The notes beneath the pieces were generated by a model. The model saw only the letters and a program-made list of their open reading frames with translations. It made no database searches and was not told the origin of the DNA. The position numbers and the translations under genes were made by a program. 64,000 nt of DNA, taken from positions 1,499-65,498 of the forward strand of contig JBFYKH010000071.1 of assembly GCA_041306075.1 (NCBI GenBank), in the 5' to 3' direction. The stretch is from Candidatus Altiarchaeota archaeon. Lineage in GTDB: Archaea > Altiarchaeota > Altiarchaeia > IMC4 > SCGC-AAA252-I15. Positions 1-64,000 of the stretch are shown here, in pieces (the stretch's first letter is position 1; each line of letters begins with the position of its first letter).

Positions 1-227
1 TTGTCGTATCTTGGGTGGATTTCCTGGCGTCCCGCGCCGTCCAATGCCGCGACATACCCCCTCAACTCCGCCAGAAGCTTCCCGGATGATTCCACATGAG
101 GCATGGCGTTCCCGAGCACGGCCGCGGCCTCGGCGTCCAGCCTCCCCTTCAACCAGGCTTCGAGCTCCCCCAAGCCTATCCTCTCGGGACCCCTCTTAGG
201 CTGGCGAATAAAGTCGAACAATCCCAT
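1..227 (-). CDS. Partial hypothetical protein (N-terminal 75 aa; gene runs off the window start)
   Basis: Minus-strand ATG (cat at 225-227) 13 nt downstream of the hppA stop. It opens a frame (MGLFDFIRQPKRGPERIGLGELEAWLKGRL...) with no stop before the window edge. Composition looks protein-like. No family recognised. Confidence 0.3.
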   Translation of the reverse strand, partial: MGLFDFIRQPKRGPERIGLGELEAWLKGRLDAEAAAVLGNAMPHVESSGKLLAELRGYVAALDGAGRQEIHPRYD

Positions 228-239
228 CCTAGACACCGT

Positions 240-2255
240 TCACTGAAACAGGGGGGCGAACAGCACCGCCACGATGGACACTATCTTTATGAGTATGTTC
301 AGGCTGGGGCCGCTCGTGTCCTTGAAGGGGTCGCCGACAGTGTCGCCGACGACGGCGGCCTTGTGCGCCGGGCTCCCCTTGCCCCCGAAGTTGCCCGCCT
401 CTATGTACTTCTTCGCGTTGTCCCACGCTCCCCCGGAGTTCGCCATCATGACCGCGACCACGAAGCCGGTGACCACGTTCCCGGCCAGGAGCCCGCCGAG
501 GGCGGACTTCCCGAGGAGGAAGCCGACGGCGAGCGGCGCCAGTATGGCAAGCAGGCTCGGAACGACCATCGCGTGTATGGCTGCCGTAGTGCTGATGTCG
601 ACGCAGCGCCTGTAGTCGGCCTTCGCCGTACCCTCCATGAGCCCCGCGATTTCCCTGAACTGCCTCCTCACCTCCTCGACCATCCTCTCCGCAGCCTGGC
701 CGACGGCCTTCATAGTCAGCGAGCAGAATACGAACGGGAGGAGACCGCCGATGAAGAGCCCGGCTGTGGTCTTAGAGTCTATGAGGTTTATTACATCAAG
801 CCCGGCGGCCGCCTGGTATGCTGCGAACAATGCCAGCGCCGTCAGTGCCGCGGAGCCCACGGCGAAGCCCTTCCCTATCGCCGCGGTCGTGTTCCCGACT
901 GAGTCGAGCTTCTCGGCGCGCTCCCTGACCTCCTTGCCCATCCCCCCCATCTCCGCTATGCCTGCGGCGTTGTCGGCCACTGGGCCGTAGCAGTCGGCGG
1001 CGAGAGTCATCCCCAGGGTCGAGAGCATGCCAACGGCCGCTATCGCTATCCCGTATATGCCCGCGAGCTTGAAGGAGAGAATTATCGAGGCGCAGACGAC
1101 GAGCACCGGCACGACGGTCGACATCATGCCCACGCTCAGGCCGGAGATGATGACGGTGCCGGCGCCCTCCCGGGCGGCGGCCGCTATCCCCTGCGTGGGC
1201 TTATGGTCCGCCGAGGTGTAGTATTCCGTGACGTAGCCGATGACGACTCCGGCTACGAGCCCCGACAGCATGGCCCAGTAGACCCCCATCTGTTCGGGGC
1301 CGAGCATGTAGATTGTGAGGGGGTAGGCGGCCGCCGCTATCAGTAGCGCAGTGGCGACTATGCCCCTGTTGAGCGCCCCCTCCACGTTCGAGCCGGACGT
1401 CTTCACGAAGAAGCCGCCGGCAATCGCCGCGAGTATGCCGACCGCGGAGACTGCGAGCGGCAGCATTATCCCGCCGGAGCCGGCCGCGTACAGGGCGCCG
1501 AGCGCCATGGCGGCAATGATGCTCTCGACGTAGCTCTCGTAGAGGTCCGCGCCCATCCCGGCGATGTCGCCGACGTTGTCGCCGACGTTGTCGGCTATCA
1601 CCGCAGGATTCCTCGGGTCGTCCTCCGGTATCCCGGCCTCGACCTTGCCGACCAGGTCCGCCCCTACGTCCGCGCCCTTGGTGTATATGCCCCCGCCAAC
1701 CCTCGCGAAGAGCGCCACCGAGCTCGCGCCGAAACCGAAGCCGAATATGACGTTATTAGTTGACGCCATGTTCTCCGCTGATATGCCGAAGAGCAGGTAC
1801 ACCAGGCTGACGCCGAGGACTCCGAGGCCGACGACGGACAAGCCCATCACAAGGCCGCTCGAGAACGCCACCTGGAGGCCTGCGTTCATGCTCTCCTTGA
1901 CGGCGTGGACGGCGCGGACGTTCGCCTTCGTGGAAATCCGCATGCCGATGTTGCCTGCGAGTATGGAGAGGAAACCGCCTATCAGGAATGAGACGCCTAC
2001 CGACACCTTCGGCGACAGGACCGCCGCGAGCACCACGGCCATCACTGCCATGTAGGCCGCGATGTACCTGTACTCCCTGTTGAGGAAGGCCATAGCGCCC
2101 TCGCGTATGGCGTCAGAGATTTCGAGCGTCTTTTTGTCGTCCACCCTTATCCTGCCGACCCTCATCGCCAGGAACCATGCGTAGGCCAGCGCCAACACGC
2201 TAATCCCGATGTAATAGAATACCTGGTCCATCCTGTATGTAATCTGAAGCGGCAT
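240..2255 (-). CDS. hppA: Membrane-bound proton/sodium-translocating pyrophosphatase, K+-dependent-type signature
   Basis: 671 aa, multi-TM. Carries the canonical M-PPase motifs (GGG(I/L)YTKGADVGADLVGKVE, DNVGDNVGD, EYYT). The GNTTAAIGKG motif (Ala, not Lys) marks the K+-dependent subfamily. Confidence 0.93.
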   Translation of the reverse strand: MPLQITYRMDQVFYYIGISVLALAYAWFLAMRVGRIRVDDKKTLEISDAIREGAMAFLNREYRYIAAYMAVMAVVLAAVLSPKVSVGVSFLIGGFLSILAGNIGMRISTKANVRAVHAVKESMNAGLQVAFSSGLVMGLSVVGLGVLGVSLVYLLFGISAENMASTNNVIFGFGFGASSVALFARVGGGIYTKGADVGADLVGKVEAGIPEDDPRNPAVIADNVGDNVGDIAGMGADLYESYVESIIAAMALGALYAAGSGGIMLPLAVSAVGILAAIAGGFFVKTSGSNVEGALNRGIVATALLIAAAAYPLTIYMLGPEQMGVYWAMLSGLVAGVVIGYVTEYYTSADHKPTQGIAAAAREGAGTVIISGLSVGMMSTVVPVLVVCASIILSFKLAGIYGIAIAAVGMLSTLGMTLAADCYGPVADNAAGIAEMGGMGKEVRERAEKLDSVGNTTAAIGKGFAVGSAALTALALFAAYQAAAGLDVINLIDSKTTAGLFIGGLLPFVFCSLTMKAVGQAAERMVEEVRRQFREIAGLMEGTAKADYRRCVDISTTAAIHAMVVPSLLAILAPLAVGFLLGKSALGGLLAGNVVTGFVVAVMMANSGGAWDNAKKYIEAGNFGGKGSPAHKAAVVGDTVGDPFKDTSGPSLNILIKIVSIVAVLFAPLFQ

Positions 2256-2275
2256 TTATAAAAAGGCGGCGGGCC

Positions 2276-2947
2276 TCAGATGTCATCCAGCATGGCCTCG
2301 AGTTCCTTCGCGTTCACGATGGGCCGGTCGTACTCGTCGGCGGCCATCCGCGGGCAGGCGGTGTTCACCCACACGTCCACCCTGAAGGCGAGGAGGTTGC
2401 CGGGGGAAAGCTCCTCGGCGGCGAATATGAACGCCTCCTTCCCCCTTGCCTCGAGCTTGGCCTTCAGTTCCATCGCCTTCTCCATGTCGTACTGGCCGTC
2501 CTTGGTGGAGACCATTATGCCGAACGTCTTGGAGTCGAGCGCCCTCATGAGCGCCCCCCTCCTCCGCCCCAGCCACCTCCTCTTCTCCTCGTCGGTTATC
2601 CTGTCCAGGACGCCGGAGAGCGGATTCAGCATGAAAACGGGCTTCTCAGTCCTGTACGCTATCCCGAGGGGGTGGAAGCGCCCGGAGCCGACGTAGAGTA
2701 TGCAGTCCGCGTCAAGCCCGACGGCGTTGTCCTGCCGGCAGCCGAGGACCTGGCCGCCGACCATTACCCTCTTCCCCGCCGCCTCAAGGAAGGCCTTGAC
2801 ATCATCTAGCCGGTTCAGGTGCTGGGCGGTCGCCACGAGGCCGACGGAACCGTAGGGCTCAAGCAGCTTAAGGTGCTCCCTCAGGGCGGGCAGCGGGTCC
2901 GCGAGCGAATAACATGGTATGTGGATGACCCTCATGTAATACAACAA
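2276..2947 (-). CDS. dph2: Diphthamide synthase Dph2-like protein lacking the N-terminal domain
   Basis: 223 aa. It aligns by eye with domains 2 and 3 of archaeal Dph2 (TAQH, VLGC, GSGRFHPLG, IMVSTKDGQ, ACPR motifs). The first ~100 aa, including the first Fe-S cysteine ligand, have no counterpart. Only 22 nt separate its start from the upstream FKBP gene's stop, so the missing domain cannot sit in another frame here. Confidence 0.6.
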   Translation of the reverse strand: MLYYMRVIHIPCYSLADPLPALREHLKLLEPYGSVGLVATAQHLNRLDDVKAFLEAAGKRVMVGGQVLGCRQDNAVGLDADCILYVGSGRFHPLGIAYRTEKPVFMLNPLSGVLDRITDEEKRRWLGRRRGALMRALDSKTFGIMVSTKDGQYDMEKAMELKAKLEARGKEAFIFAAEELSPGNLLAFRVDVWVNTACPRMAADEYDRPIVNAKELEAMLDDI

Positions 2948-2969
2948 GGCTTAGATAAAAATAACCCGC

Positions 2970-3674
2970 CTACTTCTTTTTCTTCTCTTCGGCGGCGTCC
3001 TTCTTAGCCTCGGATTTCGGGTTCTCCCACGTCTCCTCGTAGGTGACGGCCTCGAGCTCAAGGTTCTTGAAGGCTTCGGCGGAAAGCGACGCCTTCCTGA
3101 CCATCAGGTTCCTGTCGTGGAACGCCTTCTTTGGCAGGGTCAGCGTGAGCCTCTTGCCCTGGAGGCTGACGTCGAACCCCTCGGCGGACTCGAAGTTCCT
3201 CTCCACCAGGCATTTCACCTTCTCCTCGTCGGACTTCGCCTTCTCCACGACCTCGACGTCGAAGACGAGGGTCTTGCCTGCGAGCTCGTGGTTGAAGTCT
3301 ACGCGGACGCGGCCGCCGGACACTGTCTGGACCCTCCCGCGCATGCCGTCGATTTCTACCGGCATGCCAGGCATCGGGTTCATGCCCTCCTGCCTGAAAA
3401 CCTTAACCGGAACCAGCTTTATCCTCGCGGCGCTCTTTTCGCCGTAGCCTTTCTGGGGCTCGACGGTGACGGTCTTCTTCTCGCCGACCTTCATCCCCGC
3501 GAGGGCTTCGTCGAGGCCGGGTATGACCTGGCCTTCGCCGACGGCGACGGACAGAGGCTTGTACACCCTGTCCTTCCTGTCTATGCCCTCCTTCTTGGCG
3601 GTCTCCTCGAGGGTGGTGTCGAACACCACGCCGTCCTTAACGCGTCCCGTGTAGTTTATTTTGATGAAATCCAT
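2970..3674 (-). CDS. FKBP-type peptidyl-prolyl cis-trans isomerase (long archaeal type, with insert-in-flap and C-terminal domain)
   Basis: 234 aa. N-terminal FKBP fold motifs (GRVKDGVVFDTT, VGEGQVIPGLDEALAGMKVGEKK) and a Lys-rich C-terminus. Confidence 0.85.
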   Translation of the reverse strand: MDFIKINYTGRVKDGVVFDTTLEETAKKEGIDRKDRVYKPLSVAVGEGQVIPGLDEALAGMKVGEKKTVTVEPQKGYGEKSAARIKLVPVKVFRQEGMNPMPGMPVEIDGMRGRVQTVSGGRVRVDFNHELAGKTLVFDVEVVEKAKSDEEKVKCLVERNFESAEGFDVSLQGKRLTLTLPKKAFHDRNLMVRKASLSAEAFKNLELEAVTYEETWENPKSEAKKDAAEEKKKK

Positions 3675-3704
3675 TTTACTTGGGTTTTAAGAATAACGCA
3701 TCCT

Positions 3705-3715
3705 ATTATAAATAC
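3705..3715 (+). promoter_or_regulatory. TATA box (tattataaata) 16-26 nt upstream of the ATG at 3731
   Basis: AT-rich hexamer run in an otherwise GC-rich divergent intergenic region. The spacing fits a leaderless archaeal transcript. Confidence 0.35.
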
Positions 3716-3730
3716 CCTTTTCGCAGGCAT

Positions 3731-4558
3731 ATGGCAAAAAAGAACGGGAAGCAGGCTAGGTTCGGGATAAGGCTGCCGAAGCAGTGGATGAAGTACCTGA
3801 TAGTCATCACCGGGGTGGTCATGCTATTCTCCGGCCTCTACACAGGCATAGAGCGCGACGAGCCGCAGGCCGCCGGGGCCGACGTCCGCGCGAAATGGAA
3901 CGTCGTCCAGTATGACTCCGCCAGCCTCGGGCAGGGGAGCGCCCTGGTGAAGATAATCGGCCCCACCGGGCAGTACAAGCTGAAGCCGAGCGCGATGTCG
4001 AGGATGAGCGAACAGGACATCGCGGACGTGTTCGAGAGCAACGTCACCGGCGTCAGGAGCATAGTCCTGGAGAGCGCCCCCACCGAGGCGTTCTTCCACA
4101 TTGAGACCGACGGCAGCGACGTGTCCTCCGAGGTGGCCCGGAGGATTAGGATGCCCGGCGGATACCAGACATACGGCGTCTACCTGGGCGCGACGCCGTA
4201 CGGCAACCTAAACGTCGTGGGCGAGGGCCTCGCGGAGGGCGACTGGGTCAGGGTAATACTCCTTGAGCGCATGAGGGATGGCGCATCCGACACGCTCGGC
4301 TTCGTGGAGAGGAAGATACCCTCCGGGGAGGCATATGACGCCGTCGTGACCGGTTTCGACTCCGAGGATAATTCGACTACCGCGTACGTCCGTCTCCCGG
4401 AAGAGCTGGTCCTCGCCGGCTCGCCTGTCCAGCTGCCCGAGGGAGGCGTCGTCGCGGCCTCCCTGCCGTCGGGCGCAAAGGTCAACGACACGGTACGCGT
4501 GAAAGTGTCTTCAATAACCCTGTCTAACATGACTGCGTACTTCGCTACCGCGACTTGA
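3731..4558 (+). CDS. Hypothetical membrane-anchored protein (N-terminal TM helix, extracytoplasmic domain)
   Basis: The ORF track begins at 3680. The start was moved to the ATG at 3731 (MAKKNGKQ...), which is followed by one hydrophobic helix (YLIVITGVVMLFSGLY). No recognisable family. Confidence 0.5.
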   Translation: MAKKNGKQARFGIRLPKQWMKYLIVITGVVMLFSGLYTGIERDEPQAAGADVRAKWNVVQYDSASLGQGSALVKIIGPTGQYKLKPSAMSRMSEQDIADVFESNVTGVRSIVLESAPTEAFFHIETDGSDVSSEVARRIRMPGGYQTYGVYLGATPYGNLNVVGEGLAEGDWVRVILLERMRDGASDTLGFVERKIPSGEAYDAVVTGFDSEDNSTTAYVRLPEELVLAGSPVQLPEGGVVAASLPSGAKVNDTVRVKVSSITLSNMTAYFATAT

Positions 4559-5090
4559 GCCACTGGCAGAGGAGTTCCGTCGCCTTCCCCCTGTGGCTGA
4601 CCTCGTGCTTGCGCTTCACGTCCTCTGCGAACGTCTTCTTCCCGTCCGCCGGCTGGAATATCGGGTCGTAGCCGAAGCCGCCCCTGCCGCGCATCTCGTA
4701 CGTTATGTAGCCGTCCACCACGCCCTCGAACAGCATCTCCTCCTCGCCCTTGTACGCTATCGCGGAGACGAACTTCGCCCTCCTGTCCTGCATGCCCTCC
4801 ATAAGCCTCAGTATGCCCTCGCAGCCTATCTTCCCGTAGGCGAAGGCGCTGTAGGCGCCGGGGAAGCCGTTCAGGGCGTCGATGAAGAGGCCGGAGTCCT
4901 CCACTATTATCGGCCTCTTAATCTGTGAGTGGACGTGCCTCGCCCCCTCCTCGGCGACGGTCCTCACGGAGTCGGCGCGGACCTCCGGGTACATGACGTT
5001 AATCTGAGAGAACGATACCATGTGCAGCTGGCCTATCTTGTTGGCCTCGGCGACCTTGTGCCGGTTGCTCGTCGCGAACAATATCTCCAT
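4545..5090 (-). CDS. Non-canonical purine NTP pyrophosphatase (Ham1/RdgB/ITPase family)
   Basis: 181 aa. Carries the signatures ILFATSNRHK, EDSGL, GFPGAYSA and GFGYDPIF. Confidence 0.85.
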   Translation of the reverse strand: MEILFATSNRHKVAEANKIGQLHMVSFSQINVMYPEVRADSVRTVAEEGARHVHSQIKRPIIVEDSGLFIDALNGFPGAYSAFAYGKIGCEGILRLMEGMQDRRAKFVSAIAYKGEEEMLFEGVVDGYITYEMRGRGGFGYDPIFQPADGKKTFAEDVKRKHEVSHRGKATELLCQWLKSR

Positions 5091-5126
5091 GTATGGATTT
5101 AATTCCGTGCGCTTATAAAGTATCCC

Positions 5127-6218
5127 ATGCGCGCGAACGCCATCTTCTTCCTGAGCACGGCGTCCACCGGGATGAGCGTCCTGTTCATACCCGTCATAGC
5201 AAAGGAGCTCGGCGCGAGCAACCTGGTGGTCGGGCTCATCGTCTCGATATACGGGCTCATGTCCCTCGTCTCCATGTACCTCTTCGGATGGGTCAGCGAC
5301 AACCGGGGCCGGCTCGCGCTCATCAAGGCGGGCATGCTCCTGTCGACGTTCACGTTCATGCTGCAGGTCTTCTCCCAGAGCCAGGAGTCGCTCCTTCTTA
5401 TCCGCGCACTCTGCGGGTTCAGCATAGGCGTGTTCTACAGCTCGCTCGTCATATACGGCCTCGAGTCAGGCAAGAAGCTAGGGAAGTTCACGTCCTACGA
5501 GAGCCTCGGCTGGGGGCTCGGCAACCTCGCGGCCGGCGCGATAGCGGCGTACGCGGACGTCTTCATACTCTCCGCAATAATGTTCCTCGTCAGCTTCGCC
5601 TTGGCGTTGAAGCTCCCGAACGTGAAATCGCACCACGTCCGGGTGCCTCTGATACCTCTTGGGATAATCAGGCGGAACCTCAACGTCTACGTCCCATTCC
5701 TCCTGCGGGACATCGGCGCGTTCAGCATATGGGCCTTCTTCCCCCTCTACCTCTACGACCTCGGCGCCTCCAGCCTCTGGATAGGGATAATATACTTCTT
5801 CAACACCGGCGGGCAATTCCTATTCAAGCAGCACATCGACCGCTACGGCAGCGAGCGGCTGTTCACGTGGGGTCTGGCATTGTCCGCAGCCGCATTCTAC
5901 GCCTACGGCCTCCCGACGTACTACCTGCACGTCCTCCTGATGCAGCTCATGGTAGCGGCAGCCTGGAGCGCTCTCAGCGTCGGGGCCATGGGCCTCCTGA
6001 CCGAGCGGAACCCGGAGAAGGCAGCGGTCATCGGCCTCTTCTCGAGCGCCAGGAGCTTCGCGCAGATTATCGGCCCGCTCATAGCCGGGGCCGTAACCCA
6101 TGTGTGGGGGTTCGGCGCGCTGATGATATTCGCGGGGACGATAACTCTAGCAGGCCTCCTCATGCACATGGCGCTGCGCACGAGCGCTAAGAACGCGCGA
6201 AGCCAAGCGGCTGTCTGA
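5127..6218 (+). CDS. Major facilitator superfamily transporter
   Basis: 363 aa with about 12 predicted TM helices and an MFS-like loop (GWVSDNRGR) between TM2 and TM3. Confidence 0.8.
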   Translation: MRANAIFFLSTASTGMSVLFIPVIAKELGASNLVVGLIVSIYGLMSLVSMYLFGWVSDNRGRLALIKAGMLLSTFTFMLQVFSQSQESLLLIRALCGFSIGVFYSSLVIYGLESGKKLGKFTSYESLGWGLGNLAAGAIAAYADVFILSAIMFLVSFALALKLPNVKSHHVRVPLIPLGIIRRNLNVYVPFLLRDIGAFSIWAFFPLYLYDLGASSLWIGIIYFFNTGGQFLFKQHIDRYGSERLFTWGLALSAAAFYAYGLPTYYLHVLLMQLMVAAAWSALSVGAMGLLTERNPEKAAVIGLFSSARSFAQIIGPLIAGAVTHVWGFGALMIFAGTITLAGLLMHMALRTSAKNARSQAAV

Positions 6219-6263
6219 CCTGTCCCCTGGGGGGTAGATGTCAGTCCCGGGCTAACCGACGGC

Positions 6264-6803
6264 TCAGGTCTCCGGTAGCGTGTCCGTTGTTGTCGTTACG
6301 GTGCTGCTGGAGCTGTCCGGAAAACAAGCGCACGCGGCATGCTCAAGGTCCACCAAGACGAAGCGACAACTTGGCTTGTCCACTGGGCAGGCGCCCTCGC
6401 ACTGCGCAGTCGGCTCACCCCATTGGTTGAGTGTCGGGGAGCATGGCTTTGTGCAGTAGCAGCTTAAGCCATAACTCACGCAAACCTGGCTAGGGTCGCT
6501 GCAGTAGCCGTCGCATTGTGGGGCAAGTAGCATGCCGCACGGGTTTTTGCATGCGCATCCACCGGTGTTCTGCCACTGGTCTTGGAATGTGCAGAATTGG
6601 CCCTGTGGGCAGCTCCAAACGCACTGTTGGTCAAGAGGGTTACCGCATTGGGGTATAGTGAATGAGCTTGGCGGTATGGTGTACGTCGGGGTGGTGTATG
6701 TCGCATCGACGTTCCCGTTGGCGTAGGCTAGAGCCACCAAAATCGCAACGGCGATTGGAAAAAACAAGGCTCCCGCACAGTCCTGCCTGTTAGTCGAGTC
6801 CAT
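6264..6803 (-). CDS. Cysteine-rich secreted/membrane-anchored protein, unknown function
   Basis: 179 aa. Signal peptide with a cleavage-like AYA|NG site. About 28 Cys in about 150 aa, in CxxC/CxC-like patterns, and a Thr-rich C-terminus. Confidence 0.55.
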   Translation of the reverse strand: MDSTNRQDCAGALFFPIAVAILVALAYANGNVDATYTTPTYTIPPSSFTIPQCGNPLDQQCVWSCPQGQFCTFQDQWQNTGGCACKNPCGMLLAPQCDGYCSDPSQVCVSYGLSCYCTKPCSPTLNQWGEPTAQCEGACPVDKPSCRFVLVDLEHAACACFPDSSSSTVTTTTDTLPET

Positions 6804-6845
6804 GTTATCTAATGCTTAGCCGCCTTATATAATCCAACGGAGTCG

Positions 6846-7331
6846 CTATTTCTGTCCTGTCCTGAACTCCATCAGTTCCGGGACCGGCTCGCGGCTAGCG
6901 GAGATTATCGCGAGTATGCCCGCCCTGTCGTCCAAGGCCGGCGTCCTGTCGAAGAGGCAGCTTTCGGCGATGGCTCTGTCCCCCGCTTCCCTGTAGCGCT
7001 TTGTTGTGGAGATGACGGCCTGCGGGAGAATCTTTGGCAAATCGGCAGCCTTAATCGGCACCGCGTCCACGAGCCTCCTGCATTCCGGGGAATCGCCCGC
7101 CTTAGCGCGGGCCGTTACCAGCGACCTGACGACTCCTCTGGCGATGGCAACGTCAATGTCCTCGGGGCCAATGCTTTGGTACCCCCTCATGTCGGGGTCG
7201 GACCTCAGCGCCGCCTTCGTCGCCTCGATGTGGGCTACGTTATATGCTATACAGGCATCCAAAGGAGTCATCTGCCTGGACGTTTCAGCGCCGGATTGCG
7301 TCGGCCCCCCCCGGGCGACCCTCTCTTTCAC
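6846..7331 (-). CDS. Hypothetical protein
   Basis: 161-aa ORF with protein-like composition and no recognisable motifs. The start is uncertain. Confidence 0.4.
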   Translation of the reverse strand: MKERVARGGPTQSGAETSRQMTPLDACIAYNVAHIEATKAALRSDPDMRGYQSIGPEDIDVAIARGVVRSLVTARAKAGDSPECRRLVDAVPIKAADLPKILPQAVISTTKRYREAGDRAIAESCLFDRTPALDDRAGILAIISASREPVPELMEFRTGQK

Positions 7332-7619
7332 GATACTACTACGGGCAGGATAATCTTAAAAACCCTGAGGTGTTTTGAACAATGTCCACTATCTTTCTCC
7401 TGCGAATCTCCGAAGCGGAGGAACATCCGCCCCCACGGGCGCATCCACAAAAAGCTGCCGCCACAGGAAATGCATCAAATCCAGAAGGCAGCCGTCCCCG
7501 GCCGCCCTCGCCGAATCAACGGCCCCCACATCGCCGGGACATCCTCCGGCGGAACCGCCCCGCCCTCACCGAGAGACCGTCATGTCGTTTACTGACCGGG
7601 GTTTCAGCGGATAAAAGCG

Positions 7620-8564
7620 CTACTTGAGACTGAAGCACCGCTTGAATATCCTCTCGCAGTCCTCGGGGCGGGTGGCGTTGAAGGGCTCGTACTCCTCCGG
7701 GGTCCCGGAGCCCTTGTCGTTGGCGGCGGTCACCACCTGGAGGCCGAATCCCTCCCTTATCTCCTCCATCAGGTTCAGCTGAGGCTTCAGGTACTGCTCC
7801 GGGTCGATGATGAACAGCACGACGTCGGCCAGGTACCTGAGGGCGAGGACGGCCTGCAGTTCCACGTGGTTGCGCTCGCCCATCGGGCGGTCGAGTATCC
7901 CCGGGGAGTCGATTATCTGGTATTCCATGTACCTGTGGACCCTGTAGCCGACGAGTATCTCCGTGGTCGTGAACGGGTAGGGCGCTACCTTCACGTTGGA
8001 GCCGGTGAGCGCCTTGACGAACGTGCTCTTCCCGGCGTTCGGGATTCCCGCGACGACGAGCGTCGGCACGTCCCTCAGGAGCGGGAACGACGATATCAGC
8101 ACCTTCGCCTCCTGCAGGAAACTAAGTTCCGGCCTGATGCGCTTCACGAAGGAGCTCGCCCTCCCGAGGAATGCGCGGCTCTCCTCCGTGTCCTTCTGCG
8201 TCTTCAGCTTCCTGAGCGTCTTGTTCCTGAGGAACGAAATCCTCTCGCTGCACCATTTCACGGTGGCGAGGCTCTTCTTGTACCTGTCGCGGTTCACCCG
8301 AAGGTCAAGGAGGCTCCGGTGGAACTCGCTCATCTCCTCGTACCGGGGGAAGTACTTGACGACGGCGTTGAGGTCCCCCTCAAGGACTGCGGCCGCGGTC
8401 TCTACCCGCCGTATCTCGCCGGTCAGGAGCTTCTCCGGCTTCTTCGGGCCCATCGCCCTCGCCTTCCTCCCGTCCTTGGAGCCCGCCTTGAAGGCGTTGT
8501 CTATGAGGTCGTCGGCCGAAGGCACGTGAGGGAGCCGCCACATGCTTATATCTAGCCCGTACAT
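7620..8564 (-). CDS. Nog1/NOG-family GTP-binding protein
   Basis: 314 aa. G1 motif GIPNAGKST, G3 DSPG, and the NOG1 N-terminal helical region. Confidence 0.8.
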   Translation of the reverse strand: MYGLDISMWRLPHVPSADDLIDNAFKAGSKDGRKARAMGPKKPEKLLTGEIRRVETAAAVLEGDLNAVVKYFPRYEEMSEFHRSLLDLRVNRDRYKKSLATVKWCSERISFLRNKTLRKLKTQKDTEESRAFLGRASSFVKRIRPELSFLQEAKVLISSFPLLRDVPTLVVAGIPNAGKSTFVKALTGSNVKVAPYPFTTTEILVGYRVHRYMEYQIIDSPGILDRPMGERNHVELQAVLALRYLADVVLFIIDPEQYLKPQLNLMEEIREGFGLQVVTAANDKGSGTPEEYEPFNATRPEDCERIFKRCFSLK

Positions 8565-8585
8565 GAATTATAACGGTGATTTTTT

Positions 8586-8942
8586 ATGTCTAGGTCTACT
8601 GTGAAGGTCAAGCATCTCGGGATATGGTCTACTGCGAAGTTCGCGTCTGTCTTCTGCTTCGTCTTCAGCATCCTCTTCCTCCTCGTGTGGGGGGCCGTGT
8701 TCGCCGCGATGATGCTGTTCTCGATGATACTAGGCATCGGCTTGGGCGGCAGCGACGCCCTCCTCGGCACCATCCTCGGCGCAGGCGTGGGCCTGGCAAG
8801 CTTCGTATTCGGGGCGGTCGTGTTCGTGATAATATACACGATAGTCGGCTTCGTCATGGGCGCCATCGCGTCCATAGCGTTCAACGTCGTGGTTAAGCTG
8901 TCCGGCGGCCTCTCGTTCGACGCGGAACTCGAATCCAAGTGA
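8586..8942 (+). CDS. Small integral membrane protein (3-4 TM helices)
   Basis: 118 aa, highly hydrophobic (FASVFCFVFSILFLLVWGAVF...). Confidence 0.5.
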   Translation: MSRSTVKVKHLGIWSTAKFASVFCFVFSILFLLVWGAVFAAMMLFSMILGIGLGGSDALLGTILGAGVGLASFVFGAVVFVIIYTIVGFVMGAIASIAFNVVVKLSGGLSFDAELESK

Positions 8943-10021
8943 TGGCGAACATAGCGTTCATAGGCGACTGCCACCTCGGCTTCCGGCACAGGGGGAAGGC
9001 GCAGAGGCTCAGGGACTACGCGGCCGCTTTCGAGGACGCGGTGTCGAAGGCGCTCTCCATGGGCCCGGACGCCGTGGTATTCCTCGGGGACCTGGTGCAC
9101 CACGCCAAGCCAGACCCCGTGAGCCTCCGGACCGTCATCAGGAGGCTGATGGGGGCCGCCGACCGCTGTCCGGTAATCGTGTGCATAGGCAACCACGAGA
9201 TAGAGGGGCACTTAGGCACCACGTACGCGCCGATATACGGCGACCTCCACCCGGCGATACACGTTTTGTCCGCCGAGAACCCGGAGGCCGCCGTCGACAT
9301 AGGCGGCAGGAGCTACCGCTTCCGCGGCTTCGAGTACACCCGCCAGAGGGAGTCGGCGCAGGAGAAGCTGAAGGCCGTCGCCGAGCGGCCGGGAGGCGAC
9401 GTGAACATACTATGCCTCCACCAGGCGGTCGAGAGGTACCTGAGCCCCTACGAGCTGTCGCTCCCCTCACTGCGGCGGGCGGCGGAGAAGCACGACCTCG
9501 TCATGTCCGGGCACGTCCACAAGCACCAGGAGATAACGGAGGTCTCGGACATAGCACCCGCGTACTACTGCGGCTCCACCGAGCGCGTCAGCTTCAACGA
9601 GGCCGGGAACCCGACAGGGTTCATGTTCTTCAGGGGCGACGACTTCAGGGAGCCCGAGTACGTGCCCGTTGACTCCGCCCCCATGTCGTACAGGCGCCTT
9701 GAGTTCGAGGGGGCCCCGGAGGAGCTCAACGCCCTCATACTCAGGACCGTCGAATCCGACGGCGCGAAGCTCCTGAGGATTGACGTGTCAGCCGACATAC
9801 GCGGCGACGCCATGGACGTCAGAAGGGACTGGGACGCATGCATGGGCGACAGGACGGTGCTCGAGGTGAACGTCGCCCCCAAGACGTCCGATTCCGAAGT
9901 CAGGCTCGAGCGCGCCCAGCTTAGCGAAGACCTCATCAGGGAATACTTCCAGAAGGCGGCCACCGGCGACAGGGAGCTGGAGGAACTGTGTGTCGAACTA
10001 TTCCGAAAGTACGGCTCGTGA
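8939..10021 (+). CDS. mre11: Mre11/SbcD-like DNA repair nuclease (calcineurin-like phosphoesterase)
   Basis: Phosphoesterase motifs I-V are present (GDCHLG, GDLVHH, GNHE, LHQ, GHVHKHQ). No rad50 is adjacent. Confidence 0.72.
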   Translation: MMANIAFIGDCHLGFRHRGKAQRLRDYAAAFEDAVSKALSMGPDAVVFLGDLVHHAKPDPVSLRTVIRRLMGAADRCPVIVCIGNHEIEGHLGTTYAPIYGDLHPAIHVLSAENPEAAVDIGGRSYRFRGFEYTRQRESAQEKLKAVAERPGGDVNILCLHQAVERYLSPYELSLPSLRRAAEKHDLVMSGHVHKHQEITEVSDIAPAYYCGSTERVSFNEAGNPTGFMFFRGDDFREPEYVPVDSAPMSYRRLEFEGAPEELNALILRTVESDGAKLLRIDVSADIRGDAMDVRRDWDACMGDRTVLEVNVAPKTSDSEVRLERAQLSEDLIREYFQKAATGDRELEELCVELFRKYGS

Positions 10022-10073
10022 GGGCGCGAGCCAACCCGTCATTCGACGGCAACCACGACCGTTTCGGGGTGTT

Positions 10074-10098
10074 ATAAGGCGTCAGGCAATATATTACC
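10074..10098 (+). promoter_or_regulatory. TATA boxes (ttataa / aatatatta) upstream of radB
   Basis: AT-rich elements 19-43 nt upstream of the ATG at 10117. Confidence 0.4.
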
Positions 10099-10116
10099 CT
10101 CGTCAACGGGTGCGGC

Positions 10117-10797
10117 ATGCTGAAGTTCAACAACGGATTCGACGGGCTCCTCGGGGGCGGCCTCATGGAGGGCGTCGTGACGCAGGTGTACGGTCCGCCA
10201 GCGTCGGGGAAGACCAACCTCGCCTTGCTCGCCTCCGTGAACGCGCTCGGCCAGGGGAAGGTCGTGTACGTGGACCCGGAGGGCGGCTTCAGCGTCGAGC
10301 GGCTCAGGCAGATGGCTGCTGAGCGGTTTCCCGAGGTCCTCGGCAACATGATGCTCCTGCAGCCCACGACGTTCGAGGAGCAGAAGGCGGCGGTCGCGAA
10401 GCTGGACGAGGCGATGGCGGGCGTGAAGGTGTCTCTTGTCGTCGTAGACAGCATAGCCATGCTCTACCGGATGGAGGAGGACAAGGACGTGAGGATGCTC
10501 GGCCGGATGCTCGCGCAGCTTCTGAGGATATCGCGCAGGTACGGGATACCCGTGCTCCTGACGAACCAGGTGTACAGTGAATTCGACACCAACATCATCC
10601 GCCCCATCGGCGGCCAGATAAGCGAATACTTCACCAAGAACATCGTGGAGCTAGGCCGCGGACAGGACGGCGGCCGCATCGCCACCCTAAGGCGGCACAT
10701 GAGCCTGCCGGAGGGGAAGACCCTGCCATTCATAATCACGCAGCGCGGAGTCGAGACGGCGCCGGCCGAAAACGCGCGACCCGGAGCCTCCGAGTAG
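10117..10797 (+). CDS. radB: DNA repair and recombination protein RadB
   Basis: 226-aa short RecA-family protein with a Walker A motif (GPPASGKT) and no N-terminal HhH domain. Confidence 0.85.
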   Translation: MLKFNNGFDGLLGGGLMEGVVTQVYGPPASGKTNLALLASVNALGQGKVVYVDPEGGFSVERLRQMAAERFPEVLGNMMLLQPTTFEEQKAAVAKLDEAMAGVKVSLVVVDSIAMLYRMEEDKDVRMLGRMLAQLLRISRRYGIPVLLTNQVYSEFDTNIIRPIGGQISEYFTKNIVELGRGQDGGRIATLRRHMSLPEGKTLPFIITQRGVETAPAENARPGASE

Positions 10798-10827
10798 CTT
10801 TTTACCCTGGATTTCTCGTTATCTACC

Positions 10828-12633
10828 ATGGCAGCCGCCAGGAGAAGGACCCCGAAGGACCATCCGGAACTCGGCCTCTTCACCCAGTTGGAGAAGCCGG
10901 CGGAGCCTCCGCCCCTGCCCGACCTGAAGCCGCCGGCGGCGCCGGTGCGGCCTCTAGGCCCCGTGGAGCAGATGACGCTCTTCAACATGGACGTGCGGGA
11001 GCCGGCTGCCGGGAAGCTGGAGATAAACCGAGCGTCTGTGGAGGCCCTCGGCGCGGACGTGGCGGCGGGCGACGGCATGCTCCTCCTGAGGCATCCGCTC
11101 CTTGAGGAATTCGAGTACCGGAGATACCAGGTCGACATAGCGTCGGAGGCGGCGGCCCACAACACCCTCGTCATCGCGCCAACGGGTCTCGGTAAGACCA
11201 GGATTGCGGTGCTCGCGGCGGCGAAGACGATGCAGGACAATCCGGGGAAGAAGATACTCATACTCGCGCCGACGAAGCCGCTAGCGGAACAGCATGCCCT
11301 CGAGTTCGGCGGCCTCTTCAAGGGGAAGAAGACGGGGGTGTATACCGGGGAGTCGGCGCCAGAGGGGCGCGAGAAGACATGGTCGGAATCGGACATAGTC
11401 TCCGCGACCCCGCAGACGGTGCTCAACGACGTGAGGAGCGGGAGAATCAGTCTCCGCGACGTTTCTCTGATGGTCGTGGACGAAGTCCACCGGGCCACGA
11501 AGGACTACCCGTACGTCGACCTCGCAGGGGCGTTCGACGGGAGGCTGATAGGCCTCACCGCGTCGCCGGGCTCGGGCGCCGGGAGGATAGAGTCGGTGTG
11601 CAGGGCCCTGAAGGTGGAGGCGAAGCACATCGAAATCAGGACGAGGGACGACGATGACGTCGCACCCTACGTCCAGTACACCAAGCGGAACCTCGTCACC
11701 GTGAAGCGGGAGGAGGCGGGCGAGGTGGAAAGGCTCATAGGCGACGCGTACCGGGCGTCGCTCGTCAACCTGAGGCGGCAGCTGAAGGACCCGGAGCTTA
11801 GGGACTTCAGGAGGGGGAGCGAAGCCGCCAGGAAACTCCTCGAGACGCCGCTTCAGGACGTGAAGCAGATGGGCCTCCTCGCGGTCGGCGCGGACCTTGA
11901 CGCCGCAATAACGCGGGCCGGCGGCAGATACACGGACGAGAAGGGGGAGCTTCTGAAGGCGAAGTCCCTGGAGGCTGAGGCGATGAAGCTCGGCCACGCT
12001 GTGAAGGTGCTCCCGGGATACGGGATATACACTACCCGCGAATACATACGGGAGCTTGGCGGCGACGGCAGCAAGGCTTCGATGAGGATAATGAAGGACA
12101 AGCGGGTAAGGGACGCAATCAAACTCATGGACGGCCTCCTCTCGGAGAACAGGCCGACCCCGAAGCTCGAGAAGGCGGCGGAGCTTGCGAAGGGGCAGGA
12201 GGGGCGGGTGATAGTGTTCGCCGAGTACAGGGACACCGTCGACCAAATCGTCGACCACCTCAGGGGCAGAGGCGTGGAGGCGGAGAAGTTCATCGGGCAG
12301 GGCGAGGGCGGCATGACACAAACGGCGCAGAAGGACACGCTAGAGCGCTTCAAGCGCGGCGAGTTCAAGGCCCTCGTGTCCACCAGCATCGGCGAGGAGG
12401 GCCTCGACGTCCCGGAGGTGGCGGCGGTCATATTCTTCGAGCCGGTCGCGGACGAGCGCAGGCTCATACAGCGTGAGGGCAGGACCGGCAGGCACAAGCC
12501 CGGGAATACTTACATACTCCTGGCGGAGGGCTCCCGCGACGAGGCTACGTACTGGACCGGCTACTGGAAGTGGCGGAAGATGAGGGAGAACATAGAGCTT
12601 CTGAGGAAGGCTGAGGGATTCCATGTTCAGTAG
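10828..12633 (+). CDS. hef: Hef/FANCM-family DEAH helicase (helicase domains only, no ERCC4 nuclease domain)
   Basis: Hef-like N-terminus (YQVDIA...LVIAPTGLGKTRIA, LAPTKPLAEQH, DEVH, QREGRTGR). The ORF ends straight after helicase motif VI. The first ~50-100 aa are Pro/Ala-rich, so the true start may be the ATG at about 10972. Confidence 0.72.
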   Translation: MAAARRRTPKDHPELGLFTQLEKPAEPPPLPDLKPPAAPVRPLGPVEQMTLFNMDVREPAAGKLEINRASVEALGADVAAGDGMLLLRHPLLEEFEYRRYQVDIASEAAAHNTLVIAPTGLGKTRIAVLAAAKTMQDNPGKKILILAPTKPLAEQHALEFGGLFKGKKTGVYTGESAPEGREKTWSESDIVSATPQTVLNDVRSGRISLRDVSLMVVDEVHRATKDYPYVDLAGAFDGRLIGLTASPGSGAGRIESVCRALKVEAKHIEIRTRDDDDVAPYVQYTKRNLVTVKREEAGEVERLIGDAYRASLVNLRRQLKDPELRDFRRGSEAARKLLETPLQDVKQMGLLAVGADLDAAITRAGGRYTDEKGELLKAKSLEAEAMKLGHAVKVLPGYGIYTTREYIRELGGDGSKASMRIMKDKRVRDAIKLMDGLLSENRPTPKLEKAAELAKGQEGRVIVFAEYRDTVDQIVDHLRGRGVEAEKFIGQGEGGMTQTAQKDTLERFKRGEFKALVSTSIGEEGLDVPEVAAVIFFEPVADERRLIQREGRTGRHKPGNTYILLAEGSRDEATYWTGYWKWRKMRENIELLRKAEGFHVQ

Positions 12634-12922
12634 GATAGGCATGGGGATACCCGGGCTCGGCCTCGCCCGCCGTGCCGCGAGGATGCAGGCCAGGAGCGTG
12701 ATGACTGATGCCGCGGACTCCGATGTGCGGGCCGAGGTGGCGCGGAAGGCAGAGGAGCTCGCGAAGGCCCTCGAATCCGCGGGAGACGTCCCCCTCAGAA
12801 GCCTCAGGGAGGACGGGGGCAGGCCGGTCATACTCCACGCGGCGGTGGGGTGGCTCCTGAAGGAGGACAGGATACAGGTCGTCCGCGGAAGCGGGGGGCT
12901 AGCAGCGAGGCTGAAACGATGA
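12623..12922 (+). CDS. Small hypothetical protein (possible winged-helix)
   Basis: 99 aa. Its stop overlaps the next start (ATGA), so it is coupled with the downstream receiver-domain gene. Confidence 0.4.
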   Translation: MFSRIGMGIPGLGLARRAARMQARSVMTDAADSDVRAEVARKAEELAKALESAGDVPLRSLREDGGRPVILHAAVGWLLKEDRIQVVRGSGGLAARLKR

Positions 12923-13434
12923 GGCGCAGGAACCTGCCGCCGAAGGACATGTTCCCCGCAGTCGAGGCCATACCCGTGAGGGAGCTGGCCCCGGTAAGGT
13001 TCGACATCGACGTTCACACCACGACGACTCGCGAGAGGCCCGAGCTTGAGCGCGCCATGGGCAACAGGCAGAGCGTCCTCCTCGTCCACGCCGAAGACGA
13101 CTTCAGGCGGCATGTCAGGAAGAGCCTGATGGAGGCCGGCTACAACGTGGAAGCCGCGGATTCGAGGCCGAAGGCCCTGGAGCGGCTGTTCGCGGAGCCG
13201 CAGCCCCACATAATCCTCGTACAGGAGGAGCTGCCAGGCACGCCCGGCAGCGAGCTGATAGCGGAAGCCTACCAGTACGACCTGACGAAGGGACTGAAGG
13301 TCGCGCTCCTGGCGGAGCGTCAGGTCGGCGTCGCGGAGCGGAGGATGCTAAGGCTGGACGCGTTCATCAGGAAGCCCGTGGAACCGGTCGAGGTCGTCCG
13401 CGTAGTCCGGGGCCTGAGCAGGAACATCAACTGA
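12918..13434 (+). CDS. Stand-alone CheY-like receiver-domain protein with an atypical active site
   Basis: REC fold pattern (VLLVHAEDD ... HIILVQEELPGTPG ... FIRKP). The DD pair and the conserved Lys are present. The phospho-acceptor position reads Q/E, not Asp. The start was moved from the ORF-track 12850 to the ATG at 12918. Confidence 0.55.
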
Positions 13435-13439
13435 GCCCT

Positions 13440-16247
13440 TCACGGCTGAAACTCTTGGAGAATCCTTTCGGCGTCCTTGCCGTTCCCGCCGCCCATCGCC
13501 AGCGCAGGCTTCCCGCCGCCCCCGCCGCCGAGCGCCGCACACAACCGCTTACAAACGTCGCCTGCATCCATGCCGCCGCTTGAGGCGACGACGACGTTGA
13601 CCCTGTCGCCTCCTATGTTGAGCAGTACCAGTAACCTCCCGGGCTTAGAAACGGCCTTCAAGGCCGCATCGCTCAACGCCTTCACCGGCAGGCCATGGGT
13701 CACATGCTTTACTGTGTCTGATGATGCGAACCTTTCACCAATATCCTTAAGGAGCATGTCCTGTGAGCCTGCCTGGAGCCTCTCCAACGCCTTCCTGTTC
13801 TGCCTCCAGGCGTCGAACAGGGAGTTTGCAGACTCGACTAAGCCGCCGCCTGGTTTGTAGGCCGCTGGCGCGCCCCCGAGGGACTTTATTGTAATGGCGT
13901 CCTGGTCGCACTCCAGCATAAACCGCTCGGCGGTCTGCGGCAGCTGCTCCGGCTGGACGCGGAAAACCTGAGCCGCCTCGGCGACTGCGCCGCCCTTGAA
14001 TGGGGCCGCGACCTTCATCTTGGCCGACGTCGCAGAGTACATTTCCTCCTCCTTCCCCTCGTCCTTCTCGGATGCGGCGCCTGCCGTGAACTCGAGCCTG
14101 ACGACGCCGTCCTGTATTCTCTTCGCGGACAGCATCCTTATCCTGCCCGCCTCCCTGGTGTTCCCGAGGTGGGTTCCGCCGCAGGCTTCCGTGTCGATGC
14201 CCGGGATGCTGACTATCCTGATACTTGTGCCCGGGACCGCGCCGCCCTGGTACAATCTCATCCCGTACTTCCCCTCGGCCTCGTTCCGCTTCATCCACTT
14301 GACTTCGACGGGGCGGGCCTCCGCGACCGTCACGTTGGCCGTGTCCTCTATCCGCTTCAGCTCCTCCTGCGACACGCTCTTATAGTGGGTGATGTCGAGC
14401 CTGGACGACTCCTCGCTCTTGTGGGCGCCCGCCTGCCATACGTGGGGGCCGAGCGTCTCCCTCGCCGCCGCGTTCACGATGTGGGTGGCGGTGTGGTGCT
14501 GCATCAGCTGGAACCTTCGTTTGTCGTCGAGCATGCACTCGACCGTCTGCCCGGGCTTAAGGTGCGCGATTTTATCTACCGTGTGGACGACGACCCTCCC
14601 CGCCTTCTCCACATAGGTGACCTTGGAGCCGCCGATTCTGCCGTAGTCCGACTCCTGGCCCCCTCCCTCCGGGTAGAAATAAGTTCTGTCCAGTATGACC
14701 CTGCCGTCGGACGCGTAAAGGACTTTCGCCTCGAAGTCGAGCCTCCCCTGGTCCTCGTAGTAGGCGAGTACCGTGTCCGCAATCCCCTCCGGGGGGCTGA
14801 ACCCGGCCTTGGCCTCATCCTCTTGCGCCGCCTTCTCATGTCGCTCCTCCACGAGGCGGTAGAAGTTGTCGGGCACCGGGGCACCGGTGAGTTTCCCGAC
14901 GAGGTCAGGCGATATGCCGTGGCTGTCGTAGAGCTCCACCATCTTCTCCACCGTCATCGACTTCTCCTTCGCGAGGAGCCTCCTGCCCTTCTCCTGGCCT
15001 TCGACGTAACGCTGCCTCTCCACGGCCACGATGTCGTAGAGGCTGCCGGTCTCCTTCAAGTCCGTGTACCACCTCCCGAACTCCCCTATGTGCTCCTCGA
15101 ACACCTTCTCCAGCTCTATGTTGAGGCCGAACTCCTCGTTCAGGCTCCAGCACCTCCTCAGGAGCGTCCTCAGGTTGTATCCGCCGCCGACGTTGGAGGG
15201 GAGCGCCCCGTCGTGTATCGCGACGAGCAGGCTCCGGGCGTGGTCCGCTATCGCGTAGAGCGCCCGCATCCTGAACACCCTCTCCCTGAGCTCGGGGGGC
15301 GTGAGACCCAGCTCCTTCGCTATGGAGCCCCACACCGACCCTATGTCGTCGACGTCGTCGATGTTGAGGAGGCCCGCGTAGTGGCCGAACTTCGCCATGA
15401 ACTTCCGGTCTGGCTTGACGCCGCTCGCCCGGTACATGTATTCCATCACCTTCGGGAACGTGCTGTCGTAGCTCATCGGGCTGCCCTGGCTGAACCAGCT
15501 CCAGCGCTCCAGGCCCGCGCCCATGTCGATGACCCGGGTACGAAGCTCCCGGGAGCTCCCGTCCGGAAGCACCTGGTACTGCATGTACACCTGGTTGCCG
15601 AGCTCGAGGCCGCGGCTGAAGAACTCCATGCTCGGGCCGTAGTTGCCGCCGCCGGCCCACACGTCCTCGTGGTAGCATATGTCGCCGGCCTTGATTCCGA
15701 GGCCGGTTGTGAGGAACTCGTGCATCTGGAGTATGCCCTCGTCCTTGAAGTAGACGTGCCGTTCCGGCGTGTTGAAGGTGTGCTGGCCGACCATGACGAA
15801 CCCGCTGTAGTGGCGGCCGGTGACGCCGACGGAGTCGATGTCCTGGAACCTGAGGCAGAACTGCGGCTCAAGGACCGCGGGCGCGGGCGGCTCCACCTCC
15901 CCTGCGACGACGTAAGGCTGGAAGTCGTTGATGCCCGCGTTCACGAAGTACAGGTCCTCGTACCAGCGGCAGACGACCGGGTACCTGTTGATGGGCACGT
16001 AGCCCCATTTGCCGAAGACCTTCACGTACTCGTCCCAAGCCTCCTTGTACTCGAACCTCTTCCTCGTCAGCTTCTCCCCGATGAACCTGTAGCCTCCCGA
16101 GCACGCCGGCTCGTCGCAGAACTCCCGCTCCACGGAGCTCCAGAATCCGCGGCCGCATTTGCCGCAGACGCGCCGGCTGAACCCGACGCCCTCCAGGGAC
16201 TCGGCCGGATAGTACTTCCGGAAGTTCCTGTGGAACTCCGGCTTCAT
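13440..16247 (-). CDS. alaS: Alanine--tRNA ligase (archaeal type)
   Basis: Class-II AlaRS N-terminal catalytic core, editing-domain HxxxH/CxxxH motifs and the C-terminal DHHA1-like region. The start was trimmed from the ORF-track 16439 to the Met at 16247 (MKPEFHRNF...). Confidence 0.93.
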   Translation of the reverse strand: MKPEFHRNFRKYYPAESLEGVGFSRRVCGKCGRGFWSSVEREFCDEPACSGGYRFIGEKLTRKRFEYKEAWDEYVKVFGKWGYVPINRYPVVCRWYEDLYFVNAGINDFQPYVVAGEVEPPAPAVLEPQFCLRFQDIDSVGVTGRHYSGFVMVGQHTFNTPERHVYFKDEGILQMHEFLTTGLGIKAGDICYHEDVWAGGGNYGPSMEFFSRGLELGNQVYMQYQVLPDGSSRELRTRVIDMGAGLERWSWFSQGSPMSYDSTFPKVMEYMYRASGVKPDRKFMAKFGHYAGLLNIDDVDDIGSVWGSIAKELGLTPPELRERVFRMRALYAIADHARSLLVAIHDGALPSNVGGGYNLRTLLRRCWSLNEEFGLNIELEKVFEEHIGEFGRWYTDLKETGSLYDIVAVERQRYVEGQEKGRRLLAKEKSMTVEKMVELYDSHGISPDLVGKLTGAPVPDNFYRLVEERHEKAAQEDEAKAGFSPPEGIADTVLAYYEDQGRLDFEAKVLYASDGRVILDRTYFYPEGGGQESDYGRIGGSKVTYVEKAGRVVVHTVDKIAHLKPGQTVECMLDDKRRFQLMQHHTATHIVNAAARETLGPHVWQAGAHKSEESSRLDITHYKSVSQEELKRIEDTANVTVAEARPVEVKWMKRNEAEGKYGMRLYQGGAVPGTSIRIVSIPGIDTEACGGTHLGNTREAGRIRMLSAKRIQDGVVRLEFTAGAASEKDEGKEEEMYSATSAKMKVAAPFKGGAVAEAAQVFRVQPEQLPQTAERFMLECDQDAITIKSLGGAPAAYKPGGGLVESANSLFDAWRQNRKALERLQAGSQDMLLKDIGERFASSDTVKHVTHGLPVKALSDAALKAVSKPGRLLVLLNIGGDRVNVVVASSGGMDAGDVCKRLCAALGGGGGGKPALAMGGGNGKDAERILQEFQP

Positions 16248-16310
16248 CTGCGCCTTCAGGGCGCGGAAATCAAAGGCCACCGTAAATATACGCTCCCGCC
16301 TCTTAAAACG

Positions 16311-16320
16311 CTTATAATCC
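16311..16320 (+). promoter_or_regulatory. TATA box (cttataatcc) 23-32 nt upstream of the ATG at 16343
   Basis: Divergent promoter region shared with alaS. A second element (cgtaaatata, 16283-16292) faces alaS. Confidence 0.35.
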
Positions 16321-16342
16321 TGCGCCGCCGGATACTTTACCG

Positions 16343-17059
16343 ATGAGCCTGCGCGAATTGAAGCCCCCGCCTCTCCTTGAGCCGCCGCTTCCGGCGTCTG
16401 AATTCGGCTGGACCACGGTCCCGGAGGGTAGTATAGCATCCTTCGCGGAAATGGTGTTGCGCGGGGGGCTCGACTGCGCCAACCTGGGCGAATGCCACGT
16501 CGCCCTGGCGGGATTGGGCCGCCGCCTGGAGGTTCCGGAAAGCCAGTGGGGGACTATGGCGGAGGCGCTCGCCAAGCATCGGAAGGACGGCAACGCCCTC
16601 CTCACCGCATCCCTCCTCTTTTCCATGAATGCTTTAGGCCGGCCCCAGGAGATAACCCAAGATGATACGCGGCTCTTGTGCGCGGATTTGGACCGCTACC
16701 GCGCAAACAAGACGGGCCTGAGGGTAGCGGAGCTCCACTACCGCATGCACGGCATCGGAGTCGGCGTGGAGATTACGCCCGCCGACAGAAAGACAATGGT
16801 CGACGCGGTAGGCCAATACCGACTAAACGGCGACGGCCTCGGTGTGGCCGCCCAGCACTACTACCTCATGAAGCTCGGCTTCAAACAGGAAATCAAAATG
16901 CAGGACTGGGCCCTGATGCGCAAGCGCCTCGAAGAGGAGTCCAGGTTCGTTTCCGCGCCTGGATTGGAGCTTGCGTGCATGGTGTCGGAGCTTGCCAGGG
17001 AGGCCGGCGAAACCCGCCCAGCAAACGATATGCCGCCCCTGAAGAGGTTCACGCGATGA
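16343..17059 (+). CDS. Repeat protein of unknown function (3-4 copies of a ~40-aa G-[WL]-x-V-x-x-LHY-x-[LM]-x-x-[LI]-G-[IF]...E-I-T...DG unit; C-terminal MPPLKRFTR)
   Basis: 238 aa. Internal repeats are visible directly in the translation. Its stop overlaps the start of a paralogous gene (ATGA). Confidence 0.6.
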   Translation: MSLRELKPPPLLEPPLPASEFGWTTVPEGSIASFAEMVLRGGLDCANLGECHVALAGLGRRLEVPESQWGTMAEALAKHRKDGNALLTASLLFSMNALGRPQEITQDDTRLLCADLDRYRANKTGLRVAELHYRMHGIGVGVEITPADRKTMVDAVGQYRLNGDGLGVAAQHYYLMKLGFKQEIKMQDWALMRKRLEEESRFVSAPGLELACMVSELAREAGETRPANDMPPLKRFTR

Positions 17060-17796
17060 CGGTCAGAATCGCGCAGCTCAAGGAGCAGCCTCTCCTGTCT
17101 CCGCCCGCGGATAGGCCGGACCTGGCGGTCCCGCGGGACGTGGAGGACGCCATCCTCAAGGGGATAGCGGACTACCGGGGGGCGAAGGACGGATGGAACG
17201 TCATCAGGCTCCACTACTATGCCCTCCGTCTTGGCATACCGACCGTGGTCACCACGGCGGACGAGGAGCTGGCGCGGAAGGAGCATCACGAGGTCAGGTA
17301 CGGAGGAGGGAAGCCGTGGACCACCCACGCCGTAGGCGACTTCTACCTACAGATGAAGGCCATCGGCAGGAAAGCCCCCGTATTCACCACCGACGAGGAG
17401 AGAATGAGGAACACGTTCGACGATGACAGGAAACGCGACGGATACGGCCTCGCGCAGACGCTCTACCAGTTCCATGCGCTAGGCCTCAAGGAGGAGGCCA
17501 CTGACGCCGACCGGGAGAAGATGCTGTCCGCGCTCGAGGATGCGCGGCTTAACCTCCGCGGCTGGGGCGTCCTGAGGATGCACTACTGGCTGAGGGGGCT
17601 TGGCATCAGGGAGGAGATTACCGTGGATGACAAGGCCCTCTTCGAAGGGCGCATAAGGGAGGTCAGGGGCAAGGATAGCGTCCTCATGCTTGCCGAGGCC
17701 TACTGCCTGCGGCATGAGCTACTGTCGGACAAGGGCGCGAAGAATCCAGCCGAGACGTCGATGCCGCCCCTGAAGCGTTTCACTCGCTTTTCCTGA
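17056..17796 (+). CDS. Repeat protein of unknown function, paralog of 16343-17059 (4-5 repeat units, the same C-terminal MPPLKRFTR motif)
   Basis: The ORF-track entry 16678-17796 carries an Arg-rich artefactual N-terminus. The real start is the ATG at 17056 (MTVRIAQLKEQPLLSPP), which parallels the N-terminus of the upstream gene (LKPPPLLEPP). Confidence 0.6.
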   Translation: MTVRIAQLKEQPLLSPPADRPDLAVPRDVEDAILKGIADYRGAKDGWNVIRLHYYALRLGIPTVVTTADEELARKEHHEVRYGGGKPWTTHAVGDFYLQMKAIGRKAPVFTTDEERMRNTFDDDRKRDGYGLAQTLYQFHALGLKEEATDADREKMLSALEDARLNLRGWGVLRMHYWLRGLGIREEITVDDKALFEGRIREVRGKDSVLMLAEAYCLRHELLSDKGAKNPAETSMPPLKRFTRFS

Positions 17797-18775
17797 CGAC
17801 TATCTCCCAGTCGTGCTCGGAGAGCTGCCTCCTGTGTATTATCTTGTGGCCGTCGGTCTCCAGGCCGCGGGGTATGTCCTTGAGCGCCTCCCTGGTGTTG
17901 ACGACCACCCTCAGGACCTGCTCTATGCGGAGGCCGTCGATGGCCTCCTTCACCTTCAGGAAGTCGACGGGGGTGCCGTATTCCCTGAGGTCCAGTTCCC
18001 GGTCGACGGTGTAGTCCTCGTAGTATTCGCCCTTGATGTACGCCTTCGTCCTCTCGTGCTTAGGGTTGTGGAAGAGCTCCTTGGCGGGGCCGTGCTCGAT
18101 GAGGCTGCCAAGGTACAGGTATATGACGTGGTCTGCGAGCCTCTTGGCCTGGTGTATGTTGTGGGTGCTCATGATTATCGTGTAGTCGCGGCCGAGCCTC
18201 ATAATCTGGTCCTCTATCTTCCTCGACGACACGGGGTCGAGCGCGCTCGTCGCCTCGTCGCACAAGAGCACCTTCGGCTTGACGGCGAGGAGCCTCGCCA
18301 GGCTGAGCCGCTGCTGCTGGCCTATCGACAGCCTCGCCGCCGGCTCCCCGAGCCTGTTCTTGAGCTCGTCCCACAGCGCCGCGTTTACCAGGCTCTCTTT
18401 GACTAACCCGTCCAGGACGGCCTTGTCGCCCTCGCCGTGTATCCTCGGGCCGTATGCGACGTTGTCGTATATGGACATCGGCAGCGGGGAGGGCTTCTGC
18501 GTTATCATCCCCACCTTCGTCCTCAGCTCGGTCACGTCCACGGAGTCCTCGAGTATGTTCTCCCCCTCAAACATTATCCGCCCCCTCGCCTTCAGGCCCT
18601 CGTTGAAGTCTATGAACCTGTTGAAGCAGCGAAGGAAAATCGTCTTGCCCGAGCCGGAGGGCCCTATTACGCACACAATCTTCCGCTCAGGTATCTCGAG
18701 GCTGATGTCCTTCAGGAGCACCCCCTCCCTCGCGCTGACGGAGAGGCCTTCGACCCGTATTATCTCGCCGGTCAT
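17780..18775 (-). CDS. pstB: Phosphate ABC transporter ATP-binding protein PstB with a C-terminal TusA-like (Cys-less) domain
   Basis: Residues 1-255 are a typical PstB (Walker A GPSGSGKT, signature LSIGQQQRL, Walker B LLCDEATSALD). Residues 256-331 follow the TusA fold pattern (LDLREYGTPVDF...LRVVVNTREALKDIPRGLETDGHKII...WEIVVRK), with Thr in place of the catalytic Cys. Confidence 0.85.
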   Translation of the reverse strand: MTGEIIRVEGLSVSAREGVLLKDISLEIPERKIVCVIGPSGSGKTIFLRCFNRFIDFNEGLKARGRIMFEGENILEDSVDVTELRTKVGMITQKPSPLPMSIYDNVAYGPRIHGEGDKAVLDGLVKESLVNAALWDELKNRLGEPAARLSIGQQQRLSLARLLAVKPKVLLCDEATSALDPVSSRKIEDQIMRLGRDYTIIMSTHNIHQAKRLADHVIYLYLGSLIEHGPAKELFHNPKHERTKAYIKGEYYEDYTVDRELDLREYGTPVDFLKVKEAIDGLRIEQVLRVVVNTREALKDIPRGLETDGHKIIHRRQLSEHDWEIVVRKSE

Positions 18776-19623
18776 ACTACCCTGTTCCTCCTCGACGCCC
18801 TACCGAGCATCCTCGCGGCTGACGTTAGTACTAGTATGACGGCCAATAAAATCACGGCGGAGGCGTAGGCCCTCTCCTGCACCCCCTGGAAGGGGGTTCC
18901 GAACTGGAAGAATATGGCGAGGGGCAGGGACGCGGCCGGCTCCATGAGGGACGTCGGAATCTTGTCGGTGTATCCGGCGGTGAAGAGGATGGATGCGGCG
19001 TCGCCTATCCCCCGGCCGAACGCGATGATGACGCCCGTCAATATCCCGGGCGCCGCCTGCCTGAGCGTCACCGACCAGGTGGTCTCGAACCTCGTGGCGC
19101 CCACGGCATACGACACCTCCTTCAGCTCCTGCGGCACGGTCTGCAGTATCTCGTCTATGGAGCGCGTCATGATGGGGAAGACGACGAAGGCGAGCGATAT
19201 TATGCCCCCGAGGAGCGAAGCCCTCAGGCCGACGGAAAGCATGATGATGAAGCCGAAGGCGCCGTAGACTATGGACGGCACCCCCCATAGTATGTCCAGG
19301 ACGAGCCTCACAGCCTCCGCCCACCTGCCGCCCCCGCTGTATTCCCTCTGGAGGAAAAGCGCGGTCGGCAGGCTCATCACGAAGGCGAGGGCCGTCCCCC
19401 CGGCCGCCAGGTATATCGAGCCGACTATCGCGTTCAGGACCCCTCCCCCGCCGCCCAGGTAGAACCCGCTCCTCGGGGTCTCAGTCACCATCTCGACGCT
19501 GAGCGCGGGCAGGCCCTTCAGGAGGACGGCGGCAATCATCGCCAGGAGGCATAGGAGGACCAGGCTCACGGACAGGAGCCCCGCGGCCTTGAACGCCTCC
19601 TCATTGAGCCTCCTCCACTCCAT
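18772..19623 (-). CDS. pstA: Phosphate ABC transporter permease PstA
   Basis: 283-aa permease carrying the ABC transmembrane EAA-like motif. The start was set at MEWRRLNEE, with an ATGA overlap with the pstC stop. The ORF-track N-terminal extension is artefactual. Confidence 0.85.
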   Translation of the reverse strand: MEWRRLNEEAFKAAGLLSVSLVLLCLLAMIAAVLLKGLPALSVEMVTETPRSGFYLGGGGGVLNAIVGSIYLAAGGTALAFVMSLPTALFLQREYSGGGRWAEAVRLVLDILWGVPSIVYGAFGFIIMLSVGLRASLLGGIISLAFVVFPIMTRSIDEILQTVPQELKEVSYAVGATRFETTWSVTLRQAAPGILTGVIIAFGRGIGDAASILFTAGYTDKIPTSLMEPAASLPLAIFFQFGTPFQGVQERAYASAVILLAVILVLTSAARMLGRASRRNRVV

Positions 19624-20516
19624 CAGTACGCCTCCGCCTTCATCCTCATGAGCAATGCCCTTCCTACCGCGTCGAACGCGACGACTATGACGAGGAGCAG
19701 GAGCGCCGCGAACATCATCGCGGACTCGAAGTCGGGAATCGACATCATCTCCCCGTAGTTGTTGGCTATCAGCGCGGTTAGCGGGTAGACCGGGTCGAAA
19801 GGGCTCGTCGCGTGCATCGCGACGTTGCCCACCACCATGAGGACCGCCATCGTCTCCCCGAAGGCGCGGCTGAAGCCGAGTATGACTGCGGACATGATTC
19901 CCGGCGATGCCTTCCGGAGCACAACCCTCCCGACGGTCTGCAATCTCGTGGCCCCCAGGGCGAAGGACGCCTCCCTGAGGTCCTGCGGGACGGACGCTAT
20001 TATCTCCTCCATTATGGAGAGCATTATCGGCACGACCATCACCGACAAGACCAGCGCCCCGCTCAGTATGCAGTAGCCAGACGTTTCGTACCCGAACGCG
20101 GGCGCGAGGTAGTCCCTCACGAACGGCACGATGAACAGCACTCCCCAGAGGCCGAAGATGACCGACGGTATGCCGGCTAGCGTGTCGATGCCGGACTTCA
20201 CCAGGGAGCGGAACCTGCCGCCGGCATACTCCGCGAGGTATATCGCGCTCATCAGGCAGAGGGGCACGGAGAACAACATTGTGACGAGGGTCACGAGGAG
20301 CGTGCCTGTGATGAAAGGGTAGAACCCGAAGACCCCCCTGGACGGCTTCCACTCGGACGAGAAGAGGAGCTGGGACGGCGTCTCCAGGGAGAGTATGAGC
20401 CCGGACTTCAGGAGGAGGCCGAGCGTTATCAAAGCCAGTATGCTCACGGCGGCCAGCGCGAATATCCGGGTGGCCGCCCCGGCGGCCCTGTCGACCAGTA
20501 TGCTCCTCTTCCTCAT
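19623..20516 (-). CDS. pstC: Phosphate ABC transporter permease PstC
   Basis: Six-TM permease. The start was set at MRKRSILV, overlapping the pstS stop (ATGA). Confidence 0.85.
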   Translation of the reverse strand: MRKRSILVDRAAGAATRIFALAAVSILALITLGLLLKSGLILSLETPSQLLFSSEWKPSRGVFGFYPFITGTLLVTLVTMLFSVPLCLMSAIYLAEYAGGRFRSLVKSGIDTLAGIPSVIFGLWGVLFIVPFVRDYLAPAFGYETSGYCILSGALVLSVMVVPIMLSIMEEIIASVPQDLREASFALGATRLQTVGRVVLRKASPGIMSAVILGFSRAFGETMAVLMVVGNVAMHATSPFDPVYPLTALIANNYGEMMSIPDFESAMMFAALLLLVIVVAFDAVGRALLMRMKAEAY

Positions 20517-21460
20517 CTGAGCTTCTCCGCCTCGGCGGCTATGGCGTCGCCCTTCAGCGGTATGTATCCGGCCGGCAGGACATGGCTTTGCCCCCCCGTC
20601 AGAATCCACGCGATGAAGTCCCGGGTCGCCCCCTCAGGTTTCCCGAGGGTGACGATGTACAGGTCCCGGGCCGGCGGGGACGGAAACACCCCGTCGGCTA
20701 TGGCCTTGACGACGTCCGCCTTGTCCGAGTAGAAGTCCTCGTCAGCCGAGACGACTCCGTCGGAATCCAGGTCCAGGGGCACTATCATCAGATTGCCCAC
20801 CGGCTTCCCGGTCCTGTCGTCGTAGGCGAAGTTGAGGTTGTTGAATCCCATCCCCCTGACGTCCCTTGACACCGCCTCGGCGATGCCCGGGTCGGCGTTG
20901 ACCCCGACGCCCACCAGGTCCTCCTGCTTGACGCCGAGGTATTTACCCCAGACCTCCGCGGCGCCGCATGAATCCGAGCGCACATAGACTGAAATCCTGT
21001 CCTTCACGTCCGGCCTGCCGGAGAGCATACCCCATTCGGCGACGCCGCCGGTGACGAACACGCCCTTGAACTCCTCAGCCTTTACGCCGCGCCTGGCGAT
21101 GTCCGCCGCCACGGGGTTGCCCCGGTTCATGGTCGGGAGGACTGCGTCCTTGGCGACCGCGATGGGGTAGGCGCCCTTGCCGGTCTCGGACTCGTCGATG
21201 TCCCTCGACACCATCCCGATGTCCACGAGGCCGCCGAGCGCGTCCGCCATCCCCTTGCCCGCGCCGCCGGCGTTGACTTCGATGCTCACGCCGGGGTTCG
21301 CCTTCTGGTACTCGTCAGCCCACTTCACCATCAGGGGATACAGGGCCCACGCGCCAGAGACCCTCACGGTCTCCTTCGGCTCGGCCCCGCCGCCTGAAAG
21401 GAAGAGGGCGGCCCCGAAAGTCAAGACAACGCACACTGCCAGGATAATCTTCCAGTCCAT
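20513..21460 (-). CDS. pstS: Phosphate-binding protein PstS (periplasmic-binding-protein fold, N-terminal signal anchor)
   Basis: 315 aa with an N-terminal TM/signal segment and PBP-type motifs (GAGKGM, SRDI). First gene of the pstSCAB operon. Confidence 0.85.
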   Translation of the reverse strand: MDWKIILAVCVVLTFGAALFLSGGGAEPKETVRVSGAWALYPLMVKWADEYQKANPGVSIEVNAGGAGKGMADALGGLVDIGMVSRDIDESETGKGAYPIAVAKDAVLPTMNRGNPVAADIARRGVKAEEFKGVFVTGGVAEWGMLSGRPDVKDRISVYVRSDSCGAAEVWGKYLGVKQEDLVGVGVNADPGIAEAVSRDVRGMGFNNLNFAYDDRTGKPVGNLMIVPLDLDSDGVVSADEDFYSDKADVVKAIADGVFPSPPARDLYIVTLGKPEGATRDFIAWILTGGQSHVLPAGYIPLKGDAIAAEAEKLR

Positions 21461-21525
21461 ACACTATACAATCGTCCGCCTAACTTAAAACAGCATATTA
21501 TTTACCCGAATTCCCCATTTATCTC

Positions 21526-22164
21526 ATGGTGTTCGGGAGGCGCGGCCAAGGCGGCATGGAGTACATGGGCTCATACGGCTGGGCCGTACTCGTCGTAATC
21601 GTGGTGGGGATAGCCATGTACTCCTTCGGGATACTGAACTGGAATCCCGTGGCTTCGCCGACATCCTCCGGCTTCATGGAGCTTATGCCTTTCCTGCCGA
21701 CCGCGCAGATACGGGACCATGTTTGGAACGACGGAGCGGCGGACTACAACGGCTTCATGGTGCAGTTCGTGAACGCGGGCGGCGCAGCAGTCAGGATAAC
21801 CGACATCATCGCCGAGGTCAACAGCGGGACCTGCGACTTCCAGGAGGTCCTTATCGAGCCCAACGTCGTGGTGATGCCCCAGTCGATTTTCGGCCCTAAC
21901 AACTGTTTCACGGTGACGGGCGGCGTATGGGCGCTGTGCACATCCGTCCAGGACAGCATGGTCTCCAAGGACGAGTCTTTCAGGGTGCTCACAATGACCC
22001 AGGACGGGGCTGGGGGCGTGACGCCGTGCGAGCATATATCTGTCAGCGGAAAATACGAGGTCGAACTCCAGATAGGATACGGGTTGTCCGTCGGCGATAT
22101 GGGCGTGAACACCGCGGACAAATACAGTTCGGGCAAGATAATACTCTCCGGCACATCGAAGTAA
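21526..22164 (+). CDS. Secreted protein with a class-III (type IV pilin-like) signal peptide
   Basis: N-terminus MVFGRRG|QGGMEYMGSYGWAVLVVIVVGIAMY. A basic stretch is followed by G|Q, Glu sits at +5, and a 20-residue hydrophobic helix follows. This pattern is typical of archaeal prepilin-peptidase substrates. Confidence 0.45.
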   Translation: MVFGRRGQGGMEYMGSYGWAVLVVIVVGIAMYSFGILNWNPVASPTSSGFMELMPFLPTAQIRDHVWNDGAADYNGFMVQFVNAGGAAVRITDIIAEVNSGTCDFQEVLIEPNVVVMPQSIFGPNNCFTVTGGVWALCTSVQDSMVSKDESFRVLTMTQDGAGGVTPCEHISVSGKYEVELQIGYGLSVGDMGVNTADKYSSGKIILSGTSK

Positions 22165-22177
22165 ACACGGTGAAACA

Positions 22178-22333
22178 ATGGGCATGAGCAAGAAGGACCT
22201 TTCGAAGGCGAGGGCGAAGCTGAAGGCGAGGATAGAGGAGCTCGAGGAGAAGGTCCGGGTGGACCCCCTGAAGAGGAACCCGAGGAACCACGAGGAGCTG
22301 GCGAAATTAAAGCGGGAGCTCGAGGCCACCTAG
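22178..22333 (+). CDS. Possible small coiled-coil protein (51 aa)
   Basis: Unlisted short ORF (MGMSKKDLSKARAKLKARIEELEEKVRVDPLKRNPRNHEELAKLKRELEAT) with a heptad-like charged pattern. It is antisense to no real gene. Weak. Confidence 0.22.
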   Translation: MGMSKKDLSKARAKLKARIEELEEKVRVDPLKRNPRNHEELAKLKRELEAT

Positions 22334-22424
22334 GATTCTGATGGACGGGCACAGCCCCCTGTGGCTGCCTGTTGGCCGGCTGATTCAACAGCCTGTCCGC
22401 GTTTCATCCTGCGCAGGCGGCGTT

Positions 22425-23519
22425 TTACTTCAGCCTTCTTGCTATGTGCCCCGCCAGCAGCATGTGGTCTGCAAGGACGAGGCTCATCATCGCCTCAACC
22501 ACCGGCACCGCCCTCGGGATGATGCAGGGGTCGTGCCTGCCCTCGATTTCTATGTACGCATTCCTGCCGGCGTTCAGGTCCACCGTCCTCTGCCTCCTCC
22601 TTATGGACGCCGTCGGCTTGAAGGCCACCCTCACAAAGACCGGCATGCCGTTGGAGATTCCGCCCTGGATTCCGCCGCTGTTGTTGCTCCTCGTCCTGAC
22701 GGCCCCCCCCTCATAGCAGAACTCGTCGTTGACGGCGCTGCCCCTCATCGAGGCGGCTTCGAACCCGATGCCGAACTCCACCCCCCTGGCGGCCGGGATG
22801 GACATCAGTGCGCCGGCGATGTCAGCGGTCAGCTTCCCGAACACCGGCTCCCCGAGCCCGGCGGGCAGGTTGTATGCCGCGCACTCGACGACGCCACCGA
22901 GCGAGTCGCCGCCCCTCACAGCCTCCCTGACCTCGGCCTCCATCCTGGCCGAGTCCTCCATGCTGAGAGCCCTAGCCTTGTTCGCGTCGATGAGGTCCCT
23001 TATGCCCTTGACCGGGGCGTCCAGCGACTCCTTCGACTTCGCGGCGCCTATCTGCTTGGCGTATGCCACGACATCTATCCCGTGGCTCATGAGGAGCTTC
23101 GCCGCGACGGCTCCCGCCGCGACCCGGCCTACGGTCTCCCTCGCGGAGCTTCTGCCGCCGCCGCGCCAGTCCACGTGGCCGTACTTCATCCTCCACGCGT
23201 AGTCGGCGTGGCCCGGCCTCGGCTTACTCATGATGTCGCGGTACCTGCTAGAGTCCGCATCGGTGTTCCTGACGACGACAGCTATCGGCGTCCCGAGCGT
23301 CCTGCCCTCGAAGACGCCCGACAAAACCTCGGCTTTGTCGGCCTCCGACCTCCGGGTGGTGAGCTCGCTCTGGCCGGGACGCCTCCTGTCCAACGCCCTC
23401 TGCACGTCCTCGACCGCGAGCTCAAGGCCGCTAGGGCACCCGTCCACGACGCAGCCTACGGCGGCGCCGTGGCTCTCCCCGAACGTCGTCGCCCTGAAGA
23501 GCCTGCCGAACGTGTTCAC
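22425..23519 (-). CDS. aroC: Chorismate synthase
   Basis: 364 aa. N-terminal motif FGESHG and the conserved GRHDPC-like region (IEGRHDPCI). Confidence 0.9.
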   Translation of the reverse strand: MNTFGRLFRATTFGESHGAAVGCVVDGCPSGLELAVEDVQRALDRRRPGQSELTTRRSEADKAEVLSGVFEGRTLGTPIAVVVRNTDADSSRYRDIMSKPRPGHADYAWRMKYGHVDWRGGGRSSARETVGRVAAGAVAAKLLMSHGIDVVAYAKQIGAAKSKESLDAPVKGIRDLIDANKARALSMEDSARMEAEVREAVRGGDSLGGVVECAAYNLPAGLGEPVFGKLTADIAGALMSIPAARGVEFGIGFEAASMRGSAVNDEFCYEGGAVRTRSNNSGGIQGGISNGMPVFVRVAFKPTASIRRRQRTVDLNAGRNAYIEIEGRHDPCIIPRAVPVVEAMMSLVLADHMLLAGHIARRLK

Positions 23520-23572
23520 CGCTTAGAGAATACGGTTCTGCATATTTATCCCTGCGCTACCCATTTTTTTCC

Positions 23573-24937
23573 ATGTCCGACAACGAAATGATACCTGAGG
23601 ACGACCCGGCGCTCGTCTACCACCGCCGGCGGGGCCTGCAGGGCCCCGGGAAGCTTGCGACCGTGATGACGCGGCCTTTCCGCGGCAGGGAGGACCTCTC
23701 TCTGGCTTACACGCCCGGGGTAGCGAAGCCGTGCCTTGCGATACAGCGGGACCCGGACCGGGTCTACGAGTTCACCGGGAAGGGCAACACGGTCGCGGTC
23801 GTGACGGACGGCACAGCCGTCCTCGGGCTCGGCGATATCGGGCCGGCGGCGGGCCTGCCCGTGATGGAAGGCAAATCCATACTCTTCCGCATGCTGTCCG
23901 GCGTCGACTCTTTCCCCCTCTGCCTGAACACCAAGGACCCGGACAGGATAGTCGAGGCCGTGAAGGCGATAGAGCCCGGGATAGGCGGCGTCAACCTCGA
24001 GGACATCAGCGCACCACGCTGCTTCGAAGTGGAGCGGCGGCTGAAGGAGGCGATGGGCGTGCCGGTGTTCCACGACGACCAGCACGGGACTGCCGTCGTG
24101 ACTCTCGCCGGCCTCATAAATTCGCTCTCCGTCGTCGGCAAGAGGATATCGGACGTCAGGATAGTCTTCAACGGCGCCGGGGCGGCCGGGATGGCCTGCG
24201 CCAAATTCTACATGGCGGCCGGCGTCAGGGACGTGATACTCTGCGACACCAAGGGGACCATCTACGAGGGCCGCACTGAGGGGATGAACCCCTACAAGGA
24301 CGAGATAGCCAAGGTCACGAACAGGGAGGACATACGTGGGACGCTCGCGGACGCGATGAAGGGGGCGGACATATTCGCGGGCATGTCCGCCGGCAACGTC
24401 GTTTCCGAAGACATGGTGCGGTCCATGGCGGACCGCGCCATCGTATTCGCCTGCGCGAATCCCGTGCCGGAGATAATGCCCGAGAAGGCGAAGGCCGCGG
24501 GGGCGATGGTCGTTGCGACCGGCCGCTCAGACTACCCGAACCAGGTTAACAACGTCCTCGGCTTCCCTGGCATATTCCGGGGGGCGCTCGACACCAGGGC
24601 GAGGGACATCAACCACGAGATGAAGCTCGCCGCGGCGTACGCCCTGGCAGGGCTCGTCTCCGAGGAGGAGCTTGCGGAAGGAAAGGTGATTCCCGCGCCG
24701 CTCGACCCGAGGGTGGCGCCGGCCGTCGCGTCGGCAGTCGCAATCGCCGCCATGAAGAGCGGCGTCGCAAGGCTGACGGTGGATCCGAAGGACGTCGAAC
24801 GCCACACCCGCGAGATGGTGGACGAGGCCCGAAGGCTCGCGGCGGTTCTGAACCCGGAAGCGCTCAGGATGCTCGAGCCGGACGCGCCCCGGACTGGCGC
24901 CAGGAGGGGGGCCGGATGGAAGAACAGGCTGAAGTGA
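23573..24937 (+). CDS. NAD(P)-dependent malic enzyme (oxaloacetate-decarboxylating malate dehydrogenase)
   Basis: 454 aa. Malic enzyme signatures (LSLAYTPGVA, VFHDDQHGTA) and a Rossmann motif (GAGAAG). Confidence 0.9.
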   Translation: MSDNEMIPEDDPALVYHRRRGLQGPGKLATVMTRPFRGREDLSLAYTPGVAKPCLAIQRDPDRVYEFTGKGNTVAVVTDGTAVLGLGDIGPAAGLPVMEGKSILFRMLSGVDSFPLCLNTKDPDRIVEAVKAIEPGIGGVNLEDISAPRCFEVERRLKEAMGVPVFHDDQHGTAVVTLAGLINSLSVVGKRISDVRIVFNGAGAAGMACAKFYMAAGVRDVILCDTKGTIYEGRTEGMNPYKDEIAKVTNREDIRGTLADAMKGADIFAGMSAGNVVSEDMVRSMADRAIVFACANPVPEIMPEKAKAAGAMVVATGRSDYPNQVNNVLGFPGIFRGALDTRARDINHEMKLAAAYALAGLVSEEELAEGKVIPAPLDPRVAPAVASAVAIAAMKSGVARLTVDPKDVERHTREMVDEARRLAAVLNPEALRMLEPDAPRTGARRGAGWKNRLK

Positions 24938-25767
24938 AGGCGCTCGCGAACCTCATACGCTCGTGCGCCACCGGCCTGCCGAAGGACGTCGAGGCCGCAC
25001 TGCGGAAGGCGAGGGACAGGGAGTCCGGCGCGGCGACGAAGACGCTGTCGGCGATTCTCTGGAACGTCCGGCTGGCGAGGGGGAGGTCGGTCCCCCTGTG
25101 CCAGGACACAGGCACGCCCGTGTTCTACGTCACATGTCCCCCGACCGCGGACCGGAAACGCATACGCGAAGCCGTCGCCGAGGCGGTCCGGGCGGCGACG
25201 GCATCGGTGCCCCTCAGGCCCAACGCGGCCGACCCGTTGTCGGGCGTCAACTCGGGAGACAACACCGGCGTCAACACGCCGCCCATCCATTTCGCAGAAT
25301 GGGACGGGGGCTCCGTGCGGTACGAACTCCTCCTGAAGGGCGGGGGCTCGGAGAACGTCACCCGCCTCTACACGCTCCCAGACGACTCACTGTCGGCGGG
25401 GCGGGACATCGGAGGCGTCGAACGGTGCGTCCTGGCCGCCGTCCAAAAGGCGCAGGGCAACGGCTGCCCGCCGTACGTCATAGGTGTCGGCATAGGCGGT
25501 ATGGCGGACTCGTCCATCGCGCTCGCCAAGAGACAGCTCATGCGGGCGGTCGGGGACGTGAACCCGGACGGGGAGTTGAGGGCGTTCGAGAAGAGAGTCC
25601 TCGCCAAAATCAACCGCCTCGGCATAGGCCCCATGGGCCTCGGCGGCAAAACCACGGCGCTGGCCGTTAAGGCGGCAGGGCAGCACCGGCACCCGGCATC
25701 TTACTTCGTTGCGGTCTCGTTCGGCTGCTGGGCCCTCAGGCGGGGGGCAGTGGAGGCGAAGCCGTGA
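24916..25767 (+). CDS. Fumarate hydratase class I, alpha (N-terminal) subunit
   Basis: 283 aa. Fe-S hydro-lyase alpha signatures (CQDTGTPVF, GGGSEN). Confidence 0.85.
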   Translation: MEEQAEVKALANLIRSCATGLPKDVEAALRKARDRESGAATKTLSAILWNVRLARGRSVPLCQDTGTPVFYVTCPPTADRKRIREAVAEAVRAATASVPLRPNAADPLSGVNSGDNTGVNTPPIHFAEWDGGSVRYELLLKGGGSENVTRLYTLPDDSLSAGRDIGGVERCVLAAVQKAQGNGCPPYVIGVGIGGMADSSIALAKRQLMRAVGDVNPDGELRAFEKRVLAKINRLGIGPMGLGGKTTALAVKAAGQHRHPASYFVAVSFGCWALRRGAVEAKP

Positions 25768-26324
25768 AGCTGAAGACGCCGCTCGACGAGCGCACGGTGA
25801 GGGCTCTTAAGGCGGGCGGCCAGGTGCAGCTCACCGGGACCATAGTCACCGCCCGCGACGCGGCCCACAAACGCCTCGTCCAGGGCGGCAGGCCACCGTT
25901 CAGCCTGAACGTCATCTACCATTGTGGCCCCATCGTCAAGGGCGGCCGCGTAATCTCAGCCGGCCCCACGACGTCGATGCGGGAGGAGCCTTACGAGGCG
26001 GACGTCATACGGGAATACGGCGTCAGGGCTGTGATAGGGAAAGGCGGCATGGGCGAGCGGACGAGGACAGCCCTTATGAGGCACGGCTGCGTCTACCTCG
26101 CAGCCGTCGGCGGCGCCGGCGTCCTCATGGCCGACAGGATACGGCGGGTGAAGGCGGTCCACATGCTCGAGGAACTTGGGCCGACGGAGGCGTTCTGGGC
26201 GCTTGAGGTGGAGGACCTGCCGCTCACGGTAGCGATGGACGCGGCAGGCGGCAGCCTGTACGAACGGGTCGAGGAGGAGTCGCTTCGGCGCATGAAGGCG
26301 TTATTCAACGAGGGCGCGGGTTAG
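25764..26324 (+). CDS. Fumarate hydratase class I, beta (C-terminal) subunit
   Basis: 186 aa. The GTG start overlaps the alpha-subunit stop. Fe-S hydro-lyase beta-type fold (GKGGMG, YLAAVGGAG). Confidence 0.85.
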   Translation: MKLKTPLDERTVRALKAGGQVQLTGTIVTARDAAHKRLVQGGRPPFSLNVIYHCGPIVKGGRVISAGPTTSMREEPYEADVIREYGVRAVIGKGGMGERTRTALMRHGCVYLAAVGGAGVLMADRIRRVKAVHMLEELGPTEAFWALEVEDLPLTVAMDAAGGSLYERVEEESLRRMKALFNEGAG

Positions 26325-26434
26325 CAGCTCCTACTTCCCCCTCAGGGAGTCCCATATCATCCCGAAGCCCAGTTTCATCTCGCTTAGGCCGTAGTCCGTC
26401 ATCGTCTTCCAGAGGCGGAACGTCCCCCTTATGT

Positions 26435-27703
26435 TCATGCTATCTTCGCCCCCAACCCGTTCATGACATCCTTGAATCCCGGGAACGTGACGTCGACGTG
26501 CTCGGCGCCTGAGACGACAGTCTCCCCCGAGGCCTTCAGCCCAGCCACCGAGAGCGCCATTATGACCCGGTGGTCCAGCCAGCCGTCCACCGCCGCGCCC
26601 CTCAGGGCGCCGCCCCGTATCGAAAGGCCGTCCGGCCTCTCAGCCACCTTGGCGCCCATCTTCGCAAGCTCGGTGGCCATCGCATTCAGCCTGTCGCACT
26701 CCTTCAGCCTCGCGTGGGCCGCGTTCACTATCTCGGTGCGTCCCCTGGCGTGCGCCCCGAGGACGGAGACTATGGGCACCAGGTCCGGCGAATCCGACAG
26801 GTCGACGGTGACTCCGGCGAGCCTCCCGTCCGAACGGACCGTGACCGAGTCCCGGCCGGTGTCCACGTCCGCCCCCATCTCGGAAAGGACGGACAGAATC
26901 CTCCTGTCCGCCTGCAGCGAGTCCGGTGCGAGGTTCCCCACCGTCACCTCCGAGTCGGTGATGGCCGCGGCCGCCAGTATGAACGCCGCCGAGCTGTAGT
27001 CCCCCTCGACGGTGTAGTCGACCGCCCGGTAGACCTGGCCGGATGCGACCGCGAACCTCCTGTACCCGCTGTTCTCGGCCTTGACGCCGTACAGCCCCAT
27101 CATCCTGACGGTCAGGTCGACGTAGGGCCTGCTCTTCAGGGGCGAAGTCAGCTCCAAGGCCACGTCAGCCTTCGCGTACGGCGACGCCATCAGGAGGGCG
27201 CTCACGAACTGGCTCGAGACGTCCCCCGGCATCCTGCATACCCCGCCCCTGAGCGGGCCCTCCACGACAGCGGGCGGCAGGCCGCCGTCCGAAGAAACCG
27301 TAACCCCAAGCTGTGAGAGCGCGCCAAGGAGCGGCCCAAGCGGCCTCCTCCTGACGGAATCGTCCCCCGTCAGGGTGACTCTTCCCATGGCGAGCGCGGC
27401 AAGCGCGGCGCATATCCTGATTGTCGTCCCGGAGTTCAGCGTGTCCACGACGGCGTCCGGCGCCCTGAGCCTCCCGGCCGTGCCGGCGATGGACGCGCTC
27501 CCGCCGCGCAACTCGACCTTTCCCCCGAACATCCTGCACGCGTTGAATGCGGCTTCGGTGTCCCTTGACACAAGCGGCGAACGCACCGTCGAAACCCCGT
27601 CGGCGAGCAGGCTCGACAGGACGGCCCTGATGGTGTAGGACTTGCTTGCGGGCGCCTCGGCCGTTCCGCCGAGCTTCCCGGCGGGCTGAATCCTGAATTC
27701 CAT
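26435..27703 (-). CDS. aroA: 3-phosphoshikimate 1-carboxyvinyltransferase (EPSP synthase)
   Basis: 422 aa. EPSPS motifs (KSYTIRA, LGNSGTT-like LNSGTT, RPxxP). Confidence 0.9.
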   Translation of the reverse strand: MEFRIQPAGKLGGTAEAPASKSYTIRAVLSSLLADGVSTVRSPLVSRDTEAAFNACRMFGGKVELRGGSASIAGTAGRLRAPDAVVDTLNSGTTIRICAALAALAMGRVTLTGDDSVRRRPLGPLLGALSQLGVTVSSDGGLPPAVVEGPLRGGVCRMPGDVSSQFVSALLMASPYAKADVALELTSPLKSRPYVDLTVRMMGLYGVKAENSGYRRFAVASGQVYRAVDYTVEGDYSSAAFILAAAAITDSEVTVGNLAPDSLQADRRILSVLSEMGADVDTGRDSVTVRSDGRLAGVTVDLSDSPDLVPIVSVLGAHARGRTEIVNAAHARLKECDRLNAMATELAKMGAKVAERPDGLSIRGGALRGAAVDGWLDHRVIMALSVAGLKASGETVVSGAEHVDVTFPGFKDVMNGLGAKIA

Positions 27704-27771
27704 ATCCCTAGTATTACGTTTAAGTCCTGCCTGATAATAAGCCCCCTAATACTCTCTTTTATATAGCCTTT

Positions 27772-28896
27772 GTGAGCATATTCATAGACGCCCTGGGGTG
27801 GGATTCCATGAACGCGGGACAAGGCAACGGCAACGGCGGGGCCCAAAGGAGCGGCACCAGCACCCCGGCATTCTGCGTCGCCCTCGCCGCATCCGGCGAG
27901 TGCAAGAGGATGCCATGCGACTCGCCATCGGATGTCAACGCAGTCGTCGAGAAATCCAGGGTGGCATGGGTCAACCACTCCGTCGACGACCTCAGGGTCA
28001 GGGGCGAGGAGATAGCGACCTCGATGGGCTTCAGCGCGGGCCTGGTCTCGAAGCTGCTGGAGTCGCACTTCTCCGACTACGAGGACCGCGACAGCGAACT
28101 CGGGCTCATGGTGCCGGCGGTCACCGTGAAGAGCCTTGAGGTGACGGTCAACCCCCTCCTCATCCTCATGCGCAAGGGCATCATACTCACGATCACTAGC
28201 GGCGAGGTCTTCCGCCTAGTCCGGTTCTCCAGGTACGCGGACGCGTTCTTCAGGAAGATTCCCAAGAACGTCTCCTGGCAGGACGTCCTCACGCTGACCC
28301 TCGTCAGGATAATCGACGAGAACAACGACCGCAACTTCGACCACCTCCGGGAGATAGAGTCCCAGGCCGACGAACTCAACAAGGACCTAATGGACTCGAA
28401 GACGTCCCGACACAAGCTCGGCCCCGCGATATACAACATGAAGCACGCCCTCATCACGTACATGAACGTCCTGTGGGCGACCCTGGACGTGATAAACAAC
28501 CTCCGCTACGGCGACGCCGAGGTGATAACGGACAACAGGAAGATACTGGAGCGGATAACCGTCCTTGCGACCGACGTCACGACCCACCTTGAGCTGTCGG
28601 AGCACATGAGCGAGGTCCTCGCCTCCGGCCTCGAGGTGCTGCAGAGCATCTACAACAACCAGCTGCAGATACTCAACAACCGCCTCGCGCTGCTCGTCGC
28701 GTACCTGACCATAATAGGGACCGCAATCCTAGTCCCGAACACGATAGCGACGGTCGCCGGCAACGGCATGTTCGAGTTCACGAAGGCCGACATCGACTGG
28801 TACCTGGCCCTCATCGTCGGCTCCACGCTCGCGGCGACGGCGCTGTCCTGGTGGGTGGTCAAGACGATGGGCCTCCTGCCTAAGAGCCCGGAGTGA
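27772..28896 (+). CDS. CorA-family divalent cation transporter with a divergent selectivity motif
   Basis: Long soluble N-terminal domain followed by two C-terminal TM helices. The loop reads AGNGMFEF where CorA normally carries YGMNFE. Confidence 0.65.
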   Translation: MSIFIDALGWDSMNAGQGNGNGGAQRSGTSTPAFCVALAASGECKRMPCDSPSDVNAVVEKSRVAWVNHSVDDLRVRGEEIATSMGFSAGLVSKLLESHFSDYEDRDSELGLMVPAVTVKSLEVTVNPLLILMRKGIILTITSGEVFRLVRFSRYADAFFRKIPKNVSWQDVLTLTLVRIIDENNDRNFDHLREIESQADELNKDLMDSKTSRHKLGPAIYNMKHALITYMNVLWATLDVINNLRYGDAEVITDNRKILERITVLATDVTTHLELSEHMSEVLASGLEVLQSIYNNQLQILNNRLALLVAYLTIIGTAILVPNTIATVAGNGMFEFTKADIDWYLALIVGSTLAATALSWWVVKTMGLLPKSPE

Positions 28897-28950
28897 CCCC
28901 ATCGTTTTTTAAACCGTCGGATGCTATTAAATACCCGGAAGGTACTTAAG

Positions 28951-29364
28951 ATGGTCAAGACCGCGAAGGAGATAATGCACCAGCACACGTTCGTCAAGGG
29001 CGAAACCTCCATACGCGATGTCGCGGAGCTAATGAGCCGCAAGAAGATAGGTTCCGTCCTGGTCGAGGTCTCCGAGGGCTTCGGCATGCTCAGCGAAAGG
29101 GACATCGTGGTCAAGGTCATAGTCGAGGGCAAGGACCCCAAGACGGTGAAGGCGAAGGACGTCATGTCCTACCCCGTGGTGACGATAGACGCGGGCGCGG
29201 ACCTGTATAAGGTATCCAGCCTCTTCACCAGCTACGACTTCAGGCGGCTCCCGGTCATGGAGAAGGGCAAGGTCATAGGCGTGCTGACGACGCGGGACGT
29301 GGCGAAACAGTTCATACCGCAGTTTTTCAAGGAATCCTACCATTTCCGGGATTTCAGGTTCTGA
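28951..29364 (+). CDS. CBS-pair domain protein
   Basis: Two CBS motifs (IGSVLVEV...GMLSERDIV, VIGVLTTRDV). The start was set at the ATG at 28951. Confidence 0.75.
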   Translation: MVKTAKEIMHQHTFVKGETSIRDVAELMSRKKIGSVLVEVSEGFGMLSERDIVVKVIVEGKDPKTVKAKDVMSYPVVTIDAGADLYKVSSLFTSYDFRRLPVMEKGKVIGVLTTRDVAKQFIPQFFKESYHFRDFRF

Positions 29365-29374
29365 CCTGTGGACG

Positions 29375-29404
29375 TATTTATACTACGTCTCCGTGATTTA
29401 TAGG
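29375..29404 (+). promoter_or_regulatory. AT-rich TATA elements (tatttatac / gatttatagg) upstream of the second PPase gene
   Basis: Two TATA-like boxes 10-38 nt upstream of the TTG start at 29413. Confidence 0.35.
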
Positions 29405-29412
29405 CTAGGTGA

Positions 29413-31467
29413 TTGTGTTTGATTTGGTTCGTTTTCGGGGCGAGCATCATAGCCCTCCTGTACGCGGCCTACCTCGCCAGGTACGTCTTCAGCTTCGGAC
29501 GCGGCGATAAGCGCATGCGCGAGATCGCAGACGCCATAAGCGAGGGCGCCAGCGCCTTCGTGAAACGCCAGTACGCGACGATAACCGTGCTCACCCTGAT
29601 AATAGGCGCCCTGATATTCGCGGCATACTTCCTCATTGGCGAGTCCGTAAGCGGCCTTAAGACGGCCGGCGCATTCGTCTTCGGGGCGTTCTGCTCGGGC
29701 CTAGCAGGCGTCGTCGGCATGTGGGTGTCGGTGCGCGCCAACGTCAGGGTCGCGCAGGCGTCCAAGCACGGCCTGGACGAGGCCATGAAGGTCGCATTCC
29801 GGAGCGGCGCCGTCTCCGGGATAATCATAGTCGCGCTCTCGCTCCTTGGCGTCAGCATACTCTACGCTCTGTACTCGATGGGCTCCGAGGCCACGGAAGT
29901 CCCGTTCATGATAGTCGGCTTCGGATTCGGCGCCTCCTTCGTCGCCCTGTTCGCCCAGCTCGGCGGAGGCATATACACGAAGGGAGCGGACGTCGGAGCG
30001 GACCTCGTCGGAAAGGTCGAAGTCGACATACCCGAGGACGACCCCAGGAACCCCGCCGTCATCGCAGACCTCGTGGGAGACAACGTCGGCGACTGCGCGG
30101 GCCGCGGAGCCGACCTCTTCGAGTCCACCGCGGCCGAGAACATCGGCGCCATGATACTCGGCGTCGCCCTGTATCCGGTGTTCGGCGTCGCGGGCATACT
30201 GTTCCCGCTCGTCGCAAGGGCCGGAGGCCTCCTGGCGAGCCTGGTCGGAATCATGTCCGTGAGAGACGCGGGGGACGGCGACCCCATGTCCGCCCTCAAC
30301 AGGGGATACTACATCTCCGCCATACTCTCGGCGGCGTTCCTCGCCGCGGCCACATACTACATGCTCGGCCCCCACTGGCTCCTGTTCTTCATGTGCGGCA
30401 TAGTCGGGATAATCACGTCCGTCCTGATAATCTGGATAACCATCTACTACACAGAATCCCGGTACAATCCCGTGAAGTCGATAGCCGAGGCCTCGCTCAC
30501 GGGCAGCGCGACCAACATCATGGTGGGGTTCGCGATAGCCCTCGAGACGACGGGGATGCCGATAGTCGTGCTGTGCGGTGCCCTCATGGCGTCATACACG
30601 CTCGGGGACTGGTCCGGGATAGCCCACGGGGGCCTCTACGGCACCGCAATCGCCACCATGGGCATGCTGAGCACATGCGCCTACGTCCTGGCCATGGACA
30701 CGTTCGGCCCCATAACCGACAACGCGGGCGGCATCAACCAGATGAGCGGCCAGGCCGAGAAGTACAGGAAAATCACGGACAAGCTCGACGCGGTCGGGAA
30801 CACTACGAAGGCCCTGACTAAAGGCTACGCAATCGGCTCAGCGGCGCTCGCAGCATTCCTCCTCTTCAGCGCATACCTCGACGAGGTCACCAAGTACTCC
30901 GGCTCAGTCCCGGTCATAGACATGGCGAAGGTGCCCGTATTCGTGGGTGCCATGCTCGGGGGGATGATAGTCTTCGTCTTCTCCTCGTTCGCCATCCGGG
31001 CGGTCGGGCAGACGGCGTTCGAGGTCGTGAACGAGGTCAGGAGGCAGTTCAGGGAGATTAAGGGGCTGATGTCCGGGGACGCTAAGCCCGACTATGCTAC
31101 TTGCGTCGACATCTGCACGCGCACCGCCCTGAAGGAGATGGTGCTCCCCGGCGTCTTCGTCGTCGCCGTCACAATCGCAGTCGGTATCCTACTTAAGGCT
31201 GAGGCCACGGGGGCGTTCCTCATGTCTAGCACGATAAGCGGCATACTCATGGCGCTAGTCCTCAACACCGGCGGCGGCGCGTGGGACAACGCCAAGAAGT
31301 ACATAGAGGACGGGGCCCACGGCGGCAAGGGCAGCGAAGCCCACAAGGCCGCGGTCATCGGCGACACCATCGGCGACCCCTTCAAGGACACGGCGGGCCC
31401 GAGCCTCCACGTCCTGATAAAGCTCCTGTCCACCCTCACCCTGATACTGGTGCCCCTGTTCGTCTGA
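29413..31467 (+). CDS. hppA: Membrane-bound proton-translocating pyrophosphatase, K+-independent-type signature
   Basis: 684 aa, with M-PPase motifs as in the first copy. It carries GNTTKALTKG, the Lys/Thr pair diagnostic of K+-independent H+-PPases. TTG start. Confidence 0.93.
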   Translation: MCLIWFVFGASIIALLYAAYLARYVFSFGRGDKRMREIADAISEGASAFVKRQYATITVLTLIIGALIFAAYFLIGESVSGLKTAGAFVFGAFCSGLAGVVGMWVSVRANVRVAQASKHGLDEAMKVAFRSGAVSGIIIVALSLLGVSILYALYSMGSEATEVPFMIVGFGFGASFVALFAQLGGGIYTKGADVGADLVGKVEVDIPEDDPRNPAVIADLVGDNVGDCAGRGADLFESTAAENIGAMILGVALYPVFGVAGILFPLVARAGGLLASLVGIMSVRDAGDGDPMSALNRGYYISAILSAAFLAAATYYMLGPHWLLFFMCGIVGIITSVLIIWITIYYTESRYNPVKSIAEASLTGSATNIMVGFAIALETTGMPIVVLCGALMASYTLGDWSGIAHGGLYGTAIATMGMLSTCAYVLAMDTFGPITDNAGGINQMSGQAEKYRKITDKLDAVGNTTKALTKGYAIGSAALAAFLLFSAYLDEVTKYSGSVPVIDMAKVPVFVGAMLGGMIVFVFSSFAIRAVGQTAFEVVNEVRRQFREIKGLMSGDAKPDYATCVDICTRTALKEMVLPGVFVVAVTIAVGILLKAEATGAFLMSSTISGILMALVLNTGGGAWDNAKKYIEDGAHGGKGSEAHKAAVIGDTIGDPFKDTAGPSLHVLIKLLSTLTLILVPLFV

Positions 31468-31495
31468 GGCTGGGGCTTTTTTTATCGGCCCCGCC
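31468..31495 (+). terminator. Hairpin plus T7 run downstream of the second hppA
   Basis: A GGGGC / GCCCC stem encloses a TTTTTTT run immediately after the stop codon. Confidence 0.4.
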
Positions 31496-31507
31496 AAAGT
31501 ATTCCTC

Positions 31508-32494
31508 ATGGAACGGTACAACCCCCAGATTGACGGGGAATTGGGCAACAAGATAGTGAAGTATGTCGTATACGGCGTCGTCGGCTTCTTCGTCGCCGTC
31601 CTCTTACTGAACTCCGTGTTCGACGTGCTGGTCGTCGTGCAGCCCGGCTACGTCGGCGTCGACTACACGGCATGGGGCGGGATAACGATGGACAAGGTCC
31701 GGGAGCCGGGCTGGAGCCTGAAGCTGCCTATAATACAGAAGGTCTACATGGTGAAGACCGCCAGGGACACGGTCAACCTCTATCCGGGCGGGGACGACGT
31801 TGCCATAACGGCCCCTACTAAGGAGGGCCTCCTGGTGACGACGGACGTCTCGGTCCTTTACCGGATTAAGCCGGGCGTGGCGCCGAAGCTGGTCCAGGAG
31901 CTGACTCCGGACTACAGGCGCGGGACGATTATGCCGAGGATACGCTCCGCCGTCCGGGAGGTGAGCGGCGGCATGTCGGTGACAGAGCTGTATGGTCCGG
32001 GCAGGGAGAGGATGCAGCAGGAGATATTCAACAAGCTCCTGGTCGAGCTGGAGAAGGACGGCTTCATCCTCGAGGAGGTACTGGTCAGGGAGATAGACAT
32101 GCCCCCCGACATAACCCGTGCGATAGAGGACAAGCAGTCCATGGAGCAGTCGGCGATGAAGAAGCAGTACGAGGTCGACCTCACCCAGAAGGAGGCCGAG
32201 CGGCTGAAGCTCCAGGGCGAGGGCCAGGCTAACATGCAGGTGGCGATAGCGGACGGCGAGGCGAAGGCGCAGATTGCGAGGGCCAAGGGCCAGGCCGAGG
32301 CGAAGCTCATCGTCGCCAAGGCGGAGGCCGAGGCGCTGAAGACGGTCGCGGACGCGATGAGCGCTAATCCGAGGGCCTACGACTTCAAGCAGCTGCAGAT
32401 AATGGAGCAGCTCTACACGAACCCGAACACGAAGTTCGTGGCGCTGCCGAGCGACCAGATGATATACCAGCTGCCCGCGAGCATGACTCAGTGA
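31508..32494 (+). CDS. SPFH/band-7 (stomatin/prohibitin-like) membrane protein
   Basis: N-terminal TM helix, an SPFH domain and a C-terminal Ala/Glu/Lys-rich coiled-coil. Confidence 0.85.
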   Translation: MERYNPQIDGELGNKIVKYVVYGVVGFFVAVLLLNSVFDVLVVVQPGYVGVDYTAWGGITMDKVREPGWSLKLPIIQKVYMVKTARDTVNLYPGGDDVAITAPTKEGLLVTTDVSVLYRIKPGVAPKLVQELTPDYRRGTIMPRIRSAVREVSGGMSVTELYGPGRERMQQEIFNKLLVELEKDGFILEEVLVREIDMPPDITRAIEDKQSMEQSAMKKQYEVDLTQKEAERLKLQGEGQANMQVAIADGEAKAQIARAKGQAEAKLIVAKAEAEALKTVADAMSANPRAYDFKQLQIMEQLYTNPNTKFVALPSDQMIYQLPASMTQ

Positions 32495-32985
32495 TTGCGG
32501 ACATACTCCCGGAGTATCGGCAGAAGCTCAGCCGTCTCCGGGATGAACTTTTCTTTTCTGACCAGCTCTTCGGCCTCAGCCACGGTCATGAACCATCCGG
32601 CCTCGATTTCCTCCGCAAGGAGCTTCGGCTCCCCGTCGGCGACGAACCCGTAAACAGTGACGTTCTCGCACTCCTGCGGCAGCCTCTTCCTGAAGTAACC
32701 CATCCTGAAGGGCTTCGATTTTAATCCCGCCTCCTCCTCGGCCTCCCGGACGACGGCATCGTCGGGCGTCTCACCGGAGCCGACGTGGCCGCCGAGTACG
32801 ATGCTTTGGAGGCCGCCGAAGAACTCCTTGTCTTTCGACCTTCGATTGACCAGCACCCTCCCCGCCTTGTCGAATATGAAGAACTGGACGCTCCTGTGGG
32901 TCAGCCGCCCACCATGGCACTCGCCCCTTGAGGCCTGTCCGACGACCCGGTCATCGTCGTCGACGACGTCGAAGACCTCGCTCAT
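32488..32985 (-). CDS. NUDIX hydrolase
   Basis: Nudix box GGHVGSGETPDDAVVREAEEEAGL. Confidence 0.8.
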   Translation of the reverse strand: MSEVFDVVDDDDRVVGQASRGECHGGRLTHRSVQFFIFDKAGRVLVNRRSKDKEFFGGLQSIVLGGHVGSGETPDDAVVREAEEEAGLKSKPFRMGYFRKRLPQECENVTVYGFVADGEPKLLAEEIEAGWFMTVAEAEELVRKEKFIPETAELLPILREYVRNH

Positions 32986-34988
32986 CTTTCCTCTACGAAC
33001 ATGTACCTGCCGTGCCTGGGCTCGTATATTATCCCCTTGTTCCTGAGCTCGTTCACGACGCGCTCGACGTCGAAGCGGTCTATGTTCTTCGCCTTTGCGG
33101 ACTCCACCAGGTCGTCCAGGGTCGCCATGTTGTCCGGCGAGGCGCCGGCAAGCTGCCTCATGATGTCCTCCACAGCCTTTATCCTGTCCCTCACGCTCTT
33201 GGGGTGGTCCGTGACTATCCTGTCTATGTCGAGCTCGCCCGTGGCCGCGTCCGTCGCTATCTCCCTGAGGACGAACTCCGTCAGCCTGATGGCGCGGTCA
33301 ACGTCAGACAGCGACACCTCGTTGGAGAGGCGCATCTTCGCCGACGCCTCCGAAAGCCTGATGAGCGCCTCAAGCTGCCTCGGGGTCGCTGCGGCCGTGC
33401 CCTTGCTCCTGCCCCTCAAGGCGACGTAGAACCCCTTCAGCTTCTCGGCCGTGGTCGCGTCAAGCCGGGGGTTCACGTTCCTGCGCGCATAGGCGACGTA
33501 CTTCCTGAAAAGTCCCTGGTCTATCGCCGGCGCTATCTTCTTCATCTCCTCCTCGGACTGGTGCATGAGGAGCATCTGGTCTGCTATCGCCCTGTCCCTC
33601 TCGCTGTCGAGTATGTCCCTTATCGCGAAGATGAGGTCGAACCTGGATATCAGGGTCGGCGGTATGTCGAACTGGTCCGCCAGCGGCTTGTACGTGTCGA
33701 ACCTGGAGAACTTCGGGTTCGAGGCCGCGAGTATGCTCGTGTTCGCCTTGAACTTGGCGACTATCCCGGCCTTGGCGACGCTGATGGTCTGCTGCTCCAT
33801 GGCCTCGTGCATGGCGCTCCGGTCCTCCTTATCCATCTTGTCGAACTCGTCTATCGCGGCTATCCCGCCTCCCGCAAGGACGAGAGCCCCCGCCTTCAGG
33901 GTCCACGCGCCCTCCGCGAACTCGTCCTTCTCGGCGGTGGCCGTGAGCCCGGCGCCCGTGGTCCCCTTACCCGTGACGAATATGCATTTGGGGGCTATTT
34001 TCGTGACGTACTGGAGTATCCTGGATTTCGCGACTCCCGGGTCACCTATGAGGAGGAGGTGTATGTCGCCACGGGCGACGGTGCCCTCGGGCGTCACCTT
34101 GCCCTGCCTTCCGCCGAAGAGCTGGAGGGCTATGGCCTCCTTCATTTCGTTGTATCCGTAGATTGAGGGCGCTATCGACTTGATTATCTTGTCGTGGAGC
34201 TCCGGTTCCTTCGCCAAAAGGAGTATCTGCCTCTCCTCCTCGTCGCTGATGTCCAGCTCCTCGAACTCCTTCTGTATCGCCTCTATGTGGTTGACTTCGA
34301 TGCGCTTGTGGTATACGGCGCCCTTCATCTTCGGGGGCGTCAGCCGGACTATCCCCGTGATCATGACCTGGTCGCCCGCGGTCACGAGGTCGGTCATGTC
34401 GTCCTCGGCCCAGAGCTCGATTCTGCGGGCCTGCTCGCCGCCCCTCAGCATCTCGAGGGGCTCCTGTATCTCCAGGGACTGGACGTCCGTCCACATGCTC
34501 TCCTCCGCGATGAACCTGAGGTCGCTCTTGCCGCAGGACTTGCAGCGGTGCGGCTCGATGAGCATCATCTTGTCCTGCACCACCCAGTTCTTCTCGTCGC
34601 AGCGGTTGCACACGAAGAGGGCGTTCTGGACCTTCGGATTCACCTCCGTTATCTTGGTCACCGTCCCCTCGACGGCTATCATGCGGCCTATGTACTCCGC
34701 GGTGATGTTCCTGACATCGACGTTGTACCCCTTCACCTTCGGGAGGTTGGTGAACCTCGTGTGGAACTTCGGCTTCTCGACGATGGTGAGTATGCCCATG
34801 TTGTTGAGGATTTCGTCGAATAAGCTAAGGACCTCGTCGGGGCTCTCCCTAAGCCTGTCGGCGAGCTCGTGGTCGAAGCGCTCGAGCTCCGCGAAGTCCA
34901 GGACTAGGCTCTTCACGTCCGGGTACTTCTCCCCGAGCGTCCTCAGCTGCTCCTTCTGCCTTCCGATGAACTCCTCAACCTTTTCCAA
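32982..34988 (-). CDS. mcm: Minichromosome maintenance (MCM) replicative helicase
   Basis: 668 aa. Zn-finger (C4), Walker A GDPGVAKS, Walker B/arginine finger (IDEFDKM, SRFDL). The length shows there is no intein. Confidence 0.95.
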   Translation of the reverse strand: MEKVEEFIGRQKEQLRTLGEKYPDVKSLVLDFAELERFDHELADRLRESPDEVLSLFDEILNNMGILTIVEKPKFHTRFTNLPKVKGYNVDVRNITAEYIGRMIAVEGTVTKITEVNPKVQNALFVCNRCDEKNWVVQDKMMLIEPHRCKSCGKSDLRFIAEESMWTDVQSLEIQEPLEMLRGGEQARRIELWAEDDMTDLVTAGDQVMITGIVRLTPPKMKGAVYHKRIEVNHIEAIQKEFEELDISDEEERQILLLAKEPELHDKIIKSIAPSIYGYNEMKEAIALQLFGGRQGKVTPEGTVARGDIHLLLIGDPGVAKSRILQYVTKIAPKCIFVTGKGTTGAGLTATAEKDEFAEGAWTLKAGALVLAGGGIAAIDEFDKMDKEDRSAMHEAMEQQTISVAKAGIVAKFKANTSILAASNPKFSRFDTYKPLADQFDIPPTLISRFDLIFAIRDILDSERDRAIADQMLLMHQSEEEMKKIAPAIDQGLFRKYVAYARRNVNPRLDATTAEKLKGFYVALRGRSKGTAAATPRQLEALIRLSEASAKMRLSNEVSLSDVDRAIRLTEFVLREIATDAATGELDIDRIVTDHPKSVRDRIKAVEDIMRQLAGASPDNMATLDDLVESAKAKNIDRFDVERVVNELRNKGIIYEPRHGRYMFVEER

Positions 34989-35080
34989 GCCGACGCACCA
35001 GCCAAAAACCGGAGTAACGTATAGGTAGCGGGGGATTTATAAAACTATGCTTGGCGAACCCGCAATCAACTTCGTCATTT

Positions 35081-35098
35081 GTCGAACATACGTTCGAC
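35081..35098 (+). promoter_or_regulatory. Perfect palindrome GTCGAAC-ATAC-GTTCGAC, immediately upstream of the TATA elements (35101-35126) of the HTH regulator gene
   Basis: 7-bp inverted arms with a 4-nt spacer. It sits 33-50 nt upstream of the ATG at 35131 and just 5' of a TTTAAA/TATAAT pair. Confidence 0.4.
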
Positions 35099-35130
35099 AT
35101 TATTTAAACCTCACAGCCTATAATACGGCT

Positions 35131-35838
35131 ATGTCCAAGGAGACCGAAGGCGCGGCCAAGGTCATGGCGGGGGAGATAACGCTCTCCAAGGACCATGCGG
35201 AGTCCATGCGCAGATGGCGGTGCGCCTTCGGCGTGAGGCAGGCGGAACTCGCAAAAAGGCTGAAGGTGTCCCCATCCGTCGTCTCCGACTACGAGAGCGG
35301 CCGCAGGCGCTCACCCGGCGTGGGATACGTCAGCCGCCTCGTCGAGACACTCGTCGGCATCGACCTCGAACGCGGCGGCCAGGTCATATCCAAGTTCATC
35401 ACCCCCCACGAGCCGGGGGCCATACTGGACATCAGGGAGTTCGACGCCCCCGTGAAGGCGTCGCGCATCGTGAAGCTCCTGGACGGGGAGGTCCTCACCC
35501 AGAAGGCGAATGTCGCCCACAAGGAGATGATGGGCTACACCGTGATAGACAGCATCCAGGCGATACTCAGGCTCAACGACCGGGACTTCAGGACCATATA
35601 CGGCTCCACGACGGAGCGCGCCCTCGTGTTCACGAAGGTTAGGCTCGGCCGCTCCCCGCTCATCGCCATCAAAGTCACCCAGCAGAAGCCCGGGATGATA
35701 GTCCTTCACGGGCTCGCGGCTAACAAGGTGGACAAGCTCGCACTCCACATAGCGGAGAGCGAGAATATACCCCTCGCGGTGTCAGGGCTTAAAAACGAGG
35801 AAGACGTTATAGAAAGGCTCAGGAGGAACCTAACATGA
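35131..35838 (+). CDS. XRE-family helix-turn-helix transcriptional regulator with a C-terminal domain of unknown function
   Basis: [29 protein letters not shown]. The start was set at MSKETEG. Its stop overlaps the HMG-CoA synthase start. Confidence 0.7.
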
Positions 35839-36887
35839 CAGGGATAGTCGGCTACGGCGCATACGTGCCCAAGTACAGGATAAAGACGGTGGAGATAAGC
35901 AAGGTGTGGGGCGGAGAGGGCGACCGGGTCGCCAAAGGCCTGAACGTCCACGAGAAGAGCGTCCCCGGCCTCGACGAGGACGTCGTCACCATATCCGTAG
36001 CAGCTGCAAGGCTCTCAATCCGGCACGCGAGAATCGACCCGAAGGACATCGAGGCGATATACGTGGGCTCGGAGTCGCACCCGTACGCCGTGAAGCCGAC
36101 GGCGACGATAGTCGCGGAGGCGTTGGAGGCCACGCCCGACATGACGGCCGCCGACTTCCAGTTCGCATGCAAGGCCGGGACGGCCGCGATACAGACGTGC
36201 ATGGGCCTCACGAAGTCGAAGATGATAAAGTACGGCCTCGCCATAGGCGCTGACACGAGCCAGGGCAGGCCCGGGGACGCCCTCGAGTACACCGCGTCCG
36301 CGGGCGGAGCGGCCTACATCATCGGCGAGGAGAGGACCGTGGCGGACATAACGGACACATACTCGTTCTCCACGGACACCCCGGACTTCTGGAGGAGGGA
36401 GGGGCAGGATTTCCCGCGGCACGGCTCCAGGTTCACGGGCGAGCCCGCATACTTCAAGCACGTCATAGCCGCGTCGAAGAGGATAATGGAGCGCAACAGC
36501 CTCAAGCCGGAGGACTTCAAGTACGCGGTCTTCCACCAGCCCAACGGGAAGTTCCCGCTGCAGGCCGCCCACATGCTCGGATTCAAGCGGGAGCAGGTCG
36601 AAGCCGGCCTCCTCACGCCCGTCATCGGCAACACCTACTCGGGCGCGACGCCCATCGGCCTCTCCGCCGTCCTGGACGTCGCAGAGCCCGGAGACATGAT
36701 ACTGGCGACATCCTACGGCTCGGGGGCGGGAAGCGACGCCTTCGTCATAGAGGCGACCGACCTGATATCCGAAAACCGGAACCCGGAGCCGGTGAGGGAG
36801 CAGATAAAGCACAAAGAGTACCTGGACTACAGCATATACGCCAAATTCAAGGGCAAGATAAAGGGGGTATACCTCCAGAAAGGGTGA
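35835..36887 (+). CDS. Hydroxymethylglutaryl-CoA synthase (archaeal)
   Basis: 350 aa. Catalytic Cys region ([11 protein letters not shown]) and a thiolase-fold HMGS pattern. Confidence 0.9.
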
Positions 36888-36892
36888 ATGGG

Positions 36893-38062
36893 ATGACTGA
36901 CGTCGCAATAATAGGGGCCGGGGTGACCCAGTTCGGGGAATTCTGGGAGCGAAGCTACAGGGACCTGATAACCGAGGCGGGAGTGAAGGCGATAAAGGAC
37001 GCGGGCATAGACGGCATAGAAGTCCAGGCATTGTACGTGGGCTCCATGACGCCCGGCATCTTCATACAGCAGGAGCACATCGGCCCACTGGTGGCGGACA
37101 ACGCGGGCCTCACCGGCATACCGGCGACCCGCGTGGAGTCGGCCTGCGCATCGGGCGGAATAGCGCTCAGGGAGGCGTATCTCGCAATCAAGGCAGGCGT
37201 CGCGGACGTGGTCGTCGCGGGCGGCGTCGAGAAGATGACGGACGCCAGCATCGAGCACGCGACCGACGCGCTCGCAGGGGCCGCGGACCAGGAGTGGGAG
37301 GCCTTCCACGGGGTCACCTTCCCGGCATTGTACGCGATGATGGCGCGCCGCCACATGCTAGAGTACGGCACGACTGAGGAGCAGATGGGCATGGTCGCGG
37401 TCAAGAACCACCATAACGGGGCCTTCAACCCTAACGCGCAGTTCAGGAAGCCGGTGACGCTCGAGGAGGTCATGAAGTCCTCCCCGGTCGCGGACCCACT
37501 TAAGCTCCTGGACTGTTCCCCCATAACCGACGGGGCGGCGGCGGTCATACTGGCGAGCCGTGAGCGCGCCCGGGAACTCTGCGACAACCCGGTCTGGATA
37601 ACAGGCTCCGGTCAGGCGTCCGACACCCTGGCATTGCACGACCGCAAGAGCCTGTGCAGGACGGAGGCCGCGGTGAAGGCCTCGAAGATGGCCTACAAGA
37701 TGGCCAACGTCTCGCCCGCGGACCTGGACTTCGCGGAAGTCCATGACTGCTTCACGATAGCGGAGATAATGGCGATAGAGAGCCTCGGCTTCTGCAAGCT
37801 CGGGGAAGGCGGCAAGTTCACCGAGCGGGGGGAGACGTCCCTGAAGGGCTCGATGCCCGTCAACACGTCGGGCGGCCTCAAGGCGAAGGGCCACCCTGTG
37901 GGGGCGACGGGGATAGCCCAGGCGGTGGAGGCGGTGCTTCAGCTTCGGGGCAAGGCCGAGAAAAGGCAGGTTGACGGGGCGAAGGTCGGCCTCGCCCACA
38001 ACGTCGGGGGCAGCGGCGCCTCATGCGTGGTCCACATATTCGAGAACGAGGTGCGGAAATGA
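36893..38062 (+). CDS. Acetyl-CoA C-acetyltransferase (thiolase)
   Basis: N-terminus MTDVAIIGAG and the thiolase Cys (VESACASGG). The ORF track starts at a GTG at 36884. The ATG at 36893 is preferred. Confidence 0.88.
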   Translation: MTDVAIIGAGVTQFGEFWERSYRDLITEAGVKAIKDAGIDGIEVQALYVGSMTPGIFIQQEHIGPLVADNAGLTGIPATRVESACASGGIALREAYLAIKAGVADVVVAGGVEKMTDASIEHATDALAGAADQEWEAFHGVTFPALYAMMARRHMLEYGTTEEQMGMVAVKNHHNGAFNPNAQFRKPVTLEEVMKSSPVADPLKLLDCSPITDGAAAVILASRERARELCDNPVWITGSGQASDTLALHDRKSLCRTEAAVKASKMAYKMANVSPADLDFAEVHDCFTIAEIMAIESLGFCKLGEGGKFTERGETSLKGSMPVNTSGGLKAKGHPVGATGIAQAVEAVLQLRGKAEKRQVDGAKVGLAHNVGGSGASCVVHIFENEVRK

Positions 38063-38460
38063 CGGAAGGCCTTGCGTTGCACTGGAGGCTCATCCAGCCC
38101 AGGTACAATCTCGTCGGCAGCGTCTGCAAGACGTGCGGTCAGCATTATTTCCCGCCGAGGAACATCTGTCCGGACTGCAGGCGAAGGGGCGTGATAGAGA
38201 AGTTCAAGTTCTCGGGCGAAGGCGAAGTCTACACCTACACGGTGGTGCGCGCGGCGCCGACCGGGTTCGAGTACCAGAAGCCCTACGTCGTCGCGATAGT
38301 CAAGCTGAGTGAGGGCGCCCTTTGCACCGCGCAGCTCGTCGACTGCAGGCCGGAGGAGGTCGAGGTCGGCAAGCCGGTGGAGATGGTGTTCCGGAAGATT
38401 ATGGCGGACGATGAGGCCGGGATAATCCGTTACGGGTATAAGTTTAGGTTAAAGAGATAG
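38059..38460 (+). CDS. DUF35 OB-fold/Zn-ribbon protein (scaffold of the archaeal thiolase-HMGS complex)
   Basis: The C4 zinc ribbon (CKTCGQHYFPPRNICPDC) is followed by an OB fold. The start overlaps the thiolase stop (ATGA). Confidence 0.8.
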   Translation: MTEGLALHWRLIQPRYNLVGSVCKTCGQHYFPPRNICPDCRRRGVIEKFKFSGEGEVYTYTVVRAAPTGFEYQKPYVVAIVKLSEGALCTAQLVDCRPEEVEVGKPVEMVFRKIMADDEAGIIRYGYKFRLKR

Positions 38461-38630
38461 TTTAATCTAAATTTATAAATACGTGGTACCTTGGTTAACA
38501 AGAACACATTTAGAAAAGTAAATGTGCAAATGTAACCTATCTACCTCCCCCAACCACCCCCCCAAAACACCCCCTAAACCCCACACTCAGTTTTTTACCA
38601 CAACCACCACTAATCATAACCAAAACACAA

Positions 38631-38733
38631 GCCTAAAGCCAAGCCTGGATATTCGAGAACCCGGTGGGTTCTCTCACCCGGACAGCCTTCGGCTGTCCAA
38701 GGTGGCGTCAGCGAATCCAGGACGGCTTAGGCG
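38631..38733 (+). pseudogene. tRNA-like fragment: a duplicate of the tRNA-Arg D-arm and the 5' anticodon-stem strand, interrupted by a 51-nt hairpin-rich insert
   Basis: GCCAAGCCTGGATA and TGGCGTCAGC are identical to the downstream tRNA-Arg. They are separated by TTCGAGAACCCGGTGGGTTCTC...ACAGCCTTCGGCTGT. I could not fold a complete cloverleaf on either strand. Confidence 0.3.
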
Positions 38734-38745
38734 GAAAAAGACATT

Positions 38746-38820
38746 GGGCCTGTAGCCAAGCCTGGATATGGCGTCAGCCTTCTAAGCTGAAGATCCCGGG
38801 TTCAAATCCCGGCGGGCCCG
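38746..38820 (+). tRNA. tRNA-Arg (anticodon TCT)
   Basis: A manual cloverleaf gives acceptor GGGCCTG/CGGGCCC (one G-U pair), D-stem GCCA/TGGC, anticodon stem TCAGC/GCTGA with loop CTTCTAA, and T-arm CCGGG-TTCAAAT-CCCGG. No CCA is encoded. A T6 run follows at 38842-38848. Confidence 0.8.
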
Positions 38821-38855
38821 AATCCGATAAATTCACTTAGATTTTTTGTCGCCTA

Positions 38856-38870
38856 CCCGCCGGGCCCGAA
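38856..38870 (+). repeat. Imperfect direct repeat (14/15) of the tRNA-Arg 3' end, 48 nt downstream of it
   Basis: cccgccgggcccgaa here, against cccggcgggcccgaa at 38808-38822. Confidence 0.35.
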
Positions 38871-38961
38871 CAAGTATATCCGACCAGCCCCCACAACCTT
38901 TTAACGTTGAAAACTCATTAGAAGTGAACCCCCGCCATTCGCTTAATGCTTAGCCCCTACA

Positions 38962-39666
38962 ATGGTTTCAAGGAATCTTTGGCCGGTTTACCTGGGCATT
39001 TCCTTATGCGTTTGGCTGGCATACTGCGGCATCGAATATCTTTTTATTCTCGATGATGAAAGCAACCCCCTAGCGAACAGGCCCTTACTGGTTTTTTTGT
39101 ACGGTTTCAAGTACTTGCTTCTCTTTTTTGCGATATTCCTATTCTTTATGTCAGTGTATGTGTCGGCATTAGCTTACCCTGGCCAGACAACAAGGGTATC
39201 CCTCCTCCTTAGCATGGTGGTGGTGCCCTCGTTCCTCATACTCCCGCTTATCCCCCTAAGATTTTTGCCTCCACGAAGCGATATGGACGGCCTCGGCGCG
39301 GCAATGTACGTCCTGTTTTTCATTCCGATTTCAGCCTTGTTCTTCTTTGTGTCCTCCCTGATAATCTCCCAGGTCGCCAATAAGGTGGACTGCGTGAGAC
39401 GTAAGGAAAATAAGGCCTCTATATTCCTCTGGCCGATAGTCATATCCTGTTTACTCTTCTACCTTCTCTCTGCTGCAATATACCTTGAAAAAGATTATGG
39501 TTACAAAGACCCTTTGCCGATAATCATCATAACCGCCCTTACAGGATTCTCTCAGGGACTGCCATTTGTCCTTGTGTACGTCCCCATATACGCGCTCACC
39601 ATCTTGAATCTAGGCATATACTCAATTCGGCGGCGACTGCATAGCAAAAGTCGTAATTTACCCTAG
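38962..39666 (+). CDS. Low-GC (about 46%) polytopic membrane protein, unknown function
   Basis: 234 aa, about 7 TM helices, Phe/Leu/Ile-rich. Its composition is sharply different from the ~63% GC of the flanking genes. Confidence 0.5.
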   Translation: MVSRNLWPVYLGISLCVWLAYCGIEYLFILDDESNPLANRPLLVFLYGFKYLLLFFAIFLFFMSVYVSALAYPGQTTRVSLLLSMVVVPSFLILPLIPLRFLPPRSDMDGLGAAMYVLFFIPISALFFFVSSLIISQVANKVDCVRRKENKASIFLWPIVISCLLFYLLSAAIYLEKDYGYKDPLPIIIITALTGFSQGLPFVLVYVPIYALTILNLGIYSIRRRLHSKSRNLP

Positions 39667-39745
39667 TCCTCACTTCCAGAGGGTGTCGACGAAGTTGGTG
39701 GATTCGACTATCATCCGGCATTTCAGTAGCTTCTGAAAACAGGCT

Positions 39746-40186
39746 TCAGCGGTGATATCTATCCCCTGCGTTTATCGTGCACCCCCTGTAGACTTGTTCG
39801 AGGAGCATCACCCTCGCTAGCTGGTGGGGGAAGGTCATGTCCGACAGGCTCAAGGCGAGGCCGGCCCTTTGTTTCACGGCGTCGGAGAGGCCTTCGGGGC
39901 CGCCTATTATGAATGTGACGTCGGTTTTTTTGAGGAGTCTGGCCATCCCCTCCGATGTGAGCCGCATGCCGCGTCTGTCCAGGACGACGGCGTATGTGTC
40001 GTTGCGCAATAGGGCGAGGATTGCGTCGGCCTCCCTCATCATCGCGACCTCCGAGTTCTTGTCAGTGCACTCCTTGAGTTCGCGGACTTCGACCTTCGCG
40101 TACCTGCCCAGCCTCTTCAGGTATTCGCCTGCCGCCTCGGCGTAATGCCTTTCTTTGAGCCTGCCGACGCAGACTATCCGTATCAC
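39746..40186 (-). CDS. rlmH: 23S rRNA methyltransferase RlmH (SPOUT family)
   Basis: 146 aa. The C-terminal pattern IIGGPEGLS...LSLS.MTFPHQLARVMLLEQVYR...YHR matches RlmH. Confidence 0.8.
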   Translation of the reverse strand: MIRIVCVGRLKERHYAEAAGEYLKRLGRYAKVEVRELKECTDKNSEVAMMREADAILALLRNDTYAVVLDRRGMRLTSEGMARLLKKTDVTFIIGGPEGLSDAVKQRAGLALSLSDMTFPHQLARVMLLEQVYRGCTINAGDRYHR

Positions 40187-40875
40187 GGTAACCTATGCTC
40201 TGGGAGGCGATAAATACGGTATGTGTGTATGCGGTTTTCGCCGTCCGGCATGCTCCCTTCCAGGGGCATCTGCTCACCCGTCACCGCCTTCTCCCACACG
40301 GCGCCCTGGCCTGCGAGCACGTCCTCCAGGACTGTGGGCGTCCTCCTGCCGGCTTGCGTTCCGCCGGCTGCAGCTGACACTATATCGTCGGTGACCTGCA
40401 GGGTCTTGTTCACTCCAAAGCCGAGCGCCGTCAGACACAGCTTCAAGAGCTCTTCTACTCCCCCCCTGTGTGTGTAGCCTCCGGTCCCGTCGTCGTAGTT
40501 GAACAGGTTGAAGACGGCGACGTGGTCGACGGAGCCTGCCGGCAGCTCGCTCAGGTAGTCTTCTGCCCGGCCGTTATAGTCCCGGACGCGGGCGGGGAGC
40601 CTCCGGTACTCCATGGCGTACGCCATAAGCTGCGTGCCGTCCGGGTCCGCCCTCGCGGTATCGCATCCCATGAGCGCGTCAAGGTAGGGCAGTATGGACG
40701 AGCCGGATGCTATGTGGAGGCTGGTGTTCGGGCGGAGGCGGGCATCATCCGGGAAGACGGATTCCAGGTACAGGCGAAGCTTCCGGTAAACGGGGTCGGC
40801 CGCATTAGACGGCGCCTCAGGGACGTCGAGTCCGACGACTGCCCGGAGGGCGTCCTCCCTCCCCGGGTGGGCCAT
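40183..40875 (-). CDS. Hypothetical protein
   Basis: 230 aa. Translationally coupled to rlmH through an overlapping stop and start. No family recognised. Confidence 0.45.
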   Translation of the reverse strand: MAHPGREDALRAVVGLDVPEAPSNAADPVYRKLRLYLESVFPDDARLRPNTSLHIASGSSILPYLDALMGCDTARADPDGTQLMAYAMEYRRLPARVRDYNGRAEDYLSELPAGSVDHVAVFNLFNYDDGTGGYTHRGGVEELLKLCLTALGFGVNKTLQVTDDIVSAAAGGTQAGRRTPTVLEDVLAGQGAVWEKAVTGEQMPLEGSMPDGENRIHTYRIYRLPEHRLP

Positions 40876-41180
40876 CAGACCAGCGTCTCGGGCGGCTTCG
40901 CGGATATGATGTCGCTTTCAGCCCTGATGAGCTCATCGAGGTGCCTTTCCTCGTGGCGCCAGACGTACAGGCTCATGAGCGCCGCCAGTAGGATGATCGT
41001 CAGGGCCAGGAGGACTATAACGCCAGCCGCGACCGTCAAGGAGACCTCCTTGCCGGTGTAAATCAGGGCGGTGGCTATTATGCCGCTGCAGAGCAGGGAC
41101 GCCATGACCGTGAAGATTGTCCTATAATAGTCCCAGTATATCCGGCCTCTCTCCAAGTCGACCCTGAAAATCTTGTCCAT
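40875..41180 (-). CDS. Small membrane protein (2 TM helices)
   Basis: 101 aa with two hydrophobic helices and a charged C-terminus. Confidence 0.45.
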   Translation of the reverse strand: MDKIFRVDLERGRIYWDYYRTIFTVMASLLCSGIIATALIYTGKEVSLTVAAGVIVLLALTIILLAALMSLYVWRHEERHLDELIRAESDIISAKPPETLV

Positions 41181-41185
41181 GATAA

Positions 41186-42181
41186 CTATTTCCCGGCCTT
41201 TTTAATAACCGCCGGTTTCGTCCTCGCCTTCATCCTGTAGTACTGCAGCGGGTGCTTGACCTGGCAGTCCGCCTTGCAGAGGCCGTGCCCCCTGATGGTC
41301 TCGCAGGTGGGGCAGGTGTACTCTGTCCCCCCGCGCTCCCCGGTTATGAATCCGAGTTGGTAGACCGTCTTCTCCTCGTCGTACTTCGGGCTCTTGGAGA
41401 AGACCTTGAGCATCTCGGCCTGGGGGAGACCGAGGTTGGCCAGGAATGTGGCGAGTATGAACATCGCGTTGTGGGACGCGGCACCCGCCTCCATCGCCGC
41501 CACGATGCCCTTCATGCAGGGCGGCACGGCCTCGTCCTCGAGGGCATCCACCTTCGACTGGGGCCTGAGCCCTATGAGCGTCGCCTTCACGGCGGCCGCC
41601 TCCTTCTTGACTTCCTCCGGAATCCTCTTCAGGTCGATGGGCTCCAGGACACGCTCCCTCACCGCCTCCCTCACGAGGAGCCTGACCTCCTCCCCGTCCA
41701 CGTCGACTTTCCCCTTGTCGACGACGCGGTTCACGAGCTTCCACCTCGGATTCTTCCTGGCGGCCTGGGCTGCGAGCCTCACGTACCTTAGAACCGGCAT
41801 CCTCCCCTCGTCGACTTCCAGGCCGAGGTCGTCGGTCACGGCCTTCACTACCGGGGGGCTTTCGGCCTCGAGCATCGCGTAGGCCGCGTCCGCCTCGCCG
41901 TCCGCGTGCCTCTGTGCAGCCTGCGGCCCAGCAGCCTGCGCGAGCATCCTCGCGAGCGGGTAGCTCAGGACTGTGAGCTTCGCCGACAGTTCGCTGTCGT
42001 AGGCCGGCCTGTACTTCTGGGCGATGCAGTCCAGCACCCTCTCCCGCCCGTACCTGAGGGCGGCGGAGTAGACCGGGTGCGCTAGAAGCTCGCTGAACGA
42101 CAGGCCCATGGAGGCGACGTAGTCCCGGCTGCCCCTCAGGAACGGGTAGCGCGCCAGAAACGTGATATCCCCGGAATCCAT
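41186..42181 (-). CDS. priL: DNA primase large subunit PriL
   Basis: 331 aa. C-terminal Fe-S domain pattern (PPCMKG, NAMFILATFLANLG, CPTC...C...C, HPLQYY), as in archaeal PriL. Confidence 0.75.
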   Translation of the reverse strand: MDSGDITFLARYPFLRGSRDYVASMGLSFSELLAHPVYSAALRYGRERVLDCIAQKYRPAYDSELSAKLTVLSYPLARMLAQAAGPQAAQRHADGEADAAYAMLEAESPPVVKAVTDDLGLEVDEGRMPVLRYVRLAAQAARKNPRWKLVNRVVDKGKVDVDGEEVRLLVREAVRERVLEPIDLKRIPEEVKKEAAAVKATLIGLRPQSKVDALEDEAVPPCMKGIVAAMEAGAASHNAMFILATFLANLGLPQAEMLKVFSKSPKYDEEKTVYQLGFITGERGGTEYTCPTCETIRGHGLCKADCQVKHPLQYYRMKARTKPAVIKKAGK

Positions 42182-42205
42182 CCGTAATAGAATACGCCGC
42201 CCCCA

Positions 42206-43084
42206 TTAAAGGCTTTCCTTCGCCTTCAGCACCTGGTAGCTGACGTAGTCCCAGACCCTCCCCGAGAGCATGTAGGCTCCGTTCATGAACTTCTTGGACG
42301 CCTTCAGGGCGTCATAGTCGTCCGGCTTCACGGCCGCGGGCACGTAGCCGTCGTTCTCCTTCACAGGGTCGTCGACGAGGATGTATGTCCTGTACGCCCT
42401 CTTCTGCTCGTCTGTGGTTATCACGTGGGCGGTGAAGCCGACCTCCCATACGTCGCTCCACACGTAGCCGTCGAACACCTGGATGTCGGCCTTGTAGTTG
42501 CCTGGCTGCTCCATCATGTACCTCGTGGCTGGCCCGCTGAACTCCCTGCTCAGTATCGGCTTCGCGTGCATGTCGTGGGTTATGTCCGTTATGTTCAGCC
42601 TGGAGGTGACTATCTCCCTCCTGTCCGCGTCCTCCGTCGATATGAAGTAGCGGACGTCGTGGCCGACCATGAGGTTGCCTATCTCCAAGTACCTGACGAC
42701 CGGCCTCCAGTGGCTCAGGTAGTCCACCTTGACGCTGAACATGGTGTCCGTGTCGGCGCCGTATTCGACGACGTTGCAGCCGAGCTTGAGGGCGTCGGTG
42801 GGCTGCCTGTAGGCGTCGTTTTCGACGGTGAGGTTGAATATGTGCCTGACGCCGTTGACTGCGACGTACGGGTTCACGGTCGGTTCCTCCCCTTCGCCGG
42901 AGACTGTAATCGTCTGGTTGGTGGGGTCCACCTCGCCTTCCACGCACACAACGTACCTTCCGTCGACGCCGGGGTACTTCACCATCGTGTACCCCTCTGT
43001 GGAGTAGCTGAGCCAGGAGCCGGTCGCGAAGACCAGAACCAAGGTCGCGAAGACCAACAGCTTGACCGCCCCGGAAACGCCCAT
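42206..43084 (-). CDS. Secreted/exported hypothetical protein (N-terminal signal anchor, several N-x-T sequons)
   Basis: 292 aa with an N-terminal hydrophobic segment and an extracytoplasmic-looking composition. Confidence 0.5.
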   Translation of the reverse strand: MGVSGAVKLLVFATLVLVFATGSWLSYSTEGYTMVKYPGVDGRYVVCVEGEVDPTNQTITVSGEGEEPTVNPYVAVNGVRHIFNLTVENDAYRQPTDALKLGCNVVEYGADTDTMFSVKVDYLSHWRPVVRYLEIGNLMVGHDVRYFISTEDADRREIVTSRLNITDITHDMHAKPILSREFSGPATRYMMEQPGNYKADIQVFDGYVWSDVWEVGFTAHVITTDEQKRAYRTYILVDDPVKENDGYVPAAVKPDDYDALKASKKFMNGAYMLSGRVWDYVSYQVLKAKESL

Positions 43085-43207
43085 GGAATAAATTATGCGC
43101 CCGCCTATTTAATCGGCCGAAGGCATATCTTCTACGTGGCTTCGGCAGGCACGCGTCCGGGCAGGCTGCTCGCCCTGATAGAGACCCTACGGAGGGACAG
43201 GAGCGCC

Positions 43208-43567
43208 ATGGAGCTCGAGCTCCTCCACGGGGGCGCGGAAGTCGAGGAGGACCTGAAGCTCCTAGTCCGGCTCGGCCTCGCCGGGAAGGCGAAGGGCGTC
43301 GTCTACGCCACGGAGGCCGTCGACCAGCCGCTCACCGAGAAGCAGCTTGCGGAGGTCGAGGACCACGTCCTCGGCCAGGAGGAGGCGAGGGACTTCCGGC
43401 GGCTCATGGGGCTCTCAGGCGGCCTCAGGAAGGAGGCCGTCGCGGGGGAGGAGCCGCCCAAGCTGAATGGCCCCGACGAGGCCACCGTGAAAAAGTACGC
43501 GAAGAGCTTCCTCGACGTGTCCGAGATTGCCATGCGGCAGCGGGGGAGCAAGGCGGGTGGGGGATGA
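43208..43567 (+). CDS. Small hypothetical protein, possibly winged-helix. It may start at the upstream GTG at 43136
   Basis: It is the real C-terminal part of the artefactual ORF 42425-43567. Its stop overlaps the start of the downstream lipoprotein gene (ATGA). Confidence 0.4.
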   Translation: MELELLHGGAEVEEDLKLLVRLGLAGKAKGVVYATEAVDQPLTEKQLAEVEDHVLGQEEARDFRRLMGLSGGLRKEAVAGEEPPKLNGPDEATVKKYAKSFLDVSEIAMRQRGSKAGGG

Positions 43568-45198
43568 GGCGGCAGGTCGCTTGTCTCATGCTGCTTTCGG
43601 TCTTCGTCCCCGGCTGCATCATGGGCGGCCAGGTCAGCTGCGACGACGACAACCCCTGCACCTATGATTACCTAACGGACGGCTCATGCTCGCACAGGCC
43701 GCTCTCCGGCCCTGTTGACGGCTGCTTCGGCGCCGGCGGCTGCATGGAGTACTCGTGCTTCGACGGCTCATGCATCCTCCAGAGGCTGATGCAATGCTGC
43801 GGCAACGGCGCCTGCGACGGCGGGGAATCACCGGAGCGATGCCCCTCGGACTGCCAGGCCACATGCCGTGACGGCGAACGAAACCAGGGCGAGCAGGGCG
43901 TCGACTGCGGGGGGCCGTGCGGCCCCTGCGAATCCGAGCGGGCCAACTACCTGCGGAAGCTGGGGGAACTCAGGACCCAGTGGCAGGCGTCGGCATCCAA
44001 CTACACAGCGGCCCTAAGGGAGTACGAGGTGGGACGGAACGCCACTCTGCTCATGTCCGCGGCGCTCACCTCCTACGGCGAGTCCGAGAGGATAAGGGGC
44101 GTCCTCGACCGCGCAATCATACCCCGCGAGAACGCGCGGCTCCGCTTGATGTTCAACGACACGCTCAGCACGTACCTCTCCGCCCTCGAGGCGATGTCGA
44201 AGTACGCGGCCTCTGGCAGGGACGTCAACCGCCGGGAGGCGAACCGCCTCTCCGCCCTGGCGTTCGGGCTCGACCGCGACTTCGTCCGCGAATTCAACAG
44301 CGCGGTCGACGAAGTCAACAGGATGGAGCTAGGGTGCGTCAACTTCGTCCAGGACCCTGGTGAGGAGGGAGTCGACTGCGGCGGCCAGTGCAGGACACCT
44401 TGCGAGACTACGTTCAACGTCACCAAGCGAGTCACCGTGAGGATAGCGGACGGCCCAGCCAAGCTGACGGTCAACGTCAGCTCCCCGGCCATCAACTATC
44501 CCCCCCAGCAGAGGCTCATCGCAAGCTCGCTTGAACCTGAGCCGGACCGGGTGTCGAAGGACCAGGAAGGCAACGTCAACTACGAGTACTACCTCGACAT
44601 GCCGGCTTACGGAATCACCGACCTATACATCACGCAGACCCTCAGGTTCAAGAGGGCCGGATGGCCTGCGAAGTCGGCTTCCGCATACGAGAGCCCCCTC
44701 TACCTCCAAGGCAACAACTACAGCGCCCTGTCGGCGGACATATGCCGCGAAGCCGGGATAATCCGCTCGGGCGTCAACTCCACCCCCGAGTACCTGATGG
44801 CAGCCGAGGAGTGGATGAACCGGAACATCGCATACGAGCTCAACCACGAGGAACTCGGCGCCCAGTACTGCTACGCCAGCCGCCGGGGGGCGTGCGACGA
44901 GCAGGCCGACCTCTACGTGTCGCTGATGCGCTGCAATGGCGTGCCTTCCAGGCGGGTGACGGGCTCCCTCGTCAACGGAAGCCATCTCGGCGGCCACGCG
45001 TGGGCGGAATACTACGACGGCGGATGGGTGTACGTGGACCCCTCGGCAAGGCGGAGGGAGCAGGCCTTCACATTCGACAACAAGCACGTCGCCGCGTGCG
45101 TCGGCGAAGGCGCATACAACTGCGGAGTAGGCTACTACTACACGTACGCGAAGAAGCGGCCGAAGATAGAGATAACCGAGCGGACGTACATGCAGTGA
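43564..45198 (+). CDS. Lipoprotein with two Cys-rich modules and a C-terminal transglutaminase-like cysteine-protease domain
   Basis: Lipobox-like LSVFVPGC. Duplicated G-(E/Q)-GVDCGG-x-C-x-x-C-E modules. Transglutaminase core pattern (YCYASRRGACDEQADLYVSLMRCNGVPSRRVTG ... HAWAEYYDGGWVYVDPS). Confidence 0.7.
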   Translation: MRRQVACLMLLSVFVPGCIMGGQVSCDDDNPCTYDYLTDGSCSHRPLSGPVDGCFGAGGCMEYSCFDGSCILQRLMQCCGNGACDGGESPERCPSDCQATCRDGERNQGEQGVDCGGPCGPCESERANYLRKLGELRTQWQASASNYTAALREYEVGRNATLLMSAALTSYGESERIRGVLDRAIIPRENARLRLMFNDTLSTYLSALEAMSKYAASGRDVNRREANRLSALAFGLDRDFVREFNSAVDEVNRMELGCVNFVQDPGEEGVDCGGQCRTPCETTFNVTKRVTVRIADGPAKLTVNVSSPAINYPPQQRLIASSLEPEPDRVSKDQEGNVNYEYYLDMPAYGITDLYITQTLRFKRAGWPAKSASAYESPLYLQGNNYSALSADICREAGIIRSGVNSTPEYLMAAEEWMNRNIAYELNHEELGAQYCYASRRGACDEQADLYVSLMRCNGVPSRRVTGSLVNGSHLGGHAWAEYYDGGWVYVDPSARRREQAFTFDNKHVAACVGEGAYNCGVGYYYTYAKKRPKIEITERTYMQ

Positions 45199-45229
45199 GT
45201 TAAATAAGCGTCTCCCCAGGTTCTATTAC

Positions 45230-45748
45230 ATGGCACTCTACGGCTTCCGATGGTTCGACAAGAGCCTCGCAGGCTGCGCGGTATTCATGCTTAAGGAGGA
45301 CGTTAACGAGCTCAAAGGCCACGGCATAACCGCGGTCGTGTCGCTGCAGGATTTGGCCGAGACCAGGGATGCATGCCTGGAAGGCGGCCTGAAGCGCATA
45401 GTACTGCCGCTTGCGGGCGGCGAGTTGCCGGGCGAGGAGATGCGCACATCCTTCCTCGACTTCGTCAGGGGGGAGGCAGCAGCCGGCGGGAAGACTGTGG
45501 TGCACTGCGCCGGGGGGACGTGGAGGACGGCCCTGATGGGCGCGTACTGGCTGATAGAGAACGGCTCCACGGCGGAGGAGGCGGTGGAACGCGTCAGGTA
45601 CGTAATGCAACGCTACCAGCTAGACGGCCTAAGGGGATTCGCCCTAAAGAAGGCAGGGGAGCGGGCGTGCATCGAGGATGGCTTGAGGAAAGTGGCGCCA
45701 GCAGGCGACCAGGCCGGCAACCAAGAGCCTAAAACGGAAAAACACTGA
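45230..45748 (+). CDS. Dual-specificity/tyrosine protein phosphatase-like protein
   Basis: CX5R P-loop (VHCAGGTWRT). Confidence 0.7.
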   Translation: MALYGFRWFDKSLAGCAVFMLKEDVNELKGHGITAVVSLQDLAETRDACLEGGLKRIVLPLAGGELPGEEMRTSFLDFVRGEAAAGGKTVVHCAGGTWRTALMGAYWLIENGSTAEEAVERVRYVMQRYQLDGLRGFALKKAGERACIEDGLRKVAPAGDQAGNQEPKTEKH

Positions 45749-45808
45749 TTCTGCGGTCTATCAGCCGGCCGGAGAGGATTTTTATCCTGCGGGTTCCCGT
45801 AACCTAAC

Positions 45809-46477
45809 ATGAAATGGAGGCTTTTCAGGCGGCAAGGCGGCTCCGAGGATGAGAAGGCCGTCCCGCCCGAGATGCTGCCGGCACCCCTTGAAGACCTGGA
45901 AGGAAGGGTCGATGCAGCCATCACCGACTACAAGGAGCGAGCGACGAAGACGGGCTCACGCATGATAAACATCGTCCCCGAAGCGTACCAGGACCACGTC
46001 CGGCTCCTGGCCCGGATAGCGTACCCTGCCAAGAACAAGGGGAGGAACGCCGGCGATTTCGAGGACGCGGTGGCGTTGAACTGGCTCGTCAAAGTCAGCC
46101 TCTTCAAATCCATCGGGCAGCAGTGGGGCCTCCATGAAGCCAGGGCTGTTGGGTCGGATGAGGCGAAGTCCGGCCTCGCGCTCACGAAGTCGGCATCCCT
46201 CTTCGCGTTCTCCGCCCCGGACGCGGCGAAGAAGAGGAGGATGATGTACGACCGCATCTCGGAGCGGGAGGCGTCGACCATGCCCAAGGACTTCACGGCG
46301 TCGCTGCCAGGCGGCGTGGAGGTAGGCTCCAAAATAATCGTGCCATCCTACCAGTTCCACTCATCCACGGTCATCGAGATGATGGCATCCGGGAAGGCCG
46401 GCGACGTCTCACAGGAAAAGAGCGTCCAGGACATGCGGCGCACGTTCCTCGCGGTCGACAGGAAGACGATGCTATAG
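45809..46477 (+). CDS. Hypothetical protein
   Basis: 222-aa ORF with protein-like composition. No family recognised. Confidence 0.45.
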   Translation: MKWRLFRRQGGSEDEKAVPPEMLPAPLEDLEGRVDAAITDYKERATKTGSRMINIVPEAYQDHVRLLARIAYPAKNKGRNAGDFEDAVALNWLVKVSLFKSIGQQWGLHEARAVGSDEAKSGLALTKSASLFAFSAPDAAKKRRMMYDRISEREASTMPKDFTASLPGGVEVGSKIIVPSYQFHSSTVIEMMASGKAGDVSQEKSVQDMRRTFLAVDRKTML

Positions 46478-46984
46478 GCGCATCCTGTCCACGAGGTAGT
46501 AAGTGATGTCGCACTCCTCGTCGACTATCGCGTATATCATGTCCTTGTTCACGTTCTTGGCGAGGCGGAGGGCGCGGGCCATCTCCGGGAAGCTGCACGT
46601 GTACTCCTCCGGGACGACGTGGACGAGGTACCTGCTGTGCCCCTTCCCCACGGCCTCCCCGCGCTCGTACAGCCTGAAGTCGGTGCCGAACTTGAGGCCG
46701 CTCCTAACCATCATGCCCCGCTCGCGCAGGTCCTTGTAGACCAGGTACTTGTTGTAGAACTCCTCCTCCTTCGCGGAGCCGAGCTTCACGACCTCCTCGA
46801 ACGACAGGGCGTCCTTGCCTTTGACAATTTCCATCTTCCCGGTCTCCAGGAGGTAGGCGGCCTCTATGATGGACAGGACGAGGGCCTTTTCCTCCATCTC
46901 CCCGTATCCCTTCTCCTTCAGCTGGCTCTTCAGGTCCCCGTCGCCGACCAAGACCTTCGTCCCAGACAATATCCCGGCAGCCAT
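46472..46984 (-). CDS. endA: tRNA-splicing endonuclease EndA (short, homotetramer-type)
   Basis: 170 aa. C-terminal catalytic pattern (GxKFGxDFxLY ... HSRYLVHVV ... K). Confidence 0.8.
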   Translation of the reverse strand: MAAGILSGTKVLVGDGDLKSQLKEKGYGEMEEKALVLSIIEAAYLLETGKMEIVKGKDALSFEEVVKLGSAKEEEFYNKYLVYKDLRERGMMVRSGLKFGTDFRLYERGEAVGKGHSRYLVHVVPEEYTCSFPEMARALRLAKNVNKDMIYAIVDEECDITYYLVDRMRL

Positions 46985-47080
46985 CCTACGGAGGTATTAT
47001 TCCGCCTACGCGATTATATAACGGAATGGCAGAGAAGACGTCCGAAGCCGTGAAGCCGAGGGGCGGCGTCAGGTGATAAT

Positions 47081-47857
47081 GTGCCGTCAGTGCCCACGCT
47101 CGAGGAGATGGGGGTCGCGGGCCTCGTTCCGGAAGAGAAGCCTGATGTGAAGGCGTCTGCGCCCGAGGACGCGCAAGCTGGCGAGGATTACGCCTTCCTG
47201 AACGGCATGCTATTCCTCTCGTTCGTCGCGCCAGCCCTGTTCGCGAAGCTCATGGGCTGGCCGCTCGCCACGTTCCACCAGTTCGTCTTCGTATGGGTAC
47301 ATGAGGCGGGCCACGGATTCTTCGGCCTCCTCGGGAACCGTGTCGTAGCGTCGGCGGCGGGGACGTTCAACGAGCTCCTGTTCACCCTCGTCCCAGCCGC
47401 CATCTGCCTCAGGGACCGGCGGGCCGTCCTCGGAGGCCTCGTCCTCCTGATGTGCGCGGGCCTAAGCGTACAGCATGCCGGATGGTACATGATGAGCGCG
47501 GAGCTCCCGTACGGATACGGCTTCGGCGGCATCAAGATGACGCCAGAGAGCCACGACTGGTCGGTGATATTCAGGGAACTCGGCTTCCTCAGGCAGTCGT
47601 ACGCGATAGGCCAGGCGACCGCAGAGGCAGGCCATGCGCTGGCGGTGATATTCCTCATCGCATCCTTGCTCGGTGCGGTACCGACGCTGTACGGCTGGCG
47701 GCCCGGAAGGTTATTCGACATAGTCTCGCCGTCATCGCTGGCCGCCCTCCTATACCTCCTCCTGTCCGGCTCAAGCCTGCTGGAAATCTCCATAGCCTTG
47801 CTGTTCACGCTCCCCCTCGCCTACCGCATACTCCTTAAATCCCGCCCTTCCGATTAG
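47081..47857 (+). CDS. Polytopic membrane protein with an HExxH (HEAGH) motif in a TM helix: putative intramembrane metalloprotease-like protein
   Basis: 258 aa. HEAGHGFFG in the TM region, a later SHDW motif and about 6 TM helices. Confidence 0.55.
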   Translation: MPSVPTLEEMGVAGLVPEEKPDVKASAPEDAQAGEDYAFLNGMLFLSFVAPALFAKLMGWPLATFHQFVFVWVHEAGHGFFGLLGNRVVASAAGTFNELLFTLVPAAICLRDRRAVLGGLVLLMCAGLSVQHAGWYMMSAELPYGYGFGGIKMTPESHDWSVIFRELGFLRQSYAIGQATAEAGHALAVIFLIASLLGAVPTLYGWRPGRLFDIVSPSSLAALLYLLLSGSSLLEISIALLFTLPLAYRILLKSRPSD

Positions 47858-47862
47858 TCAAT

Positions 47863-48411
47863 ATGGAACCGGCGCTGTTGGCGGCATCGGTGGCGGTCGC
47901 CACCTTAGCGGGCGGGGCGTTCTCCGCGCTCGTAATGCGGCGCCTCGGCTTCTCGCGCGTCCTCCGTCTGATACGGCTCCCCCTCATCTTGTGGCTTATC
48001 GCCGCCGCGGCCGACTTCACAGCGACTGCCGAGGCGGCGGTCGCGAACCCGCTACTGGAGGCTAACCCGTACATACGTTACGCCGTCGCCGCCTACGGTG
48101 GCTTGGGGCTGGCGGCGTTCGCCTTCCTGTGGGTAGTCTCCTGGCTGGCGCTCGCCATGCTCCTTGAGACCTGCAGGGGGAAGATGCCTGGCAGCGCAGT
48201 CGAATACCTCCAGCTGGCCTTGACCTACACGCTCGCAGCCGGACACCTCCTTGCCTGGGCGGCATGGGCTGGCTACGGCTCCATAGCGGACGGGAGCCCG
48301 CCCCTGTACTACTTCCCCTACGTCCTCTTAGGCGGCGGTTTAGGTGTAATCCACCAGGCTGCCAGGAAAAGGCCACACGAACCCCCGGGGCCGAATCATC
48401 GCCCAGCATGA
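47863..48411 (+). CDS. Hypothetical polytopic membrane protein
   Basis: 182 aa, about 5 TM helices. Its stop overlaps the next gene's start. Confidence 0.45.
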   Translation: MEPALLAASVAVATLAGGAFSALVMRRLGFSRVLRLIRLPLILWLIAAAADFTATAEAAVANPLLEANPYIRYAVAAYGGLGLAAFAFLWVVSWLALAMLLETCRGKMPGSAVEYLQLALTYTLAAGHLLAWAAWAGYGSIADGSPPLYYFPYVLLGGGLGVIHQAARKRPHEPPGPNHRPA

Positions 48412-49184
48412 TATTTACCCTTGTGATTCGTATATCCCGGGTGGACGAGTACTGGTCAGACTACTACTACGACCGCCACGCCGATATCAATCAGCTGGCC
48501 ATGGTCGTCCTGGTGCTGCCGACCGTAATCCTAACCCTCATGGGCCAGAGAATAGACCTCTACTTCGCGCTCGTGTCGACCTTGTTCCACGAGGCGGGCC
48601 ACATACTCGTCCAAATCTTCACATCGGACCGCACCGTCATAGCCGCGGCGGGAACAGCCACCCAGGCGGCGGTCACGGTCTTGCCTTCGCTATACCTCAT
48701 CCGAGACCGAAGGACGCATGCCGCAGCCGCCGCATTCCTCATGTGCGCCTCGGCACTCGTCATGGCGTCCGGCCACTACATGAGCACCGCGCTCACGATG
48801 GACGGCGTCAACTACCTGGGGCAGAAGCTCACGGCATCAAGGCATGACTGGACCCAAATATACCACTCCTTCGGGATACCCCTCGCAGACGCCCAGCCAA
48901 ACGGCAGAATCATCGAGACAGCCGGCGAGGCCGCGGCCTGGGTATTCCTCGCCTCCTCGCTCCTCTTGTACGCCTCCAGCCTCCTGTTGCCCGGGCGCCT
49001 GAACATGGCGCACGCCGTCACAGCCTCATCAATCCCGTTCCTGGCATACTCCCTCGAATACGGCGACCCGTCAGCCAGGTACTCGTGCATCCTTCTTTTG
49101 GCCGCTGGCGCGCTCGCCTCGATCCTGCCGGCGGCGGCCGGGCGGCTGAAGAGGGCTGATGTTTTATACCCGCCGTCTCTTTGA
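48408..49184 (+). CDS. Paralog of 47081-47857: membrane protein with HEAGH and RHDW motifs
   Basis: The start was set at MIFTLVI (ATGA overlap with the upstream stop). It carries HEAGHILVQ and ASRHDW in positions equivalent to the first copy. Confidence 0.55.
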   Translation: MIFTLVIRISRVDEYWSDYYYDRHADINQLAMVVLVLPTVILTLMGQRIDLYFALVSTLFHEAGHILVQIFTSDRTVIAAAGTATQAAVTVLPSLYLIRDRRTHAAAAAFLMCASALVMASGHYMSTALTMDGVNYLGQKLTASRHDWTQIYHSFGIPLADAQPNGRIIETAGEAAAWVFLASSLLLYASSLLLPGRLNMAHAVTASSIPFLAYSLEYGDPSARYSCILLLAAGALASILPAAAGRLKRADVLYPPSL

Positions 49185-49233
49185 TTACCCAGGGCATACT
49201 CTTCAGCGGCCCATTAGGCGCACGGCCACAGAC

Positions 49234-50208
49234 ATGAACATTCTAGGACTCGAAGGGACCGCCCATACCCTGGGCGTGGGTATAGTCGACGGGGGATTCA
49301 AGCCTCTCGCCGACGTGAGGAACCAGTACGTCCCAGAGTCCGGGGGGATACACCCCAGGGACGCGAGCCAACACATGAGCGCCGTGATGGGGGAGACGCT
49401 CGAACAGGCCCTCCATGAGGCGGGCCTCGGGATGCCGGACATAGACCTCGTCTCATTCAGCCGCGGCCCAGGCCTCGGCCCATGCCTGAGGACGGTGGCG
49501 ACCGCGGCCAGGACGCTAGCCCTCTACCACCGGAAACCCATCGTCGCAGTCAACCACTGCATAGCCCACATAGAGGTCGGCAAGGTGCTCAGCGGATTCA
49601 CCGACCCCCTCGTCCTATACGCGAGCGGCGCCAACAGCCAGGTCATCAAGCGGAGGGACGGCCGCTACAGGGTCTTCGGCGAGACGCTCGACATCGGAGT
49701 CGGCAACATGCTCGACAAGTTCGGAAGGGAGGTCGGCCTCGCCCACCCCGCCGGCCCGAAGATAGAGGCCCTCGCGGCGTCCGGCCGCGAACTCATCGAA
49801 TTGCCCTACGTGGTGAAGGGCACGGACATGAGCTTCAGCGGCATACTCACGTCGGCCATCCGCCTACACCGGCAGGGGAGGCGGCTCGAGGACCTGTGCT
49901 ACAGCCTCCAGGAGACCTGCTTCGCAATGCTCTGCGAGGTCTCGGAGCGCGCGCTCGCGCACATCAAGGCCGGGGAGGTCCTGCTCGCAGGAGGCGTCGG
50001 ATACAACAGGCGCCTCCAGGACATGCTCCGCCAGGTCGCCGAAGAACACGGCGCCAGGTTCGACTACCCCGGGAAATACATGGGCGACAACGGCGTGATG
50101 ATAGCGATGACCGGCCTCAAGATGCACAACGCCGGAGTCATGATGAGGCCGGAGGAGGCGATGGTCGTCGCGGACGAGCGCACAGACGACGTCGAAGTCA
50201 ACTGGTGA
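49234..50208 (+). CDS. kae1: tRNA N6-adenosine threonylcarbamoyltransferase Kae1 (KEOPS catalytic subunit)
   Basis: The start was trimmed to MNILGLEGTAHTLGVG. Kae1/TsaD motifs are present (HCIAHIE, GGVGYN, metal-binding His pair). Confidence 0.9.
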   Translation: MNILGLEGTAHTLGVGIVDGGFKPLADVRNQYVPESGGIHPRDASQHMSAVMGETLEQALHEAGLGMPDIDLVSFSRGPGLGPCLRTVATAARTLALYHRKPIVAVNHCIAHIEVGKVLSGFTDPLVLYASGANSQVIKRRDGRYRVFGETLDIGVGNMLDKFGREVGLAHPAGPKIEALAASGRELIELPYVVKGTDMSFSGILTSAIRLHRQGRRLEDLCYSLQETCFAMLCEVSERALAHIKAGEVLLAGGVGYNRRLQDMLRQVAEEHGARFDYPGKYMGDNGVMIAMTGLKMHNAGVMMRPEEAMVVADERTDDVEVNW

Positions 50209-50245
50209 CCGGCGTATTTATCCCCCGGGAGCGGTATCTTCTATT

Positions 50246-50686
50246 ATGAGCGTGGAGAAGACGCTGCAACCCTCCAACCATCCGCAGCTGCCGGAGCCGG
50301 CCGAGGTCGAGTTCGCCGAACTCATGGAGCGCAGGCTAGAGGTGAGGCGAGGCCTCGGGCCCATGAAGGACATAACTGTCATCGGGGAAAATCCACTGGC
50401 ACACGGCCGCAAATCAAAGGGCATCATAGCATCGACCCGGTGGGGCAGCTTCGTCGTGGGCATGGACAGCCACCTCGACGCTGCGGGAGCCCTTGACGAG
50501 TACCTGGAGAAGCACGGCCACGAACCCCAGTCAGACCGGAGCCTGCAGGCAATCAACTATTCTCTGCACTTCCCGAAAGGACGCAGGACGGTGGACCTGG
50601 ACGGCCGCGCGGACCTGAAGTGCATCAGGATGGGGGAGGAGGTCCTCCGGGACATGGGTTTCCGGGGGGTCGTGAAAGGTATTTAG
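50246..50686 (+). CDS. Hypothetical protein
   Basis: 146 aa immediately downstream of kae1. It shows no convincing similarity to Cgi121, Pcc1 or Bud32 by eye. Confidence 0.4.
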   Translation: MSVEKTLQPSNHPQLPEPAEVEFAELMERRLEVRRGLGPMKDITVIGENPLAHGRKSKGIIASTRWGSFVVGMDSHLDAAGALDEYLEKHGHEPQSDRSLQAINYSLHFPKGRRTVDLDGRADLKCIRMGEEVLRDMGFRGVVKGI

Positions 50687-50710
50687 CCTGCGACCACGTA
50701 TCTAAATACG

Positions 50711-52630
50711 ATGAGCGACGAGAAGCCCCCGGCCCAGGACAAGGCCAAGGAGCCGCGGCTCGAAGCCTCCGCGATGAAGTCCTGGCGGGACTTCAAGACC
50801 ACGGACGAGATAAAGGTTCCGACAAGGCTGGTCGACCAGGTCGTCGGCCAGGAGAAGGCAGTCAACATAATCAAGAAGGCCGCCAAGCAGAGGCGGCACA
50901 TACTCCTCATAGGCGACCCCGGGACCGGCAAGAGCATGCTAGCCAACGCGATGGCCGAGCTCCTCCCGTGCGAGGCGCTGGTCGACATACTGGCGATACC
51001 CAACGTCGACGACGAGAACAACCCGAAGGTGACTGTCGTCCCGGCGATGGACGGCCGGAAGATTGTGAAGGCGGAGCGGGAGAAGGAGAGCGCTGGCGCG
51101 AAGGACGGCAGCGGCCGCGTCCCGCTCATGCTGTTCGTCTTCTTCTTCCTTCCGCTCGCGCTCTACGTGTTCGGGATAGTCACCGACGGCATAGTCATAG
51201 CCGCCATGATGGCGTTCGGGATAGTCCTGTTCCTCCTCTTCGGAGTCAACTTCAGGTTCATGATGGGGCCCCCGAAGAGCATGGCGCCGAGGATAATCGT
51301 CGACAACACCGACCGGAAGGTGGCGCCGTTCTTCGACGGCACCGGAGCCCACGCGGGCGCCCTCCTCGGGGACATCAAGCACGACCCCCTCCAGTCCGGC
51401 GGCCTCGGCACGCCCGCCCACCTCAGGGTCGTCGCAGGGCTCATACACAAGGCGCACAAGGGCGTCCTGTTCATAGACGAGGTCGGCACCCTCGGCAACT
51501 CGCAGCTGGACCTACTCACCGCACTGCAGGAGAAGCAGCTGTCCATAACCGGCAGGAGCGAGATGAGCTCCGGGGCGATGGTGATGACCGAGCCCGTCCC
51601 CTGCGACTTCATACTCGTCGCGTCCGGGAACATACAGGCGATTGAGGCGATGCATCCCGCCCTACGCTCCAGGATACGCGGGTACGGGTACGAGATATTC
51701 ATGCGGGAGACCATCGAGGACAACGACGAGAACCGGCGTAGGATGGTGCAGTTCGTCGCCCAGGAGGTCAGGAAGGACGCGAAGATACCGCACTTCACCG
51801 TCGACGCGGTCGACGAAATACTCAGGGAGGCAAAGCGGCGCTCCGGCACCAAGGACAAGCTCACGCTCCGTTTCAGGGACCTCGGCGGCATCATCAGGGC
51901 GGCAGGCGACGTCGCCAACGAGAAGAAGCACAAGTACGTCACCGCCGAGGACGTCCTGGAGGGCAAGAAGAGCGCGAGGACCCTCGAGCAGCAGGTCGGG
52001 GACTTCTACCTCGACAAGAAGAAGGAGTACAACATACTGATAACGTCCGGCAGCAGGGTCGGCCGCGTCAACGGCCTCGCGGTGATGGGCGAGGGCGGGA
52101 CCGTCCTGCCGATAGTCGCGGAGGTGGCGCCAGCGCACACCCAGAAGAGCGGGCAAATCATCGCTACCGGCAAGCTCGGGGAGATAGCGAAGGAGGCGGT
52201 GACCAACGTCTCCGCGCTCTTCAAGAAGGTGCTCGGCAAGGACATCAGCAACCACGACATACACGTCCAGTTCCTCCAGACCTACGAGGGGGTGGAGGGC
52301 GACAGCGCGTCAGTGAGCGTGGCCGTGGCCGTGCTCTCGGCCCTCGAGAAGGTGGGCGTCCGCCAGGACGTAGCGATGACGGGCTCGCTCACGGTCCGCG
52401 GCGAAGTCCTGCCTGTCGGCGGGGTGACGCAGAAGATAGAGGCCGCGGTGGAGGCCGGGATAAAGAAGGTGGTGATACCGGAGAGCAACATGAAGGACGT
52501 CCTCATCGAGAAGCGCTACGAGGGGATGATAGAGATAGTCCCTGCGAAGACCCTCATCGACGTCCTCAGGCACGCCCTGGTGAAGGGCGATCATCTGATA
52601 AAGATGATGGAAGCCGTAGTGGACGCATAA
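50711..52630 (+). CDS. lonB: Archaeal membrane-bound ATP-dependent Lon protease (LonB)
   Basis: Walker A GDPGTGKS, two TM helices inserted in the AAA+ module, and the C-terminal Ser-Lys protease domain ([17 protein letters not shown] ... K). Confidence 0.93.
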
Positions 52631-52699
52631 GGAACTTTTCCCATCCACTCTAGCCGGGCATTTAATAAACACAATCCTCTATAACGTATATCCCAAAAA

Positions 52700-53650
52700 A
52701 TGGAACTTGAGGAGCTTTCAGGCGTCGGAGCCACAATCGCGGAGAAGCTGCGCGAGTCAGGCTACGGCAGCATAGAGGCGGTGGCATGCGCGACCACCGG
52801 GGAGCTCAAGGACGTCGGCATCGGTGAGGCCAGCGCGGTAAAGATAATCCAGGCGGCCCGCGAATCGCTCCACATGGGATTCGAGACCGGCCTCGACGTC
52901 CTCGCGAAGCGCGAGAACGTCGGCAAGATCACGACCGGCAGCAAGGAGCTGGACAAGCTGTTCGGCGGCGGCGTCGAGACCTCTGCGATAACCGAGTTCT
53001 TCGGCAAGTTCGGCTCCGGGAAGACCCAGATAGCCCACCAGCTCTCGGTGAACGTCCAGCTCCCAAAGAGCAAGGGCGGCCTCGAGGGGACCGCCATATA
53101 CATCGACACAGAGAACACGTTCAGGCCGGACCGCATACAGCAGATGGCGAAGGCCGTTAAAATCAAGCCCGAGGAGGCGCTGGCCAACATCCTGGTGGCG
53201 CGGGCCTACAACTCGGACCATCAGATGCTGCTTGCGGAGAAGGCGTCCGAGCTCGTGAAGGAGAAGAACGTGAAGCTAGTCATCGTGGACTCGCTGACCG
53301 CCCACTTCAGGGCGGAGTACACGGGACGCGGAACGCTCGCGAACAGGCAGCAGAAGCTCAACCGCCACATGCACACCCTCCAGCGGAAGGTAGGGGACAT
53401 GCACAACGCAGCCGTGGTGGTCACCAACCAGGTGATGGCGCGCCCGGACATACTGTTCGGCGACCCGACGGCGCCGATAGGCGGCCACATAGTGGGCCAC
53501 CACAGCACCTTCAGGGTCTACCTGAAGAAGGGGAAGGGCAACAAGCGGATAGCGGACCTCATAGACTCGCCGAACATGCCAGACGGCGAGTGCGTGTTCG
53601 ACGTCACCACGGACGGCATAGAGGACTCCAAGGAGTCGAAGACGAAGTAG
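52700..53650 (+). CDS. radA: DNA repair and recombination protein RadA
   Basis: N-terminal HhH ([13 protein letters not shown]), Walker [10 protein letters not shown] and Walker B (VIVDSL). Confidence 0.95.
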
Positions 53651-53676
53651 ATTTAACGCTAATCCAAGTGGTAACC

Positions 53677-54849
53677 ATGAGGAACATCTTTATTGAGTTC
53701 CCCCAGGAAAAGCCGCTCCGAGAGCAGAACATGGAGCTGGTTGAGAGGAAGGGGATTGGGCATCCGGACAGCATATGTGACGGCCTTGCTGAAGCGGTCA
53801 GCCGGGCGCTTTCGAACGAGTACATGAAGCGGTACGGGCATGTACTGCACCACAATACCGACCAGGTGGAGCTCGTCGGGGGCAGAAGCAGCCCGAAATG
53901 GGGCGCGGGGGAGATTGACTCGCCGATTTACATACTCCTGTCCGGGAGGGCCACCACCGAGGTCAACTGCGAGCCGGTGCCTGTCGGAGAGATAGCCATC
54001 GAAGCCGCGAAGAAGTACATGCGGGAGAACCTTAGGAACGTCGACATCGACAAGGGCGTCATAATGGACCAGAAGATAGGCCTCGGGTCCACGGACCTAA
54101 GGTCCGTCTTCGGCCGCACCGGCATGCCGAAGGCCAACGACACTTCGTTCGGCGTAAGCTTCGCCCCGTTCACCCTGACGGAGACCCTCACCTACGAGGT
54201 GGAGCGGTACATGAACGGGAAGATGAAGAAGAAGGTGAAGGCGTCCGGCGAGGACATCAAGGTTATGGGGGAGCGCCACAAGGACGAGATTGTGCTGACG
54301 ATATGCAATGCGATGGTGTCCAAGCACATCAAGGACATCAACGACTACTCATGCATAATGGAGGAGGAGAAGCGCCTCATCGAGGATTTCGTGGCCGGCA
54401 TAACCGACAAGAAGGTGAAGATAGAGCTTAATACTGGCGACGACCTTCAGAACGAGAGCGTCTTCCTGACCGTGACCGGAACGAGCGCGGAGCAGGGCGA
54501 CGACGGCTCGGTCGGCCGCGGCAACAGGGCCAACGGCCTTATCACTCCGTACCGGCCCATGAGCATGGAGGCGACGAGCGGCAAGAACCCGGTGAACCAC
54601 GTGGGCAAGATGTACAACCTCCTCTCGAAGGAGATAGCCTGCGAGATAGCTGAGGAGGGCGCGAAGCAGGTTTATGTGAGGATACTCAGCCAGATAGGCC
54701 ACCCCATAGACCAGCCCCTGTGCTGCGACATACAGCTCATCGGGCCCCAGAAGCTCAAGCGGAAGGCGTATGACATAGCCGACTCCCGGCTCGAGAACAT
54801 AGAGGATGTCACGAAGGCATGCCTGAAGGGTACGGCCGAGACCTTCTAG
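53677..54849 (+). CDS. S-adenosylmethionine synthetase, archaeal type
   Basis: Archaeal MAT signature [14 protein letters not shown]. The start was trimmed to MRNIFIE (the ORF track starts at 53590, inside radA). Confidence 0.9.
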
Positions 54850-54934
54850 GCGCCTAGGACGGCCCGGCCGCAAGGCCGGGCGGCCTTTATTATCCCCCCT
54901 ACGTCATATGGTTACCTCAAGCAAGTGATACACC

Positions 54935-56182
54935 TTGGAGGACTCATTTTACCTGCCTTTGTCGGAGGCCGACCCTGAGGTTGCGGCCGCGGTAGCGTCT
55001 GAGATGAGCCGGCAGGAGGGGATAAACCTTATTGCGTCGGAGAGCCTGTCGTCGGCCGCCGTCCGCGAGGCTTGCGCATCCGTCATGACGAACAAGTACG
55101 CGGAAGGCTATCCGCACAAGCGGTATTACGGCGGGTGCGAGAACGTCGACCTGGTCGAGGACCTCGCCATCGAGCGCGCGAAGAGGCTGTTCGGGGCGGA
55201 TCATGTGAACGTGCAGCCGCACTCGGGGACTCAGGCGAACCTCGCCGTCTACCTTGCCGTCCTGAAGCCGGGGGACACCCTACTCTCGATGGAGCTCAGC
55301 CACGGAGGCCACCTGAGCCACGGATACAAGATTAACGAGTCCGGGAAGGTGTATAAGGGGGAGTTCTATACGGTGAGCCGGAAGACCGGCGCCCTGGACA
55401 TGTCGGAGGTCGCCGCGAGGGCGAGGGAGGTGAAGCCAAAGCTCATAGTCTGCGGGTACAGTGCGTACCCGAGGACGGTCCCGTTCAAGGAGTTCCGTGA
55501 GGTGGCTGACGATGTCGGCGCCTACCTGATGGCGGACATAGCGCACATAGCGGGCCTCGTGGGTGCGGAAGTCCACCCGTCGCCGGTGAAATACGCGGAC
55601 TTCGTCACCACCACGACCCACAAGACGCTTATGGGCCCGCGGGGCGCGATGATAATGTGCCGCCAGGAGCATGCGCAGGCCGTCGACCGGGCGGTGTTTC
55701 CGGGCTGCCAGGGCGGGCCGTTCATGCACATCATAGCCGCGAAGGCGGTGTGCTTCAGGGAGAACATGACGAAAGCCCGCCGGGGGATGATGTCGCAGGT
55801 CGTCGCCAACTCTAAGGCGCTGGCCCGAGGCCTCCTGGAGGACGGGTTCGACCTCGTGTCCGGCGGCACGGACAACCACCTCATGCTCGCGGACCTGACA
55901 GGGAAGGGCTTGACCGGGAAGGCCGCGGAGTCCGCATTGGGCGAGGCGGGCATAACGTTGAACAAGAACACGGTGCCCTACGACAAGCAGAGCCCCTTCG
56001 TGACGTCGGGCGTCAGGCTGGGGACGCCGTGCGTCACCGCCCGGGGCATGAAGGAGGCCGAGATGAGGCAGATTGCCTCGTGGATAGGCGAGGTCGTCGG
56101 CAGGCCGCAGGATGCGGCGGTCCGCGAAAGAATCAGAACTGAAGCCGGAGCGCTCTGCCTGAAGCATCCGATATACCGGTGA
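54935..56182 (+). CDS. glyA: Serine hydroxymethyltransferase
   Basis: PLP-Lys region ([14 protein letters not shown]) and typical SHMT N-terminal motifs. Confidence 0.95.
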
Positions 56183-56188
56183 CCCCGG

Positions 56189-57145
56189 CTATTTAATGTC
56201 CGGGAGCCCCGCGTCAAGCTGTATGGCCTCCAGCCTCCTCTTTATCTCAAGGGACCTTGCGACCGCCCATCCGTCGCCCGTCCTCTCGGCTTCCCTGAGG
56301 GTTGCCGCGACGGCTTCAAAGTCCCTCTTCTCGGGGGCCTCCCCTATGCCGATTTCGTTCATCCATACGATGAGGCCTCCAGCCTCGATGCCCATCGTGT
56401 TCTTACCCCTGACTTTCCTGAGGGCTTTGCGGATGAGGCCCTCGTCCCGTTTGGGGTCGGTCTCCTCTCCTACACTTCTCATCATGCCGTGGAGCATGGC
56501 CACCCTGGCACCGTTCTTCTCCACACTCCGCTCGTGCTCCAGGAGGTCTGCGAACATCATCCTCTCAAGAGCGGTCGGCTCGGTTGGGACGCCCAGGTCC
56601 CTCGCGTAAGCGTGCATGGCCAGGGTGTTCACGACGCTCACCGAGCGCATGACGTTCAGCCCATCAGCCGTTTCCTCGACTGCCAATGCATCCACCCTGA
56701 AGGTTCCGTCCTGCTCCGGCCATGTCGCGGTGAGCCGGTGGCCGTCTCTTCTGAGCGTCGCCTCCCTCCCTCTCTTCACTGTCCTGACGGTCCACTCCCC
56801 CGGTCTTGTCTCCTCGACGCTGCCGACCTTGTCCTGCAAATCCGCTTCCCTCGGGGTCCTCCTAAGTATGAATCCCAGCTTCTTCAAGCCTTCATCGACT
56901 TCGTCCAGCCGCATGCCCTCCCCGAGCGTGAACATGCGCTTGGGCCTGTAGTATTCGAGGTCTTTGAGGATTATGGCGGAGTCCTCTGCGGGGTCGACTT
57001 TCCCCCCCATCCCCCTCCTCATGGAGTGCATCTGGAGGGCTTCGAAGCCCGCGCCGTCCCCCCGGTACGCCTGGAGGGCCCTTGCCATGAGTTCCACCCT
57101 CCTGTCTGCCTCTTCCCCCCCCGTCCGGCTTCTCTGGGCTGGCAT
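56189..57145 (-). CDS. Hypothetical protein
   Basis: 318-aa minus-strand ORF between glyA and folD. Its composition is more protein-like than the overlapping plus-strand ORFs. No family recognised. Confidence 0.4.
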   Translation of the reverse strand: MPAQRSRTGGEEADRRVELMARALQAYRGDGAGFEALQMHSMRRGMGGKVDPAEDSAIILKDLEYYRPKRMFTLGEGMRLDEVDEGLKKLGFILRRTPREADLQDKVGSVEETRPGEWTVRTVKRGREATLRRDGHRLTATWPEQDGTFRVDALAVEETADGLNVMRSVSVVNTLAMHAYARDLGVPTEPTALERMMFADLLEHERSVEKNGARVAMLHGMMRSVGEETDPKRDEGLIRKALRKVRGKNTMGIEAGGLIVWMNEIGIGEAPEKRDFEAVAATLREAERTGDGWAVARSLEIKRRLEAIQLDAGLPDIK

Positions 57146-57198
57146 AATATTACCCGCGTAGGCTGCGATTAAATACCCCTCCGGGGAATATATTCTGG

Positions 57199-58035
57199 AT
57201 GGCGGTAATCCTCGACGGGAAGGCTGTCGCGGCCAAGATACGGGGGGACGTCCGGAAGAAGGCGTCCGCCCTCAATGTAAAGCCCGGCCTCGCCGCGGTG
57301 CTCGTCGGCGAGAACCCCTCATCGAAGCTGTACGTCGACCTGAAGGAGAAGGCCTGCGCCGAGGCCGGCTTCTATTCCGAGCGGCATGTGCTGCCGAAGG
57401 ATGCCAAGGAGAGGCAGCTGCTCGAACTCATAGGGCGCCTGAACGACGACCCGAGGATACACGGTATAATCGTGCAACTGCCTCTCCCCAAGCACATCCG
57501 GGTCAGGGCGGTCGTGAAGGCATTGTCTCCCGCCAAGGACGTGGACGGCTTCCACCCCTACAACAACGGCGCCGTCATGGACGGTGAGGAGCGGCTGGTG
57601 TCCGCCACCCCGAAGGGCGTAGTACGCCTCCTTGAGGCATACGGCATAGGATTCGACGGCCGCGAGGTCGTCGTCGTCAACCACACCATCGTCTTGGGCC
57701 GTCCCCTGTCCATGCTCCTCATGAACCGCGACGCGACGGTGACCGTCTGCAACCACAGGACGAGGGACCTTGGCCGGCACACGCTCGGCGCGGACATACT
57801 AGTCTCGGGCGCCGGCGTCCCGGGGCTCATAAAGGCCGACATGGTTCGCGAAGGCGCGGTCGTCGTGGACGCGGGCATAAGCTTCCTGGAAGGCAGGGTC
57901 CGGGGGGACGTCGACTACGGGAGCGTGGAGAAGAAGGCGTCCTACATCACCCCAGTCCCGGGCGGCGTCGGGCCGATGACCGTCGCAATGCTCCTTGAGA
58001 ACACCCTCTTGGCGGCGCAAGGCGATACGGCTTAA
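57199..58035 (+). CDS. folD: Bifunctional methylenetetrahydrofolate dehydrogenase/cyclohydrolase
   Basis: 278 aa with FolD motifs (GIIVQLPLP, VVNHTIVLGRP). Confidence 0.9.
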   Translation: MAVILDGKAVAAKIRGDVRKKASALNVKPGLAAVLVGENPSSKLYVDLKEKACAEAGFYSERHVLPKDAKERQLLELIGRLNDDPRIHGIIVQLPLPKHIRVRAVVKALSPAKDVDGFHPYNNGAVMDGEERLVSATPKGVVRLLEAYGIGFDGREVVVVNHTIVLGRPLSMLLMNRDATVTVCNHRTRDLGRHTLGADILVSGAGVPGLIKADMVREGAVVVDAGISFLEGRVRGDVDYGSVEKKASYITPVPGGVGPMTVAMLLENTLLAAQGDTA

Positions 58036-58072
58036 ATATCCCGCACTCCAAGTCTTAACCTGGTGTTTTCCC

Positions 58073-59617
58073 TTGAAGGCCTCCTATGCGCTGATTAGTG
58101 TCTGGGACAAGGCTGGGGCCGTCGACTTCGCAAGGGGGCTCCATAAGCTGGGCTTCAGGATACTGTCTTCGGGGGGCACTTCTAAGGCCCTCTCGGTGGC
58201 CGGAGTGCCCACCATGCAGATTTCAGACTACACCGGCTTCCCCGAAATGCTTGACGGGCGGGTGAAGACGCTGCACCCGAGGGTGCACGCCGGCATCCTG
58301 GCGCTCCGCGGCGACGAGAAGCACACAGGAAAACTCAAGGAGCACGACATCCCGCACATAGACGTCGTCGCGGTGAACCTGTACCCGTTCGCGGAGACGG
58401 TCGCCAGGAAGGATTCGACGCTCGAGGACGCGATAGAGAACATAGACGTCGGCGGCCCCGCCCTCATACGGGCGGCTGCGAAGAACCACTCGCACGTCGC
58501 GGTGATAGTCGACCCTGCAGACTATGGGCGCGTCCTCGATGAGCTTCGGTCGGGCGGGGCGGTCACGGAGGCGACGAGGAGGAACCTCGCCGTCAAGGCG
58601 TTCGCCCGCACGACGGAATACGACTCGGCGATACACAAGTACCTCTCTCGGACATACCAGCCCGGGAAATTCCCGGACCACTTAGACATAAACCTCCGGA
58701 AGGCCTACGACCTCCGCTACGGAGAGAACCCCCACCAGTCGGCTGCATACTACTTCGATGCCGACGCGGCCCCATGCATCACCGAGACCGCGGTGCTCTC
58801 TGATGGAAAACAGCTCAGCTTCAACAACCTCCTCGACGTGAACTCCGCCCTCGAGTTCGTGAAGGAGTTCGACAAGCCGGCGGCCGTGATAATAAAGCAC
58901 ATCAACCCGTCGGGGGTAGGGGTCGCGGACACCATCGGCCAGGCGTACTCCCGCGCCCACGGCGCGGACCCCATGAGCGCATACGGCTGCGTCGTCGCCC
59001 TCAACAGGGCCCCGGACGCCGATACCGCGAGGGAGATTGCCTCAACGTTCGTGGAGGTCGTCGCCGCACCATCCTACGGGAAGGAAGCTCTCGACATCCT
59101 CCTGGCCAAGAAGAAGATGCGCGTACTCGCGGTCGGGGGTATAAAGAAGACCACGAAGGACGCGCTCGACTATCGGCGGGTCATCGGAGGCATGCTCCTG
59201 CAGACGCCGGACCTCGCGGACGTCTCCGAGTCCGGCCTGAAGGTCGTCTCGAAAAGGAAGCCCACGCCATCGGAGACCGAGGACATGCTGTTCGCATGGA
59301 AGGTGTGCAAGCACACGAAGTCGAACTCGATAATACTCGCGAAGGACGACAGGACGGTGGGCGTCGGGGCGGGCCAGATGAGCCGCGTCGACGCTGTGAA
59401 GATAGCGGCAATGAAGGCCAAAGACCTTGCAAAAGGGGCTGCGATGGCGTCCGACGCGTTCTTCCCCTTCCGCGACGGCATAGACGAGGCCGCGAAGGCC
59501 GGCGTCACGGCGGTCATACACCCCGGCGGCAGCATCAGGGACGCGGAGGTCGTCGCCGCGGCGGACGAGCACGGGATGGCGATGGCGTACACCGGCATCA
59601 GGTGCTTCCTACACTAG
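58073..59617 (+). CDS. purH: Bifunctional AICAR transformylase / IMP cyclohydrolase
   Basis: MGS-like N-domain (ALISVWDKAG, LSSGGT) followed by the AICARFT domain. The ORF track starts at 57995 and would overlap folD by 41 nt. The in-frame TTG at 58073, giving MKASYALISV, is more likely. Confidence 0.85.
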   Translation: MKASYALISVWDKAGAVDFARGLHKLGFRILSSGGTSKALSVAGVPTMQISDYTGFPEMLDGRVKTLHPRVHAGILALRGDEKHTGKLKEHDIPHIDVVAVNLYPFAETVARKDSTLEDAIENIDVGGPALIRAAAKNHSHVAVIVDPADYGRVLDELRSGGAVTEATRRNLAVKAFARTTEYDSAIHKYLSRTYQPGKFPDHLDINLRKAYDLRYGENPHQSAAYYFDADAAPCITETAVLSDGKQLSFNNLLDVNSALEFVKEFDKPAAVIIKHINPSGVGVADTIGQAYSRAHGADPMSAYGCVVALNRAPDADTAREIASTFVEVVAAPSYGKEALDILLAKKKMRVLAVGGIKKTTKDALDYRRVIGGMLLQTPDLADVSESGLKVVSKRKPTPSETEDMLFAWKVCKHTKSNSIILAKDDRTVGVGAGQMSRVDAVKIAAMKAKDLAKGAAMASDAFFPFRDGIDEAAKAGVTAVIHPGGSIRDAEVVAAADEHGMAMAYTGIRCFLH

Positions 59618-59930
59618 GATACAATCCTGCATCGGGCTGGAGTCCATCGCAGACTACCGGATAGCCATTGGCGGCCTCGGGCAGGCTGAAGGAACGGTTC
59701 AGAAGGGAATACCTGGGCGGGCACTAGCAACCCTCAGCTTTAAACCGGCGCTGCGAAATACTATACAGGGGTCCTCTAAAGTGTGATGGATAAGGGCTCA
59801 CGCCCTGAGGGCAAGATCGGTTGGTTGGCTAGGGTGTAATAAAAGGATGCCGGGGCTAGGGGCCTCAGCATCCTTGTAAACCGCAGGCGTCAACTGCCTT
59901 GAGGACCCCAACAAACAGGCGCTCTTATTC

Positions 59931-61388
59931 TTGCGGCTCCCAGTTTCAGGTATGTGCGCCCATAAAGTCGTCTCCCCTCCTGGTGGCCATGACATGCAGG
60001 TCGCTGACAGCCTCTCCGGGGTGGAGGCCGGGAGGCTCTCGGGCGCAAGCCGGCAGGACATCCGGCTGGCTGGCGAGATAATCGGGTTGGTCTACAAGCC
60101 CGATGAGCTGAGGTACGGCAATATCGTCGTGCAGGAGCCCTCAGAAGGCAAACTCGTGGAGGTGGCGAGGATACCCTGGGACGGCGACGAATACGACTTC
60201 ATGGTGGCGGAGAAGGCAGGCTACGGGGGCCACTCGATAAGAAGCACGGAGCCGGCCTTAAGGGACAAGCACCTACCGGCACACCTGCTGCCTCACTTCC
60301 GGCAGGCCGCCATGATGCGCGGCCTCGGCCTACCGGAGTACGTCTGTTTCCTGAGGGACGGGGGTCTCCGTACGGACTTGGACTGGCTGAGGCTCCCGTA
60401 CACGGTTAACTATGAACCGGAAGGGCACATAATATCAGGCAACGTCCTGTCATTCAGCCACAGAATATGCGAGCGCAAGGCGGAGAGGGCCGCTATACGG
60501 GACCTTGTGGAACGGAGGATGGCTGGAGGGGATTTCACCCTCCACATAAAAAGCTGCGGCTGCGGCATCACAGGCAACGAACCGTACGGATATGCGATGG
60601 TGGCCTATGACGTCCTCCGTGAAGTCGGCAGGGGCCTGTCCCCCGGGGCCGGCGAGGCTGAGGCTGCAAGATGGGCGGACAAGTGGGAGCTCACGGTCAC
60701 CGGCTACGCCATAAGCCCCCTCCACCTAGAAACCGCTGAGAAGGGCGAGGTCTGGACATACGAGCGCCTCTACCGGGAGGCGGACCCGTCCAACATATTC
60801 TTCAAGTACGTCGGGGAGGCGAGAGTCGACGAACGCGAAAAAAACGCGTACTTCAAGGTCAACCCGGAGATTCGCAGGCTTGTCGGCTTCGAGTGGATGG
60901 ACCTCCTGGACACGAGGCAGCTTGAGCGGCTCAGTGACAGGCCGGCGGACCTGCTAGTCTTGGATAGGGTGTTCTACCTCTACTCCCAGAAACCCGGCTC
61001 CCATAAGCCACAGTGGCTCGAAGAGCCGATGAGCGGGGCGCTCCACAAGATAATAGGCTCAATCAGGGAAGGCGGCGTGTTCATCACAGACAATGACGTG
61101 TACGACGTCCGGAACCTAAGCTTCTACGCCGGCCAGGCGGACAACCCCGGCCCTAAGCCGCCATTGTACTTCAGCTGGCGAGGCCTCAGGGAGGTCCCGT
61201 GGGACGGCGGCATGATGGTGTTCGAAGACCATAAGAGGACGGCATTCCCAATATCGGCCGAAGAGGCCGCTGCATGGGATGCCAGGAACAGATGGGACGT
61301 CTACTCTAGGCTCTTCAGGGCTTACCAGGACGAGATAATCCCGCACGGGGGGCGCATGCCGTCCGGGATATACGTGAAGGAAGGGTGA
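59931..61388 (+). CDS. Large hypothetical protein (485 aa in the ORF track; a more likely start is the Met at 59994)
   Basis: Long ORF with balanced composition and no recognised family. A CGCG-containing segment and a C-terminal region vaguely Rossmann-like. Confidence 0.5.
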   Translation: MRLPVSGMCAHKVVSPPGGHDMQVADSLSGVEAGRLSGASRQDIRLAGEIIGLVYKPDELRYGNIVVQEPSEGKLVEVARIPWDGDEYDFMVAEKAGYGGHSIRSTEPALRDKHLPAHLLPHFRQAAMMRGLGLPEYVCFLRDGGLRTDLDWLRLPYTVNYEPEGHIISGNVLSFSHRICERKAERAAIRDLVERRMAGGDFTLHIKSCGCGITGNEPYGYAMVAYDVLREVGRGLSPGAGEAEAARWADKWELTVTGYAISPLHLETAEKGEVWTYERLYREADPSNIFFKYVGEARVDEREKNAYFKVNPEIRRLVGFEWMDLLDTRQLERLSDRPADLLVLDRVFYLYSQKPGSHKPQWLEEPMSGALHKIIGSIREGGVFITDNDVYDVRNLSFYAGQADNPGPKPPLYFSWRGLREVPWDGGMMVFEDHKRTAFPISAEEAAAWDARNRWDVYSRLFRAYQDEIIPHGGRMPSGIYVKEG

Positions 61389-61415
61389 TTTATACTCTGC
61401 CAACAATTATGGTCT

Positions 61416-62441
61416 ATGGCCTCGACAGTCTACTTTTGGCATGAAGCCTCGAATCTCCGCCAGGGCGCTGCGGAGTGTTTCAGGCGGGTGGCGTCCGACT
61501 TCGGCCGGGGACGGGTCGGCCTGAAGGTGCACTTCGGCGAGCGGGGAAACAAGACGCATGTGCGGCCGGACTGGCTCCTGGACGCGAAGGAGCTCCTGGG
61601 CGACCCCGTGTTCATCGAGTGCAACGTCATGTACCGGGGCATGAGGACGAGGCGGCAGGACCACTTGGAGACTGCGAGGAGTCACGGTTTCGGTTTCCTC
61701 CCCCTCGACATACTCGACGGCGAGACGGGGGAGGCGTATGTGGAGGTGCCTGTAAACGTCGGCAGGACGAAGACCGCGAAGCTCGGGGCCGGGATACAGG
61801 GGTACCAAAAACTGGTCGCGGTCTCCCATTTCAAGGGCCACATCGCCGCCGGATTCGGCGGCGCCCTCAAGAACGTCGGCATGGGCCTCGGCTCCCGCGC
61901 AGGCAAGATGGGCATGCACTCCATCATCTCCCCGGTGGTTTTGCCGAAGAAGTGCGTCGCCTGCGGCACTTGCGTCAGGGACTGCCCGGTCGACGCGATA
62001 ACGCTCTCGGACGTCGCGTACATCGACTCGAAGAAGTGCATAGGATGCGCCCACTGCATAGCGGTATGCCCAGAGTCGGCGATAGACATACCCTGGAACA
62101 TGTCGGGCGAAGTCAACAGGGCCCTGATGGAGAAGGTGGCGGAGTACTCCCTAGCGGCGATGGCGGGCAGGAGCTGGCGGTTCATCAACTTCATAACAGA
62201 CCTCACATACGACTGCGACTGCATGCCCACCCGCCAGAAGCCGTTCATGCCGGACATCGGCATAATACTATCGAGCGACCCGGTCGCAGCGGACCAGGCG
62301 AGCCTAGACCTCGTGAAGGACAGAAACGGCGGGAAGGACCCTTTCCTGAAGAAGCACGGAATCGACGGCTCATACATCCTCGAGTATGCGGAGACGATTG
62401 GCCTCGGCTCGAGGGAATACGGGCTTAAGCGGCTTTCTTAA
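61416..62441 (+). CDS. DUF362-domain protein with an inserted 2x[4Fe-4S] ferredoxin domain
   Basis: Two CxxCxxCxxxCP motifs (CVACGTCVRDCP, CIGCAHCIAVCP) embedded in a DUF362-type sequence (VKLHFGERGN ... HFKGH). Confidence 0.75.
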   Translation: MASTVYFWHEASNLRQGAAECFRRVASDFGRGRVGLKVHFGERGNKTHVRPDWLLDAKELLGDPVFIECNVMYRGMRTRRQDHLETARSHGFGFLPLDILDGETGEAYVEVPVNVGRTKTAKLGAGIQGYQKLVAVSHFKGHIAAGFGGALKNVGMGLGSRAGKMGMHSIISPVVLPKKCVACGTCVRDCPVDAITLSDVAYIDSKKCIGCAHCIAVCPESAIDIPWNMSGEVNRALMEKVAEYSLAAMAGRSWRFINFITDLTYDCDCMPTRQKPFMPDIGIILSSDPVAADQASLDLVKDRNGGKDPFLKKHGIDGSYILEYAETIGLGSREYGLKRLS

Positions 62442-63852
62442 GGTAGCGGCCGAGGTCCTCCGGCTTCCAGAAGACGCCGTTCTCCTGAAGCATCTCCGTC
62501 GGGTAGAGTTCCGCGTTGTTGAGGTTATTCCTGTCAGAGACCCCGACGAGGTCGACGACCGCCGGCTCCTCCCTCATGGCGTCCATCCCCTCGAAGTAGA
62601 CGACAGCCTTGCCGCCCTTTACGCCCCGGTTCACGAGCTCGGCCATCTTCCGGCCGACCTTCATCCCCATCACCCTGTCGTATTCAGTGGGGGTGGCTCC
62701 GCGGGCCTCGTAGTTCTCCAGGAGCTGGTTGACCTTCTTCGCCCCAGCGAGCTTCTCGAGGGCCTGCATTATGAACTTGCTTATCCCAGCTAGCTTCTCA
62801 ACGTTTCCAAAGGAGTCGAGTTTGCTTTCCCAAACGGTCTTCCCAAACTGCGCAGCCAGCTCGCGGTCCGCGAGTATCCTCCTGAGGTCGCCCCTGGGGT
62901 CGTTCTCGTCTTCGGCCACGATAAGCCCCGGCACGTCCTCGACCTTGAGCTCACGGCTGAGCCACTTGGCCTTCAGCCCCTCGTCCTTCGCGAGCCTGTC
63001 CATCTCATGCTTCAGCTCCGGCGGCATGAACCCCTCGGCGACGACGACAACGACGTTCCCCTCCCTCTCCTTAACGCCCTTCGCCTCATGCGCTATGCTC
63101 CTGAGCGTCGTCGGCTTCTCGGGAACGAGTATCATGACAGCCCGGCGGTATTCGGTCACCTTTCGCTTCTCCTCGGGGGGCAGCTCATCTAAATTCCCCG
63201 GATGCCTCCTCGCGGCCTCGTAGGCCAGTTTCCCGGCCCCCCTCCCGAACGTCTCCACGACATGCCATTGGTTGTGCGTATACGCGTTCGTCGCCGCAGC
63301 CCAGACAGCCTTCTGGTAGTCCCTCACGGCGGTGTGGAAGCCCAGCATTTGCGCCGGTCTGCCTGTAATCCAGCCATCGCCGTCTATGCTCTTGAAAGTG
63401 CCGACAACAACCTTCTCAGGGAAGCGCCCGGCTATCTTTTCGAGGAGGAACATATTGTCGTTTCCCCCGGAACCGTATACGTAGCCGTACGGACTGATAT
63501 TATCAATCGCGTTCCTCTGGTTCTCCTCCTGTTTCGCCCTCTTCGCCGGGTCCTTGTCGAATTTCTTCGGGAACGGGTCCTCCCTCGCCGACCCGTAGGG
63601 GGTGCTCGCCTGCCCCTCGAAGTCGGAGGCTGCAAGCCCCTCGACCATAATAAGCCTCTCCTGGAACTTTCCGGGGGCGCTCATCAGCCCGCTGCCGGCG
63701 TTTTTCACGCCGAGCATGGTGAGATCCGGCTTCAGATTCTTCTGGAACGAGGCGAGGAAGTCCGCGATTCCTGCGCAGTCTCCGCCGCCGGTTATGCCTA
63801 TACCCGCCGAGGACTTGTCGAGCGACGAGAGGATTTCCTCCTGGGTCCTCAC
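62425..63852 (-). CDS. 6-phosphofructokinase-like protein (PFK-A family; ATP- or PPi-dependence unresolved); the ORF stays open to the window edge
   Basis: GITGGGDCAGI, GGNDNM, SIDGDG and ETFGRGAGKLA resemble PFK-A motifs. The listed start is a GTG. The same frame has no stop between 63853 and 64000, so the gene may extend beyond the window. Confidence 0.6.
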   Translation of the reverse strand: MRTQEEILSSLDKSSAGIGITGGGDCAGIADFLASFQKNLKPDLTMLGVKNAGSGLMSAPGKFQERLIMVEGLAASDFEGQASTPYGSAREDPFPKKFDKDPAKRAKQEENQRNAIDNISPYGYVYGSGGNDNMFLLEKIAGRFPEKVVVGTFKSIDGDGWITGRPAQMLGFHTAVRDYQKAVWAAATNAYTHNQWHVVETFGRGAGKLAYEAARRHPGNLDELPPEEKRKVTEYRRAVMILVPEKPTTLRSIAHEAKGVKEREGNVVVVVAEGFMPPELKHEMDRLAKDEGLKAKWLSRELKVEDVPGLIVAEDENDPRGDLRRILADRELAAQFGKTVWESKLDSFGNVEKLAGISKFIMQALEKLAGAKKVNQLLENYEARGATPTEYDRVMGMKVGRKMAELVNRGVKGGKAVVYFEGMDAMREEPAVVDLVGVSDRNNLNNAELYPTEMLQENGVFWKPEDLGRYLKKAA

Positions 63853-64000
63853 TATGAAGCGGCCAGACTTGACGCCTTGGACGAGGTCCCTGTCCGTGAG
63901 CGTCCCTTTGCCGGAGACTATGGTCTTCCCCCCGGCCGAGGCTTCGACGTCTACGCTGACTCCGTCCCTCAGGACCCTTTTGCCGCTGGTCGAGAGCCTC

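Follow-up and report, generated by a model that had tools for sequence, protein, structure and literature searches.

Three consecutive genes, here called A, B and C, lie between endA and kae1 in a 64,000-nucleotide stretch of contig JBFYKH010000071.1 from a Candidatus Altiarchaeota archaeon (hereafter the window), and the outer two, A and C, are paralogous members of a family of membrane proteins defined by the motifs HExGH and HDW. On balance we lean towards the view that A and C represent an uncharacterised kind of metallohydrolase embedded in the membrane, likely peptidases, and that the trio which they form with B is a lineage-specific add-on. The paralogy, the invariance of the motifs, the distribution of the family, its absence from the libraries searched, the failure to match its fold to any solved structure and the non-conservation of the cassette are established by the analyses below, whereas metal binding, hydrolase or peptidase chemistry, the side on which the putative site lies and the co-transcription of the genes are proposed from the sequences. 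Judging from motif and conservation, both are probably peptidases.

Organization of the A-B-C locus

ORF calling placed three consecutive open reading frames on the forward strand between positions 47081 and 49184, in the order A, B, C (Table 1) and exactly where they had originally been predicted, and Pfam matches bore out the proposed neighbors, the tRNA-splicing endonuclease and kae1. The claim that stop and start codons overlap throughout the cassette proved wrong, as the only overlap is that between B and C, and A and B are 5 nt apart, a spacing after A that recurs in the relative L001 and on the P0003 contig. The stop of C (49184) is separated from the ATG of kae1 (49234) by 49 nt. The GTG assigned as the start of A aligns with the ATG of an ortholog with 75% identity. 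All three are genuine coding genes, as dN/dS against the closest relative was 0.19 for A and 0.22 for B, which in B denotes purifying selection, and all the residues invariant across the superfamily are kept in C. A is thus a conserved copy under purifying selection. Recent horizontal gain of B and C was considered and rejected, because in GC and GC3 the three genes match the host genome and the flanking direct repeats are only short matches at chance level.

A, B and C probably form one transcription unit. A palindromic TATA-like box (TTATATAA) in the divergent intergenic region lies 30-37 nt upstream of the ATG of endA and 60-67 nt upstream of the GTG of A, making it a candidate promoter element shared by both genes; a scan for bacterial-type promoters gave no match, as expected in an archaeon. 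The AGGTGAT sequence preceding A is presumably Shine-Dalgarno-like, going by the archaeal anti-Shine-Dalgarno consensus. The kae1 genes of the relatives have a TATA-like A/T box about 25-31 nt upstream of their ATG, within the preceding gene, and the TTTTATAC sequence inside the 3' end of C corresponds to it, suggesting that kae1 has a promoter of its own.

Table 1. Positions, in window coordinates, of the genes, motifs and candidate expression signals of the A-B-C locus.
Feature	Position	Strand	Description
EndA tRNA-splicing endonuclease	46472..46984	-	PF01974 (1.1e-31), PF02778 (5e-17); divergent from A
Palindromic TATA-like box	47014..47021		TTATATAA; endA/A divergent intergenic region
Shine-Dalgarno-like AGGTGAT	47071..47077	+	Ends 3 nt (AAT, 47078-47080) before the GTG of A
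Gene A	47081..47857	+	258 aa, GTG start; conserved copy of the HExGH...HDW membrane family
HEAGH codons of A	47300..47314	+	H74 E75 A76 G77 H78
HDW codons of A	47552..47560	+	H158 D159 W160; begins short helix in long TM4-TM5 loop
A/B spacer TCAAT	47858..47862	+	TAG of A ends at 47857, ATG of B at 47863
Gene B	47863..48411	+	182 aa; orphan membrane protein, ~5 helices
B/C ATGA overlap	48408..48411	+	Start of C with stop of B; sole true overlap of the cassette
Gene C	48408..49184	+	258 aa from ATG at 48408; second A-family copy
HEAGH codons of C	48588..48602	+	Residues 61-65
HDW codons of C	48843..48851	+	Within RHDW, residues 145-148
TATA-like box	49162..49169	+	TTTTATAC; inside 3' end of C, ~65-72 nt upstream of kae1
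Kae1/TsaD	49234..50208	+	PF00814 (5.9e-74); downstream of C

A and C are paralogs within an uncatalogued family

The paralogy proposed for the two outer genes was supported by BLASTP (31% identity over 159 aa, E = 7e-18) and by the match of C to the A-family profile at 1.3e-70, and both products carry the predicted motifs HEAGH and SHDW (residues 157-160 of A) or RHDW. No further copy of the family was found in the window. A profile search against 1.84 billion representatives retrieved 487 relatives at E<=1e-3 and 17 at E<=1e-30. The core group comprises 17 members, of which those with names are Altiarchaeota MAGs, and farther from the core there are hypothetical proteins with lengths near 210 aa, the only named one being bacterial, from a Bdellovibrionota MAG. 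Some homologs bear N-terminal HNH or zinc-ribbon domains. Neither A and C, searched against Pfam, NCBIfam, PADLOC and PHROGs, nor 146 homologs, searched against Pfam and NCBIfam, nor the family consensus sequences, searched against Pfam, gave any significant match, and no description of the family was found in the literature.

Across the 146 homologs the invariant positions are retained in 134 to 144 sequences. In the numbering of A, these are H74 (143/146), E75 (142/146), G77 (134/146) and H78 (141/146) of the first motif and H158 (141/146), D159 (144/146) and W160 (138/146) of the second, with G94 and Y136 also near-invariant, whereas position 98 is glutamine in 90 homologs and glutamate in 53. 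The family signature can thus be written as H-E-x-G-H ... G-G-(T/S)-x-x-(Q/E) ... Y-(M/I)-x-x-A ... H-D-W. Near-invariance on this scale is more than chance would give and shows that neither HExxH nor HDW is an incidental match. As no transporter family was assigned to A, C or their homologs in the family-library scans either, the catalytic metal site of the original prediction, which a non-enzymatic transporter assignment or a poorly conserved HExxH would have undermined, is left standing.

A word-based search found 17 close homologs of A. The same kind of search, over 5.8 billion proteins, failed to turn up another close relative of C, and no ortholog of C above 35% identity was detected. 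Members of the core, Altiarchaeota-type group share an N-terminal peptide, xx(V/I)P(T/S)xEELG(V/I)x(D/G)(W/L)xP, that is missing from C and from P0033, the second A-like copy of another genome. C has glutamine, the majority state, at position 98. In a neighbor-joining tree C and P0033 form separate basal long branches, and they are not grouped by counts of the rare states that they share; each has some of these states in common with the A copy of its own genome instead. C is a fast-evolving extra copy of the family, presumably with altered specificity.

Comparison with known membrane metalloproteases

The original prediction had proposed comparison with the M50/S2P, DUF3267 and CPBP families, and membership in none of them was found. 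No match to DUF3267 (PF11667), CPBP (PF02517) or PF02163 was obtained for A and C at E<=1, or for the 146 homologs at E<=0.01. DUF3267 proteins and the CPBP/Rce1 CAAX proteases resemble A and C in being small and polytopic, in having been proposed or shown to be metalloproteases and in carrying their motifs in transmembrane helices, but in addition to the lack of a profile match, the CPBP motifs EExxxR, FxxxH and HxxxN/D are absent from the family alignment and the Rce1 structure is not matched by the model of A.

The site-2 proteases (MEROPS M50; PF02163; 3B4R, RseP, SpoIVFB) are likewise polytopic and small, without soluble catalytic domains, and combine an HExxH in a hydrophobic helix with a second conserved Asp motif downstream, about 80 residues further on in the present family. 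A and C might be conceived as true, though very distant, members of the M50/S2P clan, similar to Peptidase_M50B, that cut transmembrane segments and in which D159 would play the role of the LDG aspartate. PF13398 (Peptidase_M50B), whose members also have about 200 aa and begin with a transmembrane helix followed by HExxH, was the only Pfam family to recur at all; it matched four of the 15 core sequences and four of the 146 of the superfamily, the best E value being 7.8e-5. These matches are nevertheless sub-threshold (14-17 bits, where the gathering score is 26) and cover only positions 5-40 of the 201 in the profile, that is, one transmembrane helix plus HExxH; among the matches with bit scores shown, C scored best (17.3 bits, E = 0.004), and the others reached 14.1-14.3. 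The consensus sequences of both subgroups gave no PF13398 match, nor any other in Pfam, and the NxxPxxxLDG motif, or any LDG-type motif, is absent from the family alignment. Profile searches of the PDB with alignments of 15 and 146 sequences produced matches at E>=0.28 only; in one of these searches six of the seven matches, at E values of 0.3-0.7, were M3 peptidases, an S2P homolog and a metzincin aligned through the HExxH helix, the S2P homolog being aq_1964 (9j82; E = 0.58 over 19 residues). We consider membership in the M50/S2P clan quite unlikely.

The gluzincins (thermolysin M4, M3) offered another comparison. Thermolysin has the spacing HExxH-x19-E, and E98 of A, within N-E-L, lies exactly 20 residues past the second histidine; M3 peptidases were also the top, though non-significant, PDB sequence matches of the family. 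They differ in fold, the present family consisting of integral membrane helical bundles as opposed to the alpha/beta folds of zincins. As glutamine is the majority state at position 98, and the one found in C, this residue is unlikely to be an obligatory third ligand, and a gluzincin-like role for E98 was rejected. H158 and D159, both near-invariant in the alignment of 146 sequences, are candidates for a third metal ligand.

Predicted topology and putative active site

The AF2 model of A is all-helical (pLDDT 90.1, pTM 0.82), with about seven predicted helices at residues 28-57, 64-82, 87-110, 113-137, 170-203, 212-228 and 233-253, plus the short one at 159-167. In agreement with the proposed location of HExxH inside a transmembrane helix, HEAGH falls within the hydrophobic segment FVFVWV-HEAGH-GFFGLL, which corresponds to the 64-82 helix. 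No counterpart of the model was found among solved structures, including those of S2P, Ste24 and Rce1.

Loop 3-4 has 2.6 K+R in 4 residues, and K/R residues likewise abound in loop 5-6 and at the C-terminus, whereas the TM4-TM5 loop that carries HDW is K/R-poor and predicted to be outside. The conserved polar residues are all located on, or close to, the side that faces away from these K/R-rich loops, so that by the positive-inside rule HExxH and HDW, whose sidedness had been named as a point to check, would share the same extracytoplasmic side. The same rule favors an N-out orientation for A if helix 64-82 spans the membrane, but the N-terminal topology is ambiguous, since the HNH and zinc-ribbon domains of some homologs should be cytoplasmic. 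From this topology, H74, H78, H158 and D159 may cluster. In the mechanism that we propose, a metal, putatively zinc, would be held by the two histidines of HExGH together with H158 or D159, E75 would act as the general base, and Y136 and the Q/E at position 98 could line an active site that, if the predicted sidedness is correct, faces the outer leaflet or the extracytoplasmic side.

The same His/Glu/Asp/Tyr site could also be catalytic or metal-binding without being proteolytic, for instance in a membrane metallo-hydrolase or transferase with lipid head groups or envelope precursors as substrates, or in a metal sensor or an accessory of transport. Consistent with this, the family has no significant likeness to any peptidase family, the site is predicted in the outer leaflet or its interface, and glutamine outnumbers glutamate at position 98, the classic third ligand of gluzincins thereby being absent. 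The surroundings of some relatives point the same way: L007/L008 lie beside a CDP-alcohol phosphatidyltransferase, with an inositol-1-phosphate synthase nearby, L013 shares the transferase neighbor, and L027 lies beside a PAP2 phosphatase, a cupin and a metallophosphoesterase. Enzymes of lipid head groups in two unrelated contexts would fit a lipid rather than a protein substrate, but such neighbors account for only 2 of some 8 independent contexts and show no conservation. Moreover, an H-E-x-x-H motif whose second position is an invariant Glu marks, in the overwhelming majority of cases, a peptidase or amidase, and the weak database echoes are all of peptidases. We therefore regard a non-proteolytic site as unlikely and retain the assignment of A and C as probable peptidases.

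The trio is a lineage-specific elaboration

Gene B is a young, clade-specific orphan, as far as its sequence tells. Searches of 5.8 billion proteins returned only two other homologs, with 84% and 71% identity, and Pfam, NCBIfam, PADLOC and PHROGs gave no match. Its product carries the conserved segment ADF(T/S)ATAEAAxANPxxEANPY. The description of B as a five-helix protein unrelated to A and C held as regards the lack of relationship, and about five helices are indicated by Kyte-Doolittle peaks and by an AF2 model of low confidence (pLDDT 54), unusable for fold searches.

A first scan of genome contigs with a single protein as the query gave no match. Gene neighborhoods were compared among the relatives. 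The arrangement endA/A/B/kae1, lacking C, was found in L001/2/3/10/11/12/19, a near relative's lineage with a LonB 96% and an endA 97.6% identical to those of the window, whereas endA/A/kae1, without B or C, was found in at least eight relatives (L004/5/24, L009, L017, L022, L025, L026 and the P0005 contig). L006, L007/8, L013, L014 (Altiarchaeales IMC4), L016 and L018 have neither endA nor kae1 as a neighbor. A stands alone in all these non-syntenic relatives, and no neighbor is common to them across lineages, only the close pair L007/L013 having shared ones; farther out in the family, members occur singly and in unrelated contexts. A, B and C together occur only in the window, and the combination of A and B only in the one near lineage. 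One other contig, the P0003 contig (JGI 3300075153), has the order A, a 233 aa protein, a 403 aa protein, the A-like P0033 and kae1, a pattern of inserts between A and a second copy that indicates an arrangement recurrent within a small sub-clade, and no more. Because of this repeat, some functional tie of the two copies to each other and to their intervening genes is conceivable.

These data bear directly on the processing system originally proposed, in which two intramembrane proteases, translationally coupled to B, would surround it as their substrate or regulator in a dedicated three-component system. The tight packing of the genes (a 5-nt gap between A and B, a 4-nt overlap between B and C), the recurrence of the 5-nt spacing after A, the two-copy arrangement of the second genome and the purifying selection on B would all fit such a system. 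Nevertheless, the closest relative has A and B without C, at least eight relatives have A alone beside kae1, and B has only the two homologs mentioned above. In addition, the two genomes with a second copy differ from each other in how many genes intervene and in the sizes of these, C lacks orthologs beyond the identity limit given above, and elsewhere the family occurs as singletons in varied contexts. We thus consider a dedicated three-component system very improbable; the trio is a lineage-specific elaboration.

Within a single clade of uncultured archaea, whose named family-bearing relatives are only Altiarchaeota MAGs, synteny fixes A between endA and kae1, and the junction between A and kae1 has repeatedly taken in extra membrane-protein genes, here B and C. 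The position of A is no evidence of shared function with its neighbors, and a functional link to endA and kae1 was rejected, because the synteny is confined to one clade and the kae1 genes of relatives have their own TATA-like box.

A more far-reaching reading is tentative and in our estimation rather doubtful. The HExGH...HDW proteins would constitute a clan of their own, made up of polytopic zinc hydrolases of the membrane with a helical fold that differs from those of the solved intramembrane proteases and with an outer-leaflet site, the N-terminal peptide of the core group would be an autoinhibitory pro-segment or substrate mimic, and C and P0033 would be neofunctionalised copies recruited together with newborn B-like proteins.

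Significance of the family

The claim of a conserved three-gene processing system tied to tRNA-modification genes does not hold, and what remains is a modest-sized uncharacterised protein family whose function is guessed from its motif. The junction between A and kae1 is an example of a synteny "hot spot" that gathers young membrane genes. If A and C are true metallohydrolases, the family would be a structurally distinct addition to the few membrane-integral HExxH enzymes (S2P, Ste24/HtpX and BlaR1-type), and would open a way into the processing of the envelope or of membrane proteins in Altiarchaeota and certain bacteria.

Organization of the cassette

Three consecutive genes for membrane proteins, A, B and C, had been described as a cassette in which two paralogs with shared motifs enclose a third protein, and this description was largely correct. 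Sequence comparison shows A and C to be paralogs, identical at 31% of residues over 159 aa (E=7e-18), with HEAGH at A74-78 and C61-65 and SHDW at A157-160 or RHDW at C145-148. Comparison within the window found B to be unrelated to A or C, and no family copy besides these two. The proposal that stop and start codons overlap throughout held for B and C, which share ATGA, but not for the other junctions, as 5 nt (TCAAT) separate the TAG of A from the ATG of B, and 49 nt separate the C stop from the kae1 start that matches the ortholog alignment. A longer ORF for C starting at 48264, within B, was unsupported.

Features of the cassette region, in window coordinates
Feature	Position	Strand	Remarks
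Transglutaminase-core protein	43564-45198		544 aa, Cys-rich, core at C-terminus
DSP/PTP-type phosphatase	45230-45748		PF22785 at 1.5e-10
EndA (tRNA-splicing endonuclease)	46472-46984	-	divergent from A; stop codon 46472-46474
TTATATAA	47014-47021		palindromic
A	47081-47857	+	258 aa; GTG start, AGGTGAT just ahead of it
N-terminal peptide of A	47081-47131		residues 1-17
B	47863-48411	+	182 aa
C	48408-49184	+	258 aa; ATG at 48408
Inverted repeat	49140-49153 / 49199-49212		14 nt, 93% complementary, 45-nt spacer
TTTTATAC	49162-49169		within C 3' end
Kae1/TsaD	49234-50208	+	

GC and GC3 of the three genes are in line with those of the surrounding genes in a window of about 62% G+C, and an Rfam search of the cassette region found no RNA. 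With respect to the closest relative (locus L001), dN/dS was 0.19 for A and 0.22 for B, compared to 0.11 for kae1 and 0.03 for endA; C has no ortholog for this comparison, and retains all the family-invariant residues.

Farther neighbors in the window include the transglutaminase-core protein, the phosphatase and LonB. The N-terminus of the first resembles a signal or lipobox-type sequence (LSVFVPGC), and the protein is kept upstream across the syntenic clade (orthologs in L001, L004 and L009, 47-80% identity). The phosphatase gene lies between it and a hypothetical gene (hyp222, ending at 46477) that converges with endA, their 3' ends overlapping by 6 nt. It is missing from the otherwise collinear L001, and is the second insertion close to the cassette that is specific to the window.

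Conservation of the neighborhood and origin of C

L001 shares with the window 97.6% identity in EndA, 96% in LonB, 90% in Kae1, 75% in A and 72% in B, and shows the order transglutaminase, hyp222, endA (minus strand), A, B, kae1, without C, the B stop lying 4 nt from kae1. More distant relatives (L004/5/24, L009, L017, L022, L025, L026 and the contig of homolog P0005) have endA (minus strand), A and kae1 without B or C, and in L004 A and kae1 overlap by 4 nt. Gene-neighborhood conservation therefore gives no support to the three-gene processing system of the original prediction. One contig carries endA (minus strand), A (P0003), genes for 233 and 403 aa, an A-like gene (P0033) and kae1, so in at least two genomes another family copy arose or persisted immediately before kae1, and the genes that separate the copies differ between the two. 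A neighbor-joining tree placed C and P0033 as separate basal long branches, counts of shared rare states did not group the two together, and either one has some rare states, such as the RDRR loop, in common with the A of its own genome. C clearly evolves much faster than A. The trio in the window is a lineage-specific duplication plus an orphan gene inserted beside a family member.

Outside the syntenic clade (L006, L007/8, L013, L014 from IMC4, L016 and L018) A homologs have no endA or kae1 neighbor, and no neighbor common across lineages. Likewise, no context is shared among the distant homologs, and two of the contexts involve lipid head-group enzymes: P0064 (L029 6001-6645) directly follows YscD-, YscJ- and SctQ-like genes of a T3SS-like cluster, P0051 (L027 6001-6666) adjoins PAP2 and cupin genes, another adjoins a histidine phosphatase, and in L007 and L013 (regions 4563-5995 and 7362-8720) the homolog is divergent from a CDP-alcohol phosphatidyltransferase gene.

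TTATATAA is a candidate bidirectional archaeal TATA element. In a genome of 62% G+C it occurs within the 96 nt between the divergent genes endA and A, upstream of both, at a distance of 30-37 nt from the endA ATG and of 60-67 nt from the start of A. In six relatives (L001, at 6378-6408, L004, L009, L017, L025 and L026) a TATA-like, A/T-rich box precedes the kae1 ATG by about 25-31 nt and falls inside the coding sequence before it; the matching TTTTATAC in the window lies about 65-72 nt ahead of the ATG, flanked by the inverted repeat. These elements suggest that kae1 may have its own promoter and that A-B-C would be a separate unit, which further weakens a functional tie to Kae1.

The A/C family and its predicted structure

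A word-based search of 5.8 billion proteins returned 17 matches for A and only itself for C; B has two other homologs (84% and 71% identity). A family profile built from 15 sequences, searched exhaustively against 1.84 billion representatives, retrieved 487 proteins at E<=1e-3, 17 of them at E<=1e-30, and matched C at 1.3e-70. All named members are annotated as hypothetical proteins; their sources are Candidatus Altiarchaeales IMC4, further Altiarchaeota MAGs and one Bdellovibrionota MAG.

Membership in the S2P/M50, DUF3267 or CPBP families was not supported at the HMMER and PDB-fold level. Pfam had no match for A or B, and C matched PF13398 (Peptidase_M50B) below threshold (E=0.004; 17.3 bits, where the gathering score is 26). 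This profile was touched by 4 of 146 superfamily members (best E 7.8e-5), wherever the range was shown through positions 5-40 of 201, that is, one helix plus HExxH. DUF3267, CPBP and M50 (PF02163) were not matched in any family scan, consensus sequences of both subgroups gave no match, and NCBIfam, PADLOC and PHROGs returned nothing relevant. PDB profile matches, all at E>=0.28, were mostly zinc peptidases, namely M3 peptidases, an S2P homolog and a metzincin, aligned via the HExxH helix, a pattern that is suggestive though statistically non-significant.

The AlphaFold2 model of A (15-sequence alignment) is all-helical and confident (pLDDT 90.1, pTM 0.82), with helices at 28-57, 64-82 (containing HEAGH), 87-110 (Q/E98), 113-137 (Y136), 159-167 (from D159, right after H158), 170-203, 212-228 and 233-253. 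Foldseek found nothing in the PDB at E<=1e-3 (best E 0.13), and the five-helix model of B (pLDDT 54) was unusable. Three segments are rich in K/R across the core family, namely loop 3-4 (RDRR in A and C; 2.6 K+R in 4 residues), loop 5-6 and the C-terminus, which points to the cytoplasmic side. On the opposite, extracytoplasmic side would then lie the C-terminus of the HExxH helix, the first third of the helix after it (Q/E98), the TM4 end with Y136 and the long HDW loop. With HExxH and HDW on the same side, they plausibly form a single site near the outer leaflet, as judged from topology.

The N-terminus of core members reads M-x-x-(V/I)-P-(T/S)-x-(E/K)-E-(L/M)-G-(V/I/L)-x-(D/G)-(W/L)-x-P and then runs into a variable charged linker. 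Besides A, it is found in P0002, P0003, P0004, P0013, P0014, P0016, P0024-P0027, P0030, P0032, P0034 and the A homolog of L016, and is missing from C, P0033 and members with HNH or zinc-ribbon N-termini. Residues 1-10 of A reach a pLDDT of 73 though lacking secondary structure, a hint that the peptide may dock on the protein body; its role might be that of a pro-segment or of a motif for partner binding. N-terminal CxxC/HNH-like or zinc-ribbon modules occur in P0010 (L006 6001-6990), P0031 and the A homolog of L018 (7752-8693), with Pfam HNH at 6.8e-4 in the family and Zn_Ribbon_1 in 7 of 146 members, which argues for a cytoplasmic N-terminus in at least those members. The orientation of the tail is ambiguous, as the charge bias allows N-out whereas these modules should be cytoplasmic.

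Loss of HExxH among homologs would have spoken against the original prediction, and the motif is kept: in the 146-sequence alignment (A numbering) H74 occurs in 143, E75 in 142 and H78 in 141. Also near-invariant are G77 (134), G94 (144), Y136 (142), H158 (141), D159 (144) and W160 (138), and position 98 is Q in 90 and E in 53. A and C belong to a small, uncatalogued, motif-defined superfamily of membrane proteins, and on this conservation their reading as membrane HExxH hydrolases is a reasonable one.
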